Shown here piece by piece: positions 1-32,054 of a stretch of DNA of 32,054 nucleotides; within the stretch, counting starts at the first letter, position 1, and the number at the start of each line of letters is the position of its first letter. The stretch spans positions 1 through 32,054 of the forward strand of contig JBDRHK010000019.1 in the NCBI GenBank assembly GCA_043816965.1. Direction: 5' to 3'. The translations under genes were made by a program, and so were the position numbers. The notes under the pieces are model-generated. The model searched no databases. It was not told the DNA's origin and saw only the letters and a program-made list of their open reading frames with translations. Source of the stretch: Candidatus Iainarchaeum sp. GTDB lineage: Archaea; Iainarchaeota; Iainarchaeia; Iainarchaeales; JAFCCJ01.

Positions 1-1
1 C

Positions 2-463
2 CAAATAGAGTTCCTGAAAGACAAGGGATATATCCAAACAAGGCAGCCTGATTTCAGTTCTTCAAGAGGAAACATTTATCTGATTGAGCCATTGAAAGGC
101 AATGAATCAACAGAGCATTCCTTCATGGTTGAATTGATTGCAGAAGAACTAAGGGAATATACAAAAGAAATTGAAATTAGGGGAACAAGGAAAGTGGATA
201 TTGAATTTGCCCTGAATAGCGGGGAAAAGGTCGCCTTTGAGATTGAGACCGGAAAGGAGCTGGAGAAACACAAGGAAAGGGCGCTCATAAAATCCCAGAG
301 GCTTGACCAGGAATACGATAAATGGTTTTTCATTGTAACCAACAAGAAGATGAAGAAGCATTATGGGAAATATGCCGAAACCCTTACAAGGGTCAATGTT
401 AGGGAAAAGATTGATGCCTTGTTTGATGGGAAGAAGATAGCCAAAGTTGGGGATTTTGCTTGA
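2..463 (+). CDS. 3' part of a protein with a C-terminal PD-(D/E)xK nuclease-like domain (5' end outside window)
   Basis: Frame 2 is open from base 2 (QIEFLKDKGY...), so the listed 92..463 ORF is only its tail. The ESTEH...VDI...AFEIETG pattern fits a restriction-endonuclease-like fold. Confidence 0.6.
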   Translation, partial: QIEFLKDKGYIQTRQPDFSSSRGNIYLIEPLKGNESTEHSFMVELIAEELREYTKEIEIRGTRKVDIEFALNSGEKVAFEIETGKELEKHKERALIKSQRLDQEYDKWFFIVTNKKMKKHYGKYAETLTRVNVREKIDALFDGKKIAKVGDFA

Positions 464-480
464 TATTCGCTAGCGGGGGT

Positions 481-512
481 GCTTTGCACAAAAACTATAT
501 TTTGCACAAAAA
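481..512 (+). repeat. Intergenic module copy A (two TGCACAAAA boxes)
   Basis: GCTTTGCACAAAAACTATATTTTGCACAAAAA; boxes start at 485 and 503 (18 bp apart), same spacing as the other copies. Confidence 0.85.
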
Positions 513-587
513 AACTAGGGCGGGAAGATTAGGGCGATTTTAATTCCAAAACAACAGATATTTATACTTCCACGTCATTCTATTTTT

Positions 588-1067
588 ATGTTCAAATGGA
601 CAAGACAAAAGAAAAGACGTTTTTCCGATAAATCAGCTAAAAAAATAAAGAAAGCATATGAGAAAAGTCGGCAAAGGGTTATTGATGCTGAGGAAAGTGA
701 AAGATTATTTGGGACATCCTTGGTACTGCGGAAAAAAAGTGAAAATAAGAGGCCAAGGAGATTGGGAGGAGATGCTGCAGAAGCAATTGCCGGCAGTACC
801 ACACTAGCGCATTATGCAAAACTGGCACGGCAAAAAGTTAGGCAAGATGGAAGCTCTGAACCCAGAAAAGAAAAAAGGGTTAAATTGCAGGGAAATCTAG
901 AGAACGCTGAACTGATAAAAAAATTTATAAAAAAACCAGGGTTAATGGAAGAATATAATGTTCCTCCATGGCTAAAAATATTAATTAAAGACAAACAAGT
1001 ATATGTCGATAGAGAAGGCAATGTCCACATAAGAAGAGATGCTTTAGGCATGGGTGATGAAGTTTAA
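588..1067 (+). CDS. Hypothetical basic protein (159 aa)
   Basis: ATG ORF with TATA-like TTTATA at 561-566; Lys/Arg-rich; no recognisable motif. Confidence 0.7.
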   Translation: MFKWTRQKKRRFSDKSAKKIKKAYEKSRQRVIDAEESERLFGTSLVLRKKSENKRPRRLGGDAAEAIAGSTTLAHYAKLARQKVRQDGSSEPRKEKRVKLQGNLENAELIKKFIKKPGLMEEYNVPPWLKILIKDKQVYVDREGNVHIRRDALGMGDEV

Positions 1068-1165
1068 ACCCCCGTATATGCAAAGCACCCATACGAATGT
1101 TCACCAAATCTGAACTCCTTGAACAATTTTTTATAGGCCCAATCTGCATTAATTTTCGGATTTAT

Positions 1166-1189
1166 TAAATCAACCATCTAGTTGATTTA
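1166..1189. promoter_or_regulatory. Palindromic protein-binding site (9-6-9)
   Basis: TAAATCAAC-CATCTA-GTTGATTTA is a perfect inverted repeat, about 115 bp upstream of the TrmB-like gene. Confidence 0.5.
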
Positions 1190-1305
1190 CAATCAACCGT
1201 AGGTATTTAAGGGTCGGAAACAGGTGTTTATACGGGTGGGGACCCTCGAAAGTAGACATATAACTCCCCAAATTTTTTCAGTAATTTCATAGGCAGCTGT
1301 TCACA

Positions 1306-1827
1306 ATGGAAGGGGAACTAGAGGAAATCAGGGAAGTGCTGAAATACCATAATGCCATTTTCAACAAAGGCCATGCCAGGATATACCTGTGCCTTTTGAG
1401 CGGCGAAGTCAAAACCGGCAGGCAGATAATTGATGAAACAGGGGTGTGCAAGCAGACCATATACAAATACCTGAATCACCTGACCGAATCAAATCTAATA
1501 AGGAAAACAAAAACCAGCCCTGTCCAGTTTTTTATAGAAAATCCGGTGAAGGAACTCAACCATTTCTTTGCGCAGTATCTCAGGAAGCAGGTCAAGCTGA
1601 TTGAGGACAAAAAGGAAAGAATAAGGAATATAGTGAAAAACAAAAATGATGAGTCTGAGCAGCATTGGGAGATTAGGGTGAAAGGCGGGAAGACTGCAAT
1701 AATTGACAGGAAGGAAAATAAGGCATTGAATGAAAGATATGATGCCAAGCAGGTAAAGGCTGCGGTGGATAAATTTATTGATTCTTTGCCGGATGAAAAC
1801 AAATTTGCTGTGGCTTATGCGAAGTAA
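1306..1827 (+). CDS. TrmB-family winged-helix transcriptional regulator
   Basis: ARIYLCLL...TGRQIIDETGVCKQTIYKYLNHLTESNLI...PVQFFIENP matches the TrmB N-terminal wHTH pattern. Confidence 0.75.
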   Translation: MEGELEEIREVLKYHNAIFNKGHARIYLCLLSGEVKTGRQIIDETGVCKQTIYKYLNHLTESNLIRKTKTSPVQFFIENPVKELNHFFAQYLRKQVKLIEDKKERIRNIVKNKNDESEQHWEIRVKGGKTAIIDRKENKALNERYDAKQVKAAVDKFIDSLPDENKFAVAYAK

Positions 1828-1860
1828 GCAATAGTCAATCTATTTTAAGTAAATTTTACG

Positions 1861-1935
1861 GCTTTGCACAAAAACTAAATTCTGCACAAAATGGGGTTAA
1901 TTTGCACAAAAAGGGAGCTGGCAAAGGGATAAATA
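1861..1935 (+). repeat. Intergenic module copy B (three TGCACAAAA boxes plus TATA)
   Basis: Boxes at 1865, 1883 and 1903 (spacing 18, 20), then GGGAGCTGGCAAA...ATAAATA, shared with copy D. Confidence 0.9.
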
Positions 1936-1958
1936 TCTGTTTGGGACATTAATTTCTT

Positions 1959-2525
1959 ATGGCTCAAAGTAAAAGGCTGAATAAAAAACCAATTACGGGG
2001 ACAATGGAGAAAACTCCAATTTCAAATGAGCGGGCTTTCTATAAAGTGATGCGTGGGCCTTTTAGAAAAGCCAGCATTGCAGAAGCATTTAATGCAGTAG
2101 TACGTCGTAAACCAAGACCTGACGAGTATATGGGAATACATCCGCATAATCATTCCCTCGGTGAACGGCAAATAATACTTCCCAATTTTTATGATATTAT
2201 GTCATCTTTTGGCATGAGGGCAGATAGTAAAGGGAAAATGAATGTTGATGTAATTGCTGTAAGGGTCAATAAAGAGGTTGTAGGATATACTTTTCTTAGC
2301 CTTAATAAGCTTCCCAAAAAGAAAAAAGAACTTGAAGAATTATGGCCGAATATTTCTCATCCGCTTACCATGGAAGAGTTCACTAAACTTAAACCGCGTG
2401 AAAATGCTAAAGATTTTAAAAAAGCCGTAGAGTATATGAAAGAACTCGGCCTAAAATTACGATTTGTTCCAAACCGCAAAGCAGGATATGTTTTTAAGGG
2501 CGGGCAATTCGTTAAAAAGAACTAA
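1959..2525 (+). CDS. Hypothetical protein, possible JAB/MPN-like metalloprotein
   Basis: ATG ORF 30 bp after an ATAAATA box; IHPHNHS...LPNFYD resembles the HxH...PSxxD JAB motif (imperfect). Confidence 0.6.
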   Translation: MAQSKRLNKKPITGTMEKTPISNERAFYKVMRGPFRKASIAEAFNAVVRRKPRPDEYMGIHPHNHSLGERQIILPNFYDIMSSFGMRADSKGKMNVDVIAVRVNKEVVGYTFLSLNKLPKKKKELEELWPNISHPLTMEEFTKLKPRENAKDFKKAVEYMKELGLKLRFVPNRKAGYVFKGGQFVKKN

Positions 2526-2625
2526 ACCCCCTAAATTAACTGGGAAGTATGCCAAAGCGAGGATTGAGAAAGAAACTATTAAAGAAGATTTTCGCTTATT
2601 TTATACAATAAAGGAGGCTCTCTAA

Positions 2626-3096
2626 ATGGGAATTTTTTCTTTTCGGAATGTTGATGGGGTTCTATCAATAGGTGGTTTGCCTCAATATGCCAAAGATATA
2701 GATAGTTTAAAAGAAAAAGGCATTTCTACAATTGTTTCACTTGAAGCCCTTGACGGCCCTATAGCTAGATACGCTGAGAAACAGGGATTAAAGGTAGTTA
2801 CGCTCTCTGTTGGGCGGTTTAAGGAAATTCCAAATGAAAAGATAAACAGATTTCTCCGCCTTGCAGCCCTTGCTCAAGCAAGAGAGAAAAAAATTTTTCT
2901 CCACTGCCTTCAAGGCCGGGATAGAACAATGGAAATGACTGCGGCGTATTTGATTGCAAGTAGACAAATTCCATTGGCCGATAAATTAATAAGAGAGAAG
3001 CCTCTCCGTTTTTTTGTGACAAGATGGCAAAAGGGGGTACAGACGCACTTTGAAAAAACATTAAACAGGGCTAGGAAATACCCGAGACGTCATTAA
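2626..3096 (+). CDS. Dual-specificity/protein-tyrosine phosphatase family protein
   Basis: FLHCLQGRDRT = HCxxGxxR(T) active site; LKEKGISTIVSL N-terminal motif; AAGGAGG RBS at 2611-2617. Confidence 0.85.
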   Translation: MGIFSFRNVDGVLSIGGLPQYAKDIDSLKEKGISTIVSLEALDGPIARYAEKQGLKVVTLSVGRFKEIPNEKINRFLRLAALAQAREKKIFLHCLQGRDRTMEMTAAYLIASRQIPLADKLIREKPLRFFVTRWQKGVQTHFEKTLNRARKYPRRH

Positions 3097-3176
3097 CTAT
3101 ACAAAAAAAGGAACCTGCACACCCCGAAAGGGTTGGTGGCGGGTCTGAAGATGGGTTTTGTAGGGAAACCCCCTAA

Positions 3177-3309
3177 TGTGCAGAACACTTTTTTGCACAA
3201 AAACCCCAGTTCGGAACCCAAAGTCTAATCCTTTTTTGTGCAAAGACCCTGAAACCGGGTTCCGTCGCCTTTTCGGTTGATTGTGTGGGTGTCGCTAAAG
3301 GTTGATTTA
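3177..3309 (-). repeat. Intergenic module copy C (inverted, rearranged)
   Basis: Minus strand reads ATCAACC...GCGACAC...ATCAACCG...CGGAACC...CTTTGCACAAAAA. There is also a perfect 12-bp inverted repeat TTTGCACAAAAA (3192-3203)/TTTTTGTGCAAA (3233-3244). Confidence 0.7.
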
Positions 3310-3312
3310 TTG

Positions 3313-4641
3313 CTAATTTTCAATTTTCAAGCACTTATCTTTATTGAGAATAAATAAGAATTGCTTCCCTCTTAAGACTTGTTTTAGATAATCTTGTTTT
3401 ACTAATTTTAAAAGGTCTACCCTTGCAGTTTGATATGTAATATTATAACGCTCTTGCATTTCGCTTATAGTTAGAGCCCTTTCATGTTTACTCATATTAA
3501 TTAAAATATCTGCTTGACGAAAATTTAATTTTGGGTTTTTATGCACTGTTTCAAAAATCTTTTTATTTTCCTCCCTAGTTTTATTAACATATTTTTCAAA
3601 TGATTTTACAGCGGCATCCAATGCCCGTAAATTAAAAATTACAAAATAGGTTATGTCATTATCATCCGTTTCAGAATAAAGATATGCACGTGCATACTGG
3701 GCTGGCGCTTTTTTTATTGCTGTAGAAACTGCAATATATTCTAAATAGTCATATTTTTGCAATATTAAATACCAATAGAAAAGTGCTCTTGCGGTACGTC
3801 CATTTCCATCATTAAATGGGTGGATGTATCCCACCATATAATGAAGTACCATTGCCACAACAAAAGGATGTAAATAATATTCATAGGAATCAATATTGTT
3901 TATAAAATCACACAGTTCTTCAAGAAGTTTATTAATTTTATTGTATTCAGGAGGGTCATGTATGATGTTGCTTCCATCCCTTGAAAATACCTTTATCTCG
4001 TTGCTTTTTCTAAATTCTCCCTCATATTCTTTTTTTTCAAGAGTGTCTTTCGTAATTTTTTTATGAATTTCTTTAATAAAATCTAAATTTAACTTCCGAT
4101 TTGAATCAGCATATTCTTTAATGTGCATCATTGTCAAATAATTGTTAAATATCATCTGTTCAGAATGGTTGCGTGGTTTTCTTCTTTCAACTAACATCTT
4201 TTTTGCGACTACTCTAGTTGTAACTGCGCCTTCCAATTGACTTGATGCAATTGCCTCCTCCATTAATGAATTCACCAAATATTTCTTATTTAGTTTAGGA
4301 CTAGGTATTTGAGATTCTAACTTAATTTTGCCACCAACCCTTACATCTAAATCATGAAGCGTTTTCTCAATATTTGGTGTTTGAACATAGTGTAGTTTTA
4401 TACCATCTAATTTAATCTTTCTAGAATTCGAATCTCTGGATAATTTAACAAACGCCCACAATAATTTAATGTCCACTCCTTTGAATCGTTCATCCATCGG
4501 TAGTTGGTCCCAATGTAAATAGTTAGAATTAATTATACTTAGATAAGGCTCACGTTCAATAACTGCATTTTTATCAGTAAGTTTTTCGGATAATACTTTC
4601 CATAATTCCTTATCACTTGGAGGTTTTTCAGGAATTCTCAT
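3313..4641 (-). CDS. Fic-domain protein with C-terminal HTH
   Basis: HPFNDGNGRTAR Fic motif; SSQLEG inhibitory (S/T)xxxE(G/N) motif; C-terminal wHTH (ITYQTARVDLLKL). ATG at 4641 preferred over the TTG at 4653. Confidence 0.9.
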   Translation of the reverse strand: MRIPEKPPSDKELWKVLSEKLTDKNAVIEREPYLSIINSNYLHWDQLPMDERFKGVDIKLLWAFVKLSRDSNSRKIKLDGIKLHYVQTPNIEKTLHDLDVRVGGKIKLESQIPSPKLNKKYLVNSLMEEAIASSQLEGAVTTRVVAKKMLVERRKPRNHSEQMIFNNYLTMMHIKEYADSNRKLNLDFIKEIHKKITKDTLEKKEYEGEFRKSNEIKVFSRDGSNIIHDPPEYNKINKLLEELCDFINNIDSYEYYLHPFVVAMVLHYMVGYIHPFNDGNGRTARALFYWYLILQKYDYLEYIAVSTAIKKAPAQYARAYLYSETDDNDITYFVIFNLRALDAAVKSFEKYVNKTREENKKIFETVHKNPKLNFRQADILINMSKHERALTISEMQERYNITYQTARVDLLKLVKQDYLKQVLRGKQFLFILNKDKCLKIEN

Positions 4642-4653
4642 ATTTCCACACAA

Positions 4654-4743
4654 CTACTAATTTAACATTCATTAGTATTCATTAGTATTAAATCTATTTA
4701 TAAAACTATCTACTAATTTAACATTAATTAGTATTCATTAGTA
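4654..4743 (-). promoter_or_regulatory. Fic promoter with two 34-bp direct repeats flanking the TATA box
   Basis: CTACTAATTTAACATT(C/A)ATTAGTATTCATTAGTA at 4654-4687 and 4710-4743 (1 mismatch); minus-strand TTTATAAATA at 4695-4704 lies between them. Confidence 0.75.
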
Positions 4744-4865
4744 ATCGAACCTAAATCGGTGTTTTCTTCCTAGGCTTATCCCAATATGGGCTTTCGCACT
4801 TTGGACAAACTTTAGGAGATTCATCTGAATTGCAAGGAACCCAAGTGGGCTCATATCTTTCGCAG

Positions 4866-5052
4866 TTTTTTGGGACGAATTACTCACTCAACCGCCCCCT
4901 TCTCGTCGCATCCACCGTATGCGACGATTTTTGGAATCTGAACCCATCCCCCGCAGGTGCGGCGGAACCTGAAACCGGCTTTGCACAAAAACTAAATTCT
5001 GCACAAAAAACCCCGATTTTGCACAAAAAGGGAGATGGCAAACTCATAAATA
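4866..5052 (+). repeat. Intergenic module copy D (full length)
   Basis: About 165 bp align with copy E. It has the hairpin TCGTCGCAT-7-ATGCGACGA (4904-4928), boxes at 4982, 5000 and 5020, and ATAAATA at 5046. Confidence 0.9.
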
Positions 5053-5076
5053 GGGTTTTGACTTTTTATATTATAT

Positions 5077-5709
5077 ATGCCTGAAGAAATACCTGAAAAA
5101 ATCGCCAAAGAGGCAAGACGCCTTCATCGTGCAGTAGAAAAGTCTTATTATAACCGTAAAACAGAAAGTTTGGAATCCAGACCCGAGAATGAAGCTAAGT
5201 TTCTTCTTTTTTGCCTGAAAAATAATGTAAGTCCAGAAGACCCGGCAAATAAAATTACTCCGCAGGAGAGAGAGACAATAACTAGCGGTAATGAGCCACT
5301 TGCTACAAGATTTTTGGAGCTTTCAGCTAAAGGAAGAATGGTTGCTCTTAATATAGAATATCTTAGGACCGGTTATTATTTAAATTCCATTAGGGGAATT
5401 AGCCTGATTGACAAGGATGTACGCATGGATATAATACAGCAGTTAGCAGCAGATAGACTGACTAGACGTGACTTATTGAAGTTAGGGGTAACGAAATCTG
5501 AGTTAGAGTCAGTAGCATCTGGAAAGCATACGATGTCTCGGGAATTATCTAGGCTTCGCACAGAATTAAGTAAAGTGCCAAGATCAGACGGGATAAAGCG
5601 CGGATTGATACTATCCAAGATTGAATTTTTTGCGCCTGCTGAGAACTATTTTAAGCGGCGCAAAAAAATGACACGGGCGCCGAATAAAAGAAGGCCTGGC
5701 AAACCCTGA
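5077..5709 (+). CDS. Hypothetical protein with Arg/Lys-rich C-terminus
   Basis: 210-aa ATG ORF 31 bp after ATAAATA; ends KRRKKMTRAPNKRRPGKP; T-rich tract follows. Confidence 0.75.
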   Translation: MPEEIPEKIAKEARRLHRAVEKSYYNRKTESLESRPENEAKFLLFCLKNNVSPEDPANKITPQERETITSGNEPLATRFLELSAKGRMVALNIEYLRTGYYLNSIRGISLIDKDVRMDIIQQLAADRLTRRDLLKLGVTKSELESVASGKHTMSRELSRLRTELSKVPRSDGIKRGLILSKIEFFAPAENYFKRRKKMTRAPNKRRPGKP

Positions 5710-5752
5710 CATCTTTTTCTTTTTTATTTAGCCAGCCTAACTCCCAACCCCC

Positions 5753-5920
5753 GCTTTTTTGGGCGGGCTATTCACTCAATCGCCCCTTTTTGCAGAATCC
5801 ACCGTATGCGACACTTTTCGGTTTCTGAACCCATCCACCGCAGGTGAGGCGGAACCTGAAACCAGCTTTGCACAAAAACTAAATTCTGCACAAAAAACCC
5901 TGATTTTGCACAAAAAAGGG
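5753..5920 (+). repeat. Intergenic module copy E (full length)
   Basis: Aligns with copy D; boxes at 5869, 5887 and 5907 (spacing 18, 20). Confidence 0.9.
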
Positions 5921-5965
5921 TTTAAGCCACGCAAATATTAAATTGTTATATAACCTAACTTTTAC

Positions 5966-6475
5966 ATGGCTGAAACAGTAATAGACAAAATTTACTGGAT
6001 TACACACCCTGCATTCCCATTAGTAATTCCAAAGGATGCTGGTAGGCTAACAGAAGAAAAAATAAAGCACTATTTCGATGGTGTATTGAAACCATTGGTA
6101 AAAAAAGCACAATCCGAGCCAAACTCGCTTGTCGTATTTCAGGGAACCCCAACAGAAGTGATTAAGCTTGATCCAGAAAATATGTTTGCTGCACTTGATT
6201 TGGAATCCGAGCTAGAAGTACTGATAGAGAGTAATTTAAAGAACAGAGGCATAGTGGTAGATCCTCAGAAAATAGGTACTGGGCAGGCTGCAGAAGATGT
6301 AGCTGAAAAAGAGCGTAAACAGGGGCTTAAGGTTTCTAAAAATGCTGAAGTTGAAGGTCATGGCTCGTGGCATGCAGGTTGTGCGGAAAAATTTGCCAAA
6401 CACTATCATGAACGAAGAAAACTAACAGGGCCTTTCAGAGTTTCTAGTAAAGCACTTTACAGGCATAGGAAATAA
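5966..6475 (+). CDS. Hypothetical protein (weak resemblance to cysteine-hydrolase-like fold)
   Basis: 169-aa ATG ORF; WITHP near the N-terminus and GHGSWHAGC; basic C-terminus ALYRHRK. Function uncertain. Confidence 0.65.
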   Translation: MAETVIDKIYWITHPAFPLVIPKDAGRLTEEKIKHYFDGVLKPLVKKAQSEPNSLVVFQGTPTEVIKLDPENMFAALDLESELEVLIESNLKNRGIVVDPQKIGTGQAAEDVAEKERKQGLKVSKNAEVEGHGSWHAGCAEKFAKHYHERRKLTGPFRVSSKALYRHRK

Positions 6476-6493
6476 TTTAACAAAGAAATGCCT

Positions 6494-6509
6494 GCTTTTT
6501 TGGGCGGGC
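6494..6509 (+). repeat. 16-bp direct repeat of the left end of module copy E
   Basis: GCTTTTTTGGGCGGGC is identical at 5753-5768 and 6494-6509. Confidence 0.8.
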
Positions 6510-6627
6510 GTGAACCCGAATCTATACAAAAAGCCTAAAGCAAAAAGCAGTAGGAAAACAAATGCTTTCACCTAATACTGCACAAGGTTAAGATAGGCTT
6601 ATAAAGCAGAAGCGCCTTATTGTACAC

Positions 6628-6759
6628 ATGCCGTACAGAAAAGGAGTTACAGCAATCCAGATAACCCCTCAAACCAGGGAGATTCTCAAGGGCCTTGGAA
6701 AGAAGGGGGACACATACGAAGATATAATCTTGAGGCTAATCAAAAATCAGAAAAAATAG
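6628..6759 (+). CDS. Small archaeal ribbon-helix-helix (antitoxin-like) protein, 43 aa, not in ORF track
   Basis: MPYRKGVTAIQITPQTREILKGLGKKGDTYEDIILRLIKNQKK fits the T.I.I...T...L..L....TY..II.RL RHH pattern; TTATAAA box about 25-30 bp upstream. Confidence 0.75.
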   Translation: MPYRKGVTAIQITPQTREILKGLGKKGDTYEDIILRLIKNQKK

Positions 6760-6860
6760 GTTAGCGATGAAATAACTAATTACTCACCCTGACGCCCTGC
6801 CGAGGGTTAAAACGTATAGGGAAAATAGTTTTATATACCTTTAAACTATAGTTTTAAGCT

Positions 6861-9800
6861 ATGCCAAAAAATGGAACTATAAAAAAGGTAATGGGCGACG
6901 ATTCCGACATATTTGATGAGCTGTTGGGCAAAAAGCCGAAAAGGGGCAATCCTAAGGAAACGGAGCCTGAGGATGAGGAATATATAGAGGAAAATGAGTC
7001 TGAGGAGGACTCTGATAAAGAAGAGATGGAAGAAGATTCTGAAGAGGAGAGTGAAGAGGAGGAATCTGAGGAGAAAGATTCTGATGAAAGCGAGGATGAA
7101 AAAGATGAGGCAGAGATAGAGAAGGAAGAACCAGAAAAAGAGGAATCCGAAGAAGAAGATGAACCAGAGAAAGAAGAGCCTAAGGGGGATGAAGAAGAGG
7201 AATCTGATGAAGAATCAGGAGAGGATGAGGAAGAAGAATCCGAGGAAGATGAAGAGGGCGAAGACGAGGAAGGGGAAGATTCAGGGGACGAGGAAGAATC
7301 AGATGATGACAAGGCTGAAGATGAAGAGGAAAAGCCCTCTAAAGAAAAAATAAAGGAAACTATTTTTGAAAAATCAAAGCTGGCGAGTGAGGGGGACAAA
7401 ACTGTTGAACCTGTCAGCGGGGTTGCGCTTAATTTTCTTGAGGATCCGGACAATGGGAATGTTTTTATCGGGAGGAAGAAAAATATTTATAAAAAATACG
7501 GCTATGAGGCTGCGCTCCATGTTGGAAGGGTAAGGGAAGCTGAGCATAAGGATTCAAATGTTTTTCTGGATGGCCTGAACCCGCATGTTGTTTTTGTTTG
7601 TGGAGCTCGTGGATCTGGAAAATCTTATGTTCTTGGTGTTATGGCTGAGGAGCTTGCACTGAAGAACAAGAATGTAGGGGTTGTTGTTATTGACCCTATC
7701 GGGGTTTTCTGGAGCATGAAATTCCCCAACAGGGAAGAGAAGGAGCTGGATGCACTTACTGACTGGGGGATAATGCCACAGGGTTTGGACAATTTGAAAG
7801 TTTTCGTTCCTGATGGTGTGAGAAAAGAGGTTCCGAAATCCACATATGATGCCGGTTTTTCGCTGCTCCCTTCAATGCTGACAGGGGAAGATTGGTGCCT
7901 TACATTCGGGATTGACAGATTTGGGGTAACAGGCTTATTGCTGGACAGGATGCTGAAAAAGGTTGAGGACGGCTACAAGCAGACCGACACCAACAAGAAA
8001 GTAAAGGGGAAGAACAAGAATTATTCTGTCGGAGATATGGTGGAGTGTTTGGAGACAGATGCAGAACTGAATTCCAGGGAGCATGGCTACAAGCAGGATT
8101 CCATAAGGGCATTGGTAAGCAGGTTTGAGGCCGCAAAAACCTGGGGGATTTTTTCGGATAAGGGGACTCCGCTGAGTGAACTTTCGAGAGAGGGGCAATT
8201 GACGATTCTGGACACATCATTCCTTGAGGACAACGTAACCGCACTGGTTATAGGAATTCTCGCAAGGAGGGCACTGACCGCAAGGAAGATTAGCACAAGA
8301 AAGGAGGCATCCAACAAATTCAAGGCATTGGATGTTAAGCAGCTTCTTGAGCTTGAGATTCCCCCGACTTGGATAATTATTGATGAGGCACATACCCTGA
8401 TTCCCGGGGGAAATGAAAAAACCCCTGCCACAAATGCCCTGGTCGAATATGTGAAACAGGGGAGAAGGCCTGGATGCAGCCTGGTGTTTGCGACACAGCA
8501 GCCCTCCGCAATAAACACAAAAGTCCTGAGCCAGATTGATGTCATTATTTCCCATAAGCTTGTTTTCGACGATGATATCAAGGCGGTTTACAAAAGGACA
8601 CCCACAATTATTCCCTCAAAATACAAGAAGGCGACATTTATCAAAACCCTGCCTGTCGGGGTTGCGCTTGTCGGGGACAGGCGAGAAGAAACAAGCAGGG
8701 CATTTATAATGAAAATCAGGCCAAGGATGTCCCAGCATGAGGGCAGGGATGCCGAAACAACAGAGAGGTCACAGGGCCTTAGCGATGAGCAGGTCAAGAA
8801 ACTTGCAACCGAAATGATTTACAAGGACCTTATGGGTGAGGGGGAAATTGATTTGGAAACTGCCGAACAGGCGGTGGAAACCCTCAACAGGAAATACAGG
8901 TCAAAGGTCTCGTTTAACGATGTGACTGACCTGCTGAAGAAGAAAGAGGTTATTGTGGGCGAAGATTCATTAATGATTCCGGGGACAAAGCATGATGAGG
9001 AACTGGTTGATGAATTAACTGGCGGGGAAGAGGAAGAGGACGGTGAGGAGGAGGAAGAATCTGACCATGAAGAGAAGGAAGATGAGAAAGAGGAAGAAGA
9101 GGCCAGTGAGGAGGTAGAGGATGAAGAAACAACCGAACTGTTGGCCCTCCCGCAGAGAATTGTTGAGGAAAGGGCAAAAAAGATTTTGAACGGAATCAGG
9201 AAGAAGAAATTCCTCGGGCTTATTGGGGAGGAAGAGGAAATTGCAAATCTCCAATTGAAATATGCGACAATCTGGAGGGTCAGGTATGATGTTTTCAACC
9301 GCAAGAATGAATTCCTGAGAAGGGAGGCATTTATCAATTCACTCACAGGGGAATTCCTGCATATGAAGGATGGGAAATTTGAGGAATCGAAAGGTTTGTC
9401 AAATTTGATGGGTTTGGGAAAGGAAGAAGTTATAGTTTTCAAGGAACTGGTTAGGCAGCAATTGCTGGTGGATGAACTGATGAACAAAACCAATCTTAGC
9501 GAGGGAAGGGTCAGGAGAATATTGAACAAATTAATTGAACGCGGGCTGGTGAAAAAACTGGTTGAGAAAAAATCAGGAAAGGTTTTCTACACAACCAAGG
9601 ATGATTTGGACCTTCCGCCCAATGAAAGGACTGATTTGCTGCAATCATTGAACAAACTTCCTTTTGTCAAATCAGATGTCCTTGCAAAGGAAAAGGAGGA
9701 GTTCGAGAAAAACGATGTTATTGAACTCCTGCAGAAATTATGGGGAAATGTTGTGGTGAAGGAAGTTGATGCGTTATACAGGCCGCTTTGGATTGCCAAT

Positions 9801-9869
9801 CTCACAATGAAGGACAGGGAACGGATAATTACAATTGATGGTTTAACAGGGGCAGTACTTTCATCGTGA
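6861..9869 (+). CDS. HerA/FtsK-superfamily ATPase with long acidic regions and C-terminal wHTH-like segment
   Basis: Walker A GARGSGKS (7602-7625), VIDPIG, Walker B WIIIDEAH, and GRRPGCSLVFATQQPS (Arg finger plus ATQ motif). Confidence 0.85.
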   Translation: MPKNGTIKKVMGDDSDIFDELLGKKPKRGNPKETEPEDEEYIEENESEEDSDKEEMEEDSEEESEEEESEEKDSDESEDEKDEAEIEKEEPEKEESEEEDEPEKEEPKGDEEEESDEESGEDEEEESEEDEEGEDEEGEDSGDEEESDDDKAEDEEEKPSKEKIKETIFEKSKLASEGDKTVEPVSGVALNFLEDPDNGNVFIGRKKNIYKKYGYEAALHVGRVREAEHKDSNVFLDGLNPHVVFVCGARGSGKSYVLGVMAEELALKNKNVGVVVIDPIGVFWSMKFPNREEKELDALTDWGIMPQGLDNLKVFVPDGVRKEVPKSTYDAGFSLLPSMLTGEDWCLTFGIDRFGVTGLLLDRMLKKVEDGYKQTDTNKKVKGKNKNYSVGDMVECLETDAELNSREHGYKQDSIRALVSRFEAAKTWGIFSDKGTPLSELSREGQLTILDTSFLEDNVTALVIGILARRALTARKISTRKEASNKFKALDVKQLLELEIPPTWIIIDEAHTLIPGGNEKTPATNALVEYVKQGRRPGCSLVFATQQPSAINTKVLSQIDVIISHKLVFDDDIKAVYKRTPTIIPSKYKKATFIKTLPVGVALVGDRREETSRAFIMKIRPRMSQHEGRDAETTERSQGLSDEQVKKLATEMIYKDLMGEGEIDLETAEQAVETLNRKYRSKVSFNDVTDLLKKKEVIVGEDSLMIPGTKHDEELVDELTGGEEEEDGEEEEESDHEEKEDEKEEEEASEEVEDEETTELLALPQRIVEERAKKILNGIRKKKFLGLIGEEEEIANLQLKYATIWRVRYDVFNRKNEFLRREAFINSLTGEFLHMKDGKFEESKGLSNLMGLGKEEVIVFKELVRQQLLVDELMNKTNLSEGRVRRILNKLIERGLVKKLVEKKSGKVFYTTKDDLDLPPNERTDLLQSLNKLPFVKSDVLAKEKEEFEKNDVIELLQKLWGNVVVKEVDALYRPLWIANLTMKDRERIITIDGLTGAVLSS

Positions 9870-9871
9870 AA

Positions 9872-10492
9872 TTATTTAACAAATTCTCCAGGGCTTGTTT
9901 TAGAATTAGGTGCAATTATTTTCCCGCAATTGACTGAAGTGTTTATCCCGAGTTTGGAATTGTTTCCGATTAATGCCCCCAGTTTTCTTCTCCCTGAATC
10001 AATTTTCTTTCCTTGCACAGAAACCTTAATGTTTCCACCATCATGCCTCAAATTGGCGATTTTTGTCCCTGCCCCCAAATTCACATCCTTCCCAATCAGG
10101 GAATCACCAACATATGAAAAATGGGGGATTTTGGATCCCTTAAGTATTATTGAATTTTTGATTTCAGAATTTGCTATATGTGCCTCGCATGCAATTAAAA
10201 CAGTCCCCCGCAAATAGGCATTTGGGCCAATAACACAATCAGCCCCTATGTAAGCATCCCCCTCAATATATGTCCCGGATTTTATGGCGGAATTCTTCCC
10301 CAAAAATAGTTTTCCCTTTACAACAACATTCTCCTCAATTTCGCCAACCCTTTCATCAGTAATCTTTTCTTTCAGTTCATCCAGTTCGTCAATAAATTTC
10401 CAGAATTCGAATTCCTTCCCCCCATCCAGATTATTCCCGACTTCATCGAAAAAATCAACTATTGATTTTATTCTTTCCTTAATGTCAGGCAT
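9872..10492 (-). CDS. Sugar-1-phosphate N-acetyltransferase (left-handed beta-helix half of archaeal GlmU)
   Basis: Hexapeptide repeats; IGPNAYLR, SEIKNSII, PHFSYVGDS, NLGAGTKIANLRHD, GRRKLGALIG; no nucleotidyltransferase domain; third gene of the glm operon. Confidence 0.85.
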   Translation of the reverse strand: MPDIKERIKSIVDFFDEVGNNLDGGKEFEFWKFIDELDELKEKITDERVGEIEENVVVKGKLFLGKNSAIKSGTYIEGDAYIGADCVIGPNAYLRGTVLIACEAHIANSEIKNSIILKGSKIPHFSYVGDSLIGKDVNLGAGTKIANLRHDGGNIKVSVQGKKIDSGRRKLGALIGNNSKLGINTSVNCGKIIAPNSKTSPGEFVK

Positions 10493-11848
10493 CTACTCAC
10501 CTACCTCTTTCTTAATCTCTGCCGCAATTTCATTTGCCATTGAAGTAATTTCCTTTTGATCCTTTCCCTCAATCATTACCCTTGCCAAATTTTCAGTTCC
10601 CGAATATCTCAACAAAAGCCTTCCATTGCTTTTCAGTTTCTTCTCAACCTCGGCGACCTTTTTCTGCACATTTTTCATTTTTGAAAAATCCCTCTTTTCC
10701 TTAACCCTGACATTAACCAAAATCTGGGGAAATGATTCCATGAAAGAAGCAAGGGCTGAAAGTTTCTTCCCTGATTCACCCATAATTTCCAAAAGATGCA
10801 GTGCAGTTATTATCCCATCACCTGTTGTCGAATGGTGGCCGAAAATTATATGGCCTGACTGTTCTCCTCCAAAACTATAGCCCTCCTTTCTCATTTCTTC
10901 AATAACATACCTGTCCCCGACTGCGGTCTTAACCACTTTAATCCCTTTCTCCTCCATCGCCTTGTCAAAACCTATGTTTGTCATTTGCGTCCCGACAACA
11001 GTGTCCTTTGCCAATGTCTTTTTCCTCTTCATTTCAGCGGCGCAGATTGCCATTATGTGGTCGCCGTCCACTATTTTTCCCTTCTCATCGCAGACAATCA
11101 GCCTGTCACCATCCCCGTCCAATGCAAGGCCAATATCTGCCTTATACTGCTTCACTGTTTTTTGAATAAGTTCAGGATAAGTTGCCCCGCACCTGAAATT
11201 TATGTTCAGGCCATTTGGCTGGTTTGCCTGGACAATTACCTCAGCACCCAATTCCTCCAAAATTCTTGGGGCGATGGAATAGGCGGCACCGTTGGCGCAG
11301 TCCAGGACAACAGTAAGGGAATTAAGCGGCCTGTTATTGACACTGGCCTTAACATACTCAATATACCTTCCCTTTGCCTCATTCACCCTGTATGCTTTTC
11401 CAACCAGTTCCCCCTGAATATGGTCTGAGGAAATATTTTCATCCAATACCTTTTTCTCAATCTTCATTTCAACATCATCGCTCAGCTTATAGCCGTCGCT
11501 GCCGAATATTTTTATTCCATTGTCATTTGCGGGATTGTGAGATGCGGAGAGGACAATTCCTGCATCTGCATTCAAAGATTTAGTGAGATGCGCAACTCCG
11601 GGGGTTGGCATAGGCCCAACCAATAAAACATCTGCCCCCATTGAAACCAATCCAGAGGTCAGGGCAGTTTCCAGCATATAACCTGAAAGGCGAGTGTCTT
11701 TTCCAATAACCACTTTTGTTTTCTTACCGTTCCCGTTTGCGAAAACCTCCGCAATCGCCTTCCCTATCTGGACCGCCATTTCCGCGGTCATTGGGTGCAC
11801 ATTTGCGACCCCCCTTATTCCGTCAGTTCCGAACAATTTCTTTTCCAT
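10493..11848 (-). CDS. glmM: Phosphoglucosamine mutase
   Basis: LFGTDGIRG, GKDTRLSGYMLE, SASHNP (phospho-Ser), DGDGDR, GGEQSGH, RYSGTE. Confidence 0.95.
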   Translation of the reverse strand: MEKKLFGTDGIRGVANVHPMTAEMAVQIGKAIAEVFANGNGKKTKVVIGKDTRLSGYMLETALTSGLVSMGADVLLVGPMPTPGVAHLTKSLNADAGIVLSASHNPANDNGIKIFGSDGYKLSDDVEMKIEKKVLDENISSDHIQGELVGKAYRVNEAKGRYIEYVKASVNNRPLNSLTVVLDCANGAAYSIAPRILEELGAEVIVQANQPNGLNINFRCGATYPELIQKTVKQYKADIGLALDGDGDRLIVCDEKGKIVDGDHIMAICAAEMKRKKTLAKDTVVGTQMTNIGFDKAMEEKGIKVVKTAVGDRYVIEEMRKEGYSFGGEQSGHIIFGHHSTTGDGIITALHLLEIMGESGKKLSALASFMESFPQILVNVRVKEKRDFSKMKNVQKKVAEVEKKLKSNGRLLLRYSGTENLARVMIEGKDQKEITSMANEIAAEIKKEVGE

Positions 11849-11853
11849 AAAAA

Positions 11854-13608
11854 TCACTTCACAGTAACGCTTTTCGCCAGATTCCTTGGCTTGTCAGGGT
11901 CAAGGCCTTTTGCGGTTGCCAAATAGTAAGCTAAAATCTGCACAGGGATTATCATGCAGATTGGGTTTGCATTCCCGCAGTCCGGCACCTCAATAAAGAA
12001 ATCAAACAATTCATTTGGCTTTGAATCAACACCTATAATATAACCGCCCCTGCTTTTGATTTCCATCGCATTCCCCAAAATCAACTGCCTTGTTTCAGGG
12101 GTTGAAATAACCAAGGTAGGGACATTGTCTTCTATCAATGCAATTGTCCCGTGTTTCAGCTCTCCCCCTGGGAAGGCCTCTGCATGGATATATGAGACCT
12201 CCTTTATTTTAAGTGCCGCCTCCATTGCCGTGGGGTAGGCAAGGTCGCGGCCAATAATAAAAAAATCTTTCGCGGATTTTAATTTTTGCGCGAGTTCTTT
12301 CAGCGGCGCGATGTTGGATTCAATCAGTACAGGAATTTTTTCTGCCGCATCCGCAACCAGTTTCTTACCCCCCCCGTTTTTACCCGCAGCCGAATAGGCA
12401 AGCAGGAGCAGAATCGCCAACTGGGAGGTGTAACTTTTGGTGGAAAGGACGCAGATTTCTGGGCCGGCATTCATGTAAACGGTCTCATCACTCAGCCTTG
12501 TGAGTGAGGAACCGACAACATTCACGATTGAAATAACGCCACACTTGTGCTTTTTCGCGAATTTTACGGCATCCAATAAATCAGCGGTTTCACCACTTTG
12601 GGAAACTGCAACAACCAATGTTTTGTCAGTGAGGAAATTCTCATAGTTGCGGAATTCCGAAGCAATCACAACATTCACATGCTTTTTCGCAACCTTTGCA
12701 AACACATAGGAGGCGGAAACACATGAGTGGTAGGAGGTTCCGCAGCCTACAAAGAAAACACCGAAAGCGGCGTTCATTTTCGCCGCAACATTCTCAATCA
12801 GTTCCGGGCTTTGCTCAATCGCCCTTTTAACAGTAAACTTCTGCTCCTCAACCTCCTTCATCATGAAATGCTCGTAATTTCCCTTCTCTGCCTGGTCAAT
12901 GCTCAGTTCAACCTTAACTGCTTTCTTTTCAATCTCCGTTCCATTATTCAAATCAAAAAACTTCATTTCCTCTTTTCCCAAAACTGCCATCTCATAATCA
13001 TCAAGGTAAACAACATTATTGGTGTGCTCCAAAAATGCGGGAACATCTGATGCAAGGTATTTGGAACTTTCCCCAATCCCGACAACAAGCGGTGAGCCAT
13101 TTCTCGCGCCAACCATTTCATCACTTTCGGAATTAATTGCAACAATCGCATAGCTCCCCTCAATTTCCCCCAATGCTTTCATTACTGAATCAGAAAAATT
13201 ATTTCCCTCTTTTATGTGAATCTGAATAAGATTCGGGATTATTTCTGAATCAGTTTCGGAAAGGAATTTGAAGCCTTTTGCGGAGAGGGACTTTCTCAGT
13301 TCCTGGTAGTTTTCAACAATTCCATTATGGACAACCGCAATTTTCCCGTCATTGGAAATATGGGGGTGGGCGTTTTCCTTTGTGACTTTCCCATGGGTGG
13401 CCCATCTTGTGTGGCCTAAGGCAATATCTGAGGTAATTTTTGGCGGGGTTGCGGAGCCGATTTTCCCGACCTCTTTTATAACCTTAATAGATTTCCCTGT
13501 GCGGATGGCTATCCCATAGCTGTCATAGCCCCTGTATTCCAAACGCCTGAGGCCGTTGAACACCTGTTCAACTGAATTTTCAGAAATCGCGCCTATAATT
13601 CCGCACAT
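11854..13608 (-). CDS. glmS: Glutamine-fructose-6-phosphate aminotransferase
   Basis: MCGI N-terminus, LEYRGYDS, GHTRWATHG, SQSGETAD, ELKHG, PRNLAKSVTV. Confidence 0.97.
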   Translation of the reverse strand: MCGIIGAISENSVEQVFNGLRRLEYRGYDSYGIAIRTGKSIKVIKEVGKIGSATPPKITSDIALGHTRWATHGKVTKENAHPHISNDGKIAVVHNGIVENYQELRKSLSAKGFKFLSETDSEIIPNLIQIHIKEGNNFSDSVMKALGEIEGSYAIVAINSESDEMVGARNGSPLVVGIGESSKYLASDVPAFLEHTNNVVYLDDYEMAVLGKEEMKFFDLNNGTEIEKKAVKVELSIDQAEKGNYEHFMMKEVEEQKFTVKRAIEQSPELIENVAAKMNAAFGVFFVGCGTSYHSCVSASYVFAKVAKKHVNVVIASEFRNYENFLTDKTLVVAVSQSGETADLLDAVKFAKKHKCGVISIVNVVGSSLTRLSDETVYMNAGPEICVLSTKSYTSQLAILLLLAYSAAGKNGGGKKLVADAAEKIPVLIESNIAPLKELAQKLKSAKDFFIIGRDLAYPTAMEAALKIKEVSYIHAEAFPGGELKHGTIALIEDNVPTLVISTPETRQLILGNAMEIKSRGGYIIGVDSKPNELFDFFIEVPDCGNANPICMIIPVQILAYYLATAKGLDPDKPRNLAKSVTVK

Positions 13609-13767
13609 GCTAGATTACTTTGTCCGAAATAAGGTATTTAAAGGCATTTAGAAGAGAATTGCACCAAAAGCTATTAAAAGGGCGGAAGGTAAGTAATTCC
13701 CGTTGGAAGTGTGAAATTGGGGCCAAATACCCCCATTTGAAAAACCTTTCCCCCATTCTTAGCTTTT

Positions 13768-14406
13768 ATGAAAGTGCTATCACTTATTTCAGGGGGGATT
13801 GACAGCCCTGTTGCGTCAGCCCTTGCGTTGGAGCAGGGAGCAGAGGTTGAATTCATCCATTTCGACAATATGCCATTCAGCGATGGCAGGGCGCTGGAAA
13901 AGGTTAGGCAGATATTGGAATTACTTTCCAAAGAATTTAACAGGAAATTTAACTTATACATAATTCCACATGGGGAAATCCAAAAAGAGATTCTGAAGCT
14001 TGTTGAAAGGAAATACACCTGCGTTATTTGCAGGAGGGAAATGTTCAGGGCTTCGGAAATTGTCGCAAAGGAAATAGGGGCAGATGCCCTTTTAACCGGA
14101 GAAAGTATGGGCCAGGTGGCATCACAAACCCTGCACAATTTAAGGGCGGAATTCGGCGTAAACTCACTCCCAGTCCTTCGCCCGCTCCTGGGAATGGACA
14201 AACTGGAAATTGAGGCCCTGGCAAAGAAATATAAATCATTTGAGCTCTCTATCATGCCAGGAATGTGCTGCAGTCTGGTTCCGGACAGGCCGGCCACAAA
14301 GGCAAGGGTGGAACAAATTTGCCAGGAAGAAATGAAATTTGACGCACTTGCACTGGCAAAGGAAGCGTCTAGGAAAAAGAAGGTTGAGACAATTGGAGCT
14401 AAGTGA
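13768..14406 (+). CDS. thiI: ThiI-like PP-loop thiolase (catalytic domain only, no THUMP)
   Basis: LISGGIDSPVA PP-loop, CVICRR, TGESMGQVASQTLHNL, LRPLLGMDKLEI, CC motif. Confidence 0.8.
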   Translation: MKVLSLISGGIDSPVASALALEQGAEVEFIHFDNMPFSDGRALEKVRQILELLSKEFNRKFNLYIIPHGEIQKEILKLVERKYTCVICRREMFRASEIVAKEIGADALLTGESMGQVASQTLHNLRAEFGVNSLPVLRPLLGMDKLEIEALAKKYKSFELSIMPGMCCSLVPDRPATKARVEQICQEEMKFDALALAKEASRKKKVETIGAK

Positions 14407-14671
14407 TTATACTGGAAAGCCCTGCAGGAGCAGGCAGGCATATGAATTCATACCTAAAAGGAAGCATTCCCTTGATTTGGAAAAATCAGCAAAACTACTA
14501 AAATCGGAAGATGTTTATCTCGAGGTTGTGAGCCCTTATTTGCTTATGTTGAACCTTGATGGAACAAGCCTGAGCCTTTTTAAAAGCGGGAAGATAATAG
14601 TAAAGGAAACAAAGGATGCTGAAAAGGCAAGGAAAATCGCGGAAAAGCTTGTCAGCCGCTTAATTAACTAA
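14393..14671 (+). CDS. Small hypothetical protein (92 aa) overlapping the thiI 3' end
   Basis: In-frame TTG at 14393 after a purine-rich RBS-like sequence. KPC...SLFKSGKIIVKETKDAEKARKIA resembles the small domain found C-terminal in some ThiF/MoeB proteins. Confidence 0.6.
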   Translation: MELSDYTGKPCRSRQAYEFIPKRKHSLDLEKSAKLLKSEDVYLEVVSPYLLMLNLDGTSLSLFKSGKIIVKETKDAEKARKIAEKLVSRLIN

Positions 14672-14766
14672 AATCAGGAAATCGCCCTCTCGAAACCTTT
14701 ATATAGCAGAATCGGCTATTTCTATACATCTTTTTATCACATGAAACTTGAAAGGAGGTAAAATCT

Positions 14767-15264
14767 ATGGATATAGGAAAGATGTTTAAAAGCAGCATGA
14801 TGATTGCAGCAATTATTGCAATTGTCTGGAGCATAATTTCAAACATAATTAGCATAGGCATCATAGTTATGTTTGCCGTACCAACCCTAGAAATGGCATT
14901 TATAATGTTGTTAGTTGGACTGGTGCTCCTTGCAATAGCCCTGCTAATTCCTTTGGTATTGGGTTTCATTGCTGCCGGCAAATATGCCGCAGGAAGCAAA
15001 ATCGATATTTTGGATGGAGCTATCACAGGAATCGTAGCTTCGGTGACATATACGGTTGTTTCAGCAATTGTTGGGATAGTTTTCCTCTTCATAAATCTCC
15101 TGTTAGGGATAGGGGATTATGGGGCATCGGTGGCTGAGTTGGGCCTTGTGCTGGCTATTGTCGCATCAGTAATAGGGCTGATAATCGGAGTCGTGATAAG
15201 CCTTGTATTAAACGCCATTGCAGCAGCAATCGGCGGGGCAATAAAGGCACTTCTTTCAAAGTAA
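14767..15264 (+). CDS. Multi-pass membrane protein
   Basis: About four long hydrophobic segments; GGAGGT RBS upstream. Confidence 0.8.
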   Translation: MDIGKMFKSSMMIAAIIAIVWSIISNIISIGIIVMFAVPTLEMAFIMLLVGLVLLAIALLIPLVLGFIAAGKYAAGSKIDILDGAITGIVASVTYTVVSAIVGIVFLFINLLLGIGDYGASVAELGLVLAIVASVIGLIIGVVISLVLNAIAAAIGGAIKALLSK

Positions 15265-15299
15265 AGGGTTCAGTGAACCCTTTCTTTTTTTTCTTTTTT
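15263..15299 (+). terminator. Hairpin plus T-tract terminator
   Basis: AAAGGGTTC-AGT-GAACCCTTT followed by a T-rich run. Confidence 0.7.
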
Positions 15300-15341
15300 G
15301 CATAATTTTTTATATTCATAAGTGCAAATTATATAGGGTTA

Positions 15342-15779
15342 ATGGAAATGGAACTTACAAAAGATGGGAAAATCAAGGATAGTAAAACCGGGGCAGGCGG
15401 AAAGGGCAGCGACGAAAGCAAATTAATTGCGGCAATCGCATATCTCGGGGTTCTTCTAACAAACGTTACCTTGGTACTTATAATAATTCCAATACTTACC
15501 CTCCTGCTGAAAGGGGAGGACAAATTTGTTAAATTCCATTCGATTCAGGCAATCGGGCTTATTGTGGCTGAAATTGTAATAGGGATAATTCTTTTTATAA
15601 TTGCAATTCCTGTTGTTTTGCTGACTTTAGGCTTAGGGCTTATAATTGTGGCCCCGGTTTTCATAATTGTATGGCTTTTCTTCATCATAGCACCAATCTA
15701 TCTCGCTTACAAAGCATATCAGGGCGAAATGTACAAACTCCCCTACATTGGGGATTTTGCCGAAAAGCACGCCAAATAG
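15342..15779 (+). CDS. DUF4870/Tic20-like membrane protein
   Basis: IAAIAYL...DKFVKFHSIQAI...YKAYQGEMYKLPYIGDFAEK. Confidence 0.8.
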   Translation: MEMELTKDGKIKDSKTGAGGKGSDESKLIAAIAYLGVLLTNVTLVLIIIPILTLLLKGEDKFVKFHSIQAIGLIVAEIVIGIILFIIAIPVVLLTLGLGLIIVAPVFIIVWLFFIIAPIYLAYKAYQGEMYKLPYIGDFAEKHAK

Positions 15780-15914
15780 GAAGCGAAACAAATAAATTGA
15801 TTCAGCCGCTAATTTTAGTTAAAGCAAGCGCAGCCAATATATTAGTTGGCGAGCGTAGCGAGCCAGAGCCATCCCTAAAAGGGATGGGTCATCGTGTCAA
15901 CTGCGATAGCAGTT

Positions 15915-15996
15915 GCGGGGATCGGATAATGGCATTCCACCAGCCTCGAAAGCTGGCGTCCGCAAGGACTTGGGGGTTCGACTCCCTCTCCCCGCG
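15915..15996 (+). tRNA. tRNA-Ser (anticodon CGA), intronless, CCA not encoded
   Basis: Acceptor GCGGGGA/TCCCCGC, D-stem GGA/TCC, anticodon arm CCAGC-CTCGAAA-GCTGG, long variable arm GTCC-GCAA-GGAC, T-arm GGGGG-TTCGACT-CCCTC, discriminator G. Confidence 0.92.
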
Positions 15997-16058
15997 CATG
16001 TTACTCTTTTTATTGTGATACACATAGTTTTATAAACACTTTTGAGTAACATAAATTT

Positions 16059-16991
16059 ATGGTTTATCTGGTTGAATCCAAGAGGGGCGACAAAAGATAT
16101 TTCTACTTAGTGGAAAATATCAAGATAGCCAAGGGGAAGAGAAGGCAATTCAGGAAATATGTTGGAACTGAAAAGCCTTCAAAGACAAAGCTCGAAATTT
16201 TGAGCGCCAAATTTAAGAAAGAGATTGAAAATAAAAAGATGGACCTGTTCGGTTACCATTATTTGTTCCCCGAGGAAATAAAAAAAATAGACAGGATTAA
16301 CTCCGAATTTACTGAAAGGCACAGGAAACTTAATCCGACTGAAAGAGAGCAATTCGACCAGAATTTTGTGAATGTTTTTGTTTATAACTCTAATTCGATT
16401 GAGGGCAGCACTTTAACGCCAAGGGAAGTTGAGCTGCTGCTTGAGGAAGATATTTCCCCTAACAGGCCCCTTGAGGATGTGCTTGAGGCCAAGTCAGCCC
16501 AAAGGGCGCTGAAATTCATAAAAGAGACTGGCGAGAAATTTAATTTGCAGCTATTGCGGAAAATGCATGAAATCTACTTTAAAGACACTAAACCATTCAT
16601 TGCAGGAAAGCTCAAAACAAAAGACAATATTGTGAAGGGGGCGAGTTTTGTTACAACGCCGGCAAGATTTGTTTTAACTGATGTGAAGCTATTCTTTCGG
16701 GAATACGACAAGCTAAAAAAACAACTGCACCCCCTGGAAATAGCCGCCTGGGCGCACTGGAAGCTTGAAAAAATCCACCCTTTCCAAGATGGTAATGGAA
16801 GAATCGGCAGGCTGGCAATGAACCATATCTTGAGCAAAACAGGGTACCAAATGATTGATATCAAAACAAAAGAAAGGCAAAAATACTTTAATGCTTTGAA
16901 AAAATGCGACCAGGAAAACAGTGCAGAAGCACTTGCAGGGCTGCTTGTAAAAAGGTTTGAAAAGCAATACAAAAATGCGCTGAAAAAGTGA
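16059..16991 (+). CDS. Fic-domain protein
   Basis: HPFQDGNGRIGR Fic motif; SNSIEG inhibitory motif; basic N-terminal extension; TTTATAAA box upstream. Confidence 0.9.
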   Translation: MVYLVESKRGDKRYFYLVENIKIAKGKRRQFRKYVGTEKPSKTKLEILSAKFKKEIENKKMDLFGYHYLFPEEIKKIDRINSEFTERHRKLNPTEREQFDQNFVNVFVYNSNSIEGSTLTPREVELLLEEDISPNRPLEDVLEAKSAQRALKFIKETGEKFNLQLLRKMHEIYFKDTKPFIAGKLKTKDNIVKGASFVTTPARFVLTDVKLFFREYDKLKKQLHPLEIAAWAHWKLEKIHPFQDGNGRIGRLAMNHILSKTGYQMIDIKTKERQKYFNALKKCDQENSAEALAGLLVKRFEKQYKNALKK

Positions 16992-17083
16992 TTCTGGCGC
17001 CAAACAGAACAGTTTTGTTCAGGGAATTCAGTTTGGGTGAACTGGGGGAAGATATAAATAGCATTTTGGGCTTATTTGTGGCT

Positions 17084-17662
17084 ATGAAGAAGGCAATAGT
17101 ATTTCTGATTTTATTAGCACTCATAGTTAGTGGCTGCACAAATAATGATGCAGAGAAATATAGTATGCAAAAAGAAATTAGCGACTTATATTACGAAATG
17201 GAAGAAAAATTAGAATCTGTTAGCAACCACTCCTTGAACTCTGACATCGATGCAGCTAAAGAAGCAAATCAAGAAGCCCAAGATATATTAGATCAGATAA
17301 AAATAAAATTCACGGATTATAAGAATCGATTTGGTTACGATGAAAAAGTTAATACTGATTCCGAAAAGGCCCTTGAATTGGATCAAGCATTTTTTGATTC
17401 CATGAATCCTTTGTTAGATGCAATTAAATATGTAGATGAGATAAACAAACAAGAAAAAACTGCAACAAATTCAGAAATAGATTATCACATTAATCAATTA
17501 AACGAATCAAAAAGCAAGGCGAATGCCGGAAAAAATCTTTGTTCTGAAATAGAGGATAAAGATGCATGGAATGTTCAAAATCGATTACTAGCCTTTGACG
17601 GGATTATTCAATCAGATGATGAACTTATTAATTCTTTTCAAGAACTAAAACAGCAGATTTAA
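17084..17662 (+). CDS. Predicted lipoprotein (helical, acidic)
   Basis: Start moved to ATG 17084 gives MKKAIVFLILLALIVSGC (signal peptide plus lipobox); GATATAAATA box at 17051-17060. Confidence 0.8.
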   Translation: MKKAIVFLILLALIVSGCTNNDAEKYSMQKEISDLYYEMEEKLESVSNHSLNSDIDAAKEANQEAQDILDQIKIKFTDYKNRFGYDEKVNTDSEKALELDQAFFDSMNPLLDAIKYVDEINKQEKTATNSEIDYHINQLNESKSKANAGKNLCSEIEDKDAWNVQNRLLAFDGIIQSDDELINSFQELKQQI

Positions 17663-17803
17663 TATGGGCGCCCATCTTCTGGTTCAAATCCCCCACAATC
17701 TATTCCTGTTCACCCAATTCATCCTCCCTGAACGGAATTAATAAAAACCTGCGAGGCGGGAGTTGGTTTTCCAATCCCTTATAAATATAACTTAAGACCA
17801 AAT

Positions 17804-18688
17804 TTATTTCCCAGCCTGCTTCTCCAAATCCTTCTTGTAAACGATTGTATGGTATGGGAAAGGAATTTCAATCCCTTCTTTGTCAAAGCGTTTTTTGATT
17901 GCTTCCGTAAGCTCGTAGTTGGTTTTTTTTGCAGTGGACTGGTCCTGTGCCCAGAAATAGAGGCGCATGTTCTGCGCAAAATCGGTAAGATCTGTAAGCC
18001 TGACAAGAATGACCTCGTCCTTGTGGAGGAATTCACTGTCCTTGCCCTTCACAACCTTCATCACGTTATCGTTCTTTTTTGCCTCATCAAGCATTATCTT
18101 TCTTGCCTTATCAATATTAGAGTCATAACTTATCCCGATATTCAATGTGCCAAGGATTTTTGGGTCCTTTATGGAGTAATTTGTGATATATTCTTCGCTA
18201 ATTTTTGAATTCGGGATTATTATCCTTTTGTTGTCCCAGGTGTTTATCACAGTATGGCGAAGGGTGATGTCCTCCACCTCACCATAGTCGTCCTTTATCG
18301 TGAGCTTGTCCCCGACGCGAAAGGGCTGGGAAACGGCAATGGAAACCCCCGCAATCACATTTGAAAGGGTCTGCTGTGCTGCGAGGCCGACAACGACGGC
18401 AAGGATTCCTGCAGATGCGAGGAGCGACACTCCCAAACCTGAAAAGCCCGGAATCAGGCTCCCTGCAATTATTATCCCTGCAAGGTAAATGCCAACCAAT
18501 GCCAGCCTTCTAAGAATAACAAACTGGGTTTCATCAATCTTAAGGGCCCTGGAGGTTTTCCTGAAATACCTCAGCAGGAGGAAATCAATGAGGTGGGCAA
18601 TTACTGCAGAGCCTATTATTATCAATGTAATCTGCACAACAAGAACAAGGTCAGCCCCAAAAATCATTCCAAATAACTCAAACACCAT
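17804..18688 (-). CDS. mscS: Small-conductance mechanosensitive channel
   Basis: GLAAQQTLSNVIAG, PFRVGD, GEVEDITLRHT, IPNS, GIEIPFP; ATG 18688 preferred as start. Confidence 0.9.
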   Translation of the reverse strand: MVFELFGMIFGADLVLVVQITLIIIGSAVIAHLIDFLLLRYFRKTSRALKIDETQFVILRRLALVGIYLAGIIIAGSLIPGFSGLGVSLLASAGILAVVVGLAAQQTLSNVIAGVSIAVSQPFRVGDKLTIKDDYGEVEDITLRHTVINTWDNKRIIIPNSKISEEYITNYSIKDPKILGTLNIGISYDSNIDKARKIMLDEAKKNDNVMKVVKGKDSEFLHKDEVILVRLTDLTDFAQNMRLYFWAQDQSTAKKTNYELTEAIKKRFDKEGIEIPFPYHTIVYKKDLEKQAGK

Positions 18689-18747
18689 CCAAATCAGACC
18701 AATATAGGGGTAAAATATTATTAAGGTGAACTGTTGCGCTGTTGGAA

Positions 18748-18837
18748 TCACTTGTGATGGGGCTTAAAAGGCTTCTTCCGGGGTTCCCTCTTCTTTTTGT
18801 CGCTGGCTCCGAAAGGGAAGTACTTTAGTTTGTCCAT
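18748..18837 (-). CDS. Putative 29-aa basic peptide, not in ORF track
   Basis: MDKLKYFPFGASDKKKREPRKKPFKPHHK; minus-strand TTTAAAAA box about 30 bp upstream of the ATG. Confidence 0.4.
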   Translation of the reverse strand: MDKLKYFPFGASDKKKREPRKKPFKPHHK

Positions 18838-18952
18838 TAAATTACCGGAAATGGCGATAGCTTTTTAAACACTTGCGCGCCAATTACTTAATCCCACAAT
18901 TTTCCCACCGTGGGTTATGATGTGATGTACATGAGAGTTGAGTTAGTTCACA

Positions 18953-19525
18953 TTGGTTCCGAAAAATTCCGGGTTTAATTTTATTAGAGATGGGATTAGT
19001 AAAATTGCAAAAACTGGTTCTGAAATAATAAATCTACGGGCAGAGGATATTCCCTTTATTCTTGAAAGGCTCCCTGATAACGGAAAAAGGTTTGTTGGAA
19101 TTACTGGCGAGGATTTGTGGCAGAATTATGCCCTAGGAAATTCCGCCACTGATTTGGAAGTAAAACGCAAATTGGAATGGGCTGATGAACGCGCGCTGTT
19201 TCTGAAACCAACACTTTGTTTGCTTGGTAAGAAAGGTGCCAAAATCAAAACAGGGAAGGAAATTTCTGTCGCGATTAATGCGAAATATTCCCTTCTCGCA
19301 GGAAAATTCCTTTCCAAATATGAAGACAGGGGGGTAAAATTCAACAAAATAGTGATTAATGGCTCTGTTGAAACCACCTTTGCGATAGGCCTGGCTGACA
19401 TGGTAATTGATATCGTATACTCTGGAAAAACTTTCAGGGAACAGAATCTGGCGATATTGGAAAATATCTTCTCAAGCAACATAGTTGTGTTGGGAAAGAA
19501 AGGCGGTAAAAATGAAAATCTTTAA
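18953..19525 (+). CDS. hisG: ATP phosphoribosyltransferase, short and divergent form
   Basis: PK near the N-terminus, LRAEDIP, GITGEDL, GSVE...GLADMVIDIVYSGKTFREQNL; first gene of the his cluster; start uncertain. Confidence 0.8.
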   Translation: MVPKNSGFNFIRDGISKIAKTGSEIINLRAEDIPFILERLPDNGKRFVGITGEDLWQNYALGNSATDLEVKRKLEWADERALFLKPTLCLLGKKGAKIKTGKEISVAINAKYSLLAGKFLSKYEDRGVKFNKIVINGSVETTFAIGLADMVIDIVYSGKTFREQNLAILENIFSSNIVVLGKKGGKNENL

Positions 19526-20813
19526 ATTAAACAAAATGGGCAAAAAGGACCGTGAATTTATTCTCAACCGTTCAAAGGAATCTATTGGCGGCATCAAGGG
19601 CTATGTAAAAGAAATTATTGACGATGTAAGGAAACGAGGAGATAAGGCGGTTATTGAATACACCAAAAAATTTGATAAGGTGGAGTTAGAAAGGGGAGAA
19701 CTTAAAGTTAGTGAGAAAGAGTTTAAGGCTGCTTTTGAGAGAATTTCACCAAAACTTTTGAAAGCCATAAAAGAGCAGATAAGATTAAGTAAAAAATTCC
19801 AATTTATGCAGCTTGGAGATAAATTCTGGATGAAAGAGATTTTTCCAGGGCTTACTCTGGGGCAGAAAACAACAGCAATTGAATCAGTCGGACTTTATGT
19901 TCCGGGAGGAACTGCGGCATATCCTACGGTAATGCAGATTTTGGCGGTTCCTGCTAAGATTGCAGGGGTGAAAAAGATTGTTGCAGTTACCCCTCCAAGA
20001 GAGAATTTGGATGCATTACTTGTGGCGGCCAAATTGAGCGGGGTTGATGAGGTTTACAGAATCGGGGGGATTCAGGCAATCGCCGCACTTGCATATGGAA
20101 CTGAAACAATCCCAAAAGTGAACAAAATTGTCGGTCCTGGGAATGTTTATGTTACTGCGGCAAAGGAACTGGTTTTTGGAGAGGTTGCAATCGATATGCC
20201 TGCAGGACCTAGCGAAGCACTTATACTTGCGGATGATTCCGCAAACCCAAAATATGTTGCGGCAGATATTCTAGCGCGGGCCGAGCACGATGAAAATGCC
20301 GCAGGGGTTCTTGTGACAGATTCCAGGGAGCTGGCAGAAAAGGTAATTGAAGAAGTTGAAAGGCAGAAAGGATTGCTGGAAAGAAGCGAGATTATTGAAA
20401 AAAGTTTGGCAAAATACTCGGCAATAATTCTGGCAGGTTCGATTGAGAAGGCAATTGATTTCGCAAATGAATATGCCCCAGAGCACTTGGAGATAATAAC
20501 AAAGGATCCGTGGAAAACCATGGAAAAAATAGAAAATGCGGGAAGCATATTTCTCGGTGAGAACGCACCAGTGGCGATAGGGGATTATGCCTCAGGAGTT
20601 AACCACGTTTTGCCCACTTTGGGAAATGCAAAGATGTTTTCTGCGATTGGTGTTGAGAGCTTCCAGAAAAAAACTGAATTTGAGTTTATTTCAAAGGATG
20701 CATTGAGGAAACTGGAAAAAATTTCCACGCCGATTGCGGAATATGAGGGATTTGACGGGCACAAGAAATCAATCCAAATAAGACTCGATAAAACTATGGG
20801 GGAAAAGAAATGA
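19512..20813 (+). CDS. hisD: Histidinol dehydrogenase
   Basis: GLYVPGGTAAYP, IVGPGNVYV, IDMPAGPSE, AEHD, APEHLE, GDYASGVNHVLPT; ATG at 19512. Confidence 0.97.
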   Translation: MKIFKLNKMGKKDREFILNRSKESIGGIKGYVKEIIDDVRKRGDKAVIEYTKKFDKVELERGELKVSEKEFKAAFERISPKLLKAIKEQIRLSKKFQFMQLGDKFWMKEIFPGLTLGQKTTAIESVGLYVPGGTAAYPTVMQILAVPAKIAGVKKIVAVTPPRENLDALLVAAKLSGVDEVYRIGGIQAIAALAYGTETIPKVNKIVGPGNVYVTAAKELVFGEVAIDMPAGPSEALILADDSANPKYVAADILARAEHDENAAGVLVTDSRELAEKVIEEVERQKGLLERSEIIEKSLAKYSAIILAGSIEKAIDFANEYAPEHLEIITKDPWKTMEKIENAGSIFLGENAPVAIGDYASGVNHVLPTLGNAKMFSAIGVESFQKKTEFEFISKDALRKLEKISTPIAEYEGFDGHKKSIQIRLDKTMGEKK

Positions 20814-21436
20814 ATCTTGGAATAGAGGTGAAAAAATCAACCAATAAGGAAGTTGAAATTGAAAGGAAAACTCAGGAGAGTGAGGTTAGGGTAGTCATCG
20901 GCAAAGATTCAGAGATAGATACTTCTCTAAATTTCCTCAACCACATGATTGAGACCATTTCCTTCCGTTCAGGAATTCCCATAGGGATCTCTTTCAAAGG
21001 GAGTGGCCCAGTATTAGAGCACGTTATTGCAGAAGATTCAGGAATTGCCATTGGGAGGGCTATGCTGGAACTGTTCAAAAACAGAATCAAGATAGGGGTG
21101 AATGGTTCCGGTTACTCTATACAGGTGATTGATGAGGCAATGGCTGTTGCAGCCATCAGCATAGAGGGGAGGGCAAATTGCTTCATCAATCGGAATTGTA
21201 ATGGTGCAAATAAAGAGATTGTGGAGGATATGAAAGCAGATGATTTAGTTGCATTTCTGGATGGGCTTTCCCAAGGAATGAAATCGACGATAAGAATTAA
21301 CATAGAGCAGGGAATTGACGCGCACCACACATGGGAAGCCGGGTTCAGGGCCCTGGGTGAGGCGATTGGACTGGCTCTCCGGAAAAATGAATCGAGAAAA
21401 GGCATGATTGCGGGGCTGAAAGGAACTCTGGAGTAG
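20810..21436 (+). CDS. hisB: Imidazoleglycerol-phosphate dehydratase (divergent)
   Basis: RKTQES, FLNHMI, EDSGIAIG, IDEA, HHTWEAGFRALG; operon context. Confidence 0.85.
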   Translation: MNLGIEVKKSTNKEVEIERKTQESEVRVVIGKDSEIDTSLNFLNHMIETISFRSGIPIGISFKGSGPVLEHVIAEDSGIAIGRAMLELFKNRIKIGVNGSGYSIQVIDEAMAVAAISIEGRANCFINRNCNGANKEIVEDMKADDLVAFLDGLSQGMKSTIRINIEQGIDAHHTWEAGFRALGEAIGLALRKNESRKGMIAGLKGTLE

Positions 21437-21443
21437 TGATGGA

Positions 21444-22022
21444 ATGATAGGAGTAATTGATTTGGGAATAGGAAATACTGGGAGTGTCCTGAACAGCCTT
21501 CGCAATCTCGGTTTTGATTGCGGGAAGATTGAAAACAGGGAAGATTTTCGCGCCGCGAATAAAATTATCTTTCCAGGGGTGGGGAGCTTCGGCAGCGCGC
21601 TCAAGAAACTTGAGGAGACGGGCATAATGGATGAATTACTGCGGGAAATAAATTCAGGGAAAGAATTCCTCGGAATTTGCCTAGGCATGCAGCTGCTATT
21701 TGAGGATAGTGAGGAATCACCAGGGAGCGCTGGGTTTTCAGTTCTCCGGGGAAAGGTCAAAAAGTTCAAATCCGGAAAGGTTCCCCAGATTGGGTGGAAT
21801 TATGTAAAATCATCTGAGAAAATACTTCCCGAGGGATATTACTATTTTGCAAATTCCTTTTATTGCACCCCGGCAGAAAGCAAAGACATAGTTGCAATGA
21901 CTGAATACAGGGTAGAATTTGCCTCTGCTGTAAGAAGGAAAAATATTTTCGCAGTTCAATTTCACCCTGAGAAGTCAGGAAAATTGGGCATTGAATTCCT
22001 GAGAAGGTGGTGTGAATGCTAG
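21444..22022 (+). CDS. hisH: IGP synthase glutaminase subunit
   Basis: PGVGSF, GICLGMQLL, VPQIGWN, QFHPEKSG. Confidence 0.97.
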   Translation: MIGVIDLGIGNTGSVLNSLRNLGFDCGKIENREDFRAANKIIFPGVGSFGSALKKLEETGIMDELLREINSGKEFLGICLGMQLLFEDSEESPGSAGFSVLRGKVKKFKSGKVPQIGWNYVKSSEKILPEGYYYFANSFYCTPAESKDIVAMTEYRVEFASAVRRKNIFAVQFHPEKSGKLGIEFLRRWCEC

Positions 22023-22771
22023 CAAAAAGGATTGTTCCCTGCATTGATGTAAAGGGTGGAAGGGTTGTGAAAGGAATGAATTTCATCAACCTACAGGATG
22101 CAGGAGACCCGGTTAAACTTGCGAAGAAATATTCTGAAGAGGGAGCTGATGAGCTCTTTTTCCTAGATATAACTGCGACAATTGAGGGGAGGAAAACCAA
22201 AATTGATCTGGTTAAAGAAATTGCAAAGAATCTTACAATCCCTTTTGCCATTGGTGGCGGAATTTCATCTTTAAAAGAAATAAGTGAATTGTTAAGGGCC
22301 GGAGCAGAAAAGGTTTCAATAAATTCGGCAGCTGTAAGGGCGCCTGAAATAATTAAGGAGGTTTCCGGAGAATTTGGTTCGCAATCAATCGTAGTTGCAA
22401 TCGATTACAAAAAAAACGGAAATAAGTATGAGGTTTATGTTGATTCAGGGAGAACTCCTACAAAAATCGATGCATTGAAATGGGCAAAAAAATGCAGGGA
22501 TTTGGGGGCAGGGGAATTATTGCTTACCTCTATTGATTATGATGGAACAAAGAAGGGATTTGATTTGGAGGGGTTGAAGCAGTTCTCCGGCGCGGTTGAT
22601 ATTCCAATAGTTGCATCCGGGGGGGCGGGGAGCAGGGAAGATTTCCTTTCGCTCTTTAGAGAAACAGATATAGATGCCGGTTTGGCTGCGTCAATTTTCC
22701 ACTTTAATGAGATCGGGATTGAGGATCTGAAAAATTTTCTTAAGAAAAAAGGGGTTGTAGTAAGATGTTGA
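22016..22771 (+). CDS. hisF: IGP synthase cyclase subunit
   Basis: MLAKRIVPCIDV, GADELFFLDI, GAGELLLTSIDYDGT, ASGGAG, LAASIFH. Confidence 0.97.
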   Translation: MLAKRIVPCIDVKGGRVVKGMNFINLQDAGDPVKLAKKYSEEGADELFFLDITATIEGRKTKIDLVKEIAKNLTIPFAIGGGISSLKEISELLRAGAEKVSINSAAVRAPEIIKEVSGEFGSQSIVVAIDYKKNGNKYEVYVDSGRTPTKIDALKWAKKCRDLGAGELLLTSIDYDGTKKGFDLEGLKQFSGAVDIPIVASGGAGSREDFLSLFRETDIDAGLAASIFHFNEIGIEDLKNFLKKKGVVVRC

Positions 22772-23985
22772 TTCCATCAATCGATATAATGAACGGGAAA
22801 GCTGTCCAGCTTGTCCAGGGAAAAAGTAAAAAACTGGAGAACAAGGGAGTGATGAAACTGGCGAATTATTTCTCCCGCTTCGGGGAAATTGCGATTGTGG
22901 ATTTGGATGCTGTCTTTGGGAAGGGAAATAACGAAAAATTGGTTGAACGGCTGTGCCGGAAATTTGACTGCAGGGTTGGGGGCGGAATACGCTCTGTGGA
23001 AAAAGCAAAGAGGGTTCTTGGCTACGGGGCAAAGAAGATTATTATCGGGACAAATGCGAACAGAGAATTTCTCAAAAAACTTCCAAAGAACAGGGCAATT
23101 GTTGCTTTGGATTCAAAGGGAGGGAAAGTGAGTGTTGATGGCTGGAAAAGGAAAACAAAATTCACTGCAGAGGAACAGATAAAAAAATTGAAAAACTGCT
23201 GCTCCGGCTTTCTTTACACTGAAATCAGAAAAGAGGGCATGATGAAGGGGGCGGCAATGGACAGGGCACTTGCTCTGCGAAAGATTATTCCTGCACGGAT
23301 GGAATTCACTTACGCCGGGGGAATCACTACGCCTGATGAAGTTGCAGAATTAAATATGAACAATATTAATGCCCAGATTGGGATGTCAGTTTACACAGGA
23401 AAAATGAAACTGGAGGATGCGTTCATTAGATGCCTTAAATTCAGCAATGGCTTGATTCCAACAATTGCCACAAATTCTAACCAGGTTTTGATGATGGCTT
23501 ATTCCTCGCAAGAATCCATCAAAAAGTCGCTTTCCTCAGGGAAGGGGATTTACTACAGCCGCTCAAGAAAAAAATTGTGGCAAAAGGGCGAAACATCGGG
23601 AAATTCACAGAAACTTGTTTCTGCGAGATTTGATTGTGATAGGGATGTGCTTCTTTATAATGTAAGTCAGAAGAATTTTGCCTGCCACTCAGGAAGTTAT
23701 TCCTGTTTTGGCGACGAGAATTTTTCGCTTGAGAAATTGCAGAATGTTTTGGAGGGAAGGAAAAATTCAGGAGAAAATTCTTATACAAAAAAATTAATCA
23801 TAAATAAGGATTTGCTGGCACGAAAGCTGAATGAGGAATGTCTTGAGCTGATTCAGGCAAGGGGGAAGAGTGAAGCAGTATGGGAACTGGCTGACTTGAT
23901 TTATTTCATCTCGGTTTACATGGTGAAAAATGGAATTGCGTGGAAAGATGTGCTCAATGAACTTTCCCTCAGAAGAAGAACTTAA
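22765..23985 (+). CDS. Fused HisA-like isomerase / HisI cyclohydrolase / HisE pyrophosphatase
   Basis: N-terminal IPSIDIMNGKAVQL, VDLD, VGGGIR (HisA); YYSRSRKKLWQKGETSGN, DCDRD, ACHSGSYSCF (HisI); KLNEE...ELADLIY (HisE). Confidence 0.9.
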   Translation: MLIPSIDIMNGKAVQLVQGKSKKLENKGVMKLANYFSRFGEIAIVDLDAVFGKGNNEKLVERLCRKFDCRVGGGIRSVEKAKRVLGYGAKKIIIGTNANREFLKKLPKNRAIVALDSKGGKVSVDGWKRKTKFTAEEQIKKLKNCCSGFLYTEIRKEGMMKGAAMDRALALRKIIPARMEFTYAGGITTPDEVAELNMNNINAQIGMSVYTGKMKLEDAFIRCLKFSNGLIPTIATNSNQVLMMAYSSQESIKKSLSSGKGIYYSRSRKKLWQKGETSGNSQKLVSARFDCDRDVLLYNVSQKNFACHSGSYSCFGDENFSLEKLQNVLEGRKNSGENSYTKKLIINKDLLARKLNEECLELIQARGKSEAVWELADLIYFISVYMVKNGIAWKDVLNELSLRRRT

Positions 23986-24352
23986 ATTTTGTGATTTTCT
24001 TTTCCTGCGAAAGTTCTTTCTTCAGTTTCACAAGGTCTGTTTTCGAGAAATTGGCGACAACAGTCCAGACAGCTTCCTTTGCCCTGCTCACGCTTCTGGA
24101 TTCTGTGTAAACCAAATCAACATTGTTCCTGAAAAGAATTTGTGCTGCTTTCGCAAGTGACCCAGGAACGTCGCTGATTGTGATTTCAATCTTCCTCGTG
24201 GCCTTTTCAATCGGGAAAAGAAGCATTCTTTCGTTTTGCTTATCGAGCTCTATTACTATCTTTTCCCCCTGCCTTATTCCAAGGGACTTCCTAAATGAAT
24301 CAGGAATTACAATCCTTCCCTTGGAATCAACCCTTGCAGAATCTGTGTCCAT
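23969..24352 (-). CDS. AbrB/MazE/SpoVT DNA-binding domain fused to an ACT domain
   Basis: RVDSKGRIVIPDSFRKSLGIRQGE (AbrB) and IEITISDVPGSLAKAAQILFRNNVDL (ACT); ATG at 24352. Confidence 0.85.
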   Translation of the reverse strand: MDTDSARVDSKGRIVIPDSFRKSLGIRQGEKIVIELDKQNERMLLFPIEKATRKIEITISDVPGSLAKAAQILFRNNVDLVYTESRSVSRAKEAVWTVVANFSKTDLVKLKKELSQEKKITKFKFFF

Positions 24353-24469
24353 AGGAATCAAATAATTGCGAAATCCTTTAATTAAGACCCTTTATTTGCC
24401 AGGGCAAGGTTAGATTTAAAACCTCTTCATCCCTTTTCTATTTCATCCGCTTGGTGAGGGGGGATTGGA

Positions 24470-25555
24470 TTGGCAGATTATAGGGAATACAAGAAGCTAT
24501 TTATACCGGGGCCTACTGAGGTCAGGAAGGAAATTCTTGCTGAAATGGAAAGGCCAATGATTGGCCACAGGTCCAAGGAATTTTCCGGATTGTATGGGGA
24601 ACTTATTCCCAAATTGCAGGAGCTGCTTTACACAAAAAACAAGGTCTTCCTTTCCACGAGTTCTTCCACAGGTTTTATGGAGGCCGCCGTCAGGAATTGC
24701 GTGAAGAAGAAATGCCTGAACCTGGTTTGCGGCGCCTTCTCTGAAAAATGGCATAAGATAACTGTTGCCAATGGGAAGGATGCAGAAGCCATGGAAATTA
24801 AGTGGGGAACTGGCCATAGATCTAAGGATATTGAGGAAAAGCTTTCCACAGGGGAGTTTGATGCGATGACACTCGTTCATAATGAAACCTCTACAGGGAC
24901 AATGAACAAATTGTATGAGATTGCAGAGATGATGAAAAAATTCCCGGATGTTATGTTTCTGGTTGACACTGTCTCCTCAATGGCAGGGGTTAAAATTGAG
25001 GTGGACAAATTAGGAATTGATGTTTGTTTGGCCGGGGTGCAAAAGGCTTTTGCAGTTCCGCCTGGGCTGGCGGTTGCTGCAGTGAGTGAAAAGGCAATTG
25101 AGAAGGCAAAGCAGGTTGAGAACAGGGGATATTATTTCGATTTTTTGGTGTTTCTGAAATCTGATGAGAAGAAGCAGACCCCTACCACCCCTGCAATTTC
25201 GCAGATGTATGCGCTGAACCTGCAGATGGACAGGATAAAAGAGGAGGGTTTGGAGAACAGGTTCAAGAGGCATAAGGAAATGGCTGATTACACAAGAAAG
25301 TGGGCTTCTGATAATTTCGAGCTTTTTGTTGAGGAAGGATACAGATCAGATACGGTAACAACAGTAACAAACAACAAGGGGATTAATGTTGCAGAGCTGA
25401 ATGATAAATTGGGCGAAAGGGAAATGATGCTGAGCAATGGCTATGGGGACCTGAAGGAGAAAACATTCCGAATAGGGCATATGGGTGACCTAACCCTTGA
25501 TGAGATAAAGAAATTGACTGATAATGTGGATGAGATTTTGGGGGGAGTTAAATGA
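24470..25555 (+). CDS. Class V PLP aminotransferase (SerC-like / alanine-glyoxylate family)
   Basis: LFIPGPT, GHRS, HNETSTG, DTVSS, QKAFAVPPGL, FRIGHMG; coupled to serA; GGTGA RBS. Confidence 0.9.
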   Translation: MADYREYKKLFIPGPTEVRKEILAEMERPMIGHRSKEFSGLYGELIPKLQELLYTKNKVFLSTSSSTGFMEAAVRNCVKKKCLNLVCGAFSEKWHKITVANGKDAEAMEIKWGTGHRSKDIEEKLSTGEFDAMTLVHNETSTGTMNKLYEIAEMMKKFPDVMFLVDTVSSMAGVKIEVDKLGIDVCLAGVQKAFAVPPGLAVAAVSEKAIEKAKQVENRGYYFDFLVFLKSDEKKQTPTTPAISQMYALNLQMDRIKEEGLENRFKRHKEMADYTRKWASDNFELFVEEGYRSDTVTTVTNNKGINVAELNDKLGEREMMLSNGYGDLKEKTFRIGHMGDLTLDEIKKLTDNVDEILGGVK

Positions 25556-26487
25556 AAGTTCTGGTAATGGACAAGGTTGCAAAGGCGGCTGTTGAACTGC
25601 TTAGGGAAAATGGCCTCGAGGTTGAGGAAGCGGAAGGGCTGGGAGAAGAGGAAATGATGGGGAAGATTAAAGGATTTGATGCCCTGATTGTGAGGAGCGC
25701 AACAAAGGTTACAAAAAATGTGATTGGCGCGGCAGATAGCTTAAAAGTTATAGGGAGGGCAGGGGCAGGGGTGGATAATATCGATGTTAGTTCAGCAAGC
25801 GCGAAAGGGATTAAGGTTCTGAACACTCCGGGGGCAAACACAATAAGTGTTGCAGAACACACTCTCGCAATGGTGCTTTCCCTCTGCAGGAGAACCCCGA
25901 AAGCTCATGCCTCCCTAAGGGATGGCAAATGGGAGAAGCATCTCTTTAAGGGAAGGGAATTGTATTGCAAAACTATCGGCGTAATAGGCGCAGGCAAGAT
26001 TGGGAGAGAAGTGATAAAAAGATTGAAGGCTTTTGATGTCAATATTCTGGTTGCAGATCCGTTTTTGGATGAGGCTGGTGCGAAGGAACTGGGAGTTAAA
26101 AAGGTGGGGATGGATGAATTATTGAAAGACTCTTTCCTGATAACAATTCATGTCCCTATGACAGATAAAACAAGGAATCTTTTGGATGAAAAGGAATTCA
26201 ATGAGATGAAGGACGGGGTTAAAATCATCAATATCGCAAGGGGCGGCATTGTGAATGAGAAGGCCCTTTTGAATGCATTGAATTCTGGAAAGGTCGCGGG
26301 GGCGGCAATTGACACATTTGAGAATGAGCCAAATCCAATGCCTGAACTGTTGAAACATGACAATGTTGTTGTGACCCCCCATTTAGGGGCCGCAACTGTT
26401 GAGGCCCAGGACAGGGCAGGGTTGCAGGTTGCCGGGCAGATTGTAAAAGCGCTTCAGCAAAATGAGTTCATCAACGCTGTCAACTAG
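25552..26487 (+). CDS. serA: D-3-phosphoglycerate dehydrogenase, short form without ACT domain
   Basis: IVRSATKV, RAGAGVDNID, GAGKIG, NIARGG, TPHLGAATVEAQ. Confidence 0.85.
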   Translation: MKVLVMDKVAKAAVELLRENGLEVEEAEGLGEEEMMGKIKGFDALIVRSATKVTKNVIGAADSLKVIGRAGAGVDNIDVSSASAKGIKVLNTPGANTISVAEHTLAMVLSLCRRTPKAHASLRDGKWEKHLFKGRELYCKTIGVIGAGKIGREVIKRLKAFDVNILVADPFLDEAGAKELGVKKVGMDELLKDSFLITIHVPMTDKTRNLLDEKEFNEMKDGVKIINIARGGIVNEKALLNALNSGKVAGAAIDTFENEPNPMPELLKHDNVVVTPHLGAATVEAQDRAGLQVAGQIVKALQQNEFINAVN

Positions 26488-27298
26488 ATTTTTTGTGCAG
26501 TTTTGAGTAAGGGCCAATAAAATATGCCTTTGTAGGGGTGAGCAAGACCCGCCTGTCTGAAAGGTAGATGTTCACCCTCAAAATGTTTTTTTTAACCGCT
26601 TCCGAGGAGAAAAGTTTCAGGAATTCCTTCAGCTTTTTTGCCTGAATGGAAACAGTCCTCCCCCTTTTCTTTGAATCAAAATTTTTTGAGATCAGTTCCA
26701 GGAATTCCTCGTCGGCAGATTCAACTGAAATGTCCCTCAAATTCTCATTTGAAACAATTTTTTGTATCAATTGCGGGGTTTGTTTCAACTCCTTCTCAAT
26801 TATGTCATTGAAATCAAGATTTTTCAGGGACTTCACCTGCTCCCCCAGAATTTTGGAGATATATGCAAGGTGCTCCCGTCTTCCCTCTATTCCCTTTTCC
26901 AGATTTTCAATGTCAGAAACATAGAAATCGGTTGAGCCCCTTGCCGCTTTCAGCAAATCAGTGTCTTCCTTCGACCTTTCAATGAGGTTGTGCAGGGACT
27001 CGACTATTGTGTCAACTTCCCCCAAACTGTTCCTTGATTTTACCGCATTATTCAGGCGCATAAGGAGCTTGTTCTTCATCTCGAGGTTGATGGTTGTGGT
27101 TGCTTTTTCAGTTGCAAAAAGATGGGATTCCCTCTTGAAAACAAAACCAAACGCGATTAAATCCTTCAGCGCCCTTGAAAGGGCGGCACGGGCAGAATTT
27201 ATTGTGGAATAATTCGCCGCAACCTTGTTCAGAAGGGAGCTGTACTCAATTCCGGGATTTTGCTTGATAATTAACAAAATAGAATTTTTTGTTGTCAT
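26480..27298 (-). CDS. Hypothetical protein with N-terminal winged-helix-like region
   Basis: 272-aa ORF; ILLIIKQNPGI...ALSRALKDLIAFGFV. Confidence 0.7.
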   Translation of the reverse strand: MTTKNSILLIIKQNPGIEYSSLLNKVAANYSTINSARAALSRALKDLIAFGFVFKRESHLFATEKATTTINLEMKNKLLMRLNNAVKSRNSLGEVDTIVESLHNLIERSKEDTDLLKAARGSTDFYVSDIENLEKGIEGRREHLAYISKILGEQVKSLKNLDFNDIIEKELKQTPQLIQKIVSNENLRDISVESADEEFLELISKNFDSKKRGRTVSIQAKKLKEFLKLFSSEAVKKNILRVNIYLSDRRVLLTPTKAYFIGPYSKLHKKSS

Positions 27299-27347
27299 GT
27301 TAATAATGTAATTCGCAAGGATTTAAAAATAAAGTAGGGTGCTTAAA

Positions 27348-27629
27348 TCAGGCAACCAATTCAACTTTCTTCATCCTTTTGGGGATGACAAAATAGTGCT
27401 TGTTTCCGCAGGTTGTGCATTCTGCGATGAAAGTTGGCTTCTTGTTCTGCTTTTTTACGGTTGCCGTGAACTCCGCCTTTCCGCCATAGCCCTGCTTGTG
27501 CTTTCTCACATTTTCCCTTGTTCCCCAGCTCATGGCCCTGGCCGAGCCTGACTTGAATAGCTTGAGCTTGTGCTCTGTATGGCTATTGCATTTGGGGCAA
27601 AAGTCCTTCACAGTCTTTGGTAGATTCAT
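27348..27629 (-). CDS. rpl44e: 50S ribosomal protein L44e (eL42)
   Basis: P...FCPKCNSHTEH, GYGG, KKP, CTTC zinc finger. Confidence 0.95.
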   Translation of the reverse strand: MNLPKTVKDFCPKCNSHTEHKLKLFKSGSARAMSWGTRENVRKHKQGYGGKAEFTATVKKQNKKPTFIAECTTCGNKHYFVIPKRMKKVELVA

Positions 27630-27783
27630 TCTAAAACACCTAAAAAAGCGTTAAAATCAGCCCTAATGGGCATAACAATTCTACAGGAGAAGGTTTAAAA
27701 ATGCTTTTCTATCCCCTCAAACATTCAGAGGCATGGCGGGGGTGAAATAAAAAAAAGAAAAAAAAGGGCAGTATTTTACTGCC

Positions 27784-28137
27784 TTAAGCTTTGGAAGCCA
27801 AATTCCAAATGGCTTTCACTGCCACGAGCAATGCTGCCGGTGCAACGAAGACCGCAATCTGCAACATGATTGATGCAAGATAGACTCCAATTACCGGAAT
27901 CACGGCCAAGCTGGCAGCAGCTGTACCTGTCAGCATTAGTGCTGCAGCTGCAATCAGGAATTTATGTGTCTCCTTGTCAGTTATGTTAAGCAGGCCAACA
28001 ATTAGCCCCAAAATTACCAACAAGAGAGGTATCCAAGCTGCCAATGGGCCAAGTAGCCCAGTAGCTCCTATTCCTGCAATCACTGCAATTATAATGCCTA
28101 CTATGAAAGCAATGCTACCTATCTTTTGAAGATCCAT
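27784..28137 (-). CDS. Small multi-pass membrane protein (117 aa)
   Basis: ATG 28137 follows a strong GAGGAGGTG RBS; hydrophobic helices with GLIVGLLNITDKE; T-tract downstream. Confidence 0.8.
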   Translation of the reverse strand: MDLQKIGSIAFIVGIIIAVIAGIGATGLLGPLAAWIPLLLVILGLIVGLLNITDKETHKFLIAAAALMLTGTAAASLAVIPVIGVYLASIMLQIAVFVAPAALLVAVKAIWNLASKA

Positions 28138-28322
28138 GGGAAAAACACCTCCTCTTAAACGATTACAAAAGGTTATATATAAACCTTTCTGATTCTGTTT
28201 TTTTTCGGCAAACGCCTTAAAAGCCAACCCGGAGAAAAACAGCAGCCAGGGAGTCCCAAAACCCAGCTAAGCAAACCCGCGCATAGCAAATAATTAAAAA
28301 CAACAAAGCTGTTAATCTAATC

Positions 28323-29120
28323 ATGCTAAGGGCATTTACCAATGCAGGGCTGATGTTTATCAGGAAACCGGCCATTATCCTGCCGGCAATTTTTGTTGGC
28401 ATTCTAAACCTTATTGTCCTGTTTTTTGCATGGGATAATATTGAGGGTTTCCTTTATGAGCTGCTTGTGCTGGGAAAGGCCCCAGGGGGAGGATTTTTCG
28501 ATATTCCTTTCCAGATCTTTCTCTATTATCCAGTAGATATAATTATCTGCGGGATTGCATTCTTTGCAATAGCTATACTCCAGTTCTATCTTCTTTTTGT
28601 GCTTACTGAAATTGTAAAACCCAAAGGAAGCGGAGTCCTGATTGCAATGGGAAAGGGGGTAAAAAGAATTGATGATGCAATTGTTCTCACCCTTTTTGTG
28701 CTTGTTGCCGGCTTTCTTGCGGTGCTGGTCTTATACATAATTATTGGGATTTTGATGGCGTTTGGGGAATTGGGTTTGCTTCTCCTCTTCCTTGCGGGAT
28801 TGCTTTATTTTTTATTGCTGGCTTTCATTATGCTAAAATTATCATTCCTGCCATTTGTGATGGGTGTAAAAGGCATTAAGCTCAAGCCAGCGCTAAAGGA
28901 GGTCTGGAAATGGAGCACAGGCATAAACCGCCTTGCCTCAATACTTGTTATACTGTTGGTGGTGGCATTTATCGGTTCAATAATCAATTCAATAGGAATT
29001 TCCATCGGGGACCTGATTCCCGGTGAATTCTTCGGGTTTATCCCTATTTACTTCTTTATGCTAATTTCGCTTGCCTATTCCATACTGGTGCCCTCTATCT
29101 ATTATTCCTCAACCCAGTAG
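28323..29120 (+). CDS. Multi-pass membrane protein
   Basis: 265 aa with about six hydrophobic segments. Confidence 0.8.
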   Translation: MLRAFTNAGLMFIRKPAIILPAIFVGILNLIVLFFAWDNIEGFLYELLVLGKAPGGGFFDIPFQIFLYYPVDIIICGIAFFAIAILQFYLLFVLTEIVKPKGSGVLIAMGKGVKRIDDAIVLTLFVLVAGFLAVLVLYIIIGILMAFGELGLLLLFLAGLLYFLLLAFIMLKLSFLPFVMGVKGIKLKPALKEVWKWSTGINRLASILVILLVVAFIGSIINSIGISIGDLIPGEFFGFIPIYFFMLISLAYSILVPSIYYSSTQ

Positions 29121-29178
29121 GGGGAGAGGAAGCTTAAAAAACAATGGGAACTAAATTATTTCTGAGCCGCGTGGTTAA

Positions 29179-32054
29179 ATGGTTAAAATAAGCAAGCTAA
29201 TCTTAAAAAATTTCAAATCATTCAAGAAGGCAGAGATACCCTTCTCAAATGGCTTTACCGCAATAGTTGGCGCAAATGCGAGTGGTAAAAGCAATGTTTT
29301 AGATGCACTGCTTTTCGCTTTTGGTGCCACCTCACTAAAACTTCTTCGGGCATCGCGCCTTACAGAACTTGTACACCATGATGCTGAGGAGGGATATGCA
29401 AAAGTAACTGCAGAATTATCTGACGGGGACAAAACGATTTCAATTTCAAGGATAATCGATCGGCAGGGAAAATCAATTGTAAAGCTTGACGGGAAAAGGA
29501 AAAGCCTTAATGAGGTGGCTGCGCTCCTCCTTGAACTGGGGATAAGACCTACAGGGCACAATATAGTTGTGCAGGGGGATGTTACAAAGATAATTGAAAT
29601 GACCGCAAAGGAGAGAAGGGGAATTATCGATGAGGTTGCAGGGCTGGCCGAATTTGAGGAGAAAAAAGAGGAGTCAATAAAGAAGCTTGACAAGGTCGAT
29701 GCAAGGATTAAGGACGCCACACTTGTTTTGAATGAGAGGGAGTCCTATCTTGAGGGGCTGTCAGCCGAGAGGGAAGCCGCGCTTAAGTTCAATGAGCTGG
29801 GCAAGGAGCTGAAAAGCAGCAAAGCCACAATTATAAACGAGGAATTCAGGAGGATTAAGGCAGAAATGGCCGGCGCAAATAAGAAAAACGATGCCATGAG
29901 AGAAGAGATTGAAAGAAGGATTAAGGAAAAGGAATCCCTGAAATCTGAGGAAAAGGAGCTGGAGAAAAAGATTGAGGGGATTACTGAAAAGATGATTCAT
30001 GCCAGCGAAAAAACCTATTCAACCTTCGGGCGCGAGGTTGAGGAAAAGAAGGGGGAATTGCGGCTTGTGAAAGAGAGGCTTGAGAGGGCGGAAGAAAGGA
30101 TTGTTGCAAGCTCCTCAAGGCAGCAGGAACTGAAAGAAAGGCAGAGGGAACTGCTGAAAATTAAACTGGAAAAAAAGGAGCATCTGAAGATTCTTACAGA
30201 TAAGATGGGTGAGCTCAAATCACAGATAGGGAGAATTTCCTCCCTTGTTGAGGCAAGGTCGGCGAAAGTTGAAAAGAAAGGGGACAAGGTTAAAAGCGAT
30301 GAGGAAAGGCTTGCCGCAGTTATGGATGATCTTGGGGAGTTGAGGAAGGAATTTTATTCGAAGGGCTCGAAAGCCGACTCCTTGTCCAGGGAGATTGAGA
30401 TGAAAGGAGAAGAGAGGGATAAGCTGCTTAAGGCTGTTGATGATTTAAGAAACAGGGTTTTAAGGAGAAAGGAGCTGGAGAAAAAGATTGAGAAACTGTC
30501 CTCCCCAAACCCAAGGGGCCTGATTGAGAGAAATGATGTGGAGAATGGCTCTGAAAGGAATATGCTGGGATACCTTAAAAGCCGGAGGGATTCCCTTAAG
30601 GAAGCAAAGAAAAGCATTGGTGAGGCCGATTCTTTTTGCCCCATATGCGAAAATGTGCTTAATGAAAAGGCGAAAAGCGGGCTGATTGCAAAAAAGGCAA
30701 AGGAAATTGAGGAAGCCGAAAAGGGAATTGTTCTACAGGAGGGAAAGATATCCAGGCTCCTGAAGGAGAGGAAGGAGCTTGAGGCAAGGCTTGAGGAAAT
30801 GCAGAAAACAGGGTATGAGATAAAGGCCCTTGCCCCCAGCCAGGGGGAACTTGAGGAGGCCGAGTCAAAACTGAAAAGGCTGAACCTTGATGAAATGAGG
30901 AAGGAAATTGGCTTCCTGAATTCCTCAAAGGCTGTGCTGGAGGGGAAGATCAAAAAACTTGAGGCCGAGAAAAAAGAAACCCATGACAGGGTTGAAGCTT
31001 TCAGGAAAAGCGAGGAGAATGTCGAACTTGGGAGTTTAATCGACAAGCAAAACAAGCTGCAGGAGGCAAAGGGCCTGCAGGAGAATGATTATGCGAGAAC
31101 AGAGACAGAACTTAAGGAGGGCATAGCCAGGGAGGAAGGGGCGATTGCAAAGGAGATGGAATCGCTGTTGGATGAATTCGGAAAACTGAAGATTGAGAAG
31201 GAGAAAAACAGCGGAATCTTTTCCGGGCTTTCTGAGGAAATTGAAAAAAGGAAGGCAGAGCTTGACAGGGCCGAAAATGAAAACAGGCTGCTTGAGGAGG
31301 AGAAGGGAAGGCTTGGCACAAAGCTCTCAAACCTCAATGAGAAGCTTGCAACAACAGAGGCAAAGGTTGAAATTCTTGAGAAGGGGCTTAACGAGATTGC
31401 GATAGAGCAGTCAAAGAACGAGGTAAGGGTTGTCGACCTTGAGCAGGAGCTAAATGAGTATGAGGGGGTAAAAATGCTGAAGGAGTTTACCCTTCCTGAA
31501 CTGAAGAAACGGGTTCCTGAAATTGAGCGGGAGATTGCGGCTTTGGGTGCAATCAACATGAAGGCACTGGAAAGCTTTGACCATTACCGTGTTGAGGTGG
31601 AAGATATGAGGGGGAAGGCCAAAAAGCTTGATGAGGAGAGGCTGGCTGTGCTTAACCTTATCGACAAAATTGAGGTGAAAAAGCTTAACATATTCATGGA
31701 CTGCTTTAACCATATAAACAGGAAGTTCAACGAACTCTATTATTCATTCTTTAGCGGGGAGGGAAAATTGGGCCTCAGCGATGAGGAAAACCCGCTTGAG
31801 GGAGGTCTGCTGATACAGGCAAAGTACAAGGAGGACAAGCTGAAAAGCATTGATGCAATGAGCGGAGGGGAAAAGAGCCTTACTGCGCTGGCGTTCCTTT
31901 TCGCAATCCAGTCCTTTGAGCCTGCGCCTTTTTATATTTTAGACGAGGTTGATGCAGCACTCGATAAGGAAAACTCGCTTAAAATCGGCAGGATGATAAA
32001 GGAGATAAGCGGGCAGAGCCAGTTTATTTCAATAACCCACAATGATTCAATAGT
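29179..32054 (+). CDS. smc: Smc-family chromosome segregation ATPase with central CxxC hook; 3' end outside window; not in ORF track
   Basis: Manually translated, open for 958 codons. Motifs: NFKSF, Walker A GANASGKSN, LRA, GHNIVVQGDV, LGAINMKA, signature MSGGEKS, FYILDEVDAALD, QFISITH; CPIC at residues 487-490. Confidence 0.92.
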   Translation, partial: MVKISKLILKNFKSFKKAEIPFSNGFTAIVGANASGKSNVLDALLFAFGATSLKLLRASRLTELVHHDAEEGYAKVTAELSDGDKTISISRIIDRQGKSIVKLDGKRKSLNEVAALLLELGIRPTGHNIVVQGDVTKIIEMTAKERRGIIDEVAGLAEFEEKKEESIKKLDKVDARIKDATLVLNERESYLEGLSAEREAALKFNELGKELKSSKATIINEEFRRIKAEMAGANKKNDAMREEIERRIKEKESLKSEEKELEKKIEGITEKMIHASEKTYSTFGREVEEKKGELRLVKERLERAEERIVASSSRQQELKERQRELLKIKLEKKEHLKILTDKMGELKSQIGRISSLVEARSAKVEKKGDKVKSDEERLAAVMDDLGELRKEFYSKGSKADSLSREIEMKGEERDKLLKAVDDLRNRVLRRKELEKKIEKLSSPNPRGLIERNDVENGSERNMLGYLKSRRDSLKEAKKSIGEADSFCPICENVLNEKAKSGLIAKKAKEIEEAEKGIVLQEGKISRLLKERKELEARLEEMQKTGYEIKALAPSQGELEEAESKLKRLNLDEMRKEIGFLNSSKAVLEGKIKKLEAEKKETHDRVEAFRKSEENVELGSLIDKQNKLQEAKGLQENDYARTETELKEGIAREEGAIAKEMESLLDEFGKLKIEKEKNSGIFSGLSEEIEKRKAELDRAENENRLLEEEKGRLGTKLSNLNEKLATTEAKVEILEKGLNEIAIEQSKNEVRVVDLEQELNEYEGVKMLKEFTLPELKKRVPEIEREIAALGAINMKALESFDHYRVEVEDMRGKAKKLDEERLAVLNLIDKIEVKKLNIFMDCFNHINRKFNELYYSFFSGEGKLGLSDEENPLEGGLLIQAKYKEDKLKSIDAMSGGEKSLTALAFLFAIQSFEPAPFYILDEVDAALDKENSLKIGRMIKEISGQSQFISITHNDSI

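Follow-up and report, generated by a model that had tools for sequence, protein, structure and literature searches.

The window analyzed here, a stretch of 32,054 bases from Candidatus Iainarchaeum sp., is the entirety of contig C19, and its 3′ end is occupied by an smc gene that starts with an ATG and runs as a single open frame, free of stop codons, to the window's end (Table 1). The original prediction, made from the nucleotide sequence and a list of its open reading frames, described an uninterrupted 958-codon frame coding for a condensin-type Smc in which a Rad50-like zinc hook replaces the hinge; the frame, the motifs it quoted, and the CPIC are all found where it placed them. The motifs lie at residues 11–15 (NFKSF), 56–58 (LRA), 127–135 (HNIVVQGDV), 789–796 (LGAINMKA; nt 31543–31566), 894–911 (MSGGEKSLTALAFLFAIQ), and 922–929 (DEVDAALD), and cysteines occur at three positions only (487, 490, and 842). 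The contig end truncates the 3′ end of the gene, with about 31 codons missing; the missing residues were found on no other contig, the sole tblastn match to the last 60 residues of an orthologue being the window's own end. This orthologue, from the same genus, is 86% identical and 989 aa long, and the complete window protein should therefore be about 990 aa, in agreement with the length anticipated earlier. The same-genus relative keeps the synteny upstream of smc (an L44e gene and a membrane-protein gene), and carries a convergent PpiC-type rotamase gene 3′ of smc, for which no match was found in the assembly studied here.

Table 1. Parts of the hook-type smc gene, in window coordinates; residue numbers refer to the window Smc.
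Feature	Position	Strand	Content or basis
smc gene, hook type	29179..32052	+	958 codons, 3′ end cut by contig end
Head, N-terminal half (residues 1–156)	29179..29646	+	Walker A GANASGKS, LRA (R57), Q-loop HNIVVQGDV
Walker A GANASGKS	29269..29292	+	inside N-terminal head half
N-terminal coiled-coil arm (residues 157–482; one break, 442–444)	29647..30624	+	AlphaFold2 model
Apex loop with hook (residues 483–495)	30625..30663	+	models; best structural match 1L8D
CPIC, putative zinc-binding pair C487/C490 (residues 487–490)	30637..30648	+	conservation, profile comparisons
C-terminal coiled-coil arm (residues 496–788)	30664..31542	+	AlphaFold2 model; SMC_prok_B alignment
LGAINMKA and C-terminal head half (residues 789–958)	31543..32052	+	signature MSGGEKSL, Walker B/D-loop DEVDAALD, H-loop THN; end missing

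The window protein scores 500.7 bits on the NCBIfam model SMC_prok_A (TIGR02169), versus 106 bits on Rad50 and 104.9 bits on ASRP (NF045487), the latter below the curated ASRP cut-off of 300 bits; overall, its scores on Smc models are about five times those on Rad50, ASRP, or arcadin-4. Residues 4–438 align with positions 2–441 of SMC_prok_A and residues 500–956 with positions 671–1154 of SMC_prok_B (TIGR02168), and the hinge part is therefore all that is skipped. The curated SMC_prok_A cut-off of 729.4 bits lies above the scores of both the window protein and its full-length orthologue (546.6 bits), a shortfall that matches what an unaligned hinge part would be expected to cost. With the genome's own Rad50 the pattern is reversed (207 bits on Rad50 and 70 bits on SMC). 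Among solved structures, the Pyrococcus Smc head 5xei scores 281.6 bits, compared with 45 bits for the best Rad50; pieces of the Pyrococcus head are 43–44% identical to the window Smc, Pfam SMC_N is matched at 173 bits, and the best Foldseek matches are condensin, Smc5/6, and Pyrococcus Smc. None of the head motifs (Walker A, R57, Q-loop, signature motif, Walker B, D-loop, H-loop) varies among 106 aligned relatives. A tree of the heads, built by a quick search with SH-aLRT support only, places the window Smc among the Smc rows and far from the genome's own Rad50, which has a branch length of 10 where every Smc row is below 1.1; the set containing all hinge-less rows has a support of 88 and also takes in two hinged rows. 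The head thus groups with Smc and not with Rad50, as the original prediction held, ASRP and arcadin having been compared with it by HMM score only. Scores, motifs, and tree together confirm that the heads and arms are those of an Smc.

The hinge is seen as a defining part of SMC proteins, and it has been proposed both to bind DNA and to act as a gate for DNA entry. We found no match to SMC_hinge (PF06470) at E ≤ 1 in the window Smc or anywhere in the 86%-complete genome, and no hinge glycine motif in the window Smc. No globular middle is seen in the AlphaFold2 model, where helices at residues 157–441 and 445–482 are followed by the loop at 483–495 and by a helix that begins at 496, with breaks in the C-terminal arm at 551–553, 568–569, 610–611, and 762–771. 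About 13 apex residues carrying the CPxC thus occupy the place of a hinge of about 170 residues. None of the 140 genomes sampled from the host's order has SMC_hinge, but 10 of 11 from sister orders in its class do. None of 252 collected proteins combines a CPxC with the hinge glycine motif. The earlier reading that no hinge-like globular segment is present therefore stands, and these searches and models show the hinge to be absent from the gene, the genome, and the order.

The CPIC of the window Smc is more than a chance occurrence, since 113 of the 121 best database matches have one CxxC only, always a CPxC and always near the midpoint. C487, P488, and C490 are the sole invariant positions of an otherwise variable apex of 104 residues. 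All 18 apex segments examined match Pfam Rad50_zn_hook (PF04423) at E ≤ 0.1, the best at 1.2e-9, and in two relatives the whole protein scores above the Pfam cut-off of 24.3 bits (33.6 and 30.7 bits). The window's own apex gives a weak match at the CPIC (13.6–14.7 bits), and the hook assignment therefore rests on the profile of the family. This profile, built from the 18 apices, matches 1L8D, the zinc hook of Pyrococcus furiosus Rad50, over 95 residues (E 9.5e-13), the hook of the genome's own Rad50 at E 3.9e-12, and the human RAD50 hook 5gox at E 6e-4, and the likeness extends well past the cysteines (LKKAK-x-CPxC-x-R/K-x-L). A model of the apex (pLDDT 88.7) is a helix-loop-helix whose best structural match is again 1L8D (TM 0.82–0.84, rmsd 1.6–2.3 Å). 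A complex prediction with two copies of residues 410–570 and zinc, run without controls, scored 0.07 against a mark of 0.42, which speaks neither for nor against a dimer. At the level of the family, profile and model comparisons show a conserved apex that resembles the two-cysteine Rad50 hook in place of the hinge, and we infer that it binds zinc.

The CPxC might nonetheless not be the main dimerization device of this hinge-less Smc: the chains could be held together mainly through contacts between the arms (a rod) or through an apical helical bundle, with the cysteines only stabilizing the turn or serving as a redox or metal sensor. Close relatives of 905–949 aa that branch among the hook forms have neither a hinge nor a CxxC, and P0027, P0049, and P0051, which lack the CxxC, fall into a 14-row set with the window Smc; P0149 (919 aa), also hinge-less and hook-less, sits among the canonical rows of the tree. 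A hinge-less SMC clade in marine Actinobacteria is likewise reported to have no CXXC (PMC12153180). From the nested hook-less relatives it follows that some lineages can do without the cysteine pair, and that dimerization may not rest on zinc alone. As the general explanation of the apex, however, this seems rather unlikely to us, given that the two cysteines and the proline between them are all that is invariant there, that the resemblance to the Rad50 hook reaches far beyond them, and that two cysteines per chain are too few for a zinc site within one chain.

In the host genome, a ScpA gene cut by a contig end lies at C80:10705-10950 (32.6 bits) and a ScpB gene at C79:4588-5031 (110.2 bits). 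The original prediction suggested looking for scpA and scpB downstream of smc; both genes are in the genome, but neither adjoins smc, and it is the rotamase gene that follows smc in the same-genus relative. A separate Rad50 of 686 aa, with a CPTC and the D-loop DEPTHNLD, supplies half of the rad50-mre11 pair that was to be checked for; no match to Mre11 was found among the genes beside rad50. The two Metallophos matches in the genome were considered as Mre11 and rejected, one being the PolD small subunit and the other an SbcD-related phosphoesterase. The search for a second, hinged smc that the original prediction called for found none in the 86%-complete genome, where the window smc is the sole Smc-like gene found besides rad50; an ABC-F protein on C84 was considered as a second SMC-like gene and rejected. 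The window smc is thus most likely the organism's only one.

We also considered whether the gene codes for a diverged SMC-like paralogue with a role in repair, defense, or ClsN-like compartment control, and not for a condensin Smc. The protein scores below the curated Smc cut-off and is without the hinge that is usually taken as defining, no kleisin gene adjoins smc, and hook-bearing SMC-related families are described in archaea (PMC9389158). Against this stand the failure to find any Smc-like companion other than Rad50, the roughly fivefold excess of its Smc scores over those for Rad50, ASRP, and arcadin-4, and the upstream synteny shared with the same-genus relative. In a sample of 151 genomes of the phylum, 144 have a match at E ≤ 1e-20, 145 have ScpA, and 139 have ScpB; all 55 of the high-quality genomes keep ScpA and all 55 keep ScpB, though the order has no hinged Smc to partner them. 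A paralogue of this kind is accordingly improbable, and we continue with the reading as a condensin Smc.

The bin is fragmented (109 contigs, 86% complete) and smc runs off a contig end, and a chimeric assembly or a deletion in the bin could in principle have joined two halves of an Smc. The same hook architecture is present, however, in frames of 984–1058 aa in dozens of other genomes, including the one- or two-contig assemblies G001, G002, and G014, and the 113 of 121 best database matches that share it come from several sources. In addition, a 310-base contig of the public run X1, which is possibly the source sample, corresponds to positions 30426–30735, hook codons included, without a difference; among the public runs only short contigs match the window, none spans the whole stretch, and the parts left uncovered carry no information. 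With so many independent assemblies sharing the architecture, we give an artefact hardly any credence. An RNA library, X2, has a 159-base contig over positions 30351–30509, which does not show transcription.

The chimera of an Smc head and a Rad50 hook that was proposed for this gene is thus borne out as an architecture but not as a one-off event: the hook-type Smc is the state of a whole DPANN order and not the product of a single chimeric event in the host genome. Hook Smcs fall into two length classes, a long one of about 985–1025 aa and a short one of 772–831 aa. In the f6 variants the middle is globular, possibly a decayed hinge; its comparison with a hinge alignment by hhalign is not significant (E 0.28, probability 0.2). 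Many database copies of these Smcs are named only "AAA family ATPase", and annotation pipelines under-call Smc in these archaea. We lean somewhat towards an order-wide Smc-ScpAB that dispensed with the hinge in a single loss, a hook module of Rad50 origin having become the link between the arms; in some descendants the cysteines would then have gone as well, or each arm would have become about 100 residues shorter.

The window Smc shares its head motifs, head fold, joint region, and arm length with canonical Smc (TIGR02169/TIGR02168; Pyrococcus 5xei, 5xns, and 4i99), and ScpA and ScpB are likewise encoded in the host genome; unlike canonical Smc, it has a CPxC apex instead of PF06470 and scores below the family cut-off. 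With the Rad50/SbcC hook (PF04423; 1L8D, 6ZFF, and 5GOX) it has in common an antiparallel coiled coil tipped by a CPxC, as well as the LKKAK...CPxC...L flanks, whereas its heads are of the Smc type and its D-loop is DEVDAALD, not DEPT. The archaeal SMC-superfamily ASRPs, which comprise ClsN and Sph1/2, are described as having a zinc-hook motif instead of a hinge (Yoshinaga et al. 2022, PMC9389158), in line with the original prediction's statement on ClsN; they share this substitution with the window Smc, which scores 105 bits on ASRP and 500.7 bits on Smc, but form a family of their own that does not partner ScpAB. The hinge-less clade of marine Actinobacteria (Sussfeld et al. 2025, PMC12153180) resembles the window family in its Smc-like heads on a coiled coil, its want of a hinge, and its occurrence in uncultured lineages; it is bacterial and reported without the CXXC, whereas in the window family, which is archaeal, the CPxC never varies.

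The closest counterpart is engineered. In Bacillus subtilis Smc(Zh), the zinc hook of P. furiosus Rad50 stands in for the hinge, and a figure legend in Buermann et al. (2017, PMC5344682) calls the protein functional, as the original prediction stated; the reverse swap is reported to be functional in fission yeast Rad50 (PMC6969161). By analogy with these two constructs, an Smc with a hook for a hinge would be feasible. Smc(Zh) and the window Smc are of the same design, and 1L8D, the hook built into Smc(Zh), is matched by the profile of the natural apices; the window form differs in being natural, ancient, and order-wide, with arm lengths of its own. In the literature searched, with most subscription journals outside its reach, we found engineered counterparts only and no description of a natural Smc with a zinc hook.

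We put at roughly 80% the probability that this gene codes for the organism's Smc, the ATPase of the Smc-ScpAB complex that folds the chromosome, with the hinge replaced by a Rad50-type zinc hook on near full-length arms; zinc binding, dimerization through the hook, and condensin function are what we would predict for it. In the mechanism that we propose, an ancestor of this whole order of Iainarchaeota-like DPANN archaea would have lost the hinge of about 170 residues and acquired a Rad50-type zinc hook in its place. Each Smc chain would double back so that its arms pair as a long antiparallel coiled coil, the ATPase head lying at one end, and two chains would be linked at the apex by a single zinc ion, to which each contributes the two cysteines of its CPxC motif, in the manner of Rad50. 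ATP would engage the two heads, ScpA (the kleisin) and ScpB would close the ring, and the complex may then entrap DNA and move along it as hinged Smc does.

A natural Smc that has heads, arms, ScpA, ScpB, and a hook suggests that the essential job of the hinge here is to hold the arm tips together. If our reading is true, the roles of the hinge in DNA binding and as a gate would not be essential to a prokaryotic condensin, and a constitutive link between the arm tips would be what is usually kept; experiments in replacing the hinge and in altering arm length would already have been done by nature. The lineage offers a graded natural series, from hinged forms in the sister orders through long-arm hook, short-arm hook, cysteine-less, and globular-middle forms, which may be used to study the tuning of arm length and what the hinge contributes to loop extrusion.

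The smc locus with its hook is a real feature, and the Smc-head/Rad50-hook reading of the original prediction is supported overall. The window is the entire contig C19 (32054 bases) of a 1.34-Mb genome that is 86% complete in 109 contigs, and the smc frame is open, as had been read, from the ATG at 29179 up to the final complete codon at 32052, coding for 958 residues. The quoted Smc motifs all lie at the positions claimed for them, including CPIC at residues 487–490 (nt 30637–30648), and the protein has only three cysteines, at 487, 490, and 842. The 3′ end of the gene is lost at the contig end; judged by the 989-aa orthologue of a same-genus relative (genome G057; 86% identity), ~31 residues are missing, and no other part of the assembly was found to encode them.

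A Pfam scan of the whole protein gives SMC_N (173 bits); neither SMC_hinge nor Rad50_zn_hook is matched at E ≤ 1. With the NCBIfam models, residues 4–438 align to positions 2–441 of SMC_prok_A (500.7 bits) and residues 500–956 to positions 671–1154 of SMC_prok_B, so that the heads and nearly full-length arms are matched and the alignments leave out just the part of the models that corresponds to the hinge, in line with the hinge replacement that was predicted. The score lies below the Smc cut-off (729.4 bits), as expected because ~170 model positions are absent, and the protein falls outside the curated Smc family by two tests, the cut-off and the hinge; it carries a Rad50-like hook and fails the Rad50 head tests. 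Other NCBIfam scores are 106 bits for the best Rad50 model and 43 for arcadin-4, and we rejected an identity with the archaea-specific SMC-related proteins (ASRP), whose model gives 105 bits versus 500.7. Among PDB sequences, Pyrococcus Smc head constructs come out on top (5xei, 281.6 bits; 5xns, 249; 4i99, 230), and the best Rad50 among solved structures reaches 45 bits. The full-protein AlphaFold2 model (106 aligned relatives as input; mean pLDDT 81.5) has a head followed by a long helix (157–441) and a second one (445–482), a 13-residue apical loop (483–495) with a small beta bridge, and helices that return to the head from residue 496, the globular middle being absent; Foldseek matches it to condensin, Smc5/6, and Pyrococcus Smc, with 43–44% identity to the Pyrococcus head pieces.

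Of 7999 candidates scored in a word-indexed search with the window's Smc, 1762 had E ≤ 0.001. The best 120 of these are named 'AAA family ATPase' or 'chromosome segregation protein' and labeled as Candidatus Diapherotrites, ainarchaeum, Micrarchaeota, or 'archaeon'; precomputed Pfam annotation places PF06470 in none of them and PF04423 in eight. The CxxC motif is conserved as predicted, exactly one being present in 113 of the 121 best collected proteins (P0001–P0121), always as CPxC and near residue 487 or intein-shifted, with none in the other 8. When 106 hook-type proteins were aligned, C487, P488, C490, and the ATPase motifs were invariant, the presence of CPxC being by construction in this set, which was picked for it, but its falling in one column not. 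An exhaustive search gave 26220 proteins at E ≤ 0.001; among the clusters listed, the best ~45 are mostly ~985–1010 aa long, each aligned to the query as a single stretch, and those listed next are canonical Smcs of 1130–1190 aa, aligned in two stretches. None of the 252 collected proteins has both CPxC and the hinge motif G-x5-6-G-x3-GG. Many orthologues contain inteins, with or without a LAGLIDADG endonuclease, in frames of 1198–1576 aa (examples are P0011, P0015, P0018, P0020, P0032, G001:C1:431056-433821, and locus L025 on G090:C21); they match the window's Smc from residue 36–37, which puts the intein in the Walker A region, and the window's copy has none.

The apex was compared using aligned 104-residue segments from 18 Smc genes. 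Apart from the same-genus copy (81%), these share 18–28% identity with the window's segment, and the only invariant columns are C, P, and C. Pfam Rad50_zn_hook is matched by every one of the 18 at E ≤ 0.1, with 1.2e-9 as the best value and 13.6 bits (E 0.062) for the window's segment; two relatives clear the Pfam cut-off when scanned as whole proteins (L044, 33.6 bits; P0172, 30.7 bits). Against all PDB sequences, the top match of the 18-segment profile is the P. furiosus Rad50 hook 1L8D (E 9.5e-13, 51.6 bits, 95 residues), followed by 6ZFF (1.3e-12) and then the human RAD50 hook 5gox (6e-4), with scores somewhat inflated by coiled-coil composition (bias, 12.9 bits); the likeness reaches past the cysteines (…eeLkkak-x-CPvC-x-reL…). 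Over 151 sampled genomes, the 50 best profile matches lie, in 50 genomes, inside Smc frames (coordinates compared by eye), and the next, in frames of ~690–820 aa, are taken as Rad50, which family models confirm for the own genome's only; its hook is matched at C22:28404-28700 (46.6 bits, E 3.9e-12). AlphaFold2 models the apex as a helical hairpin (pLDDT 88.7), whose best PDB match by Foldseek is 1L8D (TM 0.82–0.84, rmsd 1.6–2.3 Å; E 1.3e-3, slightly over the 0.001 limit of the tool), ahead of 5gox and 6zff and then generic helical hairpins.

The phylum sample of 151 genomes includes 140 of the window's own order (families f1–f24 plus G000), and 144 of the 151 have a match to protein P0001 at E ≤ 1e-20. 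SMC_hinge is present in 10 genomes overall, in 0 of the 140 and in 10 of the 11 that belong to other orders of this class. Of the 151 genomes, 145 have ScpA and 139 have ScpB, and both occur in all 55 with a completeness of 90% or more. The window's order keeps ScpA and ScpB, but a hinge was not found in the genomes searched.

Several apex types occur among 31 Smc frames from fetched loci. Fourteen have a long-form CPxC hook (981–1025 aa, motif near 488; one, L025, with an intein) and five a short form (772–825 aa, motif at 376–430). Seven lack both hinge motif and CxxC, four of 926–949 aa and three, from family f6, of 1083–1096 aa. Three frames have the hinge glycine motif, and in two the glycine-motif search is negative but Pfam reports a hinge, both groups being from sister orders. 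Each arm of the short forms (L037–L041; families f10, f12, and f23) is ~100 residues shorter than in the long forms, and family f10 has both. Cysteine-less hingeless Smcs of 905–949 aa are nested among the hook forms (L032, L033 [f4], L042 [f21], and L043 [f24]), with more among the database proteins (P0022, P0027, P0049–P0051, P0053, P0105, P0126, P0129, P0130, P0138, and P0139). In the Smcs of family f6 (15 genomes in the sample) the middle reads F-GFLD ... NFVVL ... DGFYFDGF; it has no Pfam match, its comparison with the hinge alignment is not significant (E 0.28), and it may represent either a hinge that has decayed or a new element.

A head-only tree (79 rows, 363 columns; quick IQ-TREE with SH-aLRT support only) drew on 47 hand-picked of the 252 collected proteins and 30 locus-derived frames under 1300 aa, with intein-bearing proteins over 1300 aa left out. 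The window's head falls among Smc rows, in keeping with the original prediction, and apart from its own genome's Rad50, which sits on a branch of length 10, the end branches of Smc rows all being <1.1. A single set of 45 rows (support 88, not starred) takes in every hinge-less row, along with two that have a hinge: L047, of a sister order, and P0134 (1012 aa, 96-bit hinge). Constraining the 43 hinge-less rows, a group defined after the tree was seen, to monophyly lowers the log-likelihood by 2.72 units, and the test does not reject it (p-AU 0.438). The simplest reading of tree and distribution is that the hinge was lost once, at the base of the order, which they allow and do not prove. The forms without cysteines are spread among those with a hook, three in a starred 14-row clade with the window's protein and others elsewhere, so that at least two losses of the cysteines took place. 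The Smc-like protein P0149, 919 aa long and taken from the representative search, lies among canonical hinged Smc rows, has no hinge or hook by Pfam, and is possibly another, independent hinge loss outside the window's order.

Within its own 86%-complete genome, a profile search found no SMC_hinge anywhere (the control was positive in 11 of 14 reference genomes), and SMC_N is above cut-off in only two genes, smc and one on contig C22, so no second, hinged smc was found. The C22 protein is a separate Rad50, with its hook, a DEPTHNLD D-loop, and 207 bits on Rad50 versus 70 on SMC. No Mre11 gene was found beside rad50 or in the 86%-complete genome; the only candidates, its two Metallophos matches, were rejected as the small subunit of PolD (on C3) and a phosphoesterase related to SbcD (TIGR00024; C69). 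The scpA and scpB genes, proposed as possible downstream neighbors of smc, are both in the genome (on C80 and C79, respectively) but not at that place, and the C-terminal winged-helix part of ScpA, the would-be Smc-head binder, is missing from the assembly. An L44e gene and a 265-aa putative membrane-protein gene precede smc in conserved order in the window and the same-genus relative, where a convergent PpiC-type rotamase gene follows smc; scpAB is thus unlinked to smc here. The two hydrophobic proteins encoded just 5′ of smc appear membrane-bound by sequence and have no family match.

Coordinates of genes and regions discussed in the text
Feature	Location	Detail
Ribosomal protein L44e and hydrophobic-protein genes 5′ of smc	27348-27629 (-), 27784-28227 (-), 28323-29120 (+)	One L44e, two putative membrane proteins
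rad50	C22:27549-29609 (-) = L003:532-2592	686 aa, short-armed, CPTC hook
scpA	C80:10570-11169 (+) = L014:1366-1965	Cut by contig C80 end; 200 codons present
Family f6 Smc middle region	L034:3725-4147, L035:3363-3785, L036:3752-4189	Conserved, non-coiled, ~100 residues

On the model of Rad50, where a single zinc ion is held between two CxxC hooks (1L8D), the arm tips of two Smc chains would be linked through a four-cysteine zinc site, with heads, arms, and ScpAB presumably acting as in canonical Smc-ScpAB. The main caveat to such a zinc link is the cysteine-less relatives, which show that a zinc site is not indispensable in this Smc family. Bacillus subtilis Smc with the P. furiosus Rad50 hook is described as 'a functional Smc(Zh) chimera' (legend of Figure 5, PMC5344682), and in fission yeast a Rad50 carrying a MukB hinge reportedly functions (PMC6969161), so exchange of hinge and hook is known to be workable both ways. 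A full-text literature search that covered few subscription journals found no account of a naturally occurring Smc that bears a zinc hook; the nearest published counterparts found are the engineered Smc(Zh) (PMC5344682), the hook-bearing ASRP family (PMC9389158), and, in marine Actinobacteria, an SMC clade that lacks both hinge and CXXC (PMC12153180). What is added here is the contrast between an order without the hinge and sister orders that have it, the retention of ScpA and ScpB in a hinge-less order, the profile-level likeness that the apex bears to the hooks of archaeal Rad50 and of the genome's own Rad50, and the range of Smc apex types inside the order.
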